A stretch of 64,000 nt of DNA from an uncultured Oscillospiraceae bacterium (GCA_944385395.1 CALWXA010000082.1:16385-80384), one strand, 5' to 3'; shown: positions 1 to 64,000, counted from the first letter of the stretch. Notes: generated by a model from the sequence alone, not told the origin. A program made the numbers and translations.

Positions 1-1
1 C

Positions 2-166
2 CAAACCCAGGGCAGCTACCTGACCTTTGCCCTGTCGGGTACGGAAACGGCGGTGGCGCTGGAATACCATGCGTCTTTGAACTGGATCTGGGTGGTCTGC
101 GGCGGCGCCGGAGTGCTGATTCTGGCGCTGGCGGGCCGTGCCCTGCTGCGCAGGAAAAAGAAGTAA
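2..166 (+). CDS. 3' end of an unidentified protein with a hydrophobic C-terminal anchor (partial, starts before the window)
   Basis: Open frame from the window edge to TAA at 164-166. The C-terminus reads ...NWIWVVCGGAGVLILALAGRALLRRKKK*. Terminator follows at 184-218. Confidence 0.5.
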   Translation, partial: QTQGSYLTFALSGTETAVALEYHASLNWIWVVCGGAGVLILALAGRALLRRKKK

Positions 167-183
167 CAGAAAAAGTACCTGAA

Positions 184-218
184 AACAGGAGGGAACAGGG
201 AGTTCCCTCCTGTTTTTT
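184..218 (+). terminator. Rho-independent terminator
   Basis: AACAGGAGGGAAC / GTTCCCTCCTGTT 13-bp stem, 5-nt loop, then a T6 run. Confidence 0.8.
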
Positions 219-232
219 CGCCTTTTTGCGAT

Positions 233-292
233 TTTACATAGTTTTTACAAACCTTGCCTTTTGGACTTTACATAGCCGGATTACAGTATAAC
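233..292 (+). promoter_or_regulatory. Putative PhoP (Pho box) direct-repeat array plus -10 element upstream of pstS
   Basis: TTTACA at 233-238, 244-249 and 267-272, and ATTACA at 280-285, all same orientation with 11/23/13-nt spacing. TATAAC (-10-like) at 287-292. No good -35. Confidence 0.5.
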
Positions 293-344
293 CGTGGACA
301 ATGAATCACATGAAATGAAAATTCCGAAAGGGGAAGAACACAAG

Positions 345-1157
345 ATGAAAAAGATCATTGCTCTTGGACTGACTGCTCTCATGGCAGTGTCCGTACTCAC
401 CGGCTGCGGCGGCAACAGCGAGCCCCAGAAAGTTACTACCGACGGTTCCACCTCCATGGAAGAGGTCATCGGTGTGCTGGGCGAGGCGTTCCAGAACGAC
501 AGCGGCATTGAAGTTACTTACAACCCCACTGGCTCCAGCTCCGGCATCCAGGCCGTGCAGGAAGGGCGCTGCGACATTGGTCTGAGCAGCCGCGCCCTGA
601 AGGAGGAGGAGAAGAGCGCCGGACTTGCCGGCACCGTGTTGGCGTATGACGGCATTGCCATCATCGTCCATCCGGAAAATCCCATTGCTGACCTGAGCCT
701 GGAGACCATCGCCAAGATCTACACCGGCGAGATCACCAACTGGTCCGAGGTAGGCGGCAATGATGCTGAGATTGTTCTCATCGGTCGTGAGGCCGGTTCC
801 GGTACCCGGGATGGCTTCGAGTCCATCACCGGCACCGAGGAAGCCTGCCAGTACCGGCAGGAGCTGACCTCCACCGGTGACGTGATCACCGCTGTGTCCC
901 AGAACCCCGATGCCATCGGCTACGCTTCCGTGTCCGCTGTGGCTGACAAGGACAACGTCAAGGCCATCACCGTGGACGGTGTGGCTGCCAACGAGGCCAC
1001 CATCAAGGACGGCAGCTATGTGGTGCAGCGTCCCTTCGTCCTGGTGACCAAGGATGGTGAGGAGCTGAGCGAGGCGGCCCAGAAGTTCTTCGACTTCATC
1101 ACCTCCGCCGATGCCAATGAGCTCATCGCTTCTGCCGGTGTGGTATCCGCCAACTAA
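345..1157 (+). CDS. pstS: Phosphate ABC transporter substrate-binding lipoprotein PstS
   Basis: MKKIIALGLTALMAVSVLTGCGG lipobox. PstS-like GSSSGIQAV and REAGSGTRD motifs. RBS AAAGGGGAAG upstream of ATG 345. First gene of a pst operon. Confidence 0.9.
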   Translation: MKKIIALGLTALMAVSVLTGCGGNSEPQKVTTDGSTSMEEVIGVLGEAFQNDSGIEVTYNPTGSSSGIQAVQEGRCDIGLSSRALKEEEKSAGLAGTVLAYDGIAIIVHPENPIADLSLETIAKIYTGEITNWSEVGGNDAEIVLIGREAGSGTRDGFESITGTEEACQYRQELTSTGDVITAVSQNPDAIGYASVSAVADKDNVKAITVDGVAANEATIKDGSYVVQRPFVLVTKDGEELSEAAQKFFDFITSADANELIASAGVVSAN

Positions 1158-1174
1158 AGCGACGCCGAACAAAC

Positions 1175-1200
1175 AGCGGCGGCCTGTGATGGCCGCCGCT
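1175..1200 (+). other. Intra-operon GC stem-loop after pstS (partial terminator or mRNA stabiliser)
   Basis: AGCGGCGGCC tgtgat GGCCGCCGCT, a perfect 10-bp stem with only TT after it. Confidence 0.4.
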
Positions 1201-1225
1201 TTCGGCATGGAAAGGTGAACGACGT

Positions 1226-2131
1226 ATGAAACAATCCGTGAAAAGCGAAGCCTACGCCCAGCAGCGCATGAAAAGCAAACAGCGCATGGAGCGGATCATC
1301 CACGGCGTATTTCTGCTGCTGGGCCTCATTACGGTGGGATGCGTGCTGCTCATTACCTTGTACCTGGTGATCTCCGGCCTTCCCGCCATTGTGGAGATCG
1401 GCCCCGTGGACTTTTTCCTGGGCCAGGAGTGGGCCCCCACGGCAGGCGAACCGTCCTATGGTATTCTTCCCTTTATCCTCAGCAGCGTGGCCGGTACCGC
1501 TGGTGCCATTTTGCTGGGTGTGCCCATTGGCTTTATGACGGCGGTGTTCCTGTCCAAAATGGCTCCTTCCCGGCTCAAAGACGTAATGGAAGGGGCGGTG
1601 AGCCTGCTGGCAGGCATCCCCTCGGTGGTGTACGGCCTGGTGGGTATGATGGTGCTGGTCCCCGGCATCCGCAAGCTCTTCAACGTACCCGACGGCGCCA
1701 GCCTGCTGGCAGCCATCGTGGTGCTGACGGTAATGATCCTGCCGTCCATCATCAAGATGTCCGTCACGGCCCTGGACGCCGTGCCCCGGGAGTATGAAGA
1801 CGCCTCCCTGGCCCTGGGAGCCACGGCGGTGGAGACCTACTTCCGTGTCTCCGTCCCCGCCGCCAGAAGCGGCATCGCCGCAGCGGTGGTGCTGGGTGTG
1901 GGCCGCGCCATCGGCGAGGCCATGGCGGTGATGATGGTGGCGGGCAACGCCCCCAATATGCCGGGCCTGTTTGAGAGCGTCCGGTTCCTCACCACGGCGG
2001 TGGCCAGCGAGATGGCCTATTCCTCCGGCCTGCAGCGTCAGGCATTGTTTTCCATCGCCCTGGTGCTGTTTCTGTTCATTATGCTCATCAACGCCACGCT
2101 GAATTTCTTTTTGAAGCGTGAGAAGGAGTAA
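1226..2131 (+). CDS. pstC: Phosphate ABC transporter permease PstC
   Basis: 301-aa polytopic protein between pstS and pstA. PstC-like sequence throughout. Confidence 0.9.
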   Translation: MKQSVKSEAYAQQRMKSKQRMERIIHGVFLLLGLITVGCVLLITLYLVISGLPAIVEIGPVDFFLGQEWAPTAGEPSYGILPFILSSVAGTAGAILLGVPIGFMTAVFLSKMAPSRLKDVMEGAVSLLAGIPSVVYGLVGMMVLVPGIRKLFNVPDGASLLAAIVVLTVMILPSIIKMSVTALDAVPREYEDASLALGATAVETYFRVSVPAARSGIAAAVVLGVGRAIGEAMAVMMVAGNAPNMPGLFESVRFLTTAVASEMAYSSGLQRQALFSIALVLFLFIMLINATLNFFLKREKE

Positions 2132-2136
2132 GGAAT

Positions 2137-2994
2137 ATGCGGTCGAATCAACTGTCCGGGCGGCGCAAGGGCTATGACGTGCTGATGCGCAGCCTGATGA
2201 TCCTCTGTTCCGGTCTGACGGCTGCCCTGGTGCTGTTTCTGCTGGTGTACGTGCTGTCCAAGGGCCTTCCCAACGTGACCTGGGAGATGCTCTCCACCTC
2301 TCCCAGCTACCTGACCAAGCGGGTGGGCCTGCTGCCGGATATCCTCAATACCATTTATATTGTGCTGGCTACGCTGGTGATGGTGCTGCCCCTGGGTGTG
2401 GGCGCCGCCATTTACCTGACGGAGTACGCTTCCAATAAGAAGCTGGTGGCGGTCATCGAGTACGCCGCCGAGACCCTTTCCGGCATCCCCTCCATCATCT
2501 ACGGTCTGGTGGGCATGCTGATCTTTTCCAATAACATCGGCACCAGCCTCATGGCCGGCGCCATGACCCTGGTAATTATGAACCTGCCCACCATCATGCG
2601 CTCCACCCAGGAAAGCCTGAAAACGGTGCCCCAGTCCTACCGTGAGGGCGCCTTCGGCCTGGGGGCCGGCAAGTGGCGTGTGGTGCGCACGGTGGTGCTG
2701 CCCGGCTGCGTGGACGGCGTCATCACCGGCTGTATCCTGACGGTGGGCCGCATCTTGGGCGAATCTGCCGCCCTGCTGTTCACCGCCGGCTTTGCCCATG
2801 CCCTCAACGGCGTGTGGGAAGGCCTGTGGTCCCCCGGCGCCACGCTGACGGTGGCCCTGTACGTCTATGCCAAGGACCAGGGCGAATTTGAGGTGGCCTT
2901 TGCCGCCGCCGCCATTCTGATGCTCCTGACGCTGCTGATCAATCTCTCTGCGGCGCTGGTGCAGAAGCACTTTGCAAAAAGGAGAAGTTTATGA
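2137..2994 (+). CDS. pstA: Phosphate ABC transporter permease PstA
   Basis: 285-aa polytopic protein. 4-nt overlap with pstB. Confidence 0.9.
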
Positions 2995-3746
2995 GCAATA
3001 TCATTACCGTTCGGGATATGTGCCTGTGGTACGGGGATCATCAGGCCCTGAAGGATGTAGCCATTGATATCCCCGAAAAGAGCATCACCGCCCTCATCGG
3101 CCCTTCCGGCTGTGGTAAATCCACCTTCCTCAAGACCCTCAACCGCATGAACGATCTGGTCCCCGGCGTGCGGATTACCGGCGACATCCGGTATGAGGAC
3201 AAGGACATCTTTTCCAAGGATGTGGATGTCAACCGCCTGCGCAAGGAAGTGGGCATGGTATTCCAGAAGCCCAATCCCTTCCCCATGAGCATTTATGACA
3301 ATATCGCCTACGGTCCCCGGACCCACGGCATTACCAATAAGGCCAAGCTGCACGAGATCGTGGAGCGTGCCCTGCGTGACGCCGCCATCTGGGACGAAGC
3401 CAAGGACCGCCTGAAGAAGAACGCCCTGGGCATGTCCGGCGGCCAGCAGCAGCGTTTGTGCATCGCCCGGGCCCTGGCGGTGCAGCCCAAGGTGCTGCTG
3501 ATGGATGAACCCACCTCCGCTCTGGACCCCATCTCCACCTCCCGCATCGAGGAGCTGGCCATAGAGCTGAAGGAGAAGTACACCATCGTCATCGTTACCC
3601 ATAACATGCAGCAGGCCGCCCGTGTTTCGGACTATACGGCGTTTTTCCTGCTGGGCGAGCTGGTGGAGACCGATACCACCGACCGTATCTTCTCCCAGCC
3701 CAAGGACAAGCGCACGGAAGATTACATCACCGGCCGGTTCGGATAA
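2991..3746 (+). CDS. pstB: Phosphate ABC transporter ATP-binding protein PstB
   Basis: Walker [10 protein letters not shown], signature MSGGQQQRL, Walker [12 protein letters not shown]. Confidence 0.95.
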
Positions 3747-3755
3747 GGAGGGCAT

Positions 3756-4400
3756 ATGAGAAGCAGATTTGATGAACAGCTCCAGCAGCTGAACAAGAAA
3801 ATGATCGAGATGGGTGCCATGTGCGAAGAGCTCATCGCCCTGGCCGCCAAGGCTCTGATGGCGGCGGATACGGACCTGGCCGCCCGGGTGAAGGCCCAGG
3901 GCGTGGACATTGACCAGATGGAGCGTGAGATCGAGAGCTTGTGCATGAAGCTGCTGCTGCACCAGCAGCCGGTGGCCGGGGACCTGCGGCAGATCTCTGC
4001 GGCGCTGAAAATGGTGACGGACATGGAGCGCATCGGCGACCAGGCGGAGGATATCGCCGAGCTGGTGCGGTACCTGCCGGACCACCCCCTGGAGGATGCA
4101 GACCTCATTGCCGAAATGGCCCGCTCCACTATCTCCATGGTGACAGGCAGCATCGACGCCTATGTGAAGCAGGATGTGACCCTGGCCTCCCGGGTGCTGG
4201 AGCAGGACGACGCTGTGGATGATTATTTCCTGAAAATGAAGAACAGCATCATCCGGCATATCGCCCAGCATCCCCAGGAGGGCGAATTTGCTCTTGACCT
4301 TTTGATGATTTCCAAGTATTTTGAACGTATCGGAGATCATGCCACCAACATTGCCGAGTGGGTGATCTATTCTGTTACCGGCGTACACAAGGGGGTCTGA
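3756..4400 (+). CDS. phoU: Phosphate signalling regulator PhoU
   Basis: Two PhoU repeats (MERIGDQAEDIAE and FERIGDHATNIAEW). Sits directly after pstB. Confidence 0.9.
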   Translation: MRSRFDEQLQQLNKKMIEMGAMCEELIALAAKALMAADTDLAARVKAQGVDIDQMEREIESLCMKLLLHQQPVAGDLRQISAALKMVTDMERIGDQAEDIAELVRYLPDHPLEDADLIAEMARSTISMVTGSIDAYVKQDVTLASRVLEQDDAVDDYFLKMKNSIIRHIAQHPQEGEFALDLLMISKYFERIGDHATNIAEWVIYSVTGVHKGV

Positions 4401-4402
4401 CG

Positions 4403-5083
4403 ATGGTTTGGTGCGTGGAAGATGACGCCAGCATCCGTGATATTGAGCTTTATGCCCTGCGCTCTGCGGGCTTTGCCGTCCGGGGCTTTGAAGACGGCCT
4501 GTCCTTCTGGCAGGCCCTGCAGCAAGAGCAGCCGGATATGGTGATCCTGGACGTGATGGTCCCTGGCATGGATGGCGTGGAGCTTCTGGGCAAGATGAAG
4601 CGTGACCCGGCCCTCAGCGCCATCCCGGTGATGATGGCCACCGCCAAGGGTACGGAGTACGACAAGATCAAGAGCCTGGACCTGGGCGCCGATGACTATC
4701 TGGTCAAGCCCTTCGGCATGATGGAGATGGTCTCCCGGGTGAAGGCGGTGCTGCGCCGGTGCCGTCCGGCAGGCAGCGCCAAGCTGCTGCAGGCCGGCGG
4801 CCTGGTGATGAATCCCGAGGAATATACCGTCACCGCCGACGGTCAGCGGATCATGCTGACCTATAAGGAGTTTGAACTGCTGCGCCTGTTCCTCAGCCAT
4901 CCGGGCATCGCCTATACCCGTGAGCAGCTGTATGAGCAGGTGTGGAAGATGACCTACATGGGCGACAGCCGCACTCTGGATATGCACATCCGCACCCTGC
5001 GCCAGAAGCTGGGCGGGTACGGCAAGCTTATCGAAACGGTGCGCCATGTAGGCTACCGGCTGGAGGTGCCCCATGGCCAGTAA
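4403..5083 (+). CDS. phoP: OmpR-family response regulator (PhoP/PhoB-like)
   Basis: Receiver domain (VEDD...ILDVMVPGMDG...K) plus winged helix (TLDMHIRTLRQKL...VGYRL). ATG 4403 chosen because the longer ORF from 4358 overlaps phoU. Confidence 0.85.
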   Translation: MVWCVEDDASIRDIELYALRSAGFAVRGFEDGLSFWQALQQEQPDMVILDVMVPGMDGVELLGKMKRDPALSAIPVMMATAKGTEYDKIKSLDLGADDYLVKPFGMMEMVSRVKAVLRRCRPAGSAKLLQAGGLVMNPEEYTVTADGQRIMLTYKEFELLRLFLSHPGIAYTREQLYEQVWKMTYMGDSRTLDMHIRTLRQKLGGYGKLIETVRHVGYRLEVPHGQ

Positions 5084-6728
5084 GATTTTTCGTTCCACCC
5101 TGGGCGCAGCCCTGGCGGTGCTGCTGGCCAGCCTGGTGGTGTTCACCGGATTTCTCTATGACTATTTCGGCAACCTCCAGAGCCGGCAGCTCCAGGATGA
5201 GCTGAGCCTGGCCGCCGCCGGTACGGAGCAGCTGGGAGAAGCCTACCTGGAGCAGCTGGACTCTGATCGCTATCGCCTGACCTGGGTGGCCGCCGACGGT
5301 ACCGTGCTCTTTGATAACCAGGCCGACGCTGCCACCATGGAGAACCACGGCCAGCGTGAGGAGATCCTCCAGGCCCTGACCTATGGTTCCGGCGGCTCGG
5401 TGCGCTATTCCGATACCCTGACCCAGAAAATCATCTATGAGGCGGTGCGCCTTGCTGACGGTACGGTGCTGCGGATCTCTGTCAGCCGCGCCACGGCAGG
5501 CTTGCTGGTGCTGGGGATGCTGCATCCCATTGCACTGGTGCTGATCCTGGCGGTGGTGCTGTCCGCCGTGCTGGCCCGCCGCCTGGCCCGCCGTGTCACC
5601 CGCCCCCTCAACGAGCTGGATCTGGAGCACCCCATGGAGAACAATACCTATGAGGAACTCTCGCCCCTGCTCTACCGGATCCATACCCAGCACCAGCAGA
5701 TCCAGCTGCAGCTGCAGGACCTGCAGCGCCGCCAGGATGAATTCCGCCAGATCACCGAGCATATGCAGGAAGGGCTGGTGCTGCTGGACCAGAAGGGCTG
5801 CGTGGTGAGCATCAACCATGCCGCCCGTCAGCTGTTCCGTGTGGAAGGGGATTGTACCGGCGCAGACTTTTTGACCCTGGAACGGGGCCACGAGATGCGC
5901 CAGGCCCTGGCCCGGGCTGCCGACGAAGGCCACAGCCAGTTCTGCCAGCGCTGCGGCGGCCGGGAATACCAGTTCGACCTCAGCTCCATCCGGTCCGAGG
6001 GCAGCGTCCACGGTACGGTGATCCTGGCCTTTGACGTTACCGACCAGGTGGATGCCGAGCGCAACCGCCGGGAATTTACCGCCAACGTGTCCCACGAGCT
6101 GAAAACGCCGCTGCAGTCCATCATCGGCTCGGCGGAGCTGATGGAAAACGGCATCGTACAGCCCCAGGATGTGCCCCGCTTCATCGGCCATATCCGCCGG
6201 GAAGCCACCCGTCTGGTGACGCTGATCGAGGATATCATCCGCCTCAGTCAGCTGGACGAAGGCGGCGAAATGCCCCGGGAAGAGGTGGCACTGCTGCCTC
6301 TGGCCCGTGAGGTGTGCGAGAGCCTGCAGCAGGAGGCGGGGGAGAAGAACGTTGCCCTGACCGTCACCGGCGATGAAGACGCCCGGGTGGAGGGCGTGCG
6401 CCGTCTCCTCTTTGAAGTGATCTATAACCTGTGCGATAACGCCATCAAGTATAACCATCCCGGCGGCCATGTGGACGTGAGCGTCCGGTCCCTGGAAGGG
6501 CGTGTGGAGCTGCAGGTCCGTGATGACGGCATCGGCATTGCCCCGGAGCACCAGGATAAGGTGTTCCAGCGGTTCTACCGGGTGGATAAGAGCCATTCCA
6601 AGCAGTCCGGCGGTACCGGGCTGGGCCTTTCCATCGTCAAGCATGCCGTGCAGTACCACCACGGCCGGCTTTCCCTGGACAGCACCCCCGGAAAAGGAAC
6701 TACGATTACCGTTACATTGGAAGCCTGA
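5073..6728 (+). CDS. phoR: Sensor histidine kinase (PhoR-like)
   Basis: Two TM segments, H-box FTANVSHELKTPL, and an ATPase domain with DDGIGI and GGTGLGLSIVK. Overlaps the regulator gene by 11 nt. Confidence 0.9.
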   Translation: MASKIFRSTLGAALAVLLASLVVFTGFLYDYFGNLQSRQLQDELSLAAAGTEQLGEAYLEQLDSDRYRLTWVAADGTVLFDNQADAATMENHGQREEILQALTYGSGGSVRYSDTLTQKIIYEAVRLADGTVLRISVSRATAGLLVLGMLHPIALVLILAVVLSAVLARRLARRVTRPLNELDLEHPMENNTYEELSPLLYRIHTQHQQIQLQLQDLQRRQDEFRQITEHMQEGLVLLDQKGCVVSINHAARQLFRVEGDCTGADFLTLERGHEMRQALARAADEGHSQFCQRCGGREYQFDLSSIRSEGSVHGTVILAFDVTDQVDAERNRREFTANVSHELKTPLQSIIGSAELMENGIVQPQDVPRFIGHIRREATRLVTLIEDIIRLSQLDEGGEMPREEVALLPLAREVCESLQQEAGEKNVALTVTGDEDARVEGVRRLLFEVIYNLCDNAIKYNHPGGHVDVSVRSLEGRVELQVRDDGIGIAPEHQDKVFQRFYRVDKSHSKQSGGTGLGLSIVKHAVQYHHGRLSLDSTPGKGTTITVTLEA

Positions 6729-6735
6729 CGGCTGT

Positions 6736-6770
6736 GCCGCCCTGCCGAAAAAGGCAGGGCGGCTTTTTTT
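6736..6770 (+). terminator. Rho-independent terminator of the pst-pho operon
   Basis: GCCGCCCTGCC gaaaaa GGCAGGGCGGC followed by T7. Confidence 0.85.
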
Positions 6771-6853
6771 GCCGCAAAGGTTCGAACTGCGGCGAAAATT
6801 GCCGCCGCCCAAACCCTTGAAACGGAAAAACTGCCATTTATACCCAATCCAAA

Positions 6854-6914
6854 AGATTTTTCATGGAAGTGTGAAGATTTTTCTATCGTTTTTTCATGCG
6901 CCGGCAGATACAAT
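6854..6914 (+). promoter_or_regulatory. Direct-repeat motif plus -10 upstream of the mgl-type operon (candidate activator sites)
   Basis: AGATTTTTC at 6854-6862 and 6875-6883 (21-nt period). Related GTTTTTTC at 6888-6895. TACAAT at 6909-6914 with no consensus -35. Confidence 0.35.
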
Positions 6915-6982
6915 AGACACGCTGAGGGGATAAGCCCTCTGTGAAGATCTGATAAAGATCCCTGAAATTGTAAGGAGGAAAA

Positions 6983-8083
6983 ATGATGAAAAAGATTCTC
7001 GCTTTGATCCTGACCATCGTGATGGCTCTGGGCATCCTGGCCGGCTGCGGCCAGCAGACCGGCGGCGGCGACGGTGACAAGGACGCCCTGAAGGTAGACG
7101 TGTTCTACTATGACTATTCCGATGTTTACATCACCAGCGTGCGTACCGAGCTGGATAAGCAGCTCACTGCTCTGGGAGTCAACTACACCGACTACGATGC
7201 TGCCGGCTCCCAGCCCACCCAGACCGACCTGGTGAAGTCCGCCATCGCTGACAACTCCGACCTGCTGATCGTCAACATCGTGGAGACCGCTACTTCCGCT
7301 CCCGCTCAGGACATCGTGGATGCCGCCAAGGCTGCCGATATCCCCGTGATCTTCTTCAACCGCGAAGTGGCTGACGAGGTCGTCAACAGCTATGAGAAGT
7401 GCGCCTTCGTGGGCACCAACGCTCCTGACGCCGGCCACATGCAGGGCGAGATGATCGGTAAGTACCTGCTGGAGAACTATGACGCTGTGGACCTGAACGG
7501 CGACGGTGTCATCTCCTACGTGATGTTCAAGGGCCAGGAAGGCAACGCCGAGGCTGAGGCCCGCACCCAGTTCGCTGTGGAAGATGCCAACAAGCTGCTG
7601 ACCGCTGAGGGCAAGCCCGAGCTGGCTTACTACGATGCCAACGCTACCACCAAGTACCTGGTGGACACCGACGGCAAGTGGAGCGCCACTGCTGCCAACA
7701 ACTACATGACCACCCTGCTGGGCAACTACAACAAGGACAACAACAACATGGTTGAGCTGATCATCTGCAACAACGACGGCATGGCCGAGGGCGCCATCTC
7801 CGCTCTGCAGAACGTGGGCTACAACAACGGCGAAGGCACCACCATCATCCCCGTGTTCGGCGTGGACGCCACCGATTCCGCCAAGGCCCTGATCAAGGCC
7901 GGCAACATGACCGGTTCCATCAAGCAGGATGCCGTGGGTATGGCCAGCACCATCAACACCCTGGTGAAGAACGTGGTGGACGGCGCTGAGCTGATGGCCA
8001 ACACCGACCAGTACACCGTGGACGAGACCGTGGCCAAGATCCGCGTTCCCTACGGCGTGTACGATGCCAGCAGCGAGGAGTAA
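6983..8083 (+). CDS. mglB: Sugar (galactose/glucose-type) ABC transporter substrate-binding lipoprotein
   Basis: Lipobox ILAGCGQ. Type-1 periplasmic binding protein with MglB-like blocks (IPVIFFNRE, GDGVISYVMFKGQEGN, NNDGMAEGAI). Confidence 0.85.
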   Translation: MMKKILALILTIVMALGILAGCGQQTGGGDGDKDALKVDVFYYDYSDVYITSVRTELDKQLTALGVNYTDYDAAGSQPTQTDLVKSAIADNSDLLIVNIVETATSAPAQDIVDAAKAADIPVIFFNREVADEVVNSYEKCAFVGTNAPDAGHMQGEMIGKYLLENYDAVDLNGDGVISYVMFKGQEGNAEAEARTQFAVEDANKLLTAEGKPELAYYDANATTKYLVDTDGKWSATAANNYMTTLLGNYNKDNNNMVELIICNNDGMAEGAISALQNVGYNNGEGTTIIPVFGVDATDSAKALIKAGNMTGSIKQDAVGMASTINTLVKNVVDGAELMANTDQYTVDETVAKIRVPYGVYDASSEE

Positions 8084-8117
8084 TTGCCTGACCCCCTCGC
8101 CCTGAACGGCAAGAATC

Positions 8118-8152
8118 AGCGGGCGGGGCTGCAGCGAGCAGCCCCGCCCGCT
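8118..8152 (+). other. Intra-operon stem-loop after the binding-protein gene
   Basis: AGCGGGCGGGGCTGC agcga GCAGCCCCGCCCGCT, a perfect 15-bp stem with no T-run. Confidence 0.5.
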
Positions 8153-8226
8153 ATAAATGACTGGGGAGAGGCGCCGCCTCTTCCGGCAAAGGAACCTGAG
8201 AGAAGAAAACTGAGAGGAGGAATACT

Positions 8227-9726
8227 ATGGAGCAGCCGGTACTGCTGGAAATGCAGGGCATCACCAAGGAGTTCCCCGGTGTCAAGGCCCTGGACAACGT
8301 GAACCTGACGGTCCGTGCCGGAACGGTCCATGCCCTGATGGGTGAAAACGGCGCCGGTAAATCCACGCTGATGAAGTGCCTGTTCGGTATTTACCACCGT
8401 GACGGCGGCACAATCAAGCTGGAAGGCAAGGAAGTACATTTCAAAAGCTCCAAGGACGCTTTGGAAAACGGCGTGGCCATGGTGCATCAGGAGCTGAACC
8501 AGGCCCTGACCCGCAGCGTCCAGGACAACCTGTGGCTGGGCCGCTATCCCAAGGTGGCCGGGCTCATGGTCAACGAAGGGGAGATGGCCCGCCGTACCCG
8601 TGAGATTTTCGATACCCTGGAGGTCACCGTCAATCCCAAGGCCATCATGTCCACCCTGCCGGTATCCCAGCGGCAGATGGTGGAGATCGCCAAGGCCGTC
8701 AGCTATGATTCCAAGATCATCGTGTTCGATGAGCCCACTTCGTCCCTGACGGAGACGGAGGTAGAGCACCTGTTCCGCATCATCGACATGCTGAAGAAAA
8801 AGGGCTGCGGCATCATTTACATCAGCCATAAGATGGAGGAGATCCTGCGCATCAGCGACGAGGTCACCATCATGCGGGACGGTCAGTGGGTGGCCACCCG
8901 GGATGCCAAGGATCTGACCATGGAGGAGATCATCCGCCTGATGGTGGGCCGTGAGCTCACCAACCGCTTCCCGCCCAAGACCAACAAGCCCGGTGAAGTG
9001 ATTCTGGATGTGCAGCATATCGCAGGCAAGTATACCCGCCTGAAGGATGCTTCCTTCCAGCAGCGCAAGGGCGAGATCCTGGGCATCGCCGGTCTGGACG
9101 GCTCCGGCCGTACCGAGGTGCTGGAGAACCTGTTCGGCGCCATGACCCGTGAGGGCGGCACCATCACCCTCCACGGCAAGGAGATCCAGAACCGCAATCC
9201 CCGCCAGGCCATCAAGAACGGCTTTGCCCTTCTGACGGAGGAGCGCCGGGCCACCGGTATCTTCGGCATCCGTGACATCAAGGACAATACCGTCATTTCC
9301 AACCTGAAGGGTTATCTGTTGGGCGGCATCTGCCTGAGCGAGAAGAAGATGCGTCAGGACACGGACTGGTCCATCCAGGCCATGCACATCAAGACGCCTG
9401 CCCAGCACACCCAGATCCGGTCTCTCTCCGGCGGCAACCAGCAGAAGGTCATTATCGGCCGCTGGCTGCTCACCAAGCCGGAGATCCTGCTGCTGGACGA
9501 GCCTACCCGCGGTATCGACGTAGGCGCCAAATATGAGATCTATCAACTGATTCTTGACCTTGCCAATGAAGGCAAGGGCGTCATCATGGTATCCTCCGAA
9601 ATGCCGGAGCTGCTGGGCGTGTGCGACCGGATTCTGGTGATGTCCGGCGGCCGGGTAGCCGGTGAGGTGGACGCCAGAACCACCAGCCAGGAGGAGATCC
9701 TGACCCTGGCGGCCAAATATGTGTAA
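8227..9726 (+). CDS. mglA: Sugar ABC transporter ATP-binding protein (duplicated NBD, MglA-type)
   Basis: Walker [10 protein letters not shown] in the first NBD. Degenerate GLDGSGRTE and signature LSGGNQQKV in the second. Confidence 0.9.
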
Positions 9727-9741
9727 AAGGAGGAGAAATCC

Positions 9742-10800
9742 ATGAGTAAAGAATCTCAGAAGCTGGCCGAAAAGGCAGGCGTCATCAGCACCAAGCGTGT
9801 GGGCAGCGTGCTTTTGAACAATGCGCTGATCATCATCATGCTGCTGGTGGCGGTGTATGTAGCCATCGTCAAGCCCAGCTTCCTGTCCCCTGCTTCCCTG
9901 GTGAACCTGCTGAGCCTGACGGCCGCCTATCTGCCGGTGGCTCTGGGTATTGCCGGATGCATCGTGCTGACCGGTACGGACCTGAGTGCCGGCCGTGCCG
10001 TGGGTATCACCGCCTGCGTGGCGGCATCCCTGCTGCAGGACCCCAACTCTGCCAATAAGATGTGGACCGGCATCGGCGCTCTGCCCATTCCCGTGGTCAT
10101 CCTCATCGTGCTGGTTCTGGGCGCTGTGATCGGTGCGTTCAACGGCTTCTTCGTGGCCAAGTTCAAGCTGCATCCCTTCATCGTCACCCTGGCTACCCAG
10201 CTGATCCTGTATACGATCCTGCTGTTCTACGTCAAGGCTGGTAACAACAACGGCATGGCCATCTCCAGCCTCACCGACGGCTACCGTAACTTCGTGGTGG
10301 GCCGGCCTCCGCTGCTGACCTTCGGCGAGGTGCAGATCCCCAACTACGTCATCTATGCCGTGATTCTCACTGCAGTGATGTGGTTCATCTGGAACAAGAC
10401 CACCTTTGGTAAGAACATGTTCGCCCTGGGCGCCAATGAAGAGGCTGCCCGTGTTTCCGGTGTCAACGTGTTCGCCACCACCGTGGGCGTGTTCGCCCTG
10501 GCCGGTGCCATGTACGGCTGGACCGGTTTCGTGGAAGCTGCCCGTGTGGCCTCCAACACCGCCAACACCGGTGTGAACTACGAGCTGGACGCCATTGCTG
10601 CCTGCGTTATCGGCGGCGTGTCCTTCGTCGGTGGTATCGGTAAGATCAGCGGTATCGTCATCGGCGTTATCATGCTGCGTCTGATCTTCGTGGCCCTGCC
10701 TCTGGTGGGCATGGACCAGAACCTGCAGTACGCCATCAAGGGCGGCATCATCCTCTTTGCCTGCGCCCTGGATATGCGCAAGTACCTGGTGAAAAAGTAA
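9742..10800 (+). CDS. mglC: Sugar ABC transporter permease (MglC-type)
   Basis: 352-aa polytopic protein of the ribose/galactose permease type, following mglA. Confidence 0.9.
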   Translation: MSKESQKLAEKAGVISTKRVGSVLLNNALIIIMLLVAVYVAIVKPSFLSPASLVNLLSLTAAYLPVALGIAGCIVLTGTDLSAGRAVGITACVAASLLQDPNSANKMWTGIGALPIPVVILIVLVLGAVIGAFNGFFVAKFKLHPFIVTLATQLILYTILLFYVKAGNNNGMAISSLTDGYRNFVVGRPPLLTFGEVQIPNYVIYAVILTAVMWFIWNKTTFGKNMFALGANEEAARVSGVNVFATTVGVFALAGAMYGWTGFVEAARVASNTANTGVNYELDAIAACVIGGVSFVGGIGKISGIVIGVIMLRLIFVALPLVGMDQNLQYAIKGGIILFACALDMRKYLVKK

Positions 10801-10823
10801 TTCCATCATTCTTCCTCATTTTC

Positions 10824-10854
10824 GGCGCTCCTGCTGCGGCAGGAGCGCCTTTTA
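10824..10854 (+). terminator. Rho-independent terminator after mglC
   Basis: GGCGCTCCTGC tgcg GCAGGAGCGCC followed by TTTTA. Confidence 0.8.
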
Positions 10855-10908
10855 TGCTTCCAAAACTGCACAAAATATGGTATACTGCAAGGCAAAAGGA
10901 GGGATGTC

Positions 10909-12513
10909 ATGGAAACTTACAGCGTCTTACTGGTAGATGACGAGGAGGAGATCCGTGCCGGCATCAGCCGCAAGATCGATTGGCTGTCTCTGGGCTTTGA
11001 TCTGGTGGGCCAGGCGGAAAACGGCGCCGACGCCCTGGACCTGGCTGAGCAGCTGCAGCCAGACGTGGTGCTGACAGATATCAAAATGCCTTTTATGGAT
11101 GGCCTGGAACTGTGCCGTCATTTGCGCCAGTCCCTGCCGGCGGCCAAGCTGGTGGTGTTCTCCGGCTTTGATGACTTTGAGTACGCCCGGAAAGCCGTGG
11201 GTATGGGCGTGTCGGAATATATCATGAAACCCATCAACGCTCCGGAACTGATGGAGGTGCTGCAGAAGCTGCGCCAGCAGCTGGACCAGCAGCGCAGTGA
11301 GCGGCGTGACATGGAATCCCTGCGCCGCCGGTACGAAGAGACCCTGCCCATCCTCCGTGAGCTGTTCTATACCCGCCTCCTGGAAGGCCATATCCCCGCC
11401 GACCAGATCCAGGAGCGTGCTGCCCGTTACGAGCTGGAACTGCCCCAGGGCAGCTGGACGGCTGCGGTGGTGGATGCGGACCTCCCCGCCGGCGGCAGCG
11501 TGCTGGGCCGTGATGAACTGATGCTTTCCGTCCGGGACTTCCTCCAGGAACAGTTTGAGCTGGAGGGCTGTGCCGCCCGGGCCATTTTGTATAACGACGC
11601 CGTGGCGGTGCTGATCTGTATGGACGATGTCCAGCGCCTGTACCCGCTGATCGGTGAGCTGCAGCGGCTGTGTGCTCTGGGACGCAGCTATCTGGATCTG
11701 ACGCTGACCATGGGCGTGGGCCTGCCCTGCAGCGCTCCCGGTGAGCTCCACAGCTCGGTGGAAGGTGCCCGCTCGGCTTTGGATTACCGGGTGCTGATGG
11801 AGGGCGACCGTGTGATCTATATCGGCGACGTGGAACCGGACCGCAGCCAGCAGCTGTCGCTGGAAGAAGAGGATCAGCGTGCTCTGTCTGCAGCGGTGAA
11901 GCTGGGCAGCAGCCGCCAGGTGGAAGAGGTGGTGGACTTCCTCATCAACCGTGTCCGGGAGAGCTTGCTGCCCTTGCCTCAGTGCCATTTGTATTTCCAG
12001 GAGATCATCACCTGCCTGACCAAGCTGATCCGCTCCGGCGGCGTGCGGATGGAGGCAGTGTTCGGCCCGGGCTTCACCGGCGTGGTGTCCCTGACGGACT
12101 TCCGCTCTCTGGGTGAACTGGAGCAGTGGCTCACCGGCCGCTGCCAGATCCTGCGTGAGCAGCTGGGCCGCCAGCGTACGGACTCCGCCTGGCGCATCGT
12201 GGAGCAGGCCAAGAACTATCTGGCAGAGCACTACGCCAGCAGCGATACCAATGTGGACGCGCTGTGTGCCCATCTGCACCTGTCGCCCACCTATTTTTCC
12301 ACGCTGTTCAAGCGTGAAACCGGCAAGAGTTTCACCGCCTACGTTACGGACCTGCGGATGGAGCGTGCGGCGGCCCTGCTGCGTGATACGGATGAAAAGA
12401 CGTATCTCATTGCCGAGCAGACGGGGTATCAGGACCCCAACTATTTCAGCTATGTATTCAAACGCCATTTTGGCGTAACTCCCTCCAAGTTCCGTGCCGG
12501 ACGGCAGCAGTAA
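10909..12513 (+). CDS. Response regulator with AraC-type HTH output (YesN-like)
   Basis: Receiver domain (LLVDDEEE...DIKMPFMDG...K) and C-terminal AraC HTH (YQDPNYFSYVFKRHFGVTPSKFR). Confidence 0.9.
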   Translation: METYSVLLVDDEEEIRAGISRKIDWLSLGFDLVGQAENGADALDLAEQLQPDVVLTDIKMPFMDGLELCRHLRQSLPAAKLVVFSGFDDFEYARKAVGMGVSEYIMKPINAPELMEVLQKLRQQLDQQRSERRDMESLRRRYEETLPILRELFYTRLLEGHIPADQIQERAARYELELPQGSWTAAVVDADLPAGGSVLGRDELMLSVRDFLQEQFELEGCAARAILYNDAVAVLICMDDVQRLYPLIGELQRLCALGRSYLDLTLTMGVGLPCSAPGELHSSVEGARSALDYRVLMEGDRVIYIGDVEPDRSQQLSLEEEDQRALSAAVKLGSSRQVEEVVDFLINRVRESLLPLPQCHLYFQEIITCLTKLIRSGGVRMEAVFGPGFTGVVSLTDFRSLGELEQWLTGRCQILREQLGRQRTDSAWRIVEQAKNYLAEHYASSDTNVDALCAHLHLSPTYFSTLFKRETGKSFTAYVTDLRMERAAALLRDTDEKTYLIAEQTGYQDPNYFSYVFKRHFGVTPSKFRAGRQQ

Positions 12514-12538
12514 ACAAGGCAGAAAGGAGGAAAGCGGC

Positions 12539-14356
12539 ATGGGCCGAGTTCTGAAGGGCCTGGCAGGCCGGGTAGCCCGGCGCTACCGGTCCATGAGCAT
12601 CCAGATGGTGATCTCCCTGTCCTTCACCGTGGTAGCGGTGGTGGGCATGGTGTTCATGGGCCTGAGCCTGGTGCTGCGTTTCTCCGACAGCTCCCAACGG
12701 CTGATGGTGGAAAACAGCCAGCGTATCCTTTCCCAGGTGAATATGAATATGGACAGCTACCTGCGCCGGATGATGCGGGTGTCTGATGCCATGTATTACC
12801 GTGTCATCAAGAATGCCGACCTGGCGGAGGATTCTTTGATGCCGGGTATGGAGCTTTTGTGGGAGGAGAACCGTGACGCCCTGGTGTCCATTGCGGTGTT
12901 TGACGGTACCGGCCAGCTGATTTCCGCTGCGCCCCTATCCCAGCTGAAGCCGTCGGCCCAGCCCGGCAGCGGCCAGTGGTTCCGTGACGCCATGAACAAG
13001 ATGGAGAACCTCCACTTCTCCACGCCCCATATCCAGAATATGTTCCAGGACCCGGACTTCGGCTATCCCTGGGTGGTATCCCTGAGCCGGTACGTGCAGC
13101 TGACCCGTGACGGCAAAACGGAAAGCGGTGTGCTGCTGGTGGATATGAACTTCGCCGGTATCGCCCGGGTCTGCAGCTCGGCGGAGCTGCCCAACGACGG
13201 CTACCTCTACCTCATCGACAGCGACGGGGAACTGATCTACCATCCCCGCCAGCAGCTGATCTACGCGGGCCTTCTGGAGGAGAACAACCTGGCGGCGGCG
13301 GGATATCCCGACGGCTCCCGGCCTGAGGAATTTGCGGGGCAGAACCGCTATGTGACGGTGAAGACCGTGGGCTATACCGGCTGGAAGCTGGTAGGCGTGG
13401 TGCCTCAGGAGAGCCTGCGGGAAGCGGGCCGTGAAATGGCGGCCTTCGGTCTGGCGCTGCTGCTGTTCTCCGTGCTGCTGCTGACATTCCTGAACTTCCG
13501 CATTTCGGCGTATATCTCCGATCCCATCCGCCGTCTGGAACAGTCGGTGAAAGCGCTGGAAGCCGGCGCCGAATCCGTGGAGATTCGGGAGGACGGCTGC
13601 TATGAGGTCCGGCGTCTGGGCCACTCCATCTCCTCCATGGTTTCCACCATGCGCCACCTGATGGAGGATATCATCCAGCAGGAGGGCCAGAAACGCCGCA
13701 ACGAGCTGGAGGTGCTCCAGTCCCAGATCAACCCCCATTTCCTGTATAATACCCTGGACTCTGTGATCTGGATGACGGAGGCCGGCCGGTATGAGGAATC
13801 CATCCAGATGGTCACCTCCCTGGCCCGGCTGTTCCGCATTTCCCTGAGCCGGGGCAGAAGCGTCATTCCCCTGACAGACGAGCTGGAGCACGCCCGGCAC
13901 TATATGAACATCCAGCAGATCCGCTATAAAAACCAGTTTACCAGCCAGATCACTGCCCTGCCGGGCACCGAGGGCCTCTATACCCTGAAGCTTATCGTCC
14001 AGCCCATTCTGGAAAACGCCATCTACCACGGCATGTCCAGCCTGCAGGAGGACGGCGTCATCTCCGTTACCGCCCGGCGGGAAGGGGATGATCTCTTGAT
14101 CCAGATCGCCGATAACGGCATGGGCATGCGCCCTGAGGTGGCGGCATCCCTGTTGGACGAGGACCGTCCCGATATCCGTACCACCGGTTCCGGTATCGGC
14201 GTGCGGAATGTCCACCAGCGGATCCGGCTGACCTTCGGTCCCCAGTATGGCCTGAGCATTTCCAGCGAGCCGGACGAGGGTACGGTGGTGACCATCCGTG
14301 TCCCGGCCCTGGATGAACAGGCGGCCCGTCCGTATCAGAGGGAGGAGAGTCTATGA
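12539..14356 (+). CDS. Sensor histidine kinase, His_kinase/LytS-YesM type
   Basis: Two TM helices around a ~270-aa outside domain, NPHFLYNTL H-box region, DNGMGM and GSGIGVRNV ATPase motifs. ATG 12539 has RBS AAAGGAGG. Confidence 0.9.
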   Translation: MGRVLKGLAGRVARRYRSMSIQMVISLSFTVVAVVGMVFMGLSLVLRFSDSSQRLMVENSQRILSQVNMNMDSYLRRMMRVSDAMYYRVIKNADLAEDSLMPGMELLWEENRDALVSIAVFDGTGQLISAAPLSQLKPSAQPGSGQWFRDAMNKMENLHFSTPHIQNMFQDPDFGYPWVVSLSRYVQLTRDGKTESGVLLVDMNFAGIARVCSSAELPNDGYLYLIDSDGELIYHPRQQLIYAGLLEENNLAAAGYPDGSRPEEFAGQNRYVTVKTVGYTGWKLVGVVPQESLREAGREMAAFGLALLLFSVLLLTFLNFRISAYISDPIRRLEQSVKALEAGAESVEIREDGCYEVRRLGHSISSMVSTMRHLMEDIIQQEGQKRRNELEVLQSQINPHFLYNTLDSVIWMTEAGRYEESIQMVTSLARLFRISLSRGRSVIPLTDELEHARHYMNIQQIRYKNQFTSQITALPGTEGLYTLKLIVQPILENAIYHGMSSLQEDGVISVTARREGDDLLIQIADNGMGMRPEVAASLLDEDRPDIRTTGSGIGVRNVHQRIRLTFGPQYGLSISSEPDEGTVVTIRVPALDEQAARPYQREESL

Positions 14357-15297
14357 AGAAAATCCGAACAGACTTTATCCAACTGCTGATCCTGTTGGCC
14401 CTGGGCGTGGGCGTGATCCTGACTCTGGTGCTGCCGGGTTTGGGTGACAGCCGTCCCCGGCAGTCGGTGACATCTATTTCCGTGATCCTGCGGGATACGG
14501 ATACTACCTTGTGGAGCAATACCCGCCTGGGTATGGAGCAGGCGGCAGGCGAACTGCGGGTGGAACTGCGGTTTTTGACCCTTTCCCAGACCAACGATGC
14601 AGCACAGCAGCTGCGGCTGATGACCCAGGAACTGGAGCAGGGCGCCAACGCCCTGGTGGTGGTGCCGGCCTCTGATGTGCTGCCCGGAGAGGACTTGCCC
14701 ACGGATGCAGTGGTGGTGTCCCTGGAATCCCTGCTGCCGGGCGCTGCCACGGTGGTCTCTCCGGATAATGACTCGCTGGGCCGCCAGCTGGCCCAGGCGG
14801 CAGCGTCGGACTGGAAATCCGGCCCGGTGCTGCTGGTGCAGACGGCACCGGAGAACGCCGCCATGATCCGCCGCCTGGCTGCCGCCCGGCAGGCCCTGGA
14901 AGCGGCGGGAGTCCCGGTGACGGAAGTCACCTGCACCGCCGTCGACCTGGAAACGGAGCTGGAAGCCCTGGTTACCGCTTCCGGCGCCAGACAGGTGATG
15001 ACCTTTGAACCGTCAGCTACGGTGTCCGCTGCAGCGGCCAAGGAGAAGGCTTCCCTGCAGGCGGAGCTGTACGGTGTAGGCGCCACCGGGCGCATCGCCG
15101 CCTGGCTGGAGCAGGGCACCATTACGGCGGTAGCCGCCTGGAGCGAATTTGCCGCCGGTTATCTGGCGGTGGAGCGTGCCGTGCAGACTCTGGACGGACA
15201 GAGCTACGGCACAGAGGCGCTGCCCTTTACCATACTGCGAGGGGAGGATATGTATGAGCCGGACAACCAGAAGCTCCTGTTCCCGGTCATGTCGTAG
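14353..15297 (+). CDS. Membrane-anchored periplasmic-binding-protein-like protein (likely sensor partner)
   Basis: N-terminal TM helix without a lipobox, then a divergent type-1 binding-protein-like domain. 4-nt overlap with the kinase gene. Confidence 0.65.
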   Translation: MKKIRTDFIQLLILLALGVGVILTLVLPGLGDSRPRQSVTSISVILRDTDTTLWSNTRLGMEQAAGELRVELRFLTLSQTNDAAQQLRLMTQELEQGANALVVVPASDVLPGEDLPTDAVVVSLESLLPGAATVVSPDNDSLGRQLAQAAASDWKSGPVLLVQTAPENAAMIRRLAAARQALEAAGVPVTEVTCTAVDLETELEALVTASGARQVMTFEPSATVSAAAAKEKASLQAELYGVGATGRIAAWLEQGTITAVAAWSEFAAGYLAVERAVQTLDGQSYGTEALPFTILRGEDMYEPDNQKLLFPVMS

Positions 15298-16315
15298 CCT
15301 GCTGGGCCTGCTTTTGTGCCTGACGCTGCTGCTGGGCATGTCCGGCTGCGGCTCCGGCGGTGACGAAGCGCCGGTGCTGCGGGTGGGCGTGGCCTTATAC
15401 AGCCAGGACGACACCTTTATTTCTGCCCTGGTGCAGCATCTGGAACGCCTGGCCCGGGAGGAAGAGCAGCAGCGGCAGATCCAGATCCGTCTTTCCGTGA
15501 TGGACGGCGGCAGCAACCAGACCACCCAGCTGGAGCAGGTGGACCGTCTCATCGGCCAGGACTGTGACGTACTGTGCGTGAATATCGTGGACCGCACCGC
15601 TGCGGCGGTGCTGGTGGATAAGGCGGAGGAAGCGGATATTCCCCTGATCTTCTTCAACCGCCAGCCGGTGGCGGAGGATATCGCCCGCTGGGAGCAGGTG
15701 TATTATGTAGGTGCCCGGGCGGAGGAGAGCGGGACGCTCCAGGGCCAGCTGGTGCTGCGCTCCTGGCTTTCCGATCCGGAAGTGGACCGCAATGGCGACG
15801 GCGTGCTGCAGTACGTGATGCTGGAAGGCGAACCGGGCCATCAGGATACCCTGCTGCGCACCGCCTATTCCGTGAAGGTGCTGACGGACGCAGGGGTTTC
15901 CGTGGAAAAGCTGGCAGGCGAAAGCGCCAGCTGGAAGCGTGGCCAGGCCATGCTGAAGGTACAGCAGTGGCTGCCGGAGCTGGGGGAGGACATCGAGGTG
16001 ATCTTCTCCAATAACGACGATATGGCCCTGGGGGCCATCGACGCCTACCGGGAGGCGGGACTGACCCTGCCGGTGGTGGTGGGGGTGGATGCTACGGAGC
16101 CCGCCCTGGAATCCCTCCGCAACGGGGAACTGTACGGCACGGTGCTCAATGACGGCAAGGGCATCGCTCAGGCCATGATGGATCTGATCCTGGCCCTCAC
16201 CGACGGCAGCGATCCTGCCGATGCGGTGGAGCTGGTGGAGGAGCATTATGTGTGGCTGCCCTACCGTGCGGTGACGCTGGCCAACGTGGACTCTGTGATG
16301 GACAGCGGTACATAA
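15254..16315 (+). CDS. MglB-paralogous sugar-binding lipoprotein
   Basis: Lipobox LLGMSGCGS. Shares blocks with the transporter binding protein (IPLIFFNRQ, GDGVLQYVMLEGEPGH, NNDDMALGAI, VVGVDAT). ATG 15254 has RBS GGGGAGGA. Confidence 0.8.
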   Translation: MSRTTRSSCSRSCRSLLGLLLCLTLLLGMSGCGSGGDEAPVLRVGVALYSQDDTFISALVQHLERLAREEEQQRQIQIRLSVMDGGSNQTTQLEQVDRLIGQDCDVLCVNIVDRTAAAVLVDKAEEADIPLIFFNRQPVAEDIARWEQVYYVGARAEESGTLQGQLVLRSWLSDPEVDRNGDGVLQYVMLEGEPGHQDTLLRTAYSVKVLTDAGVSVEKLAGESASWKRGQAMLKVQQWLPELGEDIEVIFSNNDDMALGAIDAYREAGLTLPVVVGVDATEPALESLRNGELYGTVLNDGKGIAQAMMDLILALTDGSDPADAVELVEEHYVWLPYRAVTLANVDSVMDSGT

Positions 16316-16316
16316 T

Positions 16317-16355
16317 AAAAAGTGAGACAGATCCTGTGATCTGTCTCACTTTTTT
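16317..16355. terminator. Bidirectional terminator between the binding-protein gene and galM
   Basis: AAAAGTGAGACAGATC ctgt GATCTGTCTCACTTTT, with A/T runs on both sides. Confidence 0.8.
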
Positions 16356-16383
16356 CTTTGCTGTTTCCCGGGGTATTTCTCAC

Positions 16384-17427
16384 TTATTGCAGGGTGGAAA
16401 AGGTGAACCGGGTGGTGTGGTCAAAGGGCTTGCCCGGCCGCAGCAGGGCGTCGGGGAATGCCGGCTGGTTGGGAGAATCCGGGAAGAACTGGGTCTCCAG
16501 ACAGAAGGCGTGCCGGGGCCCGTAGGCGCAGCCGCCCTTGCCCTTCCGGCCCTGGGGTACGAAATTGGCGGTATAGAGCTGGACGCCGGGGGAGGTGGTC
16601 TCCACTTCCATCACAATGCCGCTGCGCCGGGAAAGCGCTGTGGCACAAGGTCTGAGGGTTCCGGTATCTCCCTGCACCACATAGTTGTGGTCGTAGCCGT
16701 TGCCCAGCTGCAGCTGCAGGAAGGGTGCGTCGATCCGCTCTCCCAGTGGGGTGAGAGCCCGGAAATCCATGGGCGTGCCCTCCACCGGTTCCACCGTCCC
16801 CAGGGGGATGCTGGTTTCGTCGGTGGGGGTGTAGCTCTCTGCCCGGAGCTGCAGCTCCTGATCCATGGTATTGCCGGAATCGTGGCCGGAAAGGTTGAAA
16901 TACGCATGGTTGGTAAGGTTGCAGGGAGTATCGGCATCCGTCACCGCCTGATAATGGATGGTGAGAGAGGTGCCGGAGAGGGCATAGGTCACCTGTACCT
17001 GCACATGGCCGGGATAGCCTTCCTCCCCGTCAGGGCTGTCCAGTGTCAGCACCGCCTGGGTGTCCGTCAGCTCCGCTACCTGCCAGACCCGGTGGGAATA
17101 GCCCACCAGTCCGCCGTGGAGGTGGTTGGGGCCGTTGTTCACCGCCAGCGTGTAATCCCGGCCGTTGAGGGAGAAGCGGCCGGCGGCGATGCGGTTGGCG
17201 TACCGCCCTACCACGGCCCCCAGGTAGCCGTCGTTTTCCAGATATTCCGTGAGGGTGTCGTAGCCCAGCACCACGTCCACCTTCCGGCCCTGGCCGTCCG
17301 GTACCTCCAGGGCCTGCAGCGTGGCACCCAGGGTCAGGATGCGGCAGGAAATCTGCCCGTTGTCCAGCGTCAGCAGCTCCACCTGCCGGCCTTGGGGCGT
17401 GGTGCCAAAGGGAATGGTATTGCCCAT
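16384..17427 (-). CDS. galM: Aldose 1-epimerase (galactose mutarotase)
   Basis: 347 aa with mutarotase blocks (NGPNHLHGG, TNHAYFNL, CLETQ). Confidence 0.9.
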   Translation of the reverse strand: MGNTIPFGTTPQGRQVELLTLDNGQISCRILTLGATLQALEVPDGQGRKVDVVLGYDTLTEYLENDGYLGAVVGRYANRIAAGRFSLNGRDYTLAVNNGPNHLHGGLVGYSHRVWQVAELTDTQAVLTLDSPDGEEGYPGHVQVQVTYALSGTSLTIHYQAVTDADTPCNLTNHAYFNLSGHDSGNTMDQELQLRAESYTPTDETSIPLGTVEPVEGTPMDFRALTPLGERIDAPFLQLQLGNGYDHNYVVQGDTGTLRPCATALSRRSGIVMEVETTSPGVQLYTANFVPQGRKGKGGCAYGPRHAFCLETQFFPDSPNQPAFPDALLRPGKPFDHTTRFTFSTLQ

Positions 17428-17531
17428 GGGAATGACCTCTTTTCCTCTAAAATTCGTTATTCCCAGTGTAGCATCTTTTGCCCTAAAAGGGAATGGCGGC
17501 TCTTGCCAAGGGGCGTAGAATATGCTACCAT

Positions 17532-17546
17532 ATTTTTAGTAAAAAT
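17532..17546. promoter_or_regulatory. AT-rich palindrome, candidate operator upstream of galR
   Basis: ATTTTTA-G-TAAAAAT perfect palindrome, 17 nt upstream of the galR GTG. Same core as 18666-18682. Confidence 0.45.
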
Positions 17547-17562
17547 TACGGAGGAACGACTT

Positions 17563-18591
17563 GTGGCAACCTTGAAGGAATTGGCAGACCGGACGGGCTA
17601 CGCCCCGGCCACCATATCCCGGATCCTCAGCGGCGACCCCACGCTGTCGGTGTCGCCGGAGGCCCGGCGTAAGGTGCTGGAGGAGGCGGGACGGCTGAAC
17701 TACAGCGCCACCCGCAGCCGCCGGGGCAGGACCCCCAAGGGAGTGCTGCGGCTGGGTCTGGCGGAGATGCTCAGCCCTGCCCAGCAGCTGGAGGATCCCT
17801 ACTATCTCTATCTGAGCAGCTATGTGCGCCAGTGCTGCGCCGAGAAAAAATATACCTGTCTGACCCTGGAGCGCCGGGGCGACGGATTTGCCCCGCCGGA
17901 AGGGGAGGGGCTCCAGGGCATCGTGGCGGTGGGACTGTTCACTACCGCCCAGATCCAGTCTCTGGAGGCCATCTGCCCCAATGTGGTGTTTGTGGATTCC
18001 TCCCCTTTTGAGTCCCGGTTCGACGCCGTGGTGCTGGGCTATGAGCTGGGGATCTCTCTGGCCCTGGATCATCTGGTGGCCCTGGGCCACCGGTGCATCG
18101 GCTTTCTGGGCCCGGAGTACAAGCTGGACCACTACCACCGCCGGGCACCGGAGGTGCGCCGGCAGCTGTTCTGCCGCTTGATGGAGAGCCGGGGTCTTGC
18201 CCCGGCGGCACTGCTGGACTGCCCCATGGAGGCGCCTGCCGCCGCTGAAGCTGTGGCGGCGCTGCTGCACCGGGGCGGGGAGCTGCCCACCGCCCTGATG
18301 TGTGCCAATGAGGACAGCGCCATCGGCGCTCTGCGGAGCCTGCAGCAAGCCGGTGTGGCGGTGCCGCAGCAACTGTCGGTGGTATCCTTCAACGATACCC
18401 CACGTTCCTCTCTGGTGGACCCACCCCTGACCTCCGTATCCACCCACGTGGAGGAAATGGCCCGCACCGCCCTGCGGCTGCTGGCAGAGCGGGCAGACCT
18501 GCCGGGGAAACCCGCCGTCCGCACTATCCCGCTGAAGGTGGTGGTGCCCCCCTCCCTGGTGGTCCGGGGCAGCACGGCGGCGGTGGAGTGA
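17563..18591 (+). CDS. galR: LacI-family transcriptional regulator (GalR-like)
   Basis: N-terminal HTH TLKELADRTGYAPATISRILSG plus a sugar-binding core. GTG 17563 preceded by GGAGGA. The 16252-17562 part of the long ORF is antisense to galM. Confidence 0.85.
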   Translation: MATLKELADRTGYAPATISRILSGDPTLSVSPEARRKVLEEAGRLNYSATRSRRGRTPKGVLRLGLAEMLSPAQQLEDPYYLYLSSYVRQCCAEKKYTCLTLERRGDGFAPPEGEGLQGIVAVGLFTTAQIQSLEAICPNVVFVDSSPFESRFDAVVLGYELGISLALDHLVALGHRCIGFLGPEYKLDHYHRRAPEVRRQLFCRLMESRGLAPAALLDCPMEAPAAAEAVAALLHRGGELPTALMCANEDSAIGALRSLQQAGVAVPQQLSVVSFNDTPRSSLVDPPLTSVSTHVEEMARTALRLLAERADLPGKPAVRTIPLKVVVPPSLVVRGSTAAVE

Positions 18592-18662
18592 GGAAAAACT
18601 GCCGGAAACAACCCTGGGTTCTTGTGCAGCATGACAAAGTTGCTGTGGCGGGAAAATGTCCC

Positions 18663-18691
18663 TTGAATTTTTAGTAAAAATTCAATATACT
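18663..18691 (+). promoter_or_regulatory. galK promoter with the palindrome in the spacer
   Basis: TTGAAT (18663-18668), 17-nt spacer, TATACT (18686-18691). The spacer contains AATTTTTA-G-TAAAAATT (18666-18682). Confidence 0.55.
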
Positions 18692-18724
18692 GAAAGAGAC
18701 AAGAAGGAAAGAAGGGGATGCACC

Positions 18725-20023
18725 ATGTATACCTATGAAGAACTGTACCGGTCCGTGGCGGCGGGGGAGCAGGACGACGCTCTGGCCCGGCTCTACGCCC
18801 TGGACGGGAAGAAAGAGAGTCTGGACGCAGGGCGCAACCGGGCCCTTGCGGTGATGGAGGGCTTTGCCGCCTCCTTCGGCACGGCCCATCCGGCGGTGGC
18901 GCTGGTCAGCGGCCCGGGCCGGACGGAGATCGGCGGCAACCACACGGACCACCAGCACGGCCGGGTGCTGTGCGGCAGCGTGGATCTGGATATGCTGGCC
19001 TGCGCCGGACCCAACGGCACGGACACCATCCGGGTGATCTCCCAGGGTTATCCGGCCCTGGAAGTGAAGCTGGAGGACCTTTCCTGCCGGGAAGACGAGC
19101 GCAGCACCTCCGCAGCTCTGGTGCGGGGCGTGGCTGCCCGGATCCGGGAGCTGGGATATCCGCTGGTGGGCTTTGACGCCTATGTGACCTCCAGCGTGCT
19201 GTCCGGTTCCGGCCTTTCCTCCTCGGCAGCCTACGAGGTGCTGATGGGGAACATCATGAACCATTTCGCCTGCGGCGGCGCTCTGGACGCCGTGACCCTG
19301 GCCAAGATCGGCCAGTACGCCGAAAACGTCTACTTCGGCAAGCCCTGCGGCCTCATGGATCAGATGGGCTCGGCGGTAGGCGGCGCCGTGGCCATCGACT
19401 TTGCCGATCCCGCTGCGCCGGTGGTGGAGCAGGTTTCCTATGATTTCGGTACATCCGGCCATGTATTGTGCATTGTGGACACCGGTTCGTGCCATGCCGA
19501 TCTCACCGACGACTACGCCGACATCACCCGGGAGATGGGGGCTGTGGCGGCGTATTTCGGATGCAGCTATCTCCGGGAGGTGGAGGAGGCCGCTTTCCGC
19601 CGGGCCATTCCGGAGCTGCGGAAGACTTGCGGCGACCGGGCGGTGCTCCGGGCCATGCACTTTTTTGCCGATGACGCCAAGGCGGCGGCGGAGAAGGATG
19701 CCCTGAAGGCCGGGGACTTCGCTGAATTTTTGAAGCTGGTGCGCGCCTCGGGGCTTTCCTCGGCGCTGCATCTGCAGAACACCTGGTCTCCGGCAAACCC
19801 GGCACAGCAGGCCATTCCCCTGGCTCTGGCGGTGGGTGAGGAACTGCTGGAAGGCACCGGGGCCATCCGGGTACACGGCGGCGGCTTTGCCGGTACCATC
19901 CAGGCCTTTGTGCCCCAGGAAAAGCTGGAAACATTCAAAAACGGTATGGAGGCCCTGCTGGGTCAAGGCGCCTGCTATGTGCTGCACATCCGCCCTGTGG
20001 GCGGCTGCGTGGTGGCAGGCTGA
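18725..20023 (+). CDS. galK: Galactokinase
   Basis: GHMP-kinase motif GSGLSSSAA and galactokinase-type EIGGNHTDHQHG. ATG 18725 has RBS AAGGAAAGAAGGGGA. Confidence 0.9.
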   Translation: MYTYEELYRSVAAGEQDDALARLYALDGKKESLDAGRNRALAVMEGFAASFGTAHPAVALVSGPGRTEIGGNHTDHQHGRVLCGSVDLDMLACAGPNGTDTIRVISQGYPALEVKLEDLSCREDERSTSAALVRGVAARIRELGYPLVGFDAYVTSSVLSGSGLSSSAAYEVLMGNIMNHFACGGALDAVTLAKIGQYAENVYFGKPCGLMDQMGSAVGGAVAIDFADPAAPVVEQVSYDFGTSGHVLCIVDTGSCHADLTDDYADITREMGAVAAYFGCSYLREVEEAAFRRAIPELRKTCGDRAVLRAMHFFADDAKAAAEKDALKAGDFAEFLKLVRASGLSSALHLQNTWSPANPAQQAIPLALAVGEELLEGTGAIRVHGGGFAGTIQAFVPQEKLETFKNGMEALLGQGACYVLHIRPVGGCVVAG

Positions 20024-20046
20024 GAAAGATAAGGGAGGAATTATAG

Positions 20047-21036
20047 ATGGCAATTCTGGTATTGGGCGGCGCCGGGTATATCGGCTCCCACACGGTGTAT
20101 GAACTCATTGAAGCAGGCCGGGACGTAGTGGTGGTGGATAATCTCCTCACCGGATTCCGTGAGGCCGTGCATCCCAAGGCACGGTTCTATCAGGCGGACA
20201 TCCGCAAGCGGGAGGAGATGGACCGGATCTTCGAGACCGAGCACATTGACGGTGTCATCCATTTCGCCGCCTTCTCCCAGGTGGGTGAGTCCATGACCAA
20301 TCCCCTGAAGTACTACGACAATAACATGGGCGGCACCACGGTGCTGCTGCAGTCCATGGTGGCCCACGGCGTGGACAAGATCGTCTTTTCCTCCACCGCC
20401 GCCACCTACGGCGAGCCTGAGCGGATTCCCATTCTGGAGAGCGACGCTACCCGGCCCACCAACTGCTACGGCGAGACCAAGCTGGCCATGGAGCAGATGA
20501 TGAAGTGGACCGGCGTGGCACACGCCATGCGCTATGTGGCTCTGCGTTATTTCAATGCCTGCGGTGCCCACGCCTCCGGCAAGATCGGTGAGGCCCATGA
20601 TCCCGAGACCCACCTGATCCCCCTGATCCTCCAGGTGCCCAACGGACGCCGGGATCACATCTCCGTGTTCGGCAACGACTATCCCACCAAGGACGGCACC
20701 TGCGTCCGGGACTACATCCATGTCTCCGACCTGGCCCAGGCCCACATCCTGGCGCTGGACTATCTTATGAACGGCGGCGAAAGCGACGTGTTCAACCTGG
20801 GCAACGGCGTGGGCTTCACCGTCAATGAGGTCATCGACGTGGCCCGGAAGGTGACGGGTCATCCCATTCCCGCCGAAGTCTGCCCCCGCCGGGCCGGCGA
20901 CCCCGCTCAGCTGGTGGCTTCTTCCGAAAAGGCCAAGAAGGTGCTGGGCTGGAAGCCTAAGTACGACGATCTGGAGACCATCGTGGCCTCTGCCTGGGCC
21001 TGGCACCGCAGCCATCCCAACGGCTTTGCAGACTGA
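20047..21036 (+). CDS. galE: UDP-glucose 4-epimerase
   Basis: GGAGYIGSH Rossmann motif and YGETK catalytic motif. Confidence 0.95.
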   Translation: MAILVLGGAGYIGSHTVYELIEAGRDVVVVDNLLTGFREAVHPKARFYQADIRKREEMDRIFETEHIDGVIHFAAFSQVGESMTNPLKYYDNNMGGTTVLLQSMVAHGVDKIVFSSTAATYGEPERIPILESDATRPTNCYGETKLAMEQMMKWTGVAHAMRYVALRYFNACGAHASGKIGEAHDPETHLIPLILQVPNGRRDHISVFGNDYPTKDGTCVRDYIHVSDLAQAHILALDYLMNGGESDVFNLGNGVGFTVNEVIDVARKVTGHPIPAEVCPRRAGDPAQLVASSEKAKKVLGWKPKYDDLETIVASAWAWHRSHPNGFAD

Positions 21037-21048
21037 GGAGGGGCGCAT

Positions 21049-22539
21049 ATGGTCAATGCTGCCATTTCCCAGCTGGTGCAGTACGCCCTGCGGACGGGAC
21101 TCATCGAAGAGAGCGAGACCGTCTGGGCCGTCAACACCATCCTGGACGCCCTGAAGCTGGACAGCTACACCGATCCCGGGCAGCAGTGGGGGGAGATCTC
21201 CCTGCCCCAGGTGCTGGACACCCTGCTGGATGACGCCTATGCCCGGGGCGTGCTGCCGGAAAATTCCGTGGTATACCGGGACTTGCTGGACACCGAGCTC
21301 ATGGGGCGGCTGACCCCCCGGCCGGCCCAGGTGCGTCAGAAATTTGAGGCGCTGCGGCAGGAGAGCCCGGAAAAGGCCACCGACTGGTACTACCGGTTCA
21401 GCCAGGACACCAACTACATCCGCCGGGACCGCATCGCCAAGGATATGCAGTGGAAAGCCCAGACCCCCTATGGAGAGCTGGACATCACCATCAACCTGTC
21501 CAAGCCGGAGAAGGACCCCAAGGCCATTGCCGCTGCCCGGAACCTGCCGGCCTCCAACTATCCCCGGTGCCAGCTGTGCGCCGAGAATGAGGGATATGCC
21601 GGACGGGTGAATCATCCGGCACGGCAGAACCATCGGGTGGTGCCCATCACCATCAACGGCTCCCCCTGGTTTTTGCAGTACTCCCCCTATGTGTACTACA
21701 ACGAGCACTGCATCTGCTTCAACCGGGAGCATACGCCCATGAGGATCGATCGGGCATGCTTTGAAAAGCTGCTGGATTTTGTGGGCCAGTTCCCCCACTA
21801 CTTTGTGGGCTCCAATGCCGACCTCCCCATTGTGGGCGGGTCCATCCTGGCCCATGACCATTTCCAGGGCGGACGCTACACTTTCGCCATGGAGCGTGCG
21901 CCGGTGGAGCAGCCCTTCGAATTCCCGGGCTTCCCGGAGGTGCGGGGCGGCATCGTCCGCTGGCCCATGTCCGTGGTGCGCCTGACGGCGGCACGGCCGG
22001 AGCCCCTGGTGGAGCTGGCGGATCGGATCCTCCGCAGCTGGCGGAGCTACACCGATGAGGCGGCGGTGATCTATGCCGAGACCAACGGCGAGCCTCACAA
22101 CACCATCACCCCCAGCGCCCGGCGGCGGGGAGAGGACTACGAGCTGGATCTGGTGCTGCGCAACAACCTCACCACGGCGGAGCATCCTCTGGGGCTGTAT
22201 CATCCCCACGCACAGCTCCATCACATCAAGAAGGAGAACATCGGTCTCATTGAGGTGATGGGTCTTGCGGTGCTGCCGGCACGGCTGAAAGAGGAGCTGG
22301 CAGCAGTGGCGGAAGCGCTGGTGTCCGGCGCCGATCTCCGTGCCGATCCCCGGACGGCCAAGCACGCCGACTGGGCGGAGGAATTCCGGGAGAAGTACAC
22401 CATCACCCGGGACAACGCCCTGGACATCGTGGAGAAGGAGACGGGGCTGGTGTTCGCCCAGGTGCTGGAGGACGCCGGTGTCTATGCCCGGACGCCGGAG
22501 GGCCAGCAGGCCTTCCTGCGGTTTTTGCAGCAGGTGTAA
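21049..22539 (+). CDS. galT: Galactose-1-phosphate uridylyltransferase (long Firmicute type)
   Basis: 496 aa of the type-2 GalT family, with the HDHFQGG active-site block. Confidence 0.9.
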   Translation: MVNAAISQLVQYALRTGLIEESETVWAVNTILDALKLDSYTDPGQQWGEISLPQVLDTLLDDAYARGVLPENSVVYRDLLDTELMGRLTPRPAQVRQKFEALRQESPEKATDWYYRFSQDTNYIRRDRIAKDMQWKAQTPYGELDITINLSKPEKDPKAIAAARNLPASNYPRCQLCAENEGYAGRVNHPARQNHRVVPITINGSPWFLQYSPYVYYNEHCICFNREHTPMRIDRACFEKLLDFVGQFPHYFVGSNADLPIVGGSILAHDHFQGGRYTFAMERAPVEQPFEFPGFPEVRGGIVRWPMSVVRLTAARPEPLVELADRILRSWRSYTDEAAVIYAETNGEPHNTITPSARRRGEDYELDLVLRNNLTTAEHPLGLYHPHAQLHHIKKENIGLIEVMGLAVLPARLKEELAAVAEALVSGADLRADPRTAKHADWAEEFREKYTITRDNALDIVEKETGLVFAQVLEDAGVYARTPEGQQAFLRFLQQV

Positions 22540-22551
22540 GAAAAAGAAAAC

Positions 22552-22579
22552 AGCCCGCCGCATGGCCATGCGGCGGGCT
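22552..22579 (+). terminator. Terminator hairpin after galT
   Basis: 28-nt perfect palindrome AGCCCGCCGCATGG/CCATGCGGCGGGCT, followed by ATTTGC (weak T tract). Confidence 0.65.
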
Positions 22580-22637
22580 ATTTGCATAAACGGGATTGGT
22601 GAAAAATACGATAAAAGCGTGATAGAACGAATATGTA

Positions 22638-22666
22638 TTGCAAAACATACGTGCATACGTTATAAT
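22638..22666 (+). promoter_or_regulatory. Near-consensus sigma-A promoter for the small membrane ORF
   Basis: TTGCAA, 17 nt, TATAAT. The spacer carries the direct repeat CATACGT-g-CATACGT. Confidence 0.6.
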
Positions 22667-22721
22667 GGTATACACAAGACGGGGGGATAATCGGAAAGCG
22701 ATTCTGTATGGAGGGTGAACG

Positions 22722-22886
22722 ATGAGAACGGCAATCATGATTGTGACGTTGTTTCTGATACCGTTTCTTCTGGCGGGAATGATGAAGAGCATCAAGGACC
22801 TGGATAAGGAGGGAGGATTCGGGCCGTTGCCCTACTGCATCGCCATGGGCATCGTGCTGAATTTGCTGTGGTTTGCCACATTTTGA
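22722..22886 (+). CDS. Unannotated 54-aa two-helix membrane protein (below the ORF-track size cutoff)
   Basis: ATG 22722 preceded by GGAGGGTGAACG. Translation MRTAIMIVTLFLIPFLLAGMMKSIKDLDKEGGFGPLPYCIAMGIVLNLLWFATF*. Own promoter (22638-22666) and terminator (22932-22972). Confidence 0.5.
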   Translation: MRTAIMIVTLFLIPFLLAGMMKSIKDLDKEGGFGPLPYCIAMGIVLNLLWFATF

Positions 22887-22931
22887 GAATGAGCGTTGCT
22901 GCGTATGGCGGCAGGGGTCAAAAGAGATAAC

Positions 22932-22972
22932 AAAGCCACCGGGACATCCGAAAGGATGCCCCGGTGGCTTTT
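22932..22972. terminator. Bidirectional terminator hairpin (twin of 24287-24330)
   Basis: AAAGCCACCGGGACATCC gaaa GGATGCCCCGGTGGCTTT, an 18-bp stem with one A-C mismatch. T-rich on both sides. Confidence 0.7.
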
Positions 22973-23016
22973 CTGATGAGGGAGCAGAAATGGGCAAGGG
23001 TTCAAGCAGAAGGTTT

Positions 23017-24072
23017 TCAGGAGGAGGCCACAGTGAGTCGATAAAAGACAGGTTCTTGTTCTATGGTGAAGTGGGCCAGGTAGGTATCTGAGCCGGTGGG
23101 ATAAAAGACCACAGGCCAATTCTGGTACGACTTTTCCTCCGGGGCAGGAAGCTGGGATACCGCTCCGGTAGCGCTGTCAAAGGCCAGGATGCGGAAGTCA
23201 TTATCCACCGCCAGAAGGGTATGGCCGGAGCCTGCCCCACGCCACAGAGGCTGGGAGAGGGGGAAGGTCTCCAGGGCCCCGGTATCCAGTGCCATCACCT
23301 GGGCTGTGTATACCTGGTTTTCCGGGTTCTCCCGGGTCAGGCAGATGGCGTGGGTATCGTTGATGGCCAGGTGGGCAAAATCTCCCTCCAGCGGCAGTTT
23401 CCAGCGGAAGCCGCCGGCATCTCCCACATACAAAGCGGTGACGCCGTCACTGCCGGCAGCCACAAAGCAATACTGGGAACCGTTGCAGCAGACCTGCTCC
23501 AGGCTGCGTATCGTGCCTGTCTGCTGCCAGATGGGGGCGGGTGCACCGTTTTTCACGGCATTGACCCCAAAGCAGCCGTCGGATTGCCACAGATACACAG
23601 GCGATCCGTTCAGGAGGAACAGAGCAGGCACCTGGTCATAGGAGGAGGCAGTGCCGGTGGATACCAGCTGCCGGAGGTCACCCTGCTGCAGCGTCAGTGT
23701 CCAGTCGCATGTGCCCTGGGCATTTACGGCATAGTCCACGTACAGCACCCCGTCCTGCCAGGGCAGGGCGGAGATGATATAGGCATCCGTATCCACGGGA
23801 ATGTACTGGGGCTCCCCTTGCCCGTAAAGGCAGAGGTATGCGGTGTCGTACAGCGGGCCGGTGGTGGCGTCATTGCGGCACCCAACGGCCAGGATGGTTC
23901 GCCTTTCGTCGGCATAACAGCACAGCATAGAGGTATCATCGCCATCCAGCATCGGCAGCGGAAACTCCACAGGCTGATACTGAGGCGACAACTGGGGGCT
24001 GTCCGGTTTGGAACTGCAGCCGCACAACAGCAACAGCAGCAAGGCGGTCAGCAGCAGGGATATGCGTTTCAT
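23017..24072 (-). CDS. Cys-rich lipoprotein of unknown function (beta-rich, possibly propeller-like)
   Basis: MKRISLLLTALLLLLLCGCSS signal and lipobox. RBS AAAGGAG before ATG 24072. 17 Cys in total (15 after the lipid-modified Cys). No motif I recognise. Confidence 0.75.
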   Translation of the reverse strand: MKRISLLLTALLLLLLCGCSSKPDSPQLSPQYQPVEFPLPMLDGDDTSMLCCYADERRTILAVGCRNDATTGPLYDTAYLCLYGQGEPQYIPVDTDAYIISALPWQDGVLYVDYAVNAQGTCDWTLTLQQGDLRQLVSTGTASSYDQVPALFLLNGSPVYLWQSDGCFGVNAVKNGAPAPIWQQTGTIRSLEQVCCNGSQYCFVAAGSDGVTALYVGDAGGFRWKLPLEGDFAHLAINDTHAICLTRENPENQVYTAQVMALDTGALETFPLSQPLWRGAGSGHTLLAVDNDFRILAFDSATGAVSQLPAPEEKSYQNWPVVFYPTGSDTYLAHFTIEQEPVFYRLTVASS

Positions 24073-24208
24073 GGTAAAACTCCTTTCCTGCATGGGCATC
24101 CGGCGGGAGATGAGCAGCTCTCGTTGTGGTTCTTTATATAACAAATAAGTGACAAAAAGAAACTAAAAGTATCAAAATAAGGAAAATGCGAATGATATTT
24201 ACAATTTG

Positions 24209-24237
24209 ATTATTTCACAGGCAGAAATGATTGTCAA
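24209..24237 (-). promoter_or_regulatory. Putative promoter of the lipoprotein gene
   Basis: On the minus strand: TTGACA (24237-24232), 17 nt, AATAAT (24214-24209), inside an AT-rich spacer. Confidence 0.5.
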
Positions 24238-24286
24238 GGTACAATAGATGAAATTTCGGTTACAAAATACTTGCCGGAGAAAGGCA

Positions 24287-24330
24287 AAAGAGCCTCCGGG
24301 ACATCCTTTCGGATGCCCCGGAGGCTCTTT
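24287..24330 (-). terminator. Terminator hairpin downstream of the gene remnant (twin of 22932-22972)
   Basis: AAAGAGCCTCCGGGACATCC tttc GGATGCCCCGGAGGCTCTTT, a 20-bp stem with one mismatch. The loop reads GAAA on the minus strand. Confidence 0.6.
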
Positions 24331-24403
24331 CGATTTGAGGATGGGATATACATGATCCGGTGGGAAGATCCCGCTTCTAAGATGCTGGTGGGGGAAGGTT
24401 CAC

Positions 24404-24612
24404 TTACGACTCAGCGTGGCGGATGAAGTCCTCCAGCTCCTCACCGCAGGTGAGATCCGTTATCTGGGCCACCACGTCCCACCAGTGGGCGAAGGCGTCG
24501 TCGCTGTTGGCGTAGAAGCACAAGGCGTCGCCGGTGGTCCAGTCCAGAACGGACAGGGACTGGAAGCCGGTGTTGTCGCCCCAGTGCCACAGAAGCCCCG
24601 GCTCGCTGTGTG
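24404..24612 (-). pseudogene. Start-less C-terminal remnant of a serine-hydrolase/beta-lactamase-family gene
   Basis: Minus-strand frame ending at TAA (24406-24404) reads ...EPGLLWHWGDNTGFQSLSVLDWTTGDALCFYANSDDAFAHWWDVVAQITDLTCGEELEDFIRHAES*. No ATG in frame; the only in-frame alternative starts (TTG at 24523, GTG at 24472/24475) would give 40 codons or fewer. The frame runs straight into the upstream terminator. Confidence 0.5.
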
Positions 24613-24628
24613 CAGAAACAGGAGAGAT

Positions 24629-24666
24629 AAGAAAAACACCACCGCAGGTGCGGCAGTGTTTTTCTT
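24629..24666. terminator. Bidirectional terminator ending the ABC operon
   Basis: AAGAAAAACAC...GTGTTTTTCTT outer stem with an inner CCGCA/TGCGG stem. U-rich 3' arm in both orientations. Confidence 0.7.
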
Positions 24667-24734
24667 GCGTGATCGGGTGCTGATGGAGGAAGAGAAAAGG
24701 CGGGAACTTCTGCTGCGGATCAGCAGGGGGCTTA

Positions 24735-25403
24735 TCAGGCGGCGGGGTATGCCTGCAGCATGGCTGCCTTCAACTGCAGCCAGGACTGGAGACCCGTTTC
24801 CGAGTCGGTAAAAAACTCATTGCCGCTGACTTGGGAATAGGGGACATAGGTGCTGCTATTCTCGGAAATGGGAACGATATGGTTGGGGATATCCTCATAG
24901 CAGAAAACGGGGATGATCACCGTTTCGTCGCACAGACGGTATACCGGTGTATCCTCGTAGAGAAGGCCGTTATAGGTCTGGGCAAAGACCAGATAATCGC
25001 TGCCGACTTTCAGCAAATTGACAAAGCCGCGCTCCAGTGTGGGAATGGCATTGTCGGTGTTGATGGCCCAGCGATAAGCCGTAAGATAAATCTCGTCCCC
25101 CGGGGCCAGGGTGTCCCCGGCAAAGACCTGCTGGACGGCCACACGCTGCTGGCCCAGTGAAAAGAGATGCTCTGTTTCGGACACGGGCGTCACCCGCAGG
25201 ATCACCGGGGCAGAGGGAAGCATTCCCTCCAGCTCCTGACAGGTCCGGACACAGATGGCCTCGGGGATCAAGCCCACGTGCAGCTGATCCGGATACCCTT
25301 CCCCTTGGGACACGTTGGTATAGCTGAAGCGGAAAATGGCCCCGAAAACGGCGGCGATCACAAATAAGCCGGCCATAATGGCGGCGAAGCGCTTCATTTT
25401 CAT
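24735..25403 (-). CDS. Membrane-anchored extracytoplasmic protein of unknown function, last gene of the ABC operon
   Basis: MKMKRFAAIMAGLFVIAAVFGAIF N-terminal TM helix, then about 195 aa with no recognisable motif. ATGA overlap with the ATPase gene. Confidence 0.75.
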   Translation of the reverse strand: MKMKRFAAIMAGLFVIAAVFGAIFRFSYTNVSQGEGYPDQLHVGLIPEAICVRTCQELEGMLPSAPVILRVTPVSETEHLFSLGQQRVAVQQVFAGDTLAPGDEIYLTAYRWAINTDNAIPTLERGFVNLLKVGSDYLVFAQTYNGLLYEDTPVYRLCDETVIIPVFCYEDIPNHIVPISENSSTYVPYSQVSGNEFFTDSETGLQSWLQLKAAMLQAYPAA

Positions 25404-26041
25404 GATACTTCCTCCTGGGATATGACCCCGCTTTCGATGCGGAACAGGTGGTCGGCCAGCAGGCGGATGTCCTCCTTATTGTGGCTGGCCAGAAGGATCA
25501 GAGCGCCCCGCTGCTTTTCTTCCAAAATCAGCTGCCGGATCAGCTGCACCCCGTCCTCATCCAGACCGTTGGTGGGTTCATCCAGCATGATGACATCCGG
25601 CTTTTCCATGATGGCCTGGGCAATAGCGAGGCGCTGCTTCATGCCCAGAGAATACTTGCGGTAGGTGCGTTTGTCCTCTGGTTCCAGCCCTACCCGCACC
25701 AGAGCCGTCCGGATGTCATCCGGGCCGATCAAACCCCGGAGTCGGGCCAGATACTGCAGGTTTTCCATGCCCGTCTGGTCGGGATAGAGCCCCACATTTT
25801 CCAGCACGATGCCCAGGCTGGGGAGAACGGACACGTCCTTGCGCAGTACCTGGCCGTCAATGCTGACGGAACCGGACGAGACGGCCATCAAGCCGGAAAG
25901 GGCACGGAACAGCATGGTTTTTCCGGAGCCGTTGCGGCCCACGAAGCCATAGACATTTCCACCTTCCAGCTGCAGGGAGATATCCTGCAGGATGGTTTTG
26001 CCACGGATCTTTTTGGTAATGTGATTGGCAGACAATAGCAC
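25400..26041 (-). CDS. ABC transporter ATP-binding protein (single NBD, ABC-2/LanF-like)
   Basis: Walker A GRNGSGKT, signature YSLGMKQRL, Walker B VIMLDEPTNGLD. GTG start with RBS GGAGGG, 1 nt after the upstream stop. Confidence 0.95.
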   Translation of the reverse strand: MLLSANHITKKIRGKTILQDISLQLEGGNVYGFVGRNGSGKTMLFRALSGLMAVSSGSVSIDGQVLRKDVSVLPSLGIVLENVGLYPDQTGMENLQYLARLRGLIGPDDIRTALVRVGLEPEDKRTYRKYSLGMKQRLAIAQAIMEKPDVIMLDEPTNGLDEDGVQLIRQLILEEKQRGALILLASHNKEDIRLLADHLFRIESGVISQEEVS

Positions 26042-26042
26042 G

Positions 26043-26861
26043 TTACTTCCCTCCGCTTTCCATATCAGACACGATCAAATCGTGCCGCCGGATGATCTGA
26101 GCGCCCACCGCCAACACAGCGGCACATAGTACAAGCAGCAGAACAACGGAATGTATGGGGTATAGCCCCCTGTACGGCGCAGCCAGCGCCGGAGCCAACA
26201 GCCGGGTTTGGCCCGTGTGCCAGCTGAGAATCAACCGGCAGATGGGGTTGAGGCACACCAGCAAAGACTGCGTGAGAGGGGCATCGTCCAGCAGCGGCAG
26301 CAGACTCAAGGGCGCCAGAAGGGCCAACTGACCGCCGGTCACCCAGGCGAAGGCGGCGCTGCTGCCCTGAAAAATGGCCAGCAGATTCACCAGCACCGCC
26401 GTCATAATGAGCCACAGGGTGTACAGCAGGGTGTGCAGGGCAAAGAGCAGGAAGCCCGCCGCATCCCACACCACCTGCCAGCGCAGCAGAGCCGTCACCA
26501 GGGCGGCAAGCATCAGCAGCAGCTGATAAGCCAGGGCCTGCAGGCCGATGACGGCCGTCTGTCCGGCGTACCAGCGGATGCGGTTGGGGATCCGGGAAAA
26601 GACATAGACGCTGGCGGTACAGTAATGCTGATACAGCCGGATGCCCACAAAGGCCTGAAACAAAAATGCAGGGACCAGGCGCAGGGTAAACTCCAGCAGA
26701 CCGCTCAAATAGGGGCTCAGCGGGAACTCACCTCTGGCGCCGCTCAACTGCAGCACCAGCTGCGAAAGGAGGATCTGCCCGCCGTAAGGGTTGATATAGA
26801 CCCAGGAGAGCCAGATGCCCAGCACCGCAGCTGCCAGCAGGAGCAACAGTGTCCGCTTCAT
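26043..26861 (-). CDS. ABC-2-type membrane protein (permease 2)
   Basis: Start MKRTLLLLLAAAVLGIW at 26861, with an ATGA overlap on permease 1. About 272 aa and about six hydrophobic helices. Confidence 0.8.
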   Translation of the reverse strand: MKRTLLLLLAAAVLGIWLSWVYINPYGGQILLSQLVLQLSGARGEFPLSPYLSGLLEFTLRLVPAFLFQAFVGIRLYQHYCTASVYVFSRIPNRIRWYAGQTAVIGLQALAYQLLLMLAALVTALLRWQVVWDAAGFLLFALHTLLYTLWLIMTAVLVNLLAIFQGSSAAFAWVTGGQLALLAPLSLLPLLDDAPLTQSLLVCLNPICRLILSWHTGQTRLLAPALAAPYRGLYPIHSVVLLLVLCAAVLAVGAQIIRRHDLIVSDMESGGK

Positions 26862-27688
26862 CGGCGGTAATCCTTCCAGCCGCTGCAGAGCACCGCCAGC
26901 AGGCAAAAGACCGCCGGCAGAACATAGAGCCCAGCACCAAAGAGGTGGTTTTTGGGCTCGTCGGCGAACAGCAGCGCATAGTTATACCACCGCAGGGACA
27001 CGTCCTCCAGCGAGATGGAGTAAAACAGCAGCAGGAATACCGGCAGGAGCAAAAATGCCCGGTACTTGATGCGGATGAATGTGGACAGGGCGGCGGTGAA
27101 GCCCGCCAGCAGCCCGGCAAAGAGCCCGAAGCGGAGGATGCCCACTACGGCGTAGAGGTAGGGGGAGAAGTGATACAGCTCCGGCAGCCAATAGCGATCC
27201 GTCATGGCGATGTGCTGGGGGTCATAGATATTCAGATTGGACATATCACCGGTGGCCTGCAGCGGGAAAGCAATGCAGTTGAGCACCATCTCCATGAGGA
27301 AGGGGAGTGTGAAAAGGATGGCGGTGGCGATGATCACCGCCAGAATCTTGCTGGCGGTATACCGTCTGGGCCCAAGGCGGGCCAAAAGCACCGTCTGCGC
27401 CCCGCTGGCCTGATCCGCCGCCAGGGAAAGCCCGGCGGGGAACGCCACCAGAAGGGGGAACAGCTGGGAAAGCAGTATGACCGTATTGGCATTGTAATAG
27501 ATGTGGTTATAGCTTAGGGACAGCAGTTTCATGGGGTGGTACATGGCGATAACGTCATAGCCCCGAAACTCCAGCACATCGACGACGAAACGCAGCAGCA
27601 CCACAGCAAACAGCAGGGCGAAGGTGATCTGGGCGCTGCGCCTTTTCAGCAGGAACAGAACGTGAGCCTTTGTGGCGCGAATCAGCAT
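26858..27688 (-). CDS. ABC-2-type membrane protein (permease 1)
   Basis: ATG 27688 preceded by GGGAGGA. The track's 27727 start is a TTG without an RBS. About 276 aa and about six hydrophobic helices. Confidence 0.8.
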   Translation of the reverse strand: MLIRATKAHVLFLLKRRSAQITFALLFAVVLLRFVVDVLEFRGYDVIAMYHPMKLLSLSYNHIYYNANTVILLSQLFPLLVAFPAGLSLAADQASGAQTVLLARLGPRRYTASKILAVIIATAILFTLPFLMEMVLNCIAFPLQATGDMSNLNIYDPQHIAMTDRYWLPELYHFSPYLYAVVGILRFGLFAGLLAGFTAALSTFIRIKYRAFLLLPVFLLLFYSISLEDVSLRWYNYALLFADEPKNHLFGAGLYVLPAVFCLLAVLCSGWKDYRR

Positions 27689-27751
27689 GGCTGGGCATCC
27701 TCCCTTCAAAAAATGACTGGCGTGCAATTGGAGCCGGCCGGCATTATGGGA

Positions 27752-28174
27752 TCAGCTGGTGATGGTGCCTGTATAGGATACGACGGCTTGGGCTTGCTCA
27801 GAGGAATTGCCCCGGAAATGGAAATACACTGTGGAGGTATTCAGGTAGCCATCTTTGAGGTGCATAGCCGTGTAAGAAGAGGCTCCTTCGTGCAGGACAT
27901 AATAGGGGGCAGTGACGATGACTTCCCTATACGTATTAGTGACCTTACACTGAATTCTCGAATACGAGTCAGATCCGGTGTAAGGATATACGGAATGACA
28001 CATGGCTCCGCAACGAATGTAGGCTGTATTATGGGTTTCGCCGTATCCTCTGGTCCAGATCTGACCTTGTTCAAGATGGAGCACCTCATAGCTTGCGGCG
28101 TAGGCAGGGGCGCTGACCATCAAGAGCATTACCAGAACCACCACAATGGTGCAGAGCTTCTCGCCAAGTTTCAT
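27752..28174 (-). CDS. Small Sec-secreted protein, possible lactococcin-972-like bacteriocin
   Basis: Signal peptide MKLGEKLCTIVVVLVMLLMVSAPAYA|AS. The mature part has GQIWTRGYG near its N-terminus, a Y-x8-HSV block and an aromatic VYFHF strand near the C-terminus. RBS GAAGGAAG. G+C is about 49% by hand count over 27781-28020. Confidence 0.7.
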   Translation of the reverse strand: MKLGEKLCTIVVVLVMLLMVSAPAYAASYEVLHLEQGQIWTRGYGETHNTAYIRCGAMCHSVYPYTGSDSYSRIQCKVTNTYREVIVTAPYYVLHEGASSYTAMHLKDGYLNTSTVYFHFRGNSSEQAQAVVSYTGTITS

Positions 28175-28488
28175 AACAAATCTTCCTTCGTATAAAATTT
28201 CCCCAAAAATCTGAGTGGAGTAGCCCAGCCATGCATTGGAATGTCGTTTGATATTTAATAAATTTATAGTTTAATGTTAACTCGAAAACATATTTACGTC
28301 AATGGGGCAAAAACAGCAAAAGTTAATGACCGTACATTGGTTAGAGTGACTAAAGAGTGGGTGAAGGTGGAGGTTTGCTTTGGAAGTCTACGGTAAGTGC
28401 AAGTAAACAGGTACCAAAGTGGCCGCACTTTGACGATGCCAGAATGAGCCGGGGGGTGACTGCCTGGTGAAACGCCGCTGTTTTGCAT

Positions 28489-28532
28489 AAAAAAAGACAA
28501 GTACTGGAAAGCAGATGTTTTCCAGTACTTGT
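28489..28532 (-). terminator. Rho-independent terminator of rplM-rpsI
   Basis: Minus strand: ACAAGTACTGGAAA acatctgc TTTCCAGTACTTGT, then CTTTTTTT. Confidence 0.85.
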
Positions 28533-28554
28533 GATATATTGGGGATATGCGAAC

Positions 28555-28959
28555 TCAGCGCTTGCTGAACTGAGGCGCGCGGCGGGCGGCCTTGAGGCCG
28601 TACTTCTTACGCTCCTTCATACGAGGATCGCGGGTCAGGAAACCGGCCTTCTTCAGGATGGCACGGTACTCGGGATTCACCAGCAGCAGGGCACGGGAGA
28701 TGCCGTGACGCAGGGCGCCGGCCTGGCCGGACACGCCGCCGCCTTCCACGGTGGCAACGATATCCACCTTACCCAGGGTAGCGGTGGCGTTCAGAGGCTG
28801 GCGGACCACCATCTTCAGGGTCTCCAGACCGAAATACTCTTCCATGTCACGGCCGTTGATGGTGATCTTGCCGGTGCCGTTGGGGAACAGGTGCACCCGG
28901 GCAACGGAGGACTTTCTGCGGCCAGTGCCGTACATATAGGGATTCTTAGACTGATACAT
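28555..28959 (-). CDS. rpsI: 30S ribosomal protein S9
   Basis: [12 protein letters not shown]...[19 protein letters not shown]...[25 protein letters not shown]. Confidence 0.97.
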
Positions 28960-28973
28960 ACTTCGTTTCCTCC

Positions 28974-29399
28974 TTACTTAACCAGCTCGGGCTTCTGGGC
29001 CTCATGGGGATGGACATCGGCGGCATACACGTGCAGGCGCTTGAGAGAGTCCTTGGACACGATGTTCCGGGGCAGCATGCCCTTGACGGCCACGCGCATG
29101 GCAAGCTCGGGCTTCTCCTGCATCAGGATGCGGTACTTGGTCTCCTTCAGACCGCCAACCCAACCGGAGTGATGACGATACAGCTTCTGCTCCATCTTGT
29201 TGCCGGTGAGCACAGCCTTGCCGGCGTTGATGACGATGACGTTGTCACCGCAGTCAGCATGGGGAGTGTAGGTGACTTTGCCCTTGCCGCGCAGCAGATC
29301 GGCCACGATGACAGCGGTCTTGCCCAGGGGCTTGCCGGCGGCATCAACGACGTACCACTTGCGCTCCACAGAGCCCTTTTTTTCCATATAAGTGGACAT
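28974..29399 (-). CDS. rplM: 50S ribosomal protein L13
   Basis: [27 protein letters not shown]... RBS GGAGGAAAAACAC before ATG 29399. The track ORF is extended upstream to 29531. Confidence 0.97.
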
Positions 29400-29496
29400 G
29401 TGTTTTTCCTCCAATTTATCAGATTGTATTGCTTTACTTTTCCACACGCTCTTGCTACAATCGAAGCGACAGCGTGAGCCAAATCGCGCAAGGTTA

Positions 29497-29525
29497 TTTA
29501 TAGCATACCGAAAAACCAATGTCAA
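29497..29525 (-). promoter_or_regulatory. rplM-rpsI promoter
   Basis: Minus strand: TTGACA (29525-29520), 17 nt, TATAAA (29502-29497). Leaves a leader of about 90 nt. Confidence 0.6.
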
Positions 29526-29562
29526 CACCATTTTAATTTACGATAGAAACATCTGCGTTTTT

Positions 29563-29596
29563 CTCTTGTTTTCTCGCAGATACTCTTGTTTTCTCG
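29563..29596 (+). repeat. Tandem 14-nt direct repeat (20-nt period) upstream of the ttcA-like gene
   Basis: CTCTTGTTTTCTCG at 29563-29576 and again at 29583-29596, separated by CAGATA. Confidence 0.9.
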
Positions 29597-29631
29597 AATG
29601 GCAAATTTCAATGATCCGGGGAGGAAGAACC

Positions 29632-30357
29632 ATGCAGCACATTCTGGGCCTGGTGCGCCGGTGCGTGGAGGACTATCACATGATCGAAGCGGGGGACCGC
29701 ATTGCCGTGGGGGTATCCGGCGGCAAGGACAGCCTGCTGACTCTGGCGGCACTGGCGCAGCTGCGCAAGTTCTGTCCGCTGCCCTTTTCCCTGGAGGCCA
29801 TTACGCTGGAAATGGGGATGCCGGGGATGGACTTTGCACCGGTGGCAGAGCTGTGCCGGCGGCTGGAGGTGCCCTACACTCGGATCCAGGTGCCCATCTA
29901 TGAGATCGTTTTCCAGGAGCGCAAGGAGAAGAACCCCTGCTCGCTGTGCGCCAAGCTGCGCCGGGGCAGTCTCAACACCGCTCTGGTGGAGCGGGGCATC
30001 CACAAGATCGCCCTGGGTCATCACTACGACGACGCCATTGAGACCATGGTGATGAACCTCCTCTTTGAAGGGCGCATCGGCTGTTTTCAGCCGGTGACGT
30101 ATCTGGACCGCACCGACGTGACCCAGATCCGGCCGTTGCTGTACTGCCGGGAAGGGGAGGTGCGCCGGACGGTAGAGCGCCTGGGCCTGCCGGTGGTGGA
30201 AAACCCCTGCCCGGCGGACGGTTCCAGCCGCCGTCAGGAGATCAAGGAACTCATTGAAACCCTGGAGCAGCGGTATCCCGACGTGAAGCAGAAAATTTTC
30301 GGCAGCATCCAGCGCTATCCCCTCTACGGCTGGAATCTGGAAAAGGAGGAGCGATGA
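29632..30357 (+). CDS. ttcA: PP-loop ATPase, TtcA-like (tRNA 2-thiocytidine synthase family)
   Basis: SGGKDS PP-loop and CSLCAKLRRG Cys motif. ATG 29632 preceded by GGGGAGGAAG. Confidence 0.8.
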   Translation: MQHILGLVRRCVEDYHMIEAGDRIAVGVSGGKDSLLTLAALAQLRKFCPLPFSLEAITLEMGMPGMDFAPVAELCRRLEVPYTRIQVPIYEIVFQERKEKNPCSLCAKLRRGSLNTALVERGIHKIALGHHYDDAIETMVMNLLFEGRIGCFQPVTYLDRTDVTQIRPLLYCREGEVRRTVERLGLPVVENPCPADGSSRRQEIKELIETLEQRYPDVKQKIFGSIQRYPLYGWNLEKEER

Positions 30358-31661
30358 ACATGCAGGCAAAAACGGCATCCACGGCTCTGGGCCGCCGCAC
30401 CTGGGCGGCGCTATTGGTCTTTGGCCTGTTCGGTCAGGTGGCCTGGGTGGTGGAGAACATGTATTTCAATGTGTTTCTCTACAACACCATCTCCGGCGAT
30501 ACGGCCCTCATTGCCGCCATGGTGGCGGCCAGCGCCGTCACCGCCACGGTGACTACGCTGCTGATGGGAGCTCTCTCCGACCGATTAGGCCGGCGCAAGG
30601 CCATCATCGTGGCGGGCTATCTCCTGTGGGGCGTCAGTGTGGGGGCCTTTGCCCTGGTATCTGTGGACAATCTGGGGCGCTTTTTCCCGGCGGCTCAGGC
30701 GGCTCATGCCGCCGCCGTGACAGTGGTGATCCTGGACTGCGTGATGACCTTCTTCGGCTCAGCGGCCAATGATGCCGCCTTCAACGCCTGGGTCACCGAC
30801 GTTACCACCGTGGACAACCGGGGTCGGGTGGAAACGGTGCTGGCGGCCATGCCGCTGCTGGCCATGCTGGTGGTGTTCGGCGCTCTGGACGGTCTCACCC
30901 AGAGCGGACGGTGGAGCGCCTTTTTCCTGGTAGTGGGGGGCATCACCTGCGCCGGGGGCCTGCTGGGGCTGGTGCTGCTCCGGGAGCCGGAGGTGAAGCG
31001 TCCGGCAGGTGAGTCGTACTTCAGCAACATCGTTTACGGGCTGCGGCCCAGCGTGGTAAAGACAAACCCCTTGCTGTATCTCTCGCTGCTGTGTCTGGCC
31101 ATCTATTCCATGTCCCAGCAGGTGTACATGCCCTATCTCCTTATCTATATTCAGCGTTTTCTGGGCATCACCGATTACACCTTCCTGCTGGCAGGAGTGC
31201 TGCTGCTCAGCTCCGCCCTCTCGGTGGCGGCGGGCCGTGTGGTGGACCGGTGGGGCAAGCTCACCAGTCTGACACCTGCTGCCGCCGTAGCTCTGGCGGG
31301 CTTGCTGGCCATGTTCTTCGCCCGGAGTCAGGGAACGGTGTTGGTGGCCGGAACGGTGATGCTGGGAGGCGGCATGGTGACTTCCGCCTGCTGTCAGGGC
31401 CTTATCCGGGACTATACCCCGGCGGGCATGGCCGGACGGTTCCAGGGCATCCGCATCCTCTTCCAGGTGCTGCTGCCCATGGTCACCGGGCCCTACATCG
31501 GCGTGGCGGTGATCGGCAACACCGGGGTGACCTATGAGGAGCTGGGCACCGTCAAGCAGGTGCCTACGGCACAGATCTTTCTGGCGGCGGCAGTGGTGTT
31601 GCTGCTGCTGGCTATACCCATCCATCTTCTGCGGCGCAGGGAAGGGAGGAGCGCAGGATGA
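30354..31661 (+). CDS. MFS transporter
   Basis: 435 aa and about 12 TM helices. ATGA overlap with ttcA. Confidence 0.85.
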   Translation: MNMQAKTASTALGRRTWAALLVFGLFGQVAWVVENMYFNVFLYNTISGDTALIAAMVAASAVTATVTTLLMGALSDRLGRRKAIIVAGYLLWGVSVGAFALVSVDNLGRFFPAAQAAHAAAVTVVILDCVMTFFGSAANDAAFNAWVTDVTTVDNRGRVETVLAAMPLLAMLVVFGALDGLTQSGRWSAFFLVVGGITCAGGLLGLVLLREPEVKRPAGESYFSNIVYGLRPSVVKTNPLLYLSLLCLAIYSMSQQVYMPYLLIYIQRFLGITDYTFLLAGVLLLSSALSVAAGRVVDRWGKLTSLTPAAAVALAGLLAMFFARSQGTVLVAGTVMLGGGMVTSACCQGLIRDYTPAGMAGRFQGIRILFQVLLPMVTGPYIGVAVIGNTGVTYEELGTVKQVPTAQIFLAAAVVLLLLAIPIHLLRRREGRSAG

Positions 31662-33403
31662 AAAAACTCTATACCCCCTGGGGGGAGCGGCTGGACAAAG
31701 CTTGTCCGCTGCCGGAATATCCCCGGCCCCAGCTGCGCCGGGAGAGCTACTATAACCTCAACGGCCTGTGGGAATATACCTGGCAGGATCAGCAGGGGGA
31801 GACATTGGGGGAAGGGGAGATCCTGGTGCCCTTCTCCCCGGAGAGCCTGCTGTCCGGCTGCGATTTCCAGCTGCTGCCGGGGCAGACCCTGCGCTACCGC
31901 CGGAGCTTTACCCTGCCGGAAGGCTTCCGCCGTGACCGGGTGCTGCTGCATTTCGGCGCCGTGGATCAGAGCTGCCGGGTGTGGGTGAACCATCAGGAGG
32001 CGGGGGGCCACGAGGGGGGCTATCTCCCCTTTACCCTGGACATCACGGAGCTGCTTCGAGAAGGGGAAAACCTGCTGGAGGCAGCGGTGCAGGACGCTGT
32101 GGACGGCGGCGTCCACAGCTACGGCAAGCAGCGTCTGCGCCGGGGCGGCATCTGGTACACCGCCCAGAGTGGTATCTGGCAGACGGTGTGGATGGAATCC
32201 GTGCCGGACAACTACATCACCGCCCTGGAGCTGACGCCGGATCTGGACGGCGGACGGCTTTGCTGGCGTGTCCATGCACCACAGGCCCAGGGGGCTGTGG
32301 TGACGGTATGGAAGGAAGGCCAGCTGGTGGCCAAAAACCAGGCGGATGAAGAGGGGCGGGGCTCCACGCCCATCCCCCGGGAGCTGCTGCGTACCTGGAG
32401 CCCGGAAGATCCCTTCCTGTACGACCTCACGGTGGAGCTTCCCGGCGGCGACCGGGTGGAGAGCTATTTCGGCATGCGGAAATTCTCCGTCATGGAGTAC
32501 CGGGGCCGGAAGGTGCTGGCGCTGAACAACCAGCCCTATTTCCACCACGGCGTGCTGGATCAGGGCTACTGGTCCGATGGACTTTACACGCCGCCCAGCG
32601 ACGAGGCCATGATCTGGGACATTCAAACCATGAAGGACATGGGCTTCAACGTGCTGCGCAAGCACATCAAGATCGAGCCCATGCGCTGGTACTATCACTG
32701 CGACCGGCTGGGGGTCATCGTCTGGCAGGACATGGTGTCCGGCGGCGACAATTTCAGACCCCTGTACACCCAGGTACTGCCCTTTGCCGGGTTCCATGTA
32801 CGGGACAAGGCGTCCGGCCGGTTCGGGCGGGGGAACCCAGCCACCTGCAGGCAGTTTCTTGCCGATGCCCACGAAACGGTGCGGCACCTTTACAACTGCG
32901 TATCGCTGGGGCTGTGGGTGCCCTTCAACGAGGGCTGGGGGCAGTTTGACGCCCTGGAGGTGTGCCGCCGGGTGCGGCAGCTGGATAGTACCCGGCCCAT
33001 CGATCACGCCAGCGGCTGGCACGATCAGGGGGGCGGCGATCTCAAGAGCCGACACGTATATTACCATCGGGCGAAGCTGAAAAACGACGGACGGCGGGTC
33101 CTGGCTCTGACGGAGTTCGGCGGCTACAGCCTGCCGGTACCGGGACACATCAGCACCGACCGCAAGTTCGGCTACCGGGTCTATCAGGACCGGGAGCGGT
33201 GGATGGATGCTGTGGAAAAGCTTTATGAGCGGGAGGTTCTGCCCATGGTGGCCCAAGAGGGATTGGCTGCCGCCATCTATACCCAGCTGAGCGATGTGGA
33301 AGATGAGATCAACGGCCTGGTGACCTATGACCGCCGGGTGGTGAAAGCGGCGCCGGAGCGGATGGCGGCCATTGCCCGCTCTCTCCGGCAGGAAGGAAGG
33401 TGA
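31658..33403 (+). CDS. Glycoside hydrolase family 2 enzyme (beta-galactosidase/glucuronidase-like)
   Basis: 581 aa with a GH2-type layout and the acid/base block WVPFNEGWGQFD. ATGA overlap with the MFS gene. Confidence 0.85.
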   Translation: MKKLYTPWGERLDKACPLPEYPRPQLRRESYYNLNGLWEYTWQDQQGETLGEGEILVPFSPESLLSGCDFQLLPGQTLRYRRSFTLPEGFRRDRVLLHFGAVDQSCRVWVNHQEAGGHEGGYLPFTLDITELLREGENLLEAAVQDAVDGGVHSYGKQRLRRGGIWYTAQSGIWQTVWMESVPDNYITALELTPDLDGGRLCWRVHAPQAQGAVVTVWKEGQLVAKNQADEEGRGSTPIPRELLRTWSPEDPFLYDLTVELPGGDRVESYFGMRKFSVMEYRGRKVLALNNQPYFHHGVLDQGYWSDGLYTPPSDEAMIWDIQTMKDMGFNVLRKHIKIEPMRWYYHCDRLGVIVWQDMVSGGDNFRPLYTQVLPFAGFHVRDKASGRFGRGNPATCRQFLADAHETVRHLYNCVSLGLWVPFNEGWGQFDALEVCRRVRQLDSTRPIDHASGWHDQGGGDLKSRHVYYHRAKLKNDGRRVLALTEFGGYSLPVPGHISTDRKFGYRVYQDRERWMDAVEKLYEREVLPMVAQEGLAAAIYTQLSDVEDEINGLVTYDRRVVKAAPERMAAIARSLRQEGR

Positions 33404-33409
33404 GAAGTT

Positions 33410-34036
33410 ATGGGACACGTTCCCCAGGGGGCCACGGCACAGCTGCAGCTGCTGCCTTTCCGTGAGGCTCTGGAAGCGGCGCTGCAGCCGGCGGCGGACT
33501 ATGACGTGGCACGCTGGCTCTCTGTACCCAACACCTATGGCGAATACCGGTACGTGCTGGGGACCCGGGGGGAAAAGCCCCTGATCTGCATGGGCATCAA
33601 TCCCTCCACCGCCGCACCGGATGCTCTGGACAACACCCTCAAGTCCGTGGAGCGCATTGCTCTGGCCAACGGCTATGACAGCTTCCTGATGTTCAATGTC
33701 TATGCCCAGCGCTCCACCGATCCGGACAGCATGGAGCGGCAGTGCAATCCGGCGCTGCACCGGGAGAATCTGGAGGCGCTGGACTATCTCCTCTCCTGCA
33801 GCCCTCAGCCTGCCGTGTGGGCGGCCTGGGGAGCCATCATCGAAAAGCGGGGGTATCTGCGCACCTGCCTCATGGATGAGATCGCCCTGAGCCGCCGGCA
33901 CAACGCACGGTGGTTCACCGCCGGGCCCATCTCCAAAAAGGGACATCCCCACCATCCCCTGTATCTGCGCAAAGACGCCGCCCTGGATCCCTTTGACCCG
34001 GAGCGGTACTGCCGGGAGATCCTGGGCGGCGTATGA
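33410..34036 (+). CDS. DUF1643-family protein with an N-terminal extension
   Basis: ICMGINPSTA...AWGAIIEKRGYL...KKGHPHHPLYL matches my memory of the DUF1643 signature (NPS.A ... WG ... P.HPLY). Confidence 0.7.
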   Translation: MGHVPQGATAQLQLLPFREALEAALQPAADYDVARWLSVPNTYGEYRYVLGTRGEKPLICMGINPSTAAPDALDNTLKSVERIALANGYDSFLMFNVYAQRSTDPDSMERQCNPALHRENLEALDYLLSCSPQPAVWAAWGAIIEKRGYLRTCLMDEIALSRRHNARWFTAGPISKKGHPHHPLYLRKDAALDPFDPERYCREILGGV

Positions 34037-34039
34037 GCA

Positions 34040-34306
34040 TTATGTAAGGACCCATTGCAGCAGCAGCAAAAGACCCAATCCCGGCAGACCCAGGATGCCG
34101 ATGAGGATGGCGTTGAAAAAATTTAAGCCCAGCGAGATGCCGCTGACTGCCGCCGTGACATTCAAAAGCCACAGGGCACAGAAGCCCAGCAGGGCGTTGA
34201 TGCCCAGGCGCAAGGCGATCTTCAGCGGCGCTGAGAAAAGGCGCAGAGCGGCCACCACCAGAAAGACGATGACCAGCCCCAGCGCCAGTTTTTCTACAAG
34301 TGACAT
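34040..34306 (-). CDS. bofA: Pro-sigma-K processing inhibitor BofA
   Basis: 88-aa two-helix membrane protein with a BofA-like sequence (GINALLGFCALWLLN...ILGLPGLGLLLLL). Adjacent to yaaL, as in Bacillus. Confidence 0.8.
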   Translation of the reverse strand: MSLVEKLALGLVIVFLVVAALRLFSAPLKIALRLGINALLGFCALWLLNVTAAVSGISLGLNFFNAILIGILGLPGLGLLLLLQWVLT

Positions 34307-34581
34307 GGATTCCCTCCCTTCATGGCGGCTGCGGCCACACAGGGCTCCGTCTGCCGGGATACTTCCGGGACGTCTGCCGCCGGGACGGAGAGCTCCTTGT
34401 AGCGCCGCAGAAGATAGCTGTAGCGGGCTTTCAGGGCGTTGATCTCGTACACACAGGCGTCCACCAGCTCCGGCTCGCTGACCAGATTGAACTTCTCGTA
34501 CGCATCCCGCAGTGCCTGGGCGGCGGCATGGAGCTCCGTCTGCAGCTCCTGAGCAGGGGATGGATTGGATTTCTTTGCCAT
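34294..34581 (-). CDS. yaaL: YaaL/DUF2508-family protein
   Basis: MAKKSNPSPAQELQTELHAAAQALRDAYEKFN...INALKARYSYLLRRYKE. RBS GGAAGGGAG before ATG 34581. Confidence 0.7.
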   Translation of the reverse strand: MAKKSNPSPAQELQTELHAAAQALRDAYEKFNLVSEPELVDACVYEINALKARYSYLLRRYKELSVPAADVPEVSRQTEPCVAAAAMKGGNPCHL

Positions 34582-34691
34582 GATTTGCTCCCTTCCGGCA
34601 CAGCTGCCTGTACCTATGTTTACGATTATTCTGGACAAATATGCCGCCGTTTAATCCCGGCGCACCAAATTTTCCCCGGGAGGTATGCCCT

Positions 34692-35138
34692 TTGGATCAT
34701 GAAAGCTATATGCGTGAGGCGCTGAAACTGGCACGTGAGGCGGCCGGGGCCGGTGAAGTGCCGGTGGGCTGCGTCATCGTCCACGGCGACACCATCGTGG
34801 GCCGGGGCCGCAACCGCCGGGAAGAAAAGCAGGCCACGGTTTCCCACGCCGAGATGGAGGCCATCGCCCAGGCCAACCAAGCACTGGGCTCCTGGCGCCT
34901 GGAGGAGTGCCGGCTGTATGTGACGCTGGAGCCATGCCCCATGTGCGCCGGAGCCATCCTCAACGCCCGGATCCCCTGGGTATACTACGGGGCCCGGGAC
35001 CGGGCCATGGGCGCCTGCGGCGGGGTGCTGAATCTCTTTATGGAGGCGTTTCCACACCGGCCGGCTCTGGTGGGCGGTATTCTGGAGGAGGAGTGCCGGC
35101 AGGTGCTGTCAGATTTCTTCAGCCGCCTCCGGATTTAA
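34692..35138 (+). CDS. tadA: tRNA-specific adenosine deaminase TadA
   Basis: HAEMEAI and PCPMCAGA zinc motifs. I prefer TTG 34692 (RBS GGGAGG, 8 nt upstream) over the RBS-less ATG 34641, but the start remains uncertain. Confidence 0.85.
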   Translation: MDHESYMREALKLAREAAGAGEVPVGCVIVHGDTIVGRGRNRREEKQATVSHAEMEAIAQANQALGSWRLEECRLYVTLEPCPMCAGAILNARIPWVYYGARDRAMGACGGVLNLFMEAFPHRPALVGGILEEECRQVLSDFFSRLRI

Positions 35139-35340
35139 TACTTTTTTAATATTTATGACAGAACTTTTGTAACAACCCCTTGGTATCCTATACTTGCAAG
35201 AGACAAGAACTTTTTTCATCAATCTTCCTACCATCGTAAGCGGAGGGCCGGTATCGGTTCTCCGCTTCATGGTTTTTATGGGCATGAAGGGGACAGGCCT
35301 GCCATAGAATGAGAAAAACACTTGGCAGGGAGATGAGATC

Positions 35341-36315
35341 ATGCGTTATTGTGTGGCAGCCACCCTTCTGGTTCTGGCACTGCTGTTCGGGCTGCCGTGG
35401 CTGACGGCCGAGGCGCCGGAGGTGCCCGGCGGGGAAGATCCGGAGGAACCTCCGGTCTCCGTGGACGGTGATGTGGTGCTGAAGGTCTGGGACGGCAGCG
35501 CCGTGCAGGAGATGACGGTGGCGGAGTACCTACCGGGAATGGTCCGGGGAGAGATGCCCGCCTCCTTTGAAATAGAAGCCCTGAAGGCCCAGGCGGTGGC
35601 GGAGCGTACTTACCTTTATTACAAACTGGAGACCGGCGGCAAGGCCAATCATCCCGACGCCGACGTATGTATGTCCCCGGACTGCTGCACCGCCTACAGC
35701 TCGGCGGAGCAGTCGGCGGAAAGGTGGGGGGACAAGGCGGAGGAATACGAGCAGCGCATCCAGACGGCGGTGCAGGAAACCGACGGACTGGTGATGCTCT
35801 ACAACGATGAGCCCATTCTGGCGGCCTTCCATTCCTCCTCCGACGGCATCACCGCCAATTCCGGGGATGTATGGGTGAAGGATCTGCCCTATCTCACCAG
35901 TGTGGCCAGTCCCGAAACCGGAGACACCGTGCCCAACTACTACAGCGTCAAGACCCTGACTGCCCAGGAGTTTCAGGAGACCTTTACCAAGGCCTATCCC
36001 CAGGCCCAGTTTTCCGACGATCCCCAGCAGTGGATCACCGGGGCGGTGCACAACGATTCGGCCCGGGTGGAGACGGTGAACATCGGCGGCATCACGGTGG
36101 AGGGGACGGAGGTGCGGACCATCTTCGGCCTGCGCTCGGCTTCCTTTACCACCGAGGCGGATGCGGAATCTGTCACCTTCCGGGTCACAGGCTTCGGACA
36201 CGGCGTGGGCATGAGCCAGTACGGCGCCAACGAGCTGGCCCGGCAGGGCAAGACCTGGAAGGAGATCCTGGAGTGGTACTATACCGGCGTGAGCATTGAA
36301 ACCTACCGGCCGTAG
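35341..36315 (+). CDS. spoIID: Stage II sporulation protein D (SpoIID/LytB family)
   Basis: N-terminal anchor and SpoIID-like blocks (EALKAQAVAERTY, AAFHSSSDG, GHGVGMSQYGA). Confidence 0.85.
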   Translation: MRYCVAATLLVLALLFGLPWLTAEAPEVPGGEDPEEPPVSVDGDVVLKVWDGSAVQEMTVAEYLPGMVRGEMPASFEIEALKAQAVAERTYLYYKLETGGKANHPDADVCMSPDCCTAYSSAEQSAERWGDKAEEYEQRIQTAVQETDGLVMLYNDEPILAAFHSSSDGITANSGDVWVKDLPYLTSVASPETGDTVPNYYSVKTLTAQEFQETFTKAYPQAQFSDDPQQWITGAVHNDSARVETVNIGGITVEGTEVRTIFGLRSASFTTEADAESVTFRVTGFGHGVGMSQYGANELARQGKTWKEILEWYYTGVSIETYRP

Positions 36316-36448
36316 ACTGTACAAATCCGGGGCAATGTGCTATGATAAAGCTGGCGAAATTTACAGAATGTTCAGGAAAGACCTGACAGAGCGGGTATAA
36401 TACCAGATAATAGAACCGGAAATTCGCAAATGAGCGGGAGGATGTGTC

Positions 36449-37129
36449 ATGGCACGCAATATTTTGGTGGTGGAAGATGATCGGAACATCTCCAATCTGA
36501 TCTGTATGTATATGGAAAAAGAGGGCTTCGAGGTACGGGTGGCCTATGACGGCGGCAAGGCGGTAGAGGAGTTCGACAAGCAAAAGCCGGACCTGGTGCT
36601 GCTGGACATCATGCTGCCGGTGCTGGACGGCTGGGCTGTATGCGCCCATATCCGGGAAAAGGCCAAGACCCCCATCATCATGCTCACGGCCAAAAGCGAG
36701 GTCAATGACCGCATCACCGGTCTGGAGATGGGAGCTGACGACTATGTGGTCAAGCCCTTTGAGATGAAGGAGCTCATGGCCCGGATCAACGCCGTGCTGC
36801 GCCGCACCGAGATCCCCGACGATACCCGCAAGCGGCTGACCTTCGACAAGCTCATCATCGATCTGGACAGCTACGAGCTGACGGTGGACGGCAAGCAGGT
36901 GGATACGCCCCCCAAGGAGCTGGAGCTTTTGTACCATCTGGCCTCCACCCCCAACCGGGTGTATACCCGCAACCAGCTGCTGGATGAGGTCTGGGGCTTT
37001 GACTATTTCGGCGATTCCCGGACGGTGGATGTGCACATCAAGCGTCTGCGAGAAAAGGTGGAGAACGTATCGGACCAGTGGGCCCTGAAAACCGTATGGG
37101 GCGTGGGCTACAAATTTGAAGTGAAGTAA
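36449..37129 (+). CDS. OmpR-family response regulator
   Basis: Receiver domain (VVEDD...LLDIMLPVLDG...K) plus winged helix (TVDVHIKRLREKV...VGYKF). Confidence 0.9.
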   Translation: MARNILVVEDDRNISNLICMYMEKEGFEVRVAYDGGKAVEEFDKQKPDLVLLDIMLPVLDGWAVCAHIREKAKTPIIMLTAKSEVNDRITGLEMGADDYVVKPFEMKELMARINAVLRRTEIPDDTRKRLTFDKLIIDLDSYELTVDGKQVDTPPKELELLYHLASTPNRVYTRNQLLDEVWGFDYFGDSRTVDVHIKRLREKVENVSDQWALKTVWGVGYKFEVK

Positions 37130-38589
37130 TGGCCAGAAGCAGCAAGAAATTTCACAGCCTGTACTGGCAGCAGTTTTTCCTCACCGCAGGGCTGGTGCTG
37201 CTGACTATGGTGCTGCTGGGCGTATCCTTCTTCGCCCTGAGCTACAACTATACCCTCTCCGAGCGCCGGGAGGAGATGCGGACCCGTGCGGGGCTGGTGG
37301 CCCGGATCTCTGTGGAGTATCTGAAGCAGGGTACTCCGGAAACGGTGCAGGAGGATCTGCGGGACATGGCGGGCGTGGCCGCCCTGATGAGTGATGTGAA
37401 CTTCCTCATCTGCAACGAAAAAGGACAGGTGCTGCTGACCTCCGATGAGCGGCTGGTGGGCCAGGTGGTGACGCTGCCGGAAGACCTGATGGCAGATGTG
37501 CTGCAGAAGGGCGTATACGAGGGCGCCAACAGCCTGGGCGTCTATGAACGGCGCCAGGAAGTGGTGGGCGTACCGGTGGTGGATACCGACGGATCCGTAG
37601 TAGGCGTGGTGGTGGCAGTCAACGAGACCACGGAACTCATGGAAATGTGGCGTTCCTTTGTGGGCCTCTTCTTCGCCGCTTCCACCATGATCCTGCTGGT
37701 GTCCTTTGTGGCCACCTCCTTCATCGCCATGCGGCAGATCCAGCCGCTGCAGGAGATGGTACACGCTACCCGTGCCTACGCCGCCGGGGAATTTGACGTG
37801 CGCATCGACACGGAGGGACTCAGTGACGAGATCGGGGAGCTGGCGGTGTCTTTCAACACCATGGCCGATTCCCTGGCAGAGACGGAGCGGCAGCGCCATG
37901 ACTTTATTGCCAACGTCTCCCATGAGCTGAAAACCCCCATGACTACCATTGCCGGCTACACCGACGGTATCCTGGACGGTACCATCCCGCCGGCCAAGGA
38001 GCGGCAGTACCTCCAGATCATCTCCGACGAGAGCCGGCGGCTCAGCCGTCTGGTGCGGCGGATGCTGGATATCTCCCAGATCCAGTCCAAGGAGATGAAA
38101 AAGACGGAGTTCGATATCTGCGAGAGCATGCGTCTGGCGCTTCTGAGCATGGAACAGCGGATCTTGCAGCGGGAACTGGATGTGGAAGCGCAGATCCCTG
38201 ACGATTCCGTGCTGGTGCTGGGGGACAATGACCTCATCACTCAGGTGATCTACAACCTGCTGGAAAATGCCACCAAGTACGCTACCCCCGGCTCCACGCT
38301 GTACCTGGGGCTCACCTGCAACGATGAGAAGGCCGTCATCACCGTGCGCAACCACGGTCAGACCATCGCTCCGGAGGAGATCCCGCTGCTGTTTGAGCGG
38401 TTCCATAAATCCGACAAATCCCGCAGCGTGGACAAGGACGGATACGGCCTGGGACTGTATGTGGTCAAGACCATTCTTGAGCAGCACAAAGAGCGCATTA
38501 CCGTCACCAGCGAGGACGGTGTCACGGCCTTTACCTTTACGGTACAGCTGGCCCATATCACCGCTCCGGAGACGGATAAAAAGCATTGA
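37129..38589 (+). CDS. Sensor histidine kinase
   Basis: Two TM helices, HAMP domain, H-box FIANVSHELKTPM and ATPase GYGLGLYVVK. 1-nt overlap with the regulator gene. Confidence 0.9.
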   Translation: MARSSKKFHSLYWQQFFLTAGLVLLTMVLLGVSFFALSYNYTLSERREEMRTRAGLVARISVEYLKQGTPETVQEDLRDMAGVAALMSDVNFLICNEKGQVLLTSDERLVGQVVTLPEDLMADVLQKGVYEGANSLGVYERRQEVVGVPVVDTDGSVVGVVVAVNETTELMEMWRSFVGLFFAASTMILLVSFVATSFIAMRQIQPLQEMVHATRAYAAGEFDVRIDTEGLSDEIGELAVSFNTMADSLAETERQRHDFIANVSHELKTPMTTIAGYTDGILDGTIPPAKERQYLQIISDESRRLSRLVRRMLDISQIQSKEMKKTEFDICESMRLALLSMEQRILQRELDVEAQIPDDSVLVLGDNDLITQVIYNLLENATKYATPGSTLYLGLTCNDEKAVITVRNHGQTIAPEEIPLLFERFHKSDKSRSVDKDGYGLGLYVVKTILEQHKERITVTSEDGVTAFTFTVQLAHITAPETDKKH

Positions 38590-38600
38590 GAGGATAGAAC

Positions 38601-39896
38601 ATGTTGGAAGAAAAGAGAGAAACCGGCGAGCCCCGGGAGATTGTCTCCCGGTATGTTCCCGGCAGGAAGGAAGGTCCCGAGGTGGTCAGCCGGTATACCC
38701 AGCCCGGTCCGCTGCCCCAGCGTCTGCTCCGGCAGGAGCAGACGGCAGAGACGCAGCAACCGGTGCGCCGACGCAGCCGCCGCGGCCTGTGGATCTTTCT
38801 GGGCTGTCTGGGGGCGCTGGTGCTGGTGGTGGTCATCGCCCTGGTGGCGGTGAGTCTGGACGGAACCCGGGTAGAATTGCCCGAGGACGGTGATGCCAGC
38901 AGCATCATTGATATTTTCCATGAAGAAAAGACCACCATTCCCCAGACACCGGGTGATCCCAATGCGCCGCTTCAGATCAGCAGCGAGCACGGACCGGAAC
39001 TGACGGCCCAGCAGCTGTACGCAGAGGTGAATCCGTCGGTGGTGGCGGTGGTGGCCATTGAAGGAGAGGGCGCTTCCGTAGGTACGGGCGTCATCATGAC
39101 CTCCGACGGCTACATCATCACCAACGCCCATGTGATTTCCGGGGGCAGCAGCTGCTGGATCGCCCTGGATACCGGCGTTACCTATGACGCCTTGCTGGTG
39201 GGCTATGACGCCCAGCAGGATCTGGCGGTACTCAAAGCCGTAGATGCCCAGAATCTCCCTGCCGCAGAATTCGGGGATTCCGATCAGGTACGGGTGGGAG
39301 ATACGGTGTATGCCATCGGCAATCCCCTGGGTCTGGAGCTCCGGGGCACCCTCACCAACGGCATCATCTCGGCGGTGAACCGGGCGGTGGAAATGGACGG
39401 CAATTCCATGACGCTGCTGCAGACCAATGCCGCCCTGAACAGCGGCAACTCCGGCGGTCCCCTCATCAATGCCTACGGACAGGTCATCGGCATCAATGTG
39501 ATGAAGATGACCGGCGTGGGGGATGAACAGGAGGGCACTGTGGAAGGCCTGGGCTTCGCCCTGCCCATTACGGATATGGCGGCGGTGGTGGACGACATCA
39601 TGACCTATGGCTACTTCCGGGGCAACCCCACCATCGGCGTGGAGGTGCAGACGGTAGCCACGGAGGATGGCACCGCTGTGGTGGTGCGCAGCGTTACGCC
39701 CCTCTCCGGTGCCCGGAAAGCCGGTGTGCAGGTGGGTGACATCATCCTGGAGGCCAACGGCGAGAAGGTGGAGCTGACAGAGGATCTGCTTCGTGTGCGC
39801 CGTACCCTGGGCGTAGGGGACACGCTGCGCCTGACGGTACAGCGGGGCGATGAGATCCTGGTGCTGGACGTGGTGCTGCAGTCCGATCGGGACTGA
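38601..39896 (+). CDS. htrA: Membrane-anchored HtrA/DegP-type serine protease with PDZ domain
   Basis: TM anchor; catalytic TNAHV, D and GNSGGPL blocks; C-terminal PDZ. Confidence 0.9.
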   Translation: MLEEKRETGEPREIVSRYVPGRKEGPEVVSRYTQPGPLPQRLLRQEQTAETQQPVRRRSRRGLWIFLGCLGALVLVVVIALVAVSLDGTRVELPEDGDASSIIDIFHEEKTTIPQTPGDPNAPLQISSEHGPELTAQQLYAEVNPSVVAVVAIEGEGASVGTGVIMTSDGYIITNAHVISGGSSCWIALDTGVTYDALLVGYDAQQDLAVLKAVDAQNLPAAEFGDSDQVRVGDTVYAIGNPLGLELRGTLTNGIISAVNRAVEMDGNSMTLLQTNAALNSGNSGGPLINAYGQVIGINVMKMTGVGDEQEGTVEGLGFALPITDMAAVVDDIMTYGYFRGNPTIGVEVQTVATEDGTAVVVRSVTPLSGARKAGVQVGDIILEANGEKVELTEDLLRVRRTLGVGDTLRLTVQRGDEILVLDVVLQSDRD

Positions 39897-39937
39897 CTGA
39901 AAAGCAGCGGGCTTCCTATTTCGGAGGGAAAGAAAGT

Positions 39938-40048
39938 GTGAAAGGAAACCGTCAGGGTTTCCTTTCACGTTTAATCAGAACACTTTTCAAAACCTCTGGC
40001 GTTTTGAAAAGTGCCTTAGCCTGGCGGAGTATCTTTCCGCCAGGCTAA
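39938..40048 (+). other. Three consecutive perfect 13-bp hairpins without T tracts
   Basis: Hairpins at 39938-39968 (GTGAAAGGAAACC/GGTTTCCTTTCAC), 39981-40013 (CACTTTTCAAAAC/GTTTTGAAAAGTG) and 40016-40048 (TTAGCCTGGCGGA/TCCGCCAGGCTAA). Confidence 0.9.
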
Positions 40049-40075
40049 AAGCGCACGAAATGTGCGCTTTTTTTC
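40047..40075 (+). terminator. Canonical rho-independent terminator (fourth hairpin)
   Basis: AAAAGCGCAC gaaat GTGCGCTTTT, with the T-run continuing to T7. Confidence 0.85.
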
Positions 40076-40160
40076 TGTAAAGTCCCGGAACTCGTTTGAC
40101 GGGGAGGCCGTTTGCGTGCTATCATAATTCGACAAGTGTTTCATTCCGGAGGAGAAGATC

Positions 40161-42065
40161 GTGGAAGTATTATACTGGCTGGAGGGAATCCGCTGCGGCG
40201 TGCTGGATGTGCTGTTTTCCCTCATCACCTATCTGGGCAGCGAGACGCTGTTCATCGCCATCGCCATTGTGGTGTTCTGGTGCGTGGGGAAAAAGCAGGG
40301 GTATTATCTCATGACGGTGGGCTTTTTCGGCACGGTGGTCAATCAGTTTCTCAAGCTGATGTTCCGGATCCCCCGGCCCTGGGTCCAGGACCCGGAGTTT
40401 ACCATCGTAGAATCTGCCCGGGCGGAAGCTACCGGCTATTCCTTCCCCAGCGGACATACCCAGAACGCTGTGTCGGTGCTGGGGTGCCCTGCCCGGTTCA
40501 GCCATAACACCAAGCTGCGGATCGTCTTTGTAGTTCTGATTCTGCTCACGGGTCTGTCCCGGATGTATCTGGGGGTCCATACCCCGCTGGATGTGGGGGT
40601 TTCCCTGGTGGTGGGCACCGTACTGGTGCTGGGTCTGTATCCCTTCTTTGAAGACGGCGAAGCCCATCCTCGGCGGATGTATATCGCTATGGGAGCGCTG
40701 GCTTTCTGTGCGGCGCTGTATGTGCTGTTTGTGGAGCTCCACGCCTGGCCGGCGGATATCGATGGGGAGAACCTGGCTTCCGGTATCAAGAACGGCTATC
40801 TGGTGCTGGGCTGCAGCGTGGGTATGCTGCTGACCTGCTATCTGGAACGAAAGTACATCCGGTTTGACGTCAAGGGATCTCTTGGCTGTCAGATCGGCAA
40901 GGTGGTGCTGGGGCTGGCAGTGGTTCTGGCCCTGAAAGCGGGGCTCAAGCCGGTGTGTCTGGCCATCTTCGCCGGGCATGAGGCTGCCACCGCTCTGCGC
41001 TACTTCCTGCTGGTGCTGTTTGCCGGCTGCGTCTGGCCTTTGACCTTCCCCTGGTTTGCCAAGGGCTGCCCCATGAAGCGCTGGGTAAAGCGGCTTTTGA
41101 AGGTCCTGCTGGCGGTGGTGGTGGCGTTGGCGCTGCTGGCGGGCTACCTCTACTGGGAGGTTACCCGGGATACCAAGGATACGCCCATTGCCACGGACAA
41201 CGCGGAAAACAGCCTCATCACACCCCTGGGTACCACCATGCTCTCCGGCCATCGGGCTGGCGGCGGCATCGCTCCGGAAAATACCATGATGGCCCTGAAA
41301 AACTGTGTGGAGAGCACAGAATATCAACTGGATATCTTTGAGTTTGACCTGCACCTCACAGCCGACAACGTGCTGGTACTGCTCCATGATGAGACCCTGG
41401 ACCGTACCAGCGATGCGGCAGAAGTGTTCGGCACCGAAGGCGTGAAGGTAGGAGACAAGACCTTCGATGAGCTGAAGAAGCTGAACATGGGCGCCAAGTT
41501 CGTGGATAAGGACGGACAGATGCCCTATGCGGACCTTCAGAAAGCAGAGGTACCGGAGGACCTGCGGATCATCAGTCTGGAGGAGGCCCTTACCTATCTG
41601 GAGCAAAGCGGCAGCTTCCGCTATATCATTGAGATCAAAAACAGCGGTGACGACGGCCGCCGGGCTGCCGACGAGCTGTATGAGACCCTGGTTTCCTTCG
41701 GCGCTCTGGACCGGGCTGTGGTGGGTACCTTCCACAACGAGATCACGGAGTATATGGATACCACCTATCCCGACATGCCCCGCAGCGCCGGATTCGATGA
41801 GTGCATTCAGTTTTACATCATGTCGCTGCTGAACTGGCCGGCAGGGGAAGATACCTTCCGGTTCGTGGCGCTGCAGATCCCCACAACCGACTATGTGGTG
41901 AATCTGGGTACCTCCCGGGTCATCAACTATGCCCACCGCAACAACATCGCCGTGCAGTACTGGACCATCAACGATCCTCAGGAGATGGAGCGGCTGCAGT
42001 CCATCGGCGCCGATGCCATCATGACCGATGTGCCCGACCAGGCCGGCGTGCTGGTACAGCCGTAA
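40161..42065 (+). CDS. PAP2 phosphatase - multi-TM - glycerophosphodiester phosphodiesterase fusion protein
   Basis: PAP2 motifs (SFPSGHT, SRMYLGVHTPLD) in the N-terminal membrane part, further TM helices, then a GDPD domain (GHRAGGGIAPENT ... IEIK). GTG start. Confidence 0.8.
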   Translation: MEVLYWLEGIRCGVLDVLFSLITYLGSETLFIAIAIVVFWCVGKKQGYYLMTVGFFGTVVNQFLKLMFRIPRPWVQDPEFTIVESARAEATGYSFPSGHTQNAVSVLGCPARFSHNTKLRIVFVVLILLTGLSRMYLGVHTPLDVGVSLVVGTVLVLGLYPFFEDGEAHPRRMYIAMGALAFCAALYVLFVELHAWPADIDGENLASGIKNGYLVLGCSVGMLLTCYLERKYIRFDVKGSLGCQIGKVVLGLAVVLALKAGLKPVCLAIFAGHEAATALRYFLLVLFAGCVWPLTFPWFAKGCPMKRWVKRLLKVLLAVVVALALLAGYLYWEVTRDTKDTPIATDNAENSLITPLGTTMLSGHRAGGGIAPENTMMALKNCVESTEYQLDIFEFDLHLTADNVLVLLHDETLDRTSDAAEVFGTEGVKVGDKTFDELKKLNMGAKFVDKDGQMPYADLQKAEVPEDLRIISLEEALTYLEQSGSFRYIIEIKNSGDDGRRAADELYETLVSFGALDRAVVGTFHNEITEYMDTTYPDMPRSAGFDECIQFYIMSLLNWPAGEDTFRFVALQIPTTDYVVNLGTSRVINYAHRNNIAVQYWTINDPQEMERLQSIGADAIMTDVPDQAGVLVQP

Positions 42066-42083
42066 AAAAGAATAAGTTTACAT

Positions 42084-42116
42084 AAAAAATGAGCGCAGGA
42101 TCTGCGCTCATTTTTT
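42084..42116. terminator. Bidirectional terminator
   Basis: AAAAAATGAGCGCAG ... CTGCGCTCATTTTTT. Overlaps the last codons of the minus-strand TauE half-gene. Confidence 0.8.
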
Positions 42117-42479
42117 CTTGTGCCGGCACTGCCAAAGGGTCACGAGGCCCGCCAGCAGCAGATACAGGCCGAACAGTTTTTCCAGGGCGGCAGCGTCCAC
42201 CGCTGCGCCCAGCCAGGCCGCCGCAGCCGCCGCCGGAATCCCGGCGGCGGCTGCTTTTACCGCCGAGGGACGGTCCAGCAGACCGCTTTTCCGGTGATAC
42301 ACCAGACCGGCTCCTGCGGCGGGCAGGAAATACAGCAGGTTGATGCCACGGGCGGTGACCGGATCCACCTGCAGCAGCAGCGTCATCACCAGAAGAAGCA
42401 GTGTGCCGCCGCCTACGCCCCAGGCGGAGAGGATGCCGGTGGCAAAGCCTGCCAGCAGCGGAAGGAAAAAGTCCGTCAC
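42108..42479 (-). CDS. TauE/SafE-family half-size membrane protein (C-terminal half)
   Basis: 123 aa and about 4 TM helices. GVGGGTLLLLVM glycine motif. ATGA overlap with the upstream half. Confidence 0.75.
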   Translation of the reverse strand: MTDFFLPLLAGFATGILSAWGVGGGTLLLLVMTLLLQVDPVTARGINLLYFLPAAGAGLVYHRKSGLLDRPSAVKAAAAGIPAAAAAAWLGAAVDAAALEKLFGLYLLLAGLVTLWQCRHKKK

Positions 42480-42829
42480 AACAGATACCGCACGCCGCCG
42501 TAGATCAAAAAGGCGGCAAAGAGACGCCTGAGCCAGATCACCGGCACCCGACCCATCAGCCGTCCGCCCACGGCGCCGCCGGCCAGGCCGCCTAGGAGAT
42601 AGGGAAGGGCAGCCATCAGGTCCAGCCGGCCCCGAAAGAAATAGATCAGGGTGGAGAGCATGCAGATGGGCAGCATGATGGCGGTGGAAGTGGCAAAGGC
42701 CTTCTTCTCGTCAAGACCGCACCAGCCTGTCAGCAGCGGCAGCAGCACCATGCCGCCTCCGCCGCCCAAAAGGCCATTGACAGTCCCTGCGGCAGCGCCG
42801 CTGACGGAAAGCCGCAGACCCTTTTTCAC
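42476..42829 (-). CDS. TauE/SafE-family half-size membrane protein (N-terminal half)
   Basis: 117 aa and about 4 TM helices. GLLGGGGGMVLLPLL motif. Confidence 0.75.
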   Translation of the reverse strand: MKKGLRLSVSGAAAGTVNGLLGGGGGMVLLPLLTGWCGLDEKKAFATSTAIMLPICMLSTLIYFFRGRLDLMAALPYLLGGLAGGAVGGRLMGRVPVIWLRRLFAAFLIYGGVRYLL

Positions 42830-42874
42830 GGGTCTATGACCTCCTTACCGGGATCGGGGCAGTCCGGCACCCGT

Positions 42875-43069
42875 TCACTGCATCTTCTGAAAGCTGCGGC
42901 AGTCGGTGCACTGGTCCATGGAAGGATTGGTCTCGTGGGTGCCCACCTGGATGGTGCTCAGACCGCAGTGGTCCACGTCCTTGCAGTGATGGGCGCAGCT
43001 GGTCACAGAGCATTTGATGGATGCATTGGGGGTGCAGCTGCAGCCGTTGTTGGTACGATTGGTGTTCAT
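42875..43069 (-). CDS. DUF1540-like small Cys/His-rich protein
   Basis: 64 aa with IKCSVTSCAHHC and a second Cys cluster (QCTDC). RBS AGGAGGAA. Confidence 0.65.
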   Translation of the reverse strand: MNTNRTNNGCSCTPNASIKCSVTSCAHHCKDVDHCGLSTIQVGTHETNPSMDQCTDCRSFQKMQ

Positions 43070-43085
43070 AATCGGTTCCTCCTAT

Positions 43086-43120
43086 CACAAAAATCGACAG
43101 GCACAAATGCGCCTGTCGAT
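43086..43120 (-). terminator. Terminator after mgtE
   Basis: Minus strand: ATCGACAGGC...GCCTGTCGAT, followed by TTTTTG. Confidence 0.75.
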
Positions 43121-43154
43121 AGTATGTCCCGGAGAAGGACCGTTATGCGATGGG

Positions 43155-44540
43155 TTATATCCCCAGCAGTGCTGTGGCCAGCAGGAAGTAGATAATCAGG
43201 CTGGAGGCGTCCACGATGGTGGTGATGAGAGGACTGGCCATCACCGCCGGGTCCAGGCCGATTTTCTGGGCCAGGATGGGCAGGCTGCAGCCCACGCATT
43301 TGGCAAAAACCACCACAAAGAAAATCGTCAGGCACACCACCAGGCATACCGGCAGCGTTACCTCCGGATTCTGCATCAGCCAGCGGTCAATGAGCAGCAT
43401 CTTTACAAAATTGGCTGCAGCCAGACACACGCCGCACAGCACCGAGACCCGCAGCTCTTTCCACAGAACCTGCAGAATATCGGAAAAGTCCACCTCGTCC
43501 AGGCTCAAGGCACGGATCACCGCCACCGAGGCCTGGGAACCGGAGTTACCGCCGGTGCCGGAGAGCATGGGAATATAGGCGTTGAGCACCAGACAGGCCG
43601 CCAGCGCCTCCTCATTCACCGTCAGGATCATGCCGGTGAAGGTGGCTGAGAGCATCAGGATCATCAGCCAGGGCAGACGGGCTTTCCAGGTATCGAAAAT
43701 GCCGGTGCGCAGATACGGGCGGTCCGAGGGCAGCATGGCCGCCATCTTTTCAAAGTCCTCCGTGGTGGCCTCTTCGATGACGTCCATGGCGTCGTCGAAG
43801 GTGATGATGCCTACCAGGCGGCTTTCCAGATCCACGATGGGCAGGGCCAGCAGGTCGTATTTACTCAGAGCCTGGGCCACGTCCTCCTTATCCTCCATGG
43901 TGGAAGCGTACACCACGTTGGGGTCCATGAGATCGCCGATGAGATCATCTTCATCCGCCAGCAGCAGGTCCCGCACCGACAGGGCGCCCAGCAGCTTGCG
44001 CTGGGGGTCCGTAACGTACAGGATGTTGATGGTCTCCATATCCCCGCCGATGCGGCGGATGCGCTTGAAAGCGTCCGCCACCGTCATGTCTTTTTTCAGC
44101 GACAGAAACTCCATGGTCATCATGGAGCCTGCCGAGTCCTCCGGATACTGCAGGATCTCGTTGAGGGACCGGCGCATCTCCGGGGCGGCACGGTCCAGGA
44201 TCCGGATCACCACGCTGGCGGGCATCTCCTCAATGATGCCGGCGGCGTCGTCCAGATACAGCTCGTCCAGCACTTCCTTCAGCTCCGTGTTGGAAAAGCC
44301 GTTGATGAGCATTTCCTGACTGTCGCTCTCCAGCTCCACGAATACCTCTGCCGCCAGCTCCTTGGGCAGCAGACGGTACATAAGGGGCATATAGGCGGTA
44401 TCCGATTCTTCCAGCAAAATGGCGATATCCGCCGGTTCCAGCGGCAGAAAGAGATCCCGCAGCGCCGCATAGGATTTGCTTTTCACCAGAGCTTCCACCT
44501 GCTCCAGCAGCCCGGCCAGCTGTTCGTCACGATCTACCAT
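43155..44540 (-). CDS. mgtE: Magnesium transporter MgtE
   Basis: N domain, tandem CBS and a 5-TM C-terminal domain with the typical MgtE sequence. ATG 44540 preceded by AAAGGAGGG. An M-box lies upstream. Confidence 0.9.
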   Translation of the reverse strand: MVDRDEQLAGLLEQVEALVKSKSYAALRDLFLPLEPADIAILLEESDTAYMPLMYRLLPKELAAEVFVELESDSQEMLINGFSNTELKEVLDELYLDDAAGIIEEMPASVVIRILDRAAPEMRRSLNEILQYPEDSAGSMMTMEFLSLKKDMTVADAFKRIRRIGGDMETINILYVTDPQRKLLGALSVRDLLLADEDDLIGDLMDPNVVYASTMEDKEDVAQALSKYDLLALPIVDLESRLVGIITFDDAMDVIEEATTEDFEKMAAMLPSDRPYLRTGIFDTWKARLPWLMILMLSATFTGMILTVNEEALAACLVLNAYIPMLSGTGGNSGSQASVAVIRALSLDEVDFSDILQVLWKELRVSVLCGVCLAAANFVKMLLIDRWLMQNPEVTLPVCLVVCLTIFFVVVFAKCVGCSLPILAQKIGLDPAVMASPLITTIVDASSLIIYFLLATALLGI

Positions 44541-44561
44541 GCGGAATCCCTCCTTTGCTGT

Positions 44562-44605
44562 AAAAATAAAAATCCACAACCCCTGATGCCGGCAAGGTGT
44601 TGTGG
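44562..44605 (-). terminator. Expression-platform terminator of the M-box
   Basis: Minus strand: CCACAACACC ... GGGGTTGTGG, then ATTTTTATTTTT. Confidence 0.75.
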
Positions 44606-44640
44606 AGAACATTGACAATCCGCCCTGTGGGCAGACCGAT

Positions 44641-44790
44641 CCCCGTTACAAGCTTTAGCATCGCCGGGCGGTGAAACTGCATTAGATGATACCTTGTGTT
44701 CGATATCGCCTGTTCAAACCCTCTCATGGTGTCTCCACCATTTCGCGGCAGCAGTCCGTATCCCAGCGGTAGCCTTACCTACCGGAGCCT
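44641..44790 (-). promoter_or_regulatory. M-box (ykoK-type) magnesium riboswitch aptamer
   Basis: The minus strand matches the remembered B. subtilis mgtE M-box block by block: GGUAGGUAAGGCU, GAUACGGACUGCUGCC, GGGUUUGAACAG, AUCGAACACAAGGU, CUAAUGCAG, UGCUAAAGCUUGUAACG. Confidence 0.8.
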
Positions 44791-44811
44791 GTATATCATT
44801 GCAACACAACT

Positions 44812-44840
44812 ATAGTATGCCAAAAATTTTGGCGTGTCAA
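44812..44840 (-). promoter_or_regulatory. Promoter of the M-box/mgtE transcript
   Basis: Minus strand: TTGACA (44840-44835), 17 nt, TACTAT (44817-44812). Confidence 0.6.
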
Positions 44841-45009
44841 GTCGCTGACAAGACTTTTTCTCCGGTAAAAAACGCTGATGGCGGCATGGATTGGGTTCCG
44901 TGGCGCAGGGCAAAGAACTGCTTGTGGAATGAGACGTTTTTGTGGTATACTATTAAATTGACAAAAAGCGATTTTGTTGCCCGGAAAGGGCGGAAAAGAG
45001 GTGAGGGGA

Positions 45010-45681
45010 ATGGGGCTCCATGACGGACACAGAGCCAGGAAAAAGCAGCAATACCGCAAGGCCGGACTGGATCAGTTTGCCGACCATGAGGTATTGGAAC
45101 TGCTGCTGTTTTTCGCCATTCCCCGGCGGGACACCAATGAGACTGCCCACCGGCTGCTGGAGCGGTTCGGCTCCCTCTACGGCGTGTTCCACGCACCCAC
45201 GGAGGAACTGCAGAAGGTAGAAGGCGTGGGTGAGCAGGCGGCACTGCTGCTGACGCTGGTGCCCAAGGCCGCCCAGCGGGGCTTTGAGGACACGGCCCCC
45301 GACCAGATCATCTCCTCCGTGGACAGCGCCGGCGCCTTTTTCCGCAGGCTGCTCCAGGGCGAGCGCCGGGAGGTGCTCTATCAGGTATGTCTGGACGCCA
45401 AGGGAAAGGTCCGCAGCCACAAGCGGCTGTCCGCCGGGACGGCGGCCATGGCGCCGGTAAACGTCCGGGAAGTGGTGGAAAACGCACTCCATGCCGACGC
45501 CAGCGCCGTACTGCTGGGGCACAACCATCCCAGCGGCGTGGCCCTGCCTTCCGCTGAGGACTGTCAGGTGACGCTGCAGATCCAGCAGGCCCTGCAGACC
45601 CTGGGCATCCGGCTGGCGGATCACATCATCGTGGCGGACAACGATTTCGTGTCCATGGCACAAAGCGGCCTGCTGCTGTGA
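45010..45681 (+). CDS. radC: RadC-family JAB-domain protein
   Basis: [13 protein letters not shown]-terminus, HhH region and the GHNHPSG JAB motif. Confidence 0.85.
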
Positions 45682-45706
45682 GGCGGGCCAGACAGGAGCA
45701 AAGCAT

Positions 45707-47671
45707 ATGCCTGATTTCAAAGTAGTTTCTCCCTATGAGCCTTCCGGCGACCAGCCGGAGGCCATTGATACCCTGGCCCGGGGCCTGGAAGCGGGATTGC
45801 GGGAGCAGGTGCTGCTGGGCGTTACCGGCAGCGGCAAAACCTACACCATGGCCAAGGTCATCGAGCGGCTGCAGCGCCCCACGCTGGTGCTGGCCCACAA
45901 CAAGACCCTGGCGGCTCAGCTGTGTGAGGAGTTCCGGGAGTTTTTCCCCAACAACGCTGTGGAGTATTTTGTCTCCTACTACGACTACTATCAGCCGGAG
46001 GCCTATATTCCCCACACCGACACCTATATCGAAAAGGACGCCTCCACCAACGAGGAGATCGACCGGCTGCGGCTGAGCGCTACCTGCTCACTGCTGGAGC
46101 GGCGGGATGTCATTGTGGTGGCGTCGGTGAGCTGCATCTACGGTCTGGGCGAGCCTGACGACTTCGCCAAGATGATGATCTCCCTGCGGCAGGGCATGGA
46201 ATACGACCGGGATCAGCTGCTGCGGCGGCTGGTGGAGATCCGGTATGAGCGCAACGACGTGGATTTCCACCGCAACACCTTCCGGGTACGGGGGGACACG
46301 GTGGAGCTGTATCCCGCCTATTACAAGGACCGGGCCATCCGGGTGGAGTTTTTCGGCGATGAGATCGACCGCATCACCGAGTTCCAGCCTGTCACGGGGC
46401 AGGCCAACCGGACGCTGCAGCACATCGCCATCTATCCCGCCAGCCACTACGTGACGCCCCGGGACAAGATGGAGCTGGCCATTCAGGAGATCCGCAGGGA
46501 GCTGGAGGAGCAGGTCCGGTATTTCGAGGACAACGGCAAGCTCATCGAGGCCCAGCGCATCCGGCAGCGGACGGAGTACGACATGGAGATGATGATGGAG
46601 CTGGGCTACTGCTCCGGCATTGAGAACTATTCCCGGATCATCTCCCAGCGTCCGGCGGGCTCGGCACCCATGACGCTGCTGGACTTCTTCCCGGAGGATT
46701 TCATCCTCTTTGTGGACGAGAGCCATGTGACGCTGCCTCAGGTCCGGGCCATGTACAACGGCGACCATGCCCGGAAAAAGAGCCTGGTGGAGTACGGCTT
46801 CCGGCTGCCCTGTGCTTTTGACAACCGGCCGCTGAAGTTCGAGGAGTTCGAGCAGCGGTTTTCCCAGGCGGTCTACGTCTCCGCCACCCCCGGCGACTAC
46901 GAAAAGCAGCACGCCGATCAGACGGCGGAGCAGGTGATCCGGCCTACGGGGCTTCTGGACCCGGAGGTGGAGGTGCGGCCCGTTACCGGACAGATGGACG
47001 ATCTGGCCGAAGAGATCCGCATCCGGGCGGAGAAGAACGAGCGGGTGCTGGTGACCACCCTCACCAAGCGCATGGCGGAGGATCTTACCGCCCATTTCCG
47101 CACCAACGGCATCCGGGTGCGGTATATGCACAGCGATGTGGCGGCCCTGGAGCGGATGGAGATCATCCGGGATCTGCGGCTGGGAGAGTTCGACGTGCTG
47201 GTGGGCATCAACCTGCTGCGTGAAGGTCTGGACCTGCCGGAGGTGAGTCTGGTGGCCATTTTGGACGCCGACAAGGAAGGCTTCCTCCGCAGCGAGACCA
47301 GCCTCATCCAGACCATAGGCCGTGCGGCCCGGAACGCAGAGGGACGGGTGATCCTGTATGCCGACACCATCACCCCCTCCATGGCACGGGCTATGGAGGA
47401 GACGGAGCGGCGGCGCAAAAAGCAGGACGCCTACAACAAGGCCCACGGCATCGTGCCCAAGACCATCCGCAAGGATGTGCGGGAAATGGTGGAGATCTCC
47501 CACACCGCACGGGAGGCGGCGGAGAAGAGCAAGCAGAAGCTCACCGCTGCCCAGCGGCAGGAGGCCATCCGGAAACTGGAGAAAGAGATGAAGGAAGCCA
47601 GCCGGATGCTGGAGTTCGAATATGCAGCGGCCCTGCGGGATCAGATCATCGCCCTGCGGGGAGAGAAATAA
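45707..47671 (+). CDS. uvrB: Excinuclease ABC subunit B
   Basis: GVTGSGKT Walker A, a full-length UvrB sequence and the C-terminal UVR motif ([10 protein letters not shown]). Confidence 0.97.
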
Positions 47672-47683
47672 GAAGGGAACACC

Positions 47684-48556
47684 ATGGAACAAAAAGGAAG
47701 CCGCCTGCGCTCACAGCTGTGCATTCTGGCGGCAGGAGCCCTGTGGGGCATCATCGGGATCTGGAACCGGCATCTCATGGCCGGAGGGCTGTCGCCGGTA
47801 TCCATTGTGCTGGTGCGGAATCTGGGAGGCGCTGCGGTGCTCTCTGCCGTGCTGGCTGTTCGGGACCGGAAGGCTTTCCGGATGGAGAAAGGGAGCCTGA
47901 AATATTTCTTCGGCACGGGCATTGTCAGCATCGTGCTCTTTACCCTGTGCTATTTTTCCTGCCAGCAGGTGTGCTCCCTGGCGCTGGCATCCATTCTGCT
48001 GTACACGGCCCCGGCCATTGTGGTGCTGCTCTCGGCCCTTTTATGGAAAGAGCCCATCACCCGCCGCAAGCTGCTGGCTCTGGCGCTGACGCTGCTGGGC
48101 TGCGCCCTGGTGTGCGGCGTATTTGCCGGGCAGCTTACCGCTACCGGCGGCGGCATCCTGCTGGGACTGGGGGCTGGATTCTTCTATGCCCTCTACAGCA
48201 TCTTCGGGCGGTATGCCCTGGCAAAAAATCCGCCCCTGACGGTGACGCTGTGGACCTTCCTCGTTGCCGGGGCCGGCTCTCTGGTGCTGCTGCGGCCGCA
48301 GGAGCTGGCGGCGTTGGTACGGCAGCCGGAGCTTCTCTGGCAGGTGCTGGGGCTGGTGGTGGTATCCACCGTGCTGCCCTATCTCCTCTACAACCGGGGA
48401 CTGAGCCGGGTGGAGGCGGGAAAGGCCAGCATCCTGGCCAGCGTGGAGCCGGTGGTGGCATCCTTGGCAGGCATAGCGGTATTCGGTGAGCCCATGACGG
48501 CGGCCATAGCGGCAGGAGCCGTGTGCGTGCTGGCGGGCGTGTACATTTTGAGGTGA
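47684..48556 (+). CDS. EamA/DMT-family transporter
   Basis: 290 aa and 10 predicted TM helices arranged as two EamA repeats. Confidence 0.85.
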   Translation: MEQKGSRLRSQLCILAAGALWGIIGIWNRHLMAGGLSPVSIVLVRNLGGAAVLSAVLAVRDRKAFRMEKGSLKYFFGTGIVSIVLFTLCYFSCQQVCSLALASILLYTAPAIVVLLSALLWKEPITRRKLLALALTLLGCALVCGVFAGQLTATGGGILLGLGAGFFYALYSIFGRYALAKNPPLTVTLWTFLVAGAGSLVLLRPQELAALVRQPELLWQVLGLVVVSTVLPYLLYNRGLSRVEAGKASILASVEPVVASLAGIAVFGEPMTAAIAAGAVCVLAGVYILR

Positions 48557-48561
48557 GAGAT

Positions 48562-49044
48562 ATGGCAAAGCAGAAAACGGAAAAGACCAACGTAATGCGG
48601 ATTCTGGATCAGAAGAAGATCCCCTATACCCCCCACAGCTATCCCACCGACGGAGCCATCGACGGCGTCAGTGTGGCGTCCATTCTGGGACAGGACCCCG
48701 CCTGCGTGTTCAAGACGCTGGTGGCGGTGGGCAGCAGCGGGGCGCACTATGTGTTCGATATCCCCGTGGCGGAGAGTCTGGATCTGAAAAAGGCGGCCCG
48801 GGCGGTGGGGGAGAAGTCCATCGCCATGCTGCCCCAGAAGGAGCTTCTGGGCCTGACGGGCTATGTCCACGGCGGCTGCAGCCCCGTGGGGATGAAAAAG
48901 CCCTTCCCCACGGTGTTTCACGCCACCGCAGCGGACCTGGAGACCATTCTGGTCAGCGCCGGGAAGATCGGCTGGCAGATCCAGTGCGCCCCCGGTGACC
49001 TTCTGGGGCTCATCGGCGCCGCCACGGCGGATCTCATCGTATAA
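48562..49044 (+). CDS. ybaK: Cys-tRNA(Pro)/Cys-tRNA(Cys) deacylase YbaK
   Basis: [22 protein letters not shown]... with the [11 protein letters not shown] motif. Confidence 0.85.
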
Positions 49045-49058
49045 AGGAGGAAAATGCC

Positions 49059-50031
49059 ATGACGGATCAGAGCCGGGAACTGATGGAACGGTTCCCTATC
49101 CGCAAAACAGGAGAGCAGAAGGAGGCCTTCCGTGCCTGGCTTCAGTGTGTGCTGCGGGAGACAGGAAAAACGCCCCGGGTGGAGCAGGCGGGCAAGCTCA
49201 TCAAAAGCCACAACGTGGTGCTGGGCGATCCCGACACCGCCAAGGTGCTGCTGACGGCCCACTACGATACCTGCTCTGTGCTGCCCATTCCCAATTTCAT
49301 CACCCCCAGGAGCCCGGTGTGGTTCCTGCTCTATCAGCTGCTGATCGGCGTGGTGATGTTTATGGCTGCGTTCCTGCTGGGCTATGCCGGTGTGTGGCTG
49401 TGGGAGCGGGCCGGTGTATCGGATGGGGTGGGGATGATCCTGACCTTCCTGATGGTATACGCTGTGCTCCTTTTCATCATCTGGTGGATGATGGGGGGCG
49501 GAAAGGCCAACCGCCACAACGCCAACGATAACACCAGCGGCGTGGTGACGCTGCTGGAACTGGCTTTGGCCATGACGCCGGAGCAGCGGCAGCAGGTATG
49601 CTTCGTGTGGTTTGACAACGAGGAAAAGGGCCTTTTTGGCTCCGCCGCCTTTGCCAGGGCCCATCCCCGGGCCAAAAAGGAGGCCTTGGTGCTGAACTTT
49701 GACTGCGTAGGGGATGGCCCCCATATCCACTTCTTCCCAGGCAAAAAGGTGAAGCGTGACCGCCGGGTCATGGCGCAGCTGCAGAATTGCTGGCAGCCGG
49801 AAGGGGACCGGACGGTGACGGTGGTGGAGGGCTTCGGCCTGTATCCCTCCGACCAGCGGGCCTTCGGAGGAGGCGTGGGTGTGTGCGCCCTGAAGCATTC
49901 GAAGATTTTTGGATATTATATGGACAGGATCCATACCGGCCGGGACACGGTGCTGCAGGAGGAGAACATCCGCCTGCTGTGCCGGGGCGCCCTGGCCCTG
50001 ACAGATCAGCTGACAGAAAAGGAAACGACTC

Positions 50032-50042
<11 letters not shown>
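49059..50042 (+). CDS. M28-family metallopeptidase-like protein with inserted TM hairpin
   Basis: M28 ligand blocks in order: [39 protein letters not shown]. Two long hydrophobic segments sit between the first two blocks. Confidence 0.7.
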
Positions 50043-52860
<2,818 letters not shown>

Positions 52861-52895
52861 CCCATTGCCCCCTGTTCGGCATAGAATAGGGCGAG

Positions 52896-53237
52896 GTGAT
52901 GGAGATGACGATGCTGTATGACGCCGTGATGGCCTTTCTGGCGGCGGCGGGACTGGCTGCTATCTTATGGCTGCTGGCGGGGCTGGTGCTCCGGAGCAGA
53001 AAAGAGGATCAGGCGGAAGTCGTGATCCTGCTGCCGGCCCGGGGGGCCGGGGAACGGCTGGAGCACGATGTGCGCACCGTGGAGGCCATGGCCCGGCAGC
53101 TGGGGAAGTGCACCCCGGTGCTGGTGGTGGATTGCGGACTGGACCGCAGCGGACGGCTGCGGGCCGCCATTCTGGAGAGCGCCCACGACTGCGTGGCGGT
53201 GGTGGACCGGGAGGACGTGGCGGCACATATCGTTTGA
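52896..53237 (+). CDS. Hypothetical small membrane-anchored protein
   Basis: 113 aa. N-terminal TM helix (LYDAVMAFLAAAGLAAILWLLAGLVL), then an about 80-aa domain (VVILLPARGAGERLEHDVRTVE...VLVVDCGLD). RBS GAGGTGATGGAG region. Confidence 0.55.
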   Translation: MMEMTMLYDAVMAFLAAAGLAAILWLLAGLVLRSRKEDQAEVVILLPARGAGERLEHDVRTVEAMARQLGKCTPVLVVDCGLDRSGRLRAAILESAHDCVAVVDREDVAAHIV

Positions 53238-53254
53238 ACCAAGGAGGTGAGGGC

Positions 53255-55465
53255 ATGGAGGTGCAAGGAACGGTAGAGGGCACCGTGGAACGGCTGGTGT
53301 TTCAGAACCAGGACAACGGCTATACGGTGCTGCAGCTGCTGACGGACCAGGGCGAGCTGGTGACGGTGGTGGGCTGCATTCCCTGCGCCGGGCCCGGCGA
53401 GAGCATGACGGTCACCGGGGACTGGGTGAACCATCCTACCTACGGCCAGCAGCTGGCGGCCCAGCTGGTGGAGCGCCGGATGCCCCGGGATGAGGAGGAG
53501 ATCGCCGTCTATCTGGCCAGCGGCATCGTCAAGGGCATCGGCCCGGCCACGGCCCAGCGGCTGGTGGAGCGGTTCGGCGCCGACACCCTGCAGGTGCTGG
53601 AGGAGGAGCCGGAACGGCTCACCTGTATCAAGGGCATCAGCGCCCAGAAGGCCCGGGAGATCTCCCGGGCGTTCCGGGAACTGACGGGACTGCGGCGGCT
53701 GATGGAATACATGGCCCGGTACGAGCTGCCCATGCATCTGGCCATGCAGCTCTACCGCAGCTACGGAAGCGAGGCTCTTGCACGGCTGCGGGAGGATCCC
53801 TACATCCTGTCCCGGCAGCGCTACGGCGTGGAGTTCGCCGTGGTGGACGAGATCGGACTGAGCATGGAACTGCCTGCCGATGCGCCCTGCCGGGTGGAGG
53901 CAGCCATCCTCTATGAACTGGCCTACAATATGGGCAACGGCCATGTGTTCCTGCCCCGGGAGAAGCTGGTGGCGGCAACGGCCCAGCTCATCGATGTATC
54001 CGCCGATACGGTGGAGGTGGCGCTGGACCGGCTCATCGGCCTTCACCAGGTGGTGCAGCAGCCCATTGCCAATGTGACGGGCTGCTATCTCTTCAGCTGC
54101 CATCAGGCGGAATGTCAGGTGGCGGAAAAGCTTTTGGAGCTGGTGCGGACGCCCCGGAAAACCGCCGGAGGTGTGGACAAGCTGGTGAGCCGGATGGAAC
54201 GGGATCGGGGCATCGCCTATGCTCCCCAGCAGCGCCAGGCGGTGGTGCTGGCGGCAGAGCAGGGCGTGGTGCTCCTCACCGGCGGGCCGGGTACCGGCAA
54301 GACCACCGCCGTGGAGGCCATGGTGGCTCTCTACGAAAAGATGGGGCTGGAGGTGCTGCTGCTGGCGCCTACCGGCCGGGCGGCCCAGCGGCTGGGGGAG
54401 GTATGCGGTACATCCGCCCAGACCATCCACCGGGCATTGGGCATGAGCCTGGACGATTTCACCGGAGAGGTGAAGTTCCGGAAGAATGCCTCCGATCCGC
54501 TGGAGACGGACGCCGTCATCGTGGATGAGATGAGCATGGTGGATCTGGCGTTGATGAGCGCTCTGCTCACCGCCCTGCGGCCGGGATGCCGCCTGGTGAT
54601 GGTGGGCGACCCGGATCAGCTGCCATCGGTAGGGGCAGGGAATGTGCTGGGGGATATCCTGCGCAGCGGCGTGGTGCCTACCGTCACGCTGCGGGAGATC
54701 TTCCGCCAGGCGGAAAAATCCGCCATCATCCGCAACGCCCATGCGGTGAACCTGGGGATGGCCCCCAATCTGGACAGCAATCAGGGGGACTTTTTCTTCC
54801 TGTGCCGCCGCAATCCCGACCGGCTGGTGCAGACGGTGGTGGAGCTGGTGAAGACCCGGCTGCCGGAGCATATGCATATCCCCAAAGAGCAGATCCAGGT
54901 GCTCACCCCCACCCGGAAAGGGGAGATGGGCACGGTACAGCTGAACCGGGCCCTTCAGGCGGCTCTGAACCCCCCTGCCAAGGATAAGCGGCAGAAGGTG
55001 TGGGGAGACGTTGTATTCCGCACCGGGGACCGGGTGATGCAGACCAAAAACAATTACGACGTGATCTGGGAAAAAGAGGACGGAACCGCCGGCAGCGGCG
55101 TATTCAACGGCGACATGGGCATCATCCGGGACATCGATCCTTCTGGTGAGCTCATCACCGTGGCCTTTGACGACCGGACGGCGGTGTATACGCCGGATCT
55201 TCTTAGTCAGCTGGATCTGGCCTATGCCGTGACGGTACATAAGGCTCAGGGCAGCGAATACCGGGCGGTGGTGCTGGTTTCGGCACCGGCGGCGCCGTCA
55301 TTGATGGTGCGCAGTGTGCTCTATACCGCCATCACCCGGGCCCGGGAGCTGCTGGTGCTGGTGGGAGATGACGGCATCCCCGGCCGGATGGCAGCGGATG
55401 ACCGGCGGCAGCGGCGTTACAGCGGCCTGCGCCGGCGGCTGAAGGAAGCGGGGCAGCAGGCATGA
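53255..55465 (+). CDS. recD2: RecD2-type ATP-dependent DNA helicase
   Basis: ATG 53255 preceded by AAGGAGGTGA. Walker A GGPGTGKTT, DEMSMVD and the SF1B C-terminal AVTVHKAQGSE. Confidence 0.9.
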   Translation: MEVQGTVEGTVERLVFQNQDNGYTVLQLLTDQGELVTVVGCIPCAGPGESMTVTGDWVNHPTYGQQLAAQLVERRMPRDEEEIAVYLASGIVKGIGPATAQRLVERFGADTLQVLEEEPERLTCIKGISAQKAREISRAFRELTGLRRLMEYMARYELPMHLAMQLYRSYGSEALARLREDPYILSRQRYGVEFAVVDEIGLSMELPADAPCRVEAAILYELAYNMGNGHVFLPREKLVAATAQLIDVSADTVEVALDRLIGLHQVVQQPIANVTGCYLFSCHQAECQVAEKLLELVRTPRKTAGGVDKLVSRMERDRGIAYAPQQRQAVVLAAEQGVVLLTGGPGTGKTTAVEAMVALYEKMGLEVLLLAPTGRAAQRLGEVCGTSAQTIHRALGMSLDDFTGEVKFRKNASDPLETDAVIVDEMSMVDLALMSALLTALRPGCRLVMVGDPDQLPSVGAGNVLGDILRSGVVPTVTLREIFRQAEKSAIIRNAHAVNLGMAPNLDSNQGDFFFLCRRNPDRLVQTVVELVKTRLPEHMHIPKEQIQVLTPTRKGEMGTVQLNRALQAALNPPAKDKRQKVWGDVVFRTGDRVMQTKNNYDVIWEKEDGTAGSGVFNGDMGIIRDIDPSGELITVAFDDRTAVYTPDLLSQLDLAYAVTVHKAQGSEYRAVVLVSAPAAPSLMVRSVLYTAITRARELLVLVGDDGIPGRMAADDRRQRRYSGLRRRLKEAGQQA

Positions 55466-56112
55466 AAAGAAGCGGGAGAAGCAGCGCTCTGCTGGATCTT
55501 CTCTTTCCCCGGCGCTGCCCCTTCTGCGGCACGGTGGGCATCCGGGATTCCCTGTGCCTCAAATGCCGGGACACGCTGCCCTATACGGGCGATCTTCAGG
55601 AAGAGGACCGGGGCTTTGCCCGGTGTGCCGCGCCGCTGTACTATGAGGACGGCGTGCGCAAAGCGGTGCTGGATCTGAAATTTCACGGCAAACTGGGCGG
55701 ACTGGACTGTTTTGGAGAACTCATGGCCCAATGCGCCGCCCGGCAGTTCGCCGGTGAATTCGACACCGTTACCTGGGTGCCGGTGAGCCGCCGCAGAGGC
55801 AAGCAAAGAGGCTTCGATCAGGCCCAGCTTCTGGCGGAGGCGGCCGCCGGGCACTGGCAGGTCCGGCCGGTGCCCACATTGGTCAAGACCGTGGACAACC
55901 CCGCCCAATCCAGTCTGGAAGGAGCGGAGAAACGGCGGGCCAATGTGCTGGGCGTCTATGAGCCGGTGGGAGAAAACATCTACGGACACCGTATTTTGCT
56001 GATCGATGACGTGCTGACCACCGGCGCTACCCTGGCCGAATGTGTCCGGGTGCTGCGTGAGGCAGGCGCCGCTGAGGTGCTATGTCTGACTCTGGCCAGA
56101 GTGCGGGCATAG
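55462..56112 (+). CDS. comFC: ComF-family phosphoribosyltransferase-like protein
   Basis: N-terminal CxxC...CxxC and the PRT motif ILLIDDVLTTGATL. ATGA overlap with recD2. Confidence 0.85.
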   Translation: MKRSGRSSALLDLLFPRRCPFCGTVGIRDSLCLKCRDTLPYTGDLQEEDRGFARCAAPLYYEDGVRKAVLDLKFHGKLGGLDCFGELMAQCAARQFAGEFDTVTWVPVSRRRGKQRGFDQAQLLAEAAAGHWQVRPVPTLVKTVDNPAQSSLEGAEKRRANVLGVYEPVGENIYGHRILLIDDVLTTGATLAECVRVLREAGAAEVLCLTLARVRA

Positions 56113-56212
56113 AAGCGGGGTGCGCCGGACATCCTATCAAAAGACATGTTCCAGAGAGAATGTGTCGATTTGTGAACAAAGGATTACAAATCGTAAAATA
56201 GCGCAAATTCAC

Positions 56213-56241
56213 TTGCAAAACGGAAAAGACACCAGTATAAT
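56213..56241 (+). promoter_or_regulatory. mreB promoter
   Basis: TTGCAA, 17 nt, TATAAT. Confidence 0.6.
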
Positions 56242-56309
56242 AAAAATTCGGAGAACTATCTGCCCCTTTGGGGCGGCATCGGATACAAACAGAAAATGAG
56301 GTGCAGCTT

Positions 56310-57341
56310 ATGTGTTCACTGGCAAAGGATATCGGCATTGACCTGGGTACCGCTTCGGTACTGGTCTATGTGAAGGATAAGGGTGTGGTGCTCAACGAGC
56401 CCAGCGTGGTGGCCATCGATAAAAACGACGGTCGGCTCCTGAAGGTAGGCGCTGACGCACAGGCCATGCTGGGTCGTACCCCCGGCAACATCGTGGCCAT
56501 CCGGCCCCTGCGGGAGGGCGTCATCTCCGACTACGACATGACCGAGCGGATGCTCAAGGAGTTCATCCATAAGGTGGCCGGCGGCTTCCAGTTCTTTAAG
56601 CCCCGGGTCATCATCTGCGTGCCCTCCGGCATCACCGAGGTGGAAGAGCGTGCCGTCATCGACGCCGGCATCCAGGCCGGTGCACGCCGGGTCTACCTCA
56701 TCGAAGAGCCGGTGGCTGCCGCCATCGGTGCAGGCATCGATATCTCCAAGCCCGACGGACACATGGTGGTGGACATCGGCGGCGGTACCGCCGACATCGC
56801 TGTGATCTCCCTGTCCGGTGTGGTGGAATCTGCTTCCATCAAGGTGGCCGGTGACCAGTTCAACGAGGCCATCGTCAAGTATATGCGCCGCAAGCACAAC
56901 ATCCTCATCGGTGAGCGTACTGCAGAGCTGATGAAAATGGAGATCGGCTGCGTCTATCCCAAGGAGGAAGAGGCCACCATCGAGATCAAGGGCCGCTGCC
57001 TGATGACCGGCCTGCCCAAGACCATCACCGTCACCTCCACGGAGATGATGGAGGCGTTCGAGGAGCCGGTGGAGCGGATCCTGGAGGCCATTCACGGCGT
57101 GCTGGAGCGTACCCCCCCGGAGCTGGTGGCGGATATCTCCAATAACGGCATCGTCATGACCGGCGGCGGTTCCCTGGTGGACGGCTTCGACAAGCTCATC
57201 TCCGCCCGCACCGGTATCCACACCCAGGTGGCGGAAAACGCCATCTCCTGCGTGGCCATCGGTACCGGCAAGAGCCTGGATTCCCTGAACTCCATGCAGG
57301 ACGGTACGGTGAACCTGTCCCGCAGAAAGCAGATGAACTGA
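56310..57341 (+). CDS. mreB: Rod-shape-determining protein MreB
   Basis: DIGIDLGTASVLVYV, DIGGGTADIAV and GIVMTGGGS actin-fold motifs. Confidence 0.93.
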   Translation: MCSLAKDIGIDLGTASVLVYVKDKGVVLNEPSVVAIDKNDGRLLKVGADAQAMLGRTPGNIVAIRPLREGVISDYDMTERMLKEFIHKVAGGFQFFKPRVIICVPSGITEVEERAVIDAGIQAGARRVYLIEEPVAAAIGAGIDISKPDGHMVVDIGGGTADIAVISLSGVVESASIKVAGDQFNEAIVKYMRRKHNILIGERTAELMKMEIGCVYPKEEEATIEIKGRCLMTGLPKTITVTSTEMMEAFEEPVERILEAIHGVLERTPPELVADISNNGIVMTGGGSLVDGFDKLISARTGIHTQVAENAISCVAIGTGKSLDSLNSMQDGTVNLSRRKQMN

Positions 57342-57354
57342 ACAAAGCGCAATG

Positions 57355-57389
57355 GTGCGCTGCGGAGCCTTTGCGGGTCCGCAGCGCAC
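57355..57389 (+). terminator. Terminator hairpin after mreB
   Basis: GTGCGCTGCGGA ... TCCGCAGCGCAC, followed by TTT (weak T tract). Confidence 0.55.
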
Positions 57390-57446
57390 TTTCCCAAAAA
57401 AACAACAGGCCGCTTCATCCGGCGGCGTGAATCGGGAGGAAGCGTT

Positions 57447-58637
57447 ATGAAATTCTCATCCAAAGCGGAAAAGTGCCAATATTCCCCCATGCGGAAGTTC
57501 CATACCTACGCCGTCGCAGCAGAGGAAAAGGGACGGAGCATTTATCACCTCAACATCGGCCAGCCGGACATCGAGACTCCGGAGGCCTGTTTCCAGGCCG
57601 TCCGGGAGTTTGACAACCGGGTGCTGGAATATGCCCCTTCCGCCGGTATCCCGGAGCTTTTGAAGGCAGTACAGGGATACTATGACAAGCTGGGCATCCA
57701 CTACGATACCGACGAGATCCTCATCACCACCGGCGGCAGCGAGGCGCTGCAGATCGCCCTCAACTGCATTCTGGACGACGGTGACGAGATCCTGATCCCG
57801 GAGCCCTTCTATCCCAACTACAACACCATGGTGGCGACCTGCGGCGGCGTTATCCGCCCCATCCCCACCACCCCGGAGGAGGGCTACCATTTCGCTGACC
57901 GGGCCAAGATCGAGGCCGGGATCAACGAAAAGACCCGGGCCATCCTCATCACCAATCCCGGAAACCCCACCGGCACCGTGCTGACGCCGGAGGAAATGCA
58001 TATGCTGGCCGACGTGGCCAGGGAACATGATCTGTTCCTCATCGGCGATGAGGCCTACCGGGAGTTCGTGTATGCCGGCGAGCCCCTGCAGTCCTTCGGT
58101 TCCTGCACCGAGGCGGCGGAGAATATCGTGGTCATCGACACGGTGTCCAAGCGGTTTTCCGCCTGCGGCGCACGGGTGGGCTGTCTCATCAGCCATAACC
58201 GGGAACTGCTGGGTCTGGCCATGAAATACTGCCAGTGCCGTCTGGCGGTTGCCACCCTGGACCAGACGGCGGCAGCCGCCCTGTACAGCGTGGAAGGCGA
58301 CTACTTTGCCGCCGTTCGGGAGGAGTACAAGCGCCGCCGGGATACGGTGGTCCGGAAGCTCCAGGAGATCCCCGGCGTGGTGTGCCAGTGTCCCAAGGGT
58401 GCCTTCTACCTGATGGCCGCCCTGCCGGTGGACGATGCCGACAAGTTCCAGCAGTGGCTGCTGGAGGAATTTGAGGACCACGGCGAGACGGTGATGTTTG
58501 CCCCCGGTGAGCCCTTCTATGCCACCCCCGGCAAGGGCAAAAACGAGGTGCGCATCGCCTACGTGCTGCAGCAGGAGAAGCTGGAGCGGGCCATGGATCT
58601 GCTGGCCCTGGGCATCCGGGCCTATCAGAACCGCTGA
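57447..58637 (+). CDS. Class I/II pyridoxal-phosphate aminotransferase (aspartate aminotransferase-like)
   Basis: 396 aa. NPGNPTG block and PLP-lysine block TVSKRFSACGARVG. Confidence 0.9.
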   Translation: MKFSSKAEKCQYSPMRKFHTYAVAAEEKGRSIYHLNIGQPDIETPEACFQAVREFDNRVLEYAPSAGIPELLKAVQGYYDKLGIHYDTDEILITTGGSEALQIALNCILDDGDEILIPEPFYPNYNTMVATCGGVIRPIPTTPEEGYHFADRAKIEAGINEKTRAILITNPGNPTGTVLTPEEMHMLADVAREHDLFLIGDEAYREFVYAGEPLQSFGSCTEAAENIVVIDTVSKRFSACGARVGCLISHNRELLGLAMKYCQCRLAVATLDQTAAAALYSVEGDYFAAVREEYKRRRDTVVRKLQEIPGVVCQCPKGAFYLMAALPVDDADKFQQWLLEEFEDHGETVMFAPGEPFYATPGKGKNEVRIAYVLQQEKLERAMDLLALGIRAYQNR

Positions 58638-58646
58638 GGGCAACAT

Positions 58647-59318
58647 ATGGCTGCATTTCAGGGATATACCCAGGAAACGGTGGATTTCCTGTGGGGCATC
58701 CGGTTCAACAATGACCGGACCTGGTTTCAGGCGCACAAGGAGCAGTACCAGCGCCAGCTTCTGGAGCCTACCCGGGCTTTGGCAGAGCAGGTCTATGAGG
58801 GGCTGCGGCAGAAGCTGCCGGACGAACCCCTGCTGGTGAAGGTGTCCCGAATCTACCGGGATGCCCGGCGGCTCCACGGACGGGGACCCTACAAGGATCA
58901 TCTGTGGTTTTCCGTCCGGACGGGGGATCAGGACTGGACCGGCAGGCCCACCTTCTATTTCGAGATCGCACCGGACTACTACAGCTACGGACTGGGATTC
59001 TGGGAAGCACCTCCCATTGTAATGGAGCGGTTCCGCCGCCGGGCGCTGGAGAAGCCCCAGGAGCTGGAAAAGCTGGTGAAAGCCTTCCGGCGCAGCGGCA
59101 GATTCCAGCTGGTGGGGCAGGAGTACGTCCGGGACAAGGGAGCACCCAATGAGCTGCTGCGGCCCTGGTTCCAGAAAAAACAGCTGGTGCTGCAGTTTGA
59201 ACGGCCCCTGGATGAGCGGATCTTCCGGCCGGAGCTGGCGGAGGAGCTGATCCGGGAGCTGGGAGAGCTGGTGCCTTTTTATCACTACTTCAACAGCCTG
59301 TGCCTGCAGGTCGATTGA
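58647..59318 (+). CDS. DUF2461-family protein
   Basis: ETVDFLWGIRFNNDRTWFQAHKEQY... resembles the conserved N-terminus of this family, from memory. Confidence 0.75.
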   Translation: MAAFQGYTQETVDFLWGIRFNNDRTWFQAHKEQYQRQLLEPTRALAEQVYEGLRQKLPDEPLLVKVSRIYRDARRLHGRGPYKDHLWFSVRTGDQDWTGRPTFYFEIAPDYYSYGLGFWEAPPIVMERFRRRALEKPQELEKLVKAFRRSGRFQLVGQEYVRDKGAPNELLRPWFQKKQLVLQFERPLDERIFRPELAEELIRELGELVPFYHYFNSLCLQVD

Positions 59319-59339
59319 CGCTCTTTCACAAAAAAGTGC

Positions 59340-59369
59340 TTGACAAAACATGGATACAGAAGGTATAAT
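59340..59369 (+). promoter_or_regulatory. Promoter of the P-type ATPase leader
   Basis: TTGACA (59340-59345), 18 nt, TATAAT (59364-59369). Confidence 0.65.
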
Positions 59370-59395
59370 GCTTTTTACAGCTTACATACTGTACT

Positions 59396-59490
59396 CGTGA
59401 GGGAGTAATTCCGCCGGGCCGTCTGGCCGGGCGAAACGGATTCGACACACGGCTTTATGGCCCGGACCGTTTTGAAAGAATGAGACTCAT
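59396..59490 (+). promoter_or_regulatory. Structured leader, riboswitch candidate (possibly yybP-ykoY/Mn-type)
   Basis: GUGAG(59397-59401)/CUCAU(59486-59490) closing helix. Blocks GGGAGUAA, UUCGACACA and GAGAC appear in the order of the yybP-ykoY conserved blocks. The 3' strand of the closing helix is shared with the terminator. Confidence 0.4.
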
Positions 59491-59528
59491 ACGCATATCC
59501 TATGGGATAGGCGTATGAGTTTTTTATT
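59485..59528 (+). terminator. Leader (attenuator) terminator upstream of the ATPase RBS
   Basis: ACTCATACGC-A-TATCC tatg GGATA-G-GCGTATGAGT, followed by TTTTTATT. Confidence 0.85.
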
Positions 59529-59565
59529 GGCATAAACGCAACGTGGAGAAAAGGAGCGATGCATT

Positions 59566-62232
59566 TTGAACGAGAAGGAATACACGTTGTCGGTGCAGCA
59601 GACGCTGGAGCGTCAGCAGACCACAGAGGAGGGCCTGACCACCCAGCAGGCCCAGGAGCGTCGGGAAAAGTACGGTCCCAACAAACTCAAGGAGGCTCCC
59701 AAGCCCACCCTGATGCAGCGGTTTGTGGCCCAGCTGAAGGACCCCATGCTCATCATCCTCATCGCCGCTGCCGCCGTGTCCGCTCTCACCAACCTCATGA
59801 GCGGCGAGAACGAGATGGCGGAGGTCATCATTATTCTGGCGGTGGTGCTGCTCAACGCCATTCTGGGCGTGCTGCAGGAGAGCAAGGCGGAGGCCGCCAT
59901 CGAGGCGCTGCAGACCATGACCGCCGCCACCTGCAAGGTGCTGCGGGACGGCAAGCAGGTGACGCTGCACTCCGATGAGCTGGTGCCCGGCGACATCGTG
60001 CTGCTGGAAGCCGGTGACGCCGTGCCGGCAGACGGGCGGATCATTGAAAATGCCAGTCTGAAAATCGAAGAAGCCGCCCTCACCGGTGAATCCGTGCCGG
60101 TGAGCAAGATCGCAGAAGTGCTGGGTCTGGCAGAGGGCCAGAAGGATGTGCCCCTGGGCGATCGGAAGAACATGTGCTACATGGGTTCCACGGTGGTTTA
60201 CGGCCGGGGCCGTGCCGTCATCACCCAGACGGGTATGGATACCGAGATGGGCAAGATCGCCGGCGCTCTGGCTGCTACTGCCGATGAGCAGACGCCCCTG
60301 CAGCGCAAGCTCAGTGAGCTGGGCAAGCTTCTGAGCAAGCTGGTGCTGGGCATCTGCGTGTTTATTTTCGTGTTCAACCTGGTGTTCAAGGGCGACTTCC
60401 ATCTGGAAGCCGTGCTGGAGACCTTCATGACCGCCGTGTCCCTGGCGGTGGCCGCCATCCCCGAAGGCCTGGCCACGGTGGTGACGGTGGTGCTGAGCAT
60501 CGGCGTGACCAACATGTCCCGCCGCAATGCGGTGATCCGCCGGCTCACCGCCGTGGAGACCCTGGGCTGCACCCAGGTGATCTGCTCGGATAAGACCGGC
60601 ACCCTGACCCAGAACAAGATGACGGTGGTGGACCATCTGGGCGATACCCGCCAGGTGGCTACCGCCATGGCTCTGTGCTGCGACGCCAATCTGGACGATG
60701 AGGGCAAGGCCCAGGGCGAGCCCACGGAGGCGGCACTGGTGAACTTCGCCGCCGCACAGCAGCTGCCCAAGAACAAGCTGGAAGAAGTGATGCCCCGGGT
60801 GGATGAAGCACCCTTCGATTCCTCCCGGAAGATGATGTCCACCGTCCACAAGCTGGAGAACGCCTATATCCAGTTCACCAAGGGTGCACCGGACGAGATC
60901 CTCAAGCGCTGCACCCGCTGCATGAAGGACGGCAGCGAAGTGCCCATGACGGAGGAACTGCGGCAGGAGATCCTCAGCGCCAATAAGCAGATGGCCGACC
61001 GGGCACTGCGGGTGCTGGCAGTATCCCAGCGGCACTGGGCGGAGAAGCCCCAGAGCAACAAGGCCGAGGATCTGGAGCAGGATCTCACCTTCCTGGGCCT
61101 GACGGGTATGATCGACCCCGTGCGTCCGGAGGTAAAGGACGCCATCAAAGAGTGCCGCAGCGCCGGCATCCGGCCGGTGATGATCACCGGCGACCACAAG
61201 GATACCGCCGTGGCCATCGCCAAGGAGCTGGGCATCATCGACGATGCCTCCCAGGCTACCACCGGCGCCGCTCTGGACGACATCCCGGATGAGGAAATGG
61301 GCCAGGCGGTACAGCGCTACAGCGTCTATGCACGGGTGCAGCCGGAGCACACGGTGCGCATCGTCAACGCCTGGAAGGCCAATGAGCGCATCACCGCCAT
61401 GACCGGCGACGGCGTCAATGACGCACCTTCCATCAAGGCCGCCGACATCGGCGTGGGCATGGGCATCACCGGCACCGATGTCACCAAGAACGTGGCGGAC
61501 ATGGTGCTGGCAGACGACAACTTTGCCACCATCGTTTCCGCCGTGGGTGAGGGCCGCCGGATCTACGACAACATCCGCAAGGCCATTCAGTTCCTGCTGG
61601 CTTCCAACATGAGCGAGGTGCTGGGCGTCTTTACCGCTACCCTCATGGGCTTCACCCTCCTCAAGCCGGTACACCTGCTGTTCATCAACCTGGTCACCGA
61701 CTGCTTCCCGGCCCTGGCTCTGGGCATGGAGGAGGCGGAGCCGGACACCATGCAGCGTCCGCCCCGGGATTCCCGTGACGGCATCTTCGCCGGCGGCATG
61801 CTGGGGGATATCATCTATCAGGGCGTACTGGTGACGACCCTGACCATCGTGTCCTACCTCATCGGCAGCTACTTTGAGTTCGGCGCCGGATGGTTTGAGA
61901 AAGTGGTGAGCCTGGGTGCTTCCGACCACGGCATGACCATGGCCTTCCTGACTATGAGCATGTGCGAGATCTTCCACTCCTTCAACCTGCGGTCTCAGCG
62001 CAAGTCTGTCTTTTCCCTCAAGACCCACAACAAGGTGCTCTGGGGCGCCATGCTGGGCAGCCTCGTGCTGACCACGCTGCTGCTGGAGGTTCCCTTCCTT
62101 GCCAACGCCTTCGGCTTTACACCCGTTGGCGTTACCGAGTACGGCGTCGCTCTGGCTCTGGCCATCCTGGTGATCCCGGTGGTGGAACTGGTGAAGTTCT
62201 TCCAGCGCCGCAGCGCCAAGCGTGCCAAGTAA
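59566..62232 (+). CDS. Cation-transporting P-type ATPase (Ca2+/Mn2+ PMCA/SERCA-like, type IIA)
   Basis: 888 aa with TGES, ICSDKTGTLT, MITGD and TGDGVNDAPS. TTG start 59566 with RBS AAGGAG. Confidence 0.93.
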   Translation: MNEKEYTLSVQQTLERQQTTEEGLTTQQAQERREKYGPNKLKEAPKPTLMQRFVAQLKDPMLIILIAAAAVSALTNLMSGENEMAEVIIILAVVLLNAILGVLQESKAEAAIEALQTMTAATCKVLRDGKQVTLHSDELVPGDIVLLEAGDAVPADGRIIENASLKIEEAALTGESVPVSKIAEVLGLAEGQKDVPLGDRKNMCYMGSTVVYGRGRAVITQTGMDTEMGKIAGALAATADEQTPLQRKLSELGKLLSKLVLGICVFIFVFNLVFKGDFHLEAVLETFMTAVSLAVAAIPEGLATVVTVVLSIGVTNMSRRNAVIRRLTAVETLGCTQVICSDKTGTLTQNKMTVVDHLGDTRQVATAMALCCDANLDDEGKAQGEPTEAALVNFAAAQQLPKNKLEEVMPRVDEAPFDSSRKMMSTVHKLENAYIQFTKGAPDEILKRCTRCMKDGSEVPMTEELRQEILSANKQMADRALRVLAVSQRHWAEKPQSNKAEDLEQDLTFLGLTGMIDPVRPEVKDAIKECRSAGIRPVMITGDHKDTAVAIAKELGIIDDASQATTGAALDDIPDEEMGQAVQRYSVYARVQPEHTVRIVNAWKANERITAMTGDGVNDAPSIKAADIGVGMGITGTDVTKNVADMVLADDNFATIVSAVGEGRRIYDNIRKAIQFLLASNMSEVLGVFTATLMGFTLLKPVHLLFINLVTDCFPALALGMEEAEPDTMQRPPRDSRDGIFAGGMLGDIIYQGVLVTTLTIVSYLIGSYFEFGAGWFEKVVSLGASDHGMTMAFLTMSMCEIFHSFNLRSQRKSVFSLKTHNKVLWGAMLGSLVLTTLLLEVPFLANAFGFTPVGVTEYGVALALAILVIPVVELVKFFQRRSAKRAK

Positions 62233-62248
62233 AATCCTCTATAAGTGC

Positions 62249-62282
62249 AAAAAAAGAAGGCGGAGTTCCGCCTTCTTTTTTT
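62249..62282. terminator. Bidirectional terminator
   Basis: AAAAAAAGAAGGCGG agtt CCGCCTTCTTTTTTT. Confidence 0.85.
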
Positions 62283-62293
62283 ATGTGGGGAAA

Positions 62294-62656
62294 TCATTTC
62301 TTTCGTGCCTGCAGGATAAAACCAAGGCCCAGCCCTGCCAGGGCGCAGGCAAATCCCAGCAGGGGCTGATCCAGAACCAGGCCCAGGGCGTTGCCGATGA
62401 CAAAACCGCCGATGATAAACCCTTCCCAATGCTCCTCGTCTTCATTTTCCACCTGCATGGCGGGGATATCCAACGCCGCATCGATGGAAAATTCCAGGGC
62501 GATGGCCAGCTTCTGCAGGCTGGGTACATCCGGTATCGTTTCGCCCGTCTCCCACTTGCTGACAGTCTGACGGGCCACACCGACTGCTTCTGCCAGCTGT
62601 TCCTGTGAAAGGCCGTGCTCCTTTCTTTTGCTGGCAATCAACAGGTTTAGTTCCAT
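62294..62656 (-). CDS. XRE-family HTH regulator with C-terminal membrane segment
   Basis: HTH LSQEQLAEAVGVARQTVSKWETGE. An acidic linker, then hydrophobic GFIIGGFVIGNALGLVL...FACALAGLGLGFIL. Confidence 0.8.
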   Translation of the reverse strand: MELNLLIASKRKEHGLSQEQLAEAVGVARQTVSKWETGETIPDVPSLQKLAIALEFSIDAALDIPAMQVENEDEEHWEGFIIGGFVIGNALGLVLDQPLLGFACALAGLGLGFILQARKK

Positions 62657-62803
62657 GGGGGTTGACCTCCTTTGCGCTTGCTATGCTTGTCCGCTGAGGA
62701 TAAGGATATCGAAAAGGGAGGGAGCTGTCTACCAATGGAGGGTGACAAGTCCGCCCGTCAACCTGACATTGCCTGTTCTGCCGGCGCTTTGCGTGAAAAG
62801 CCG

Positions 62804-62833
62804 TTGAAGCACTGCCGTCTCCTATGCTATAAT
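62804..62833 (+). promoter_or_regulatory. Putative promoter of the 108-aa gene
   Basis: TTGAAG, 18 nt, TATAAT. Confidence 0.45.
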
Positions 62834-62856
62834 CAAGAAAAAAAGGAGGCGGACGT

Positions 62857-63183
62857 ATGGCCAAGTTGGAAAAGACCCTGCAGGGAAATTTCGATGAGCT
62901 GCTGGGGCGTATTGAAAGCGGCATTCTGGAGGGCAGCATGTCGGCATCCCTGGAGGACAGCAGCGACTTTGTGTCCGGCGGTGCCCGGTGCAGCGTCCGG
63001 GTCTTTGAACGCTACAGCTATGCCGGCGGCAACCGGGTGAGCCTGAACGTGACACTGTTCCAGTCCGGCGACGGGCCGGTACAGATGAGCGCCATCACCG
63101 CCGGCGGCAGCCAGGCCCTCTTCTTCAAGATCAATACCTGGGGCGAGGAGGCGTTCCTGGACAAACTCCGGGAGCTTGTCTGA
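62857..63183 (+). CDS. Conserved-looking hypothetical cytoplasmic protein (108 aa)
   Basis: RBS AAAGGAGG. Translation MAKLEKTLQGNFDELLGRIESGILEGS...VFERYSYAGGNRVSLNVTLF... No motif I can name with confidence. Confidence 0.65.
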   Translation: MAKLEKTLQGNFDELLGRIESGILEGSMSASLEDSSDFVSGGARCSVRVFERYSYAGGNRVSLNVTLFQSGDGPVQMSAITAGGSQALFFKINTWGEEAFLDKLRELV

Positions 63184-63184
63184 C

Positions 63185-63688
63185 TCAGCCCCAGATCAGG
63201 GCGACGCCGTAGGCGATGCCGAACAGTACCGCCCAGGACAGGGCCAGCACCCCGGCACAGCTGAGGATCTTCCGGCTGGTGGGGTACCAGGGGGTCACCG
63301 AGATGCGGCCGCACCACATGGCGCTGATGAGGGCGATGACCATGGGCAATGCTCCGCCCATCAGGCACATCAGCAGGCACAGCACGGCAAAGACCCAGCC
63401 CAATACCGGCAGAGAGCTGTAGGCTTTATAGGGCAGTCCGCTGCCCAGATATACGCCGTCAGATTCCAGGTCTGCCCGGCGGCCCAGGCACACCAGCTGG
63501 CATTCCTTCTGCCGCAGCATCACGGTGGCTGTGGATAAGCCCAAGAGGGACGGCTGCAGCTTGGGCTGAATGAGAGATGTGGTGCCGTCCACCGTCAGTT
63601 CCCATTGGCCGCCGCCGGCGCCGGGGGATACTGCTACCGTATGTAAAGCGCCGGTGTCGTCAGGTACGGTCCATTGATATTGTGCCAT
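63185..63688 (-). CDS. Hypothetical membrane protein (soluble N-domain plus 3 TM helices)
   Basis: 167 aa. RBS AGGAGGAAACC before ATG 63688. The stop lies 1 nt from the stop of the convergent 108-aa gene. Confidence 0.6.
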   Translation of the reverse strand: MAQYQWTVPDDTGALHTVAVSPGAGGGQWELTVDGTTSLIQPKLQPSLLGLSTATVMLRQKECQLVCLGRRADLESDGVYLGSGLPYKAYSSLPVLGWVFAVLCLLMCLMGGALPMVIALISAMWCGRISVTPWYPTSRKILSCAGVLALSWAVLFGIAYGVALIWG

Positions 63689-63791
63689 GGTGGTTTCCTC
63701 CTGTGTTGATTACTCTACAGTATACAATATTTTCGCCCTGGTGCAAGTACCCAAAGAACAAAAAAGGAAAGGGAAAGGATGGGAGGCGGCT

Positions 63792-64000
63792 ATGAAGAAC
63801 TTGGAGCAGCGGATCCGTAACCAGGGTGTGGTATGCCCGGGCGGGATCTTGCAGGTGGATCGTTTTTTGAATCACCAGATCGATGTGGCGCTGCTGGATG
63901 AACTGGGGGCAGAGCTGTGCCGCCGGTTTGCAGGGGCAGGCATCAACAAGGTGGTGACGGTGGAGAGCTCCGGTATCGCCGTGGCCTGCGCTGTAGCACG
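63792..64000 (+). CDS. xpt: Xanthine phosphoribosyltransferase (5' part, runs off the window end)
   Basis: MKNLEQRIRNQGVVCPGGILQVDRFLNHQIDVALL...KVVTVESSGIAVA closely parallels B. subtilis Xpt as I remember it. Confidence 0.85.
   Translation, partial: MKNLEQRIRNQGVVCPGGILQVDRFLNHQIDVALLDELGAELCRRFAGAGINKVVTVESSGIAVACAVA

Follow-up and report, generated by a model that had tools for sequence, protein, structure and literature searches.

Genes A–E form a real operon that is widely conserved in gut Clostridia. They might encode a new secreted protein bacteriocin (A), a LanFEG-like expulsion pump (B, C and D) and an anchored binding protein (E). All of these roles are putative, and we give this reading a probability of about 0.47. 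If it is true, A would belong to an unrecognised family of Sec-secreted protein bacteriocins of about 12.5 kDa with a new immunity architecture, and such bacteriocins would be common on mobile elements of gut Clostridia. The operon lies in a window of 64,000 nucleotides, which is the whole stretch of DNA analysed, and its features are as follows.

28497–28532, minus strand: terminator of the upstream rpsI/rplM unit (14-bp stem, then a T-run; inverted repeat I1)
28274–28302, minus strand: promoter-like site TTGACG-17-TAACAT (consensus scan, 9/12 matches)
27752–28174, minus strand: gene A, ORF for a 140-aa precursor
27689–27751, minus strand: A–B intergenic gap, 63 nt, no terminator
26858–27688, minus strand: gene B, ORF, 276 aa
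26043–26861, minus strand: gene C, ORF, 272 aa
25400–26041, minus strand: gene D, ORF with GTG start, 213 aa
24735–25403, minus strand: gene E, ORF, 222 aa
24629–24666, minus strand: intrinsic terminator ending the operon (17-bp stem and U-run; consensus scan)

A sequence-only reading of this DNA had proposed five co-directional genes on the minus strand, and all five ORFs were found, running from 28174 to 24735. The tight junctions that it described were also read in the sequence; ATGA overlaps occur at the B/C and D/E junctions, and C and D are separated by a 1-nt gap (TAA-c-GTG). The gap between A and B carries the GGAGG ribosome-binding site of B and has no stable structure (fold z = +1.07), in agreement with the statement that it holds no convincing terminator. 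The terminator behind E is indeed strong: the folded stretch has −34.7 kcal/mol with z = −5.0, and 0/200 shuffles fold as well. The terminator of the rpsI/rplM unit is the upstream boundary of the cassette. The promoter-like site, which is a consensus match only, lies in an AT-rich 380-bp spacer upstream of A (GC 0.41 vs 0.61 for the window). GC3 is 0.58 in A and 0.72–0.79 in B–E. Because the junctions are tight and there is one promoter-like site and one strong terminator, A–E is one transcription unit. In the window, the cassette has neither a regulator nor a mobile-element gene beside it, an observation that counts against the bacteriocin reading.

The five-gene set was found in A-B-C-D-E order in dozens of independent loci, and the arrangement is thus not due to chance. 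The order holds even where A is 30–60% identical. About 40 lineages have the genes in this order, frequently in mobile elements and with Agr-type or ECF sigma regulators close by. A-anchored searches found B–E directly downstream in 11/11 distinct loci, and A away from B or E was not found in about 100 loci; A homologues without the ABC genes, which would have told against the sequence-only reading, were not seen in these loci. B–E often occur without A. Among 40 B lineages (≥85% identity), 16 had A, 17 did not, 5 were mixed and 2 were undetermined. Near-identical loci with intact B–E show a clean presence or absence of A (L083 vs L077; L062 vs L064), and locus L052 keeps B–E beside an internally deleted A pseudogene. 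Agr-type quorum-sensing genes are located directly upstream of A in loci L010 and L011, and in P0157 an AgrB-like N-terminus is merged with A. Neighbours in related loci include ECF sigma/DUF4367 anti-sigma pairs, integrases, recombinases and conjugative-element genes, and many B–E lineages adjoin ECF sigma/anti-sigma pairs or two-component regulators. In distant cousin cassettes, a D-like ATPase is present and the first gene encodes a small secreted product; one of them makes up most of a 9-kb Bacillus cereus plasmid. Genes of the LanB, LanC or LanM type were found neither in the window flanks nor in related loci with Pfam domains on record.

A is a candidate secreted protein, as had been proposed. 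Its N-terminus is a Sec-type signal (residues 1–26) with a K-rich n-region, a hydrophobic core and the cleavage site AYA|A, judged by eye; this signal is kept across the A family, also by eye. Mature A has 114 aa, a mass of 12.8 kDa and a pI of 6.6, and AlphaFold2 (AF2) models it, with low confidence (pLDDT 63.8), as an all-beta protein with a beta-sandwich. The A family comprises 253 unannotated representatives, almost all of 130–145 aa. No modification enzymes are encoded in the operon. A has no match in Pfam, NCBIfam or PDB sequences, and Foldseek with the low-confidence model gave weak lectin/CBM/Eph-type jelly-rolls, all with E > 1e-3, among the 50 matches listed. Resemblance of A to a known toxin was seen neither by sequence nor by fold, which counts against the bacteriocin reading, as does the low confidence of the model. 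So does its charge: mature A is near neutral and many relatives are acidic (pI 4.2 to 10 in the family, 47% of members acidic), whereas typical bacteriocins are cationic. The two cysteines of A, stressed earlier, are conserved in the close subfamily only; the second one varies, and there are members without any.

Between near-identical loci, variation of A is concentrated in its mature part. Six loci are 97–100% identical over about 7 kb, and identity drops to 65–78% inside the mature-A coding part. In 7/9 close pairs, A exceeds C, D and E several-fold in dN as well as in dS, and one pair has a dN/dS of 1.87. The raised dN and dS together with the local drop in identity point to imported A alleles. 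A second variable patch lies in the TM5–TM6 and TM3–TM4 loops of B, which face outward, with conserved DNA between this patch and A. The B loop patch tracks the A allele type (Spearman 0.87 vs 0.09 for C–E), a co-variation that amounts essentially to two haplotypes among the six related loci, and this small base tells against the bacteriocin reading. When distant loci are compared, the divergence of A does not exceed that of B, C or E, and specific A–E co-evolution was not found (partial r = 0.07); these observations also count against it.

As had been stated, D consists of one ABC nucleotide-binding domain (PF00005, E = 8e-29), with the Walker A motif GRNGSGKT, the signature YSLGMKQR and the Walker B motif VIMLDEP. 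It has an E-loop, LGIVLE81N, in which Glu replaces the Gln of the Q-loop. This Glu was present in 56/56 D homologues whose loop could be scored, and the E-loop is treated in the literature as a hallmark of LanFEG. D is 33% identical to LanF of a genuine LanBTC-RK-FEG cluster, with Glu aligned to Glu. Its best NCBIfam match is the lantibiotic-protection ATPase model TIGR03740 (164 bits, below the cutoff of 309.75), and its nearest solved structures are ABCA, NosF and PmtC-type domains.

On sequence grounds, B and C are two transmembrane subunits that are not members of the LanE/LanG families and fit no ABC-2 model. Six helices had been assigned to each. A crude hydropathy scan supports six hydrophobic segments in B; in C, four or five stand out clearly and others are weaker. 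By hydropathy, neither has a large outside domain. B has at least 148 homologous clusters, none of them annotated. B belongs to no Pfam family, with a weak ABC2_membrane_3 match in just 2/30 B members, and no NCBIfam match was found among 10 C members. Neither protein matched NCBIfam, including the MutE/EpiE and MutG families, at E ≤ 1, and hhalign of their profiles against real LanE and LanG gave ≤0.5% probability. B and C have no detectable homology to each other either (hhalign, 0.3% probability). The proposed likeness to LanFEG is supported by the E-loop, the best match to TIGR03740 and the two-permease layout; the sequences of the permeases do not support it.

As had been described, E starts with a single hydrophobic helix, seen by hydropathy, and the domain outside the membrane comprises about 195 aa. 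It has no match in Pfam, NCBIfam or PDB sequences. AF2 (pLDDT 80.4, pTM 0.76) gives the ectodomain an NTR/TIMP-like OB fold, in which a five-stranded barrel stands between an N-terminal and a C-terminal helix and packs against them. Foldseek matched it to complement C345C, the NTR domain of PCOLCE, TIMP-1 and agrin NtA with probability 1.0, E-values of 1.3e-5 to 1e-3 and target-normalised TM of 0.48–0.56, which is a resemblance at the level of fold only. Sequence homology is absent, and the free N-terminal Cys used by TIMPs is missing from E. The suggestion that E is a LanI/LanH-like helper is not borne out by this fold, and E has no lipobox. From operon position and fold, E is a putative anchored binder of A.

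In the bacteriocin reading, A–E would be an autonomous, horizontally mobile cassette for a secreted protein and self-protection. A, the putative toxin, would leave the cell via Sec, be cut after AYA and be freed as a 12.8-kDa beta-sandwich. From outside, it might then attack the envelope of related Clostridia that have no protection. B and C would pair as the membrane-embedded heterodimer of a LanFEG-like type V ABC transporter, with two copies of D as its motor. This transporter may read A at its outward loops and, with ATP, dislodge A from the producer's own membrane or target. We infer this expulsion role from the E-loop of D, the layout with two permeases and the way in which the B loops co-vary with A. 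To our knowledge, no pump is proven to expel a folded protein of 12.8 kDa, which counts against this reading. The OB-fold domain of E, outside the cell, may catch A near the membrane, a job done by LanI/LanH for lantibiotics. Strains that lose A would retain B–E as orphan immunity. The bacteriocin reading is suggested by the asymmetric dependence, in which A is always found with B–E and B–E often without A, by the loss or decay of A while intact B–E stays, by the diversity hot-spot in mature A and its co-variation with the B loops, by the E-loop kinship of D with LanF, and by the Agr/ECF sigma neighbours, mobile-element context and plasmid cousins. The earlier idea of a toxin-plus-immunity unit fares well in that the genes are one unit across genomes and the population-level variation fits; it fares poorly in that A has no link to known toxins.

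The cassette resembles LanFEG systems (NisFEG/NisI, NukFEG/NukH). These likewise have one ATPase and two unlike membrane subunits of about 215–280 aa in a type V layout, an E-loop Glu in place of the Q-loop Gln, and an extra membrane-associated protein in the same operon, and a lantibiotic-protection model is the best NCBIfam match of D. The cassette differs from LanFEG in that B and C match no MutE/EpiE/MutG model and no real LanE/LanG, D is below the TIGR03740 cutoff, the gene order is permease-permease-ATPase and no lanthipeptide biosynthesis genes are nearby. Its presumed cargo would be a folded 12.8-kDa Sec-exported protein, whereas a lantibiotic is a 3-kDa modified peptide. E, a helix-anchored OB fold, also differs from LanI, which is a lipoprotein, and from NukH, a three-helix protein.

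Lactococcin 972 (Lcn972)-type loci (lclA-B-C; streptococcin B scbABC of pneumococci) likewise begin with a gene for a Sec-secreted unmodified protein, a beta-sandwich as is predicted with low confidence for A. Behind it come membrane and ABC genes that are assumed to confer immunity; these immunity roles are themselves unverified. The pneumococcal scb locus is under quorum-sensing control and shows natural deletions of the toxin gene with the immunity genes retained, and the cassette loci share both the loss of the first gene with B–E retained and the quorum-sensing link. As had been noted earlier, the component set is unlike the canonical Lcn972 locus: there are five genes instead of three, and two small permeases and an anchored protein instead of one large polytopic protein. 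The sequence-only reading had also called A Lcn972-like. A divergent A in a rearranged Lcn972-type operon is highly improbable, even though both proteins are Sec-secreted, unmodified, beta-rich and encoded immediately upstream of ABC-type genes. The Lactococcin_972 profile matched neither A nor 59 A-family members at E ≤ 1, hhalign of the A-family profile against the verified Lcn972 (2LGN) sequence gave 0.19% probability, and 2LGN was absent among the 50 Foldseek matches listed for A. Profile searches and the 50 Foldseek matches listed related A to no other toxin either, an outcome that had been named beforehand as one that would refute the sequence-only reading. Moreover, D scores 101.7 bits on TIGR03608 (cutoff 254.85), the large polytopic partner is absent, and mature A is almost twice as large as Lcn972 and not cationic (pI 6.6 vs 9.7). 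Kinship of A with lactococcin 972 is refuted at the level of detectable homology. Another explanation is that A–E is not a weapon and that B-C-D extract an envelope molecule, either hydrophobic or linked to a lipid, from the membrane and pass it to E and then to soluble A. This would parallel Lpt, Lol and Ccm in a Gram-positive cell, built from undescribed protein families. CcmABC deliver to the anchored OB-fold CcmE, and LptB2FG to anchored LptC and then to soluble LptA. The parts of Ccm system I and Lpt follow the same logic, with a short ATPase, two unlike six-helix membrane proteins, a single-helix-anchored ectodomain (a beta-barrel, here an OB fold) and a soluble beta protein (here a beta-sandwich). 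D reaches 113.7 bits on the CcmA model (cutoff 131.6), its closest solved relatives include lipid-exporting ABCA domains, and the weak fold matches of A are ligand-binding jelly-rolls. However, there is no homology beyond the generic ATPase, E matches NTR/TIMP with no CcmE or LptC among the 50 matches listed, and B and C have no large outside domains. Haem attachment to A is unlikely because the CH motif is not conserved in the A family. An envelope-building pathway is also not expected to be patchy, mobile and linked to quorum sensing, to be hypervariable in one component, or to lack that component half the time, and the host is apparently of the Gram-positive Clostridium type, from the names on homologues. 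We consider this explanation improbable.

The main rival is that B–E is an inducible CprABC-like transporter against foreign cell-envelope antimicrobials and that no toxin is encoded. A would then be a secreted binding or decoy protein, with E as its anchored counterpart; it would dock on the transporter at the outer loops and help to capture or sense the antimicrobial. CprABC-type orphan lantibiotic-resistance operons are established; they have LanFEG-like transporters without a producer gene, under the control of regulators nearby, and the 17 B–E lineages without A resemble them. About half of the B–E lineages function without A, many adjoin ECF sigma/anti-sigma pairs or two-component regulators in the manner of resistance modules, and D is an E-loop ATPase of the LanF/Cpr type. 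A docking partner would fit the co-variation between A and the B loops equally well, and the neutral to acidic pI of A suits a binder of cationic peptides. In contrast, Cpr operons are not known to have a secreted first gene or an anchored OB-fold protein, and their permeases are recognisable ABC-2/LanEG relatives. A housekeeping accessory is not expected to be the sole hypervariable segment, with imported alleles, in otherwise identical loci, or to be deleted or to decay repeatedly while the pump is kept. We regard a resistance pump as rather unlikely on this balance. The Agr-type genes directly before A point to production that depends on cell density, not to induction by stress, and the cousin cassettes on tiny plasmids better match a selfish toxin/immunity unit.

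Five co-directional ORFs, here called A to E, lie in the window at the coordinates that the sequence-only reading had assigned to them. These ORFs and the features around them are as follows.

28497-28532: terminator of the rpsI unit, upstream of the cassette
380-bp spacer upstream of A: AT-rich (GC 0.41), carrying the promoter-like sequence TTGACG-17-TAACAT
27752-28174, minus strand: gene A, ORF with a Sec-type signal ending AYA/A
26858-27688, minus strand: gene B, ORF with six hydropathy segments
26043-26861, minus strand: gene C, ORF with about six hydropathy segments
25400-26041, minus strand: gene D, ORF with a GTG start and all ABC motifs
24735-25403, minus strand: gene E, ORF with a single N-terminal helix
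24209-24237: strong promoter-like site of the lipoprotein gene, TTGACA-17-tgAATAAT
23017-24069, minus strand: lipoprotein gene, 350 aa, lipobox LLLCGC, no family match
22932-22971: terminator of the lipoprotein gene

The junctions also agree with that reading: ATGA overlaps join B to C and D to E, and a single base lies between C and D (TAA-c-GTG). The A-B gap, described as free of a convincing terminator, holds no stable structure (fold z = +1.07), and the strong terminator proposed at 24629-24666 consists of a 17-bp stem and a U-run (z = -5.0). The cassette is flanked by rpsI and the lipoprotein gene, amid housekeeping genes, and no regulator gene lies nearby in the window. A search for an attenuator in the 5' leader and the A-B gap gave no support. 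No convincing regulatory repeats were found upstream of A except an imperfect 17-nt palindrome (28265-28292) that covers part of the promoter-like site at its -10 region and may be an operator. We rejected the downstream lipoprotein as a sixth component because it has its own promoter-like site and terminator and is absent beside cassettes elsewhere. It shows no similarity to the lipoprotein that follows the cassette in L007, a homologous locus.

Mature A (residues 27-140) is a Tyr-, Thr- and Ser-rich protein of 114 aa (12.8 kDa, pI 6.6). An exhaustive profile search revealed a family of 253 representatives at the 50%-identity level, almost all of them free-standing proteins of 130-145 aa with the conserved motifs NQxW, RSGxYSY, ARCxSVYPxxGxDxF, LxEG and FxFRGN...AAxAxVxYxG. 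The Cys content that had been stressed for the secreted protein is not a family-wide property. AF2 models A, with modest confidence (pLDDT 63.8), as a sandwich of eight beta-strands, and the Foldseek matches of this model to carbohydrate-binding modules, lectins and Eph ligand-binding jelly-rolls are weak (best E = 6e-3). For A, B, C and E, neither Pfam nor NCBIfam gave a match at E <= 1, and searches with A and E, the two proteins used, found no sequence relative of solved structure. A had been called Lcn972-like. When the family profile was compared with an Lcn972 sequence checked against PDB 2LGN, the hhalign probability was 0.19%, and 2LGN is not among the 50 Foldseek matches listed for the model of A. 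Membership of A in the Lcn972 family is rejected, and the label should be dropped. The finding itself is real. The most fitting description of the locus is a previously undescribed cassette of a secreted protein, an E-loop ABC transporter and an anchored OB-fold protein. The idea that A attaches haem at its CH motif, by analogy with Ccm, was also rejected because the motif is not kept across the family. Fusion of an A-like domain to an anti-sigma factor was dismissed as well: the A profile finds no match in the anti-sigma protein of L050, what looked like a match in L052 is a decayed A gene, and longer 'fusion' matches are AgrB-A or upstream read-through gene calls.

Among the five proteins, only D has a curated family match (PF00005). 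Its best NCBIfam match is TIGR03740, 'lantibiotic protection ATPase', at 164 bits, below the cutoff of 309.75. D is 33% identical to LanF of the Ligilactobacillus salivarius LanBTC-RK-FEG cluster, and Glu81 of D aligns with the E-loop Glu of LanF. Every one of the 56 D homologues with a scorable loop has the E-loop Glu, and a recent NisFEG study describes the E-loop as the unique hallmark of the LanFEG family. The closest solved relatives of D are the type V domains ABCA, NosF and PmtC. B, whose relatives form at least 148 clusters, and C are not homologous to each other or to the real LanE and LanG of the L. salivarius cluster. By its E-loop and best match, though at a sub-cutoff score, the ATPase agrees with the proposed LanFEG-like module; by family the permeases do not. 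B contains the stretch E..G...SR.G...Y..SK, which we take to be typical of ABC-2 permeases. An anti-phage defence role was rejected, as PADLOC returned only generic ATPase matches. The AF2 model of E is good (pLDDT 80.4), and its outside domain is ordered as helix, OB-barrel and helix. Foldseek matched this ectodomain to NTR/TIMP-like domains (complement C345C, PCOLCE NTR, TIMP-1 and agrin NtA) with a probability of 1.0 and E-values down to 1.3e-5.

When A was used to search public assemblies, GTDB genomes and GenBank phage records, 11 distinct loci emerged, and B-C-D-E lies directly downstream of A in 11/11. A B-anchored metagenome search added 80 further loci; the alignments A2 and A5 were too divergent to serve as locus-scan queries. 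Conservation of the gene neighbourhood was borne out by HMM tabulation of all loci, in which the order B-C-D-E is near universal. Among Clostridia of the gut and rumen the cassette is common. When B was grouped into 40 lineages (>=85% identity), A was upstream in 16, absent in 17, mixed in 5 and undetermined in 2. Loss of A is recent and repeated. A is present in L083, L087 and L097 and missing from near-identical relatives (L077-L091); it is present in L062 and absent from L064; and in L052 it is reduced to a signal-peptide stub and a C-terminal half. In the variant seen in L007, a second A-B-C comes after an orphan A-E pair. Other arrangements are two tandem E genes (L043, L044, L055, L071), E before B as A-E-B-C-D (L066, L067, L069) and C ahead of A (L032). 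Where E is duplicated, the added copies could serve as further genes for specificity or immunity.

Phage carriage was rejected. IMG/VR holds no relatives of A or B, and the sole 'phage' record, L099 (GenBank MT835902.1, labelled 'UNVERIFIED: Bacteriophage sp.'), looks bacterial rather than viral. It contains sigma/anti-sigma genes, a member of a second secreted family, A-B-C-D-E and a gene for a 2189-aa surface-type protein. A distant B-C-D-E module, annotated as hypothetical, was found in a cultured rumen isolate, Ruminococcus albus 7, on pRUMAL01 (L098, 294195-297228). No A-like gene lies upstream of it, and the isolate is a possible experimental handle on the orphan module, that is, B-E without A.

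Among distant loci, the divergence of A is similar to that of B, C and E (mean pairwise identity 0.40 vs 0.38-0.42), and its nearest neighbours agree with theirs. A special, global co-evolution of A with E was rejected, as the partial r across these loci was 0.07. Six loci (L001, L002, L021, L022, L023 and L068) are 97-100% identical across ~7 kb, and their identity falls to 65-78% exactly in the mature-protein-coding part of A, with the signal-peptide-coding part conserved. Nine close pairs were compared, and in 7 of them A exceeded C, D and E several-fold in both dN and dS; one pair had a dN/dS of 1.87. This indicates that divergent A alleles were imported, rather than that constraint was simply relaxed. 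A second variable patch, separated from A by conserved DNA, lies in B and comprises two loops predicted to face outward, TM5-TM6 (residues about 224-252) and TM3-TM4 (about 148-156). This patch tracks the type of the A middle segment (residues 58-93) with a Spearman coefficient of 0.87, vs 0.09 with C-E distance, but coupling of A to the outer loops of B is suggestive only, since essentially two haplotypes underlie the correlation. L001 and L021 exemplify the two allele types. A 279-282-aa gene just upstream of A (L001 6981-7820, with equivalents in L002 and L021), with a signal/TM N-terminus and a weak TrbC match, is also strongly variable among near-identical loci (mean pairwise difference 0.15-0.36).

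It was also observed that in GC-rich hosts the third codon positions of A are AT-rich and those of B-E host-like (the window; L010 4466-8949; L018; L026). GC3 of A is 0.58 vs 0.72-0.79 for B-E in the window, and 0.38 vs 0.74-0.91 in L010, where the A/B junction is sharp and AT-rich Agr genes lie upstream. The difference, A minus B-E, is negative in 27/34 loci. It may reflect blocks of 'regulator + A' that were imported repeatedly, or else selection at synonymous sites.

The flanks of the cassette vary among loci. Regulators among them are ECF sigma genes paired with DUF4367 anti-sigma genes, PadR genes and, immediately before A, Agr-type AgrD/AgrB/kinase/LytTR sets. Integrases, serine recombinases, and conjugative-element Toprim and CHAP genes also occur.

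Several observations suggest that the cassette joins a secreted effector, costly to make or dispensable, with a protection module that is worth keeping: A depends on B-E and B-E do not depend on A, A is repeatedly lost and B-E kept, A is hypervariable at the allele level and appears coupled to outward loops of B, quorum-sensing genes and mobile elements are linked to the cassette, and the ATPase is of the LanF type. Bacteriocin loci follow the same logic, including the toxin-deletion polymorphism documented at the Lcn972-type scb locus. We therefore favour, at slightly under even odds (about 0.47), the reading that A is a new protein bacteriocin; A would be a secreted toxin, B, C and D would form a LanFEG-like pump that expels it, and E would be its anchored binder, with killing, target and contacts all presumed. 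The cassette would then work like the LanFEG and Lcn972 immunity systems, but it is a member of neither.

Orphan B-E modules and the ECF and two-component neighbours would be accounted for by a Cpr-like resistance pump, the main rival, with A as a secreted accessory or decoy protein. We consider this unlikely, since neither the hypervariability and repeated loss of A nor the Agr linkage is easily explained by it. A Ccm/Lpt-like hand-off pathway seems improbable: the patchy, mobile distribution is at odds with it, even if the parts list agrees.

If A is a toxin, the Oscillospiraceae-type anaerobes dominant in the human gut would have a new class of secreted protein bacteriocin, one that present bacteriocin-mining tools cannot see, and B-E would be a new immunity design, in which an ABC pump with an E-loop ATPase and two orphan permeases is combined with an anchored TIMP-like binder. 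Variable mature A paired with variable outer loops of B would provide a testable specificity map. Whatever their function, the frequent orphan B-E modules would amount to a determinant of resistance or immunity that is widespread in the microbiome. The cassette is common, with ~40 lineages in the sampled loci, although the A, B, C and E families lack Pfam or NCBIfam relatives.

Distant cousins have in common an ATPase resembling D (45-55% identity) and a first permease resembling B, and their first gene, for a small secreted protein, is of a different sequence family. Such cassettes occur on Vescimonas fastidiosa pMM35_02 (L100), Clostridium estertheticum pCF007-E (L102) and a 9-kb Bacillus cereus plasmid (NZ_CP012484.1; L101/L103), where they make up 5/8 of the plasmid genes. 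The D-like ATPase of the plasmid cousins bears the E-loop, and the secreted first gene ends in G.WSPDS in two of them. A dedicated signal peptidase I gene is present on two plasmids, pMM35_02 and Bacillus mycoides pDx14.2 (L104), and on the latter it adjoins the D-like ATPase gene. PGAP labelled the Vescimonas E-position protein DUF5028, which was not reproduced with current Pfam or NCBIfam libraries, and a literature search on DUF5028 and DUF2705 found no papers. In L012 (732-5239), an unannotated operon with a bacteriocin-like layout adjoins a cassette and an Agr-type kinase; its products are a secreted protein of 128 aa, two membrane proteins of 662 and 217 aa with an ABC ATPase encoded between them, and an S26 signal peptidase. 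It was rejected as a canonical Lcn972 locus for want of Pfam or NCBIfam family support.

The second small secreted family (about 117-119 aa, motif DRISA.L.L....IDSWS) has no family match and lies between the DUF4367 anti-sigma gene and A. Its members are located as follows.

L008 4961-5314
L077 6517-6876
L099 10981-11400
L100 2299-2649

In L077, the second-family gene stands immediately before B, in the place where A is missing.
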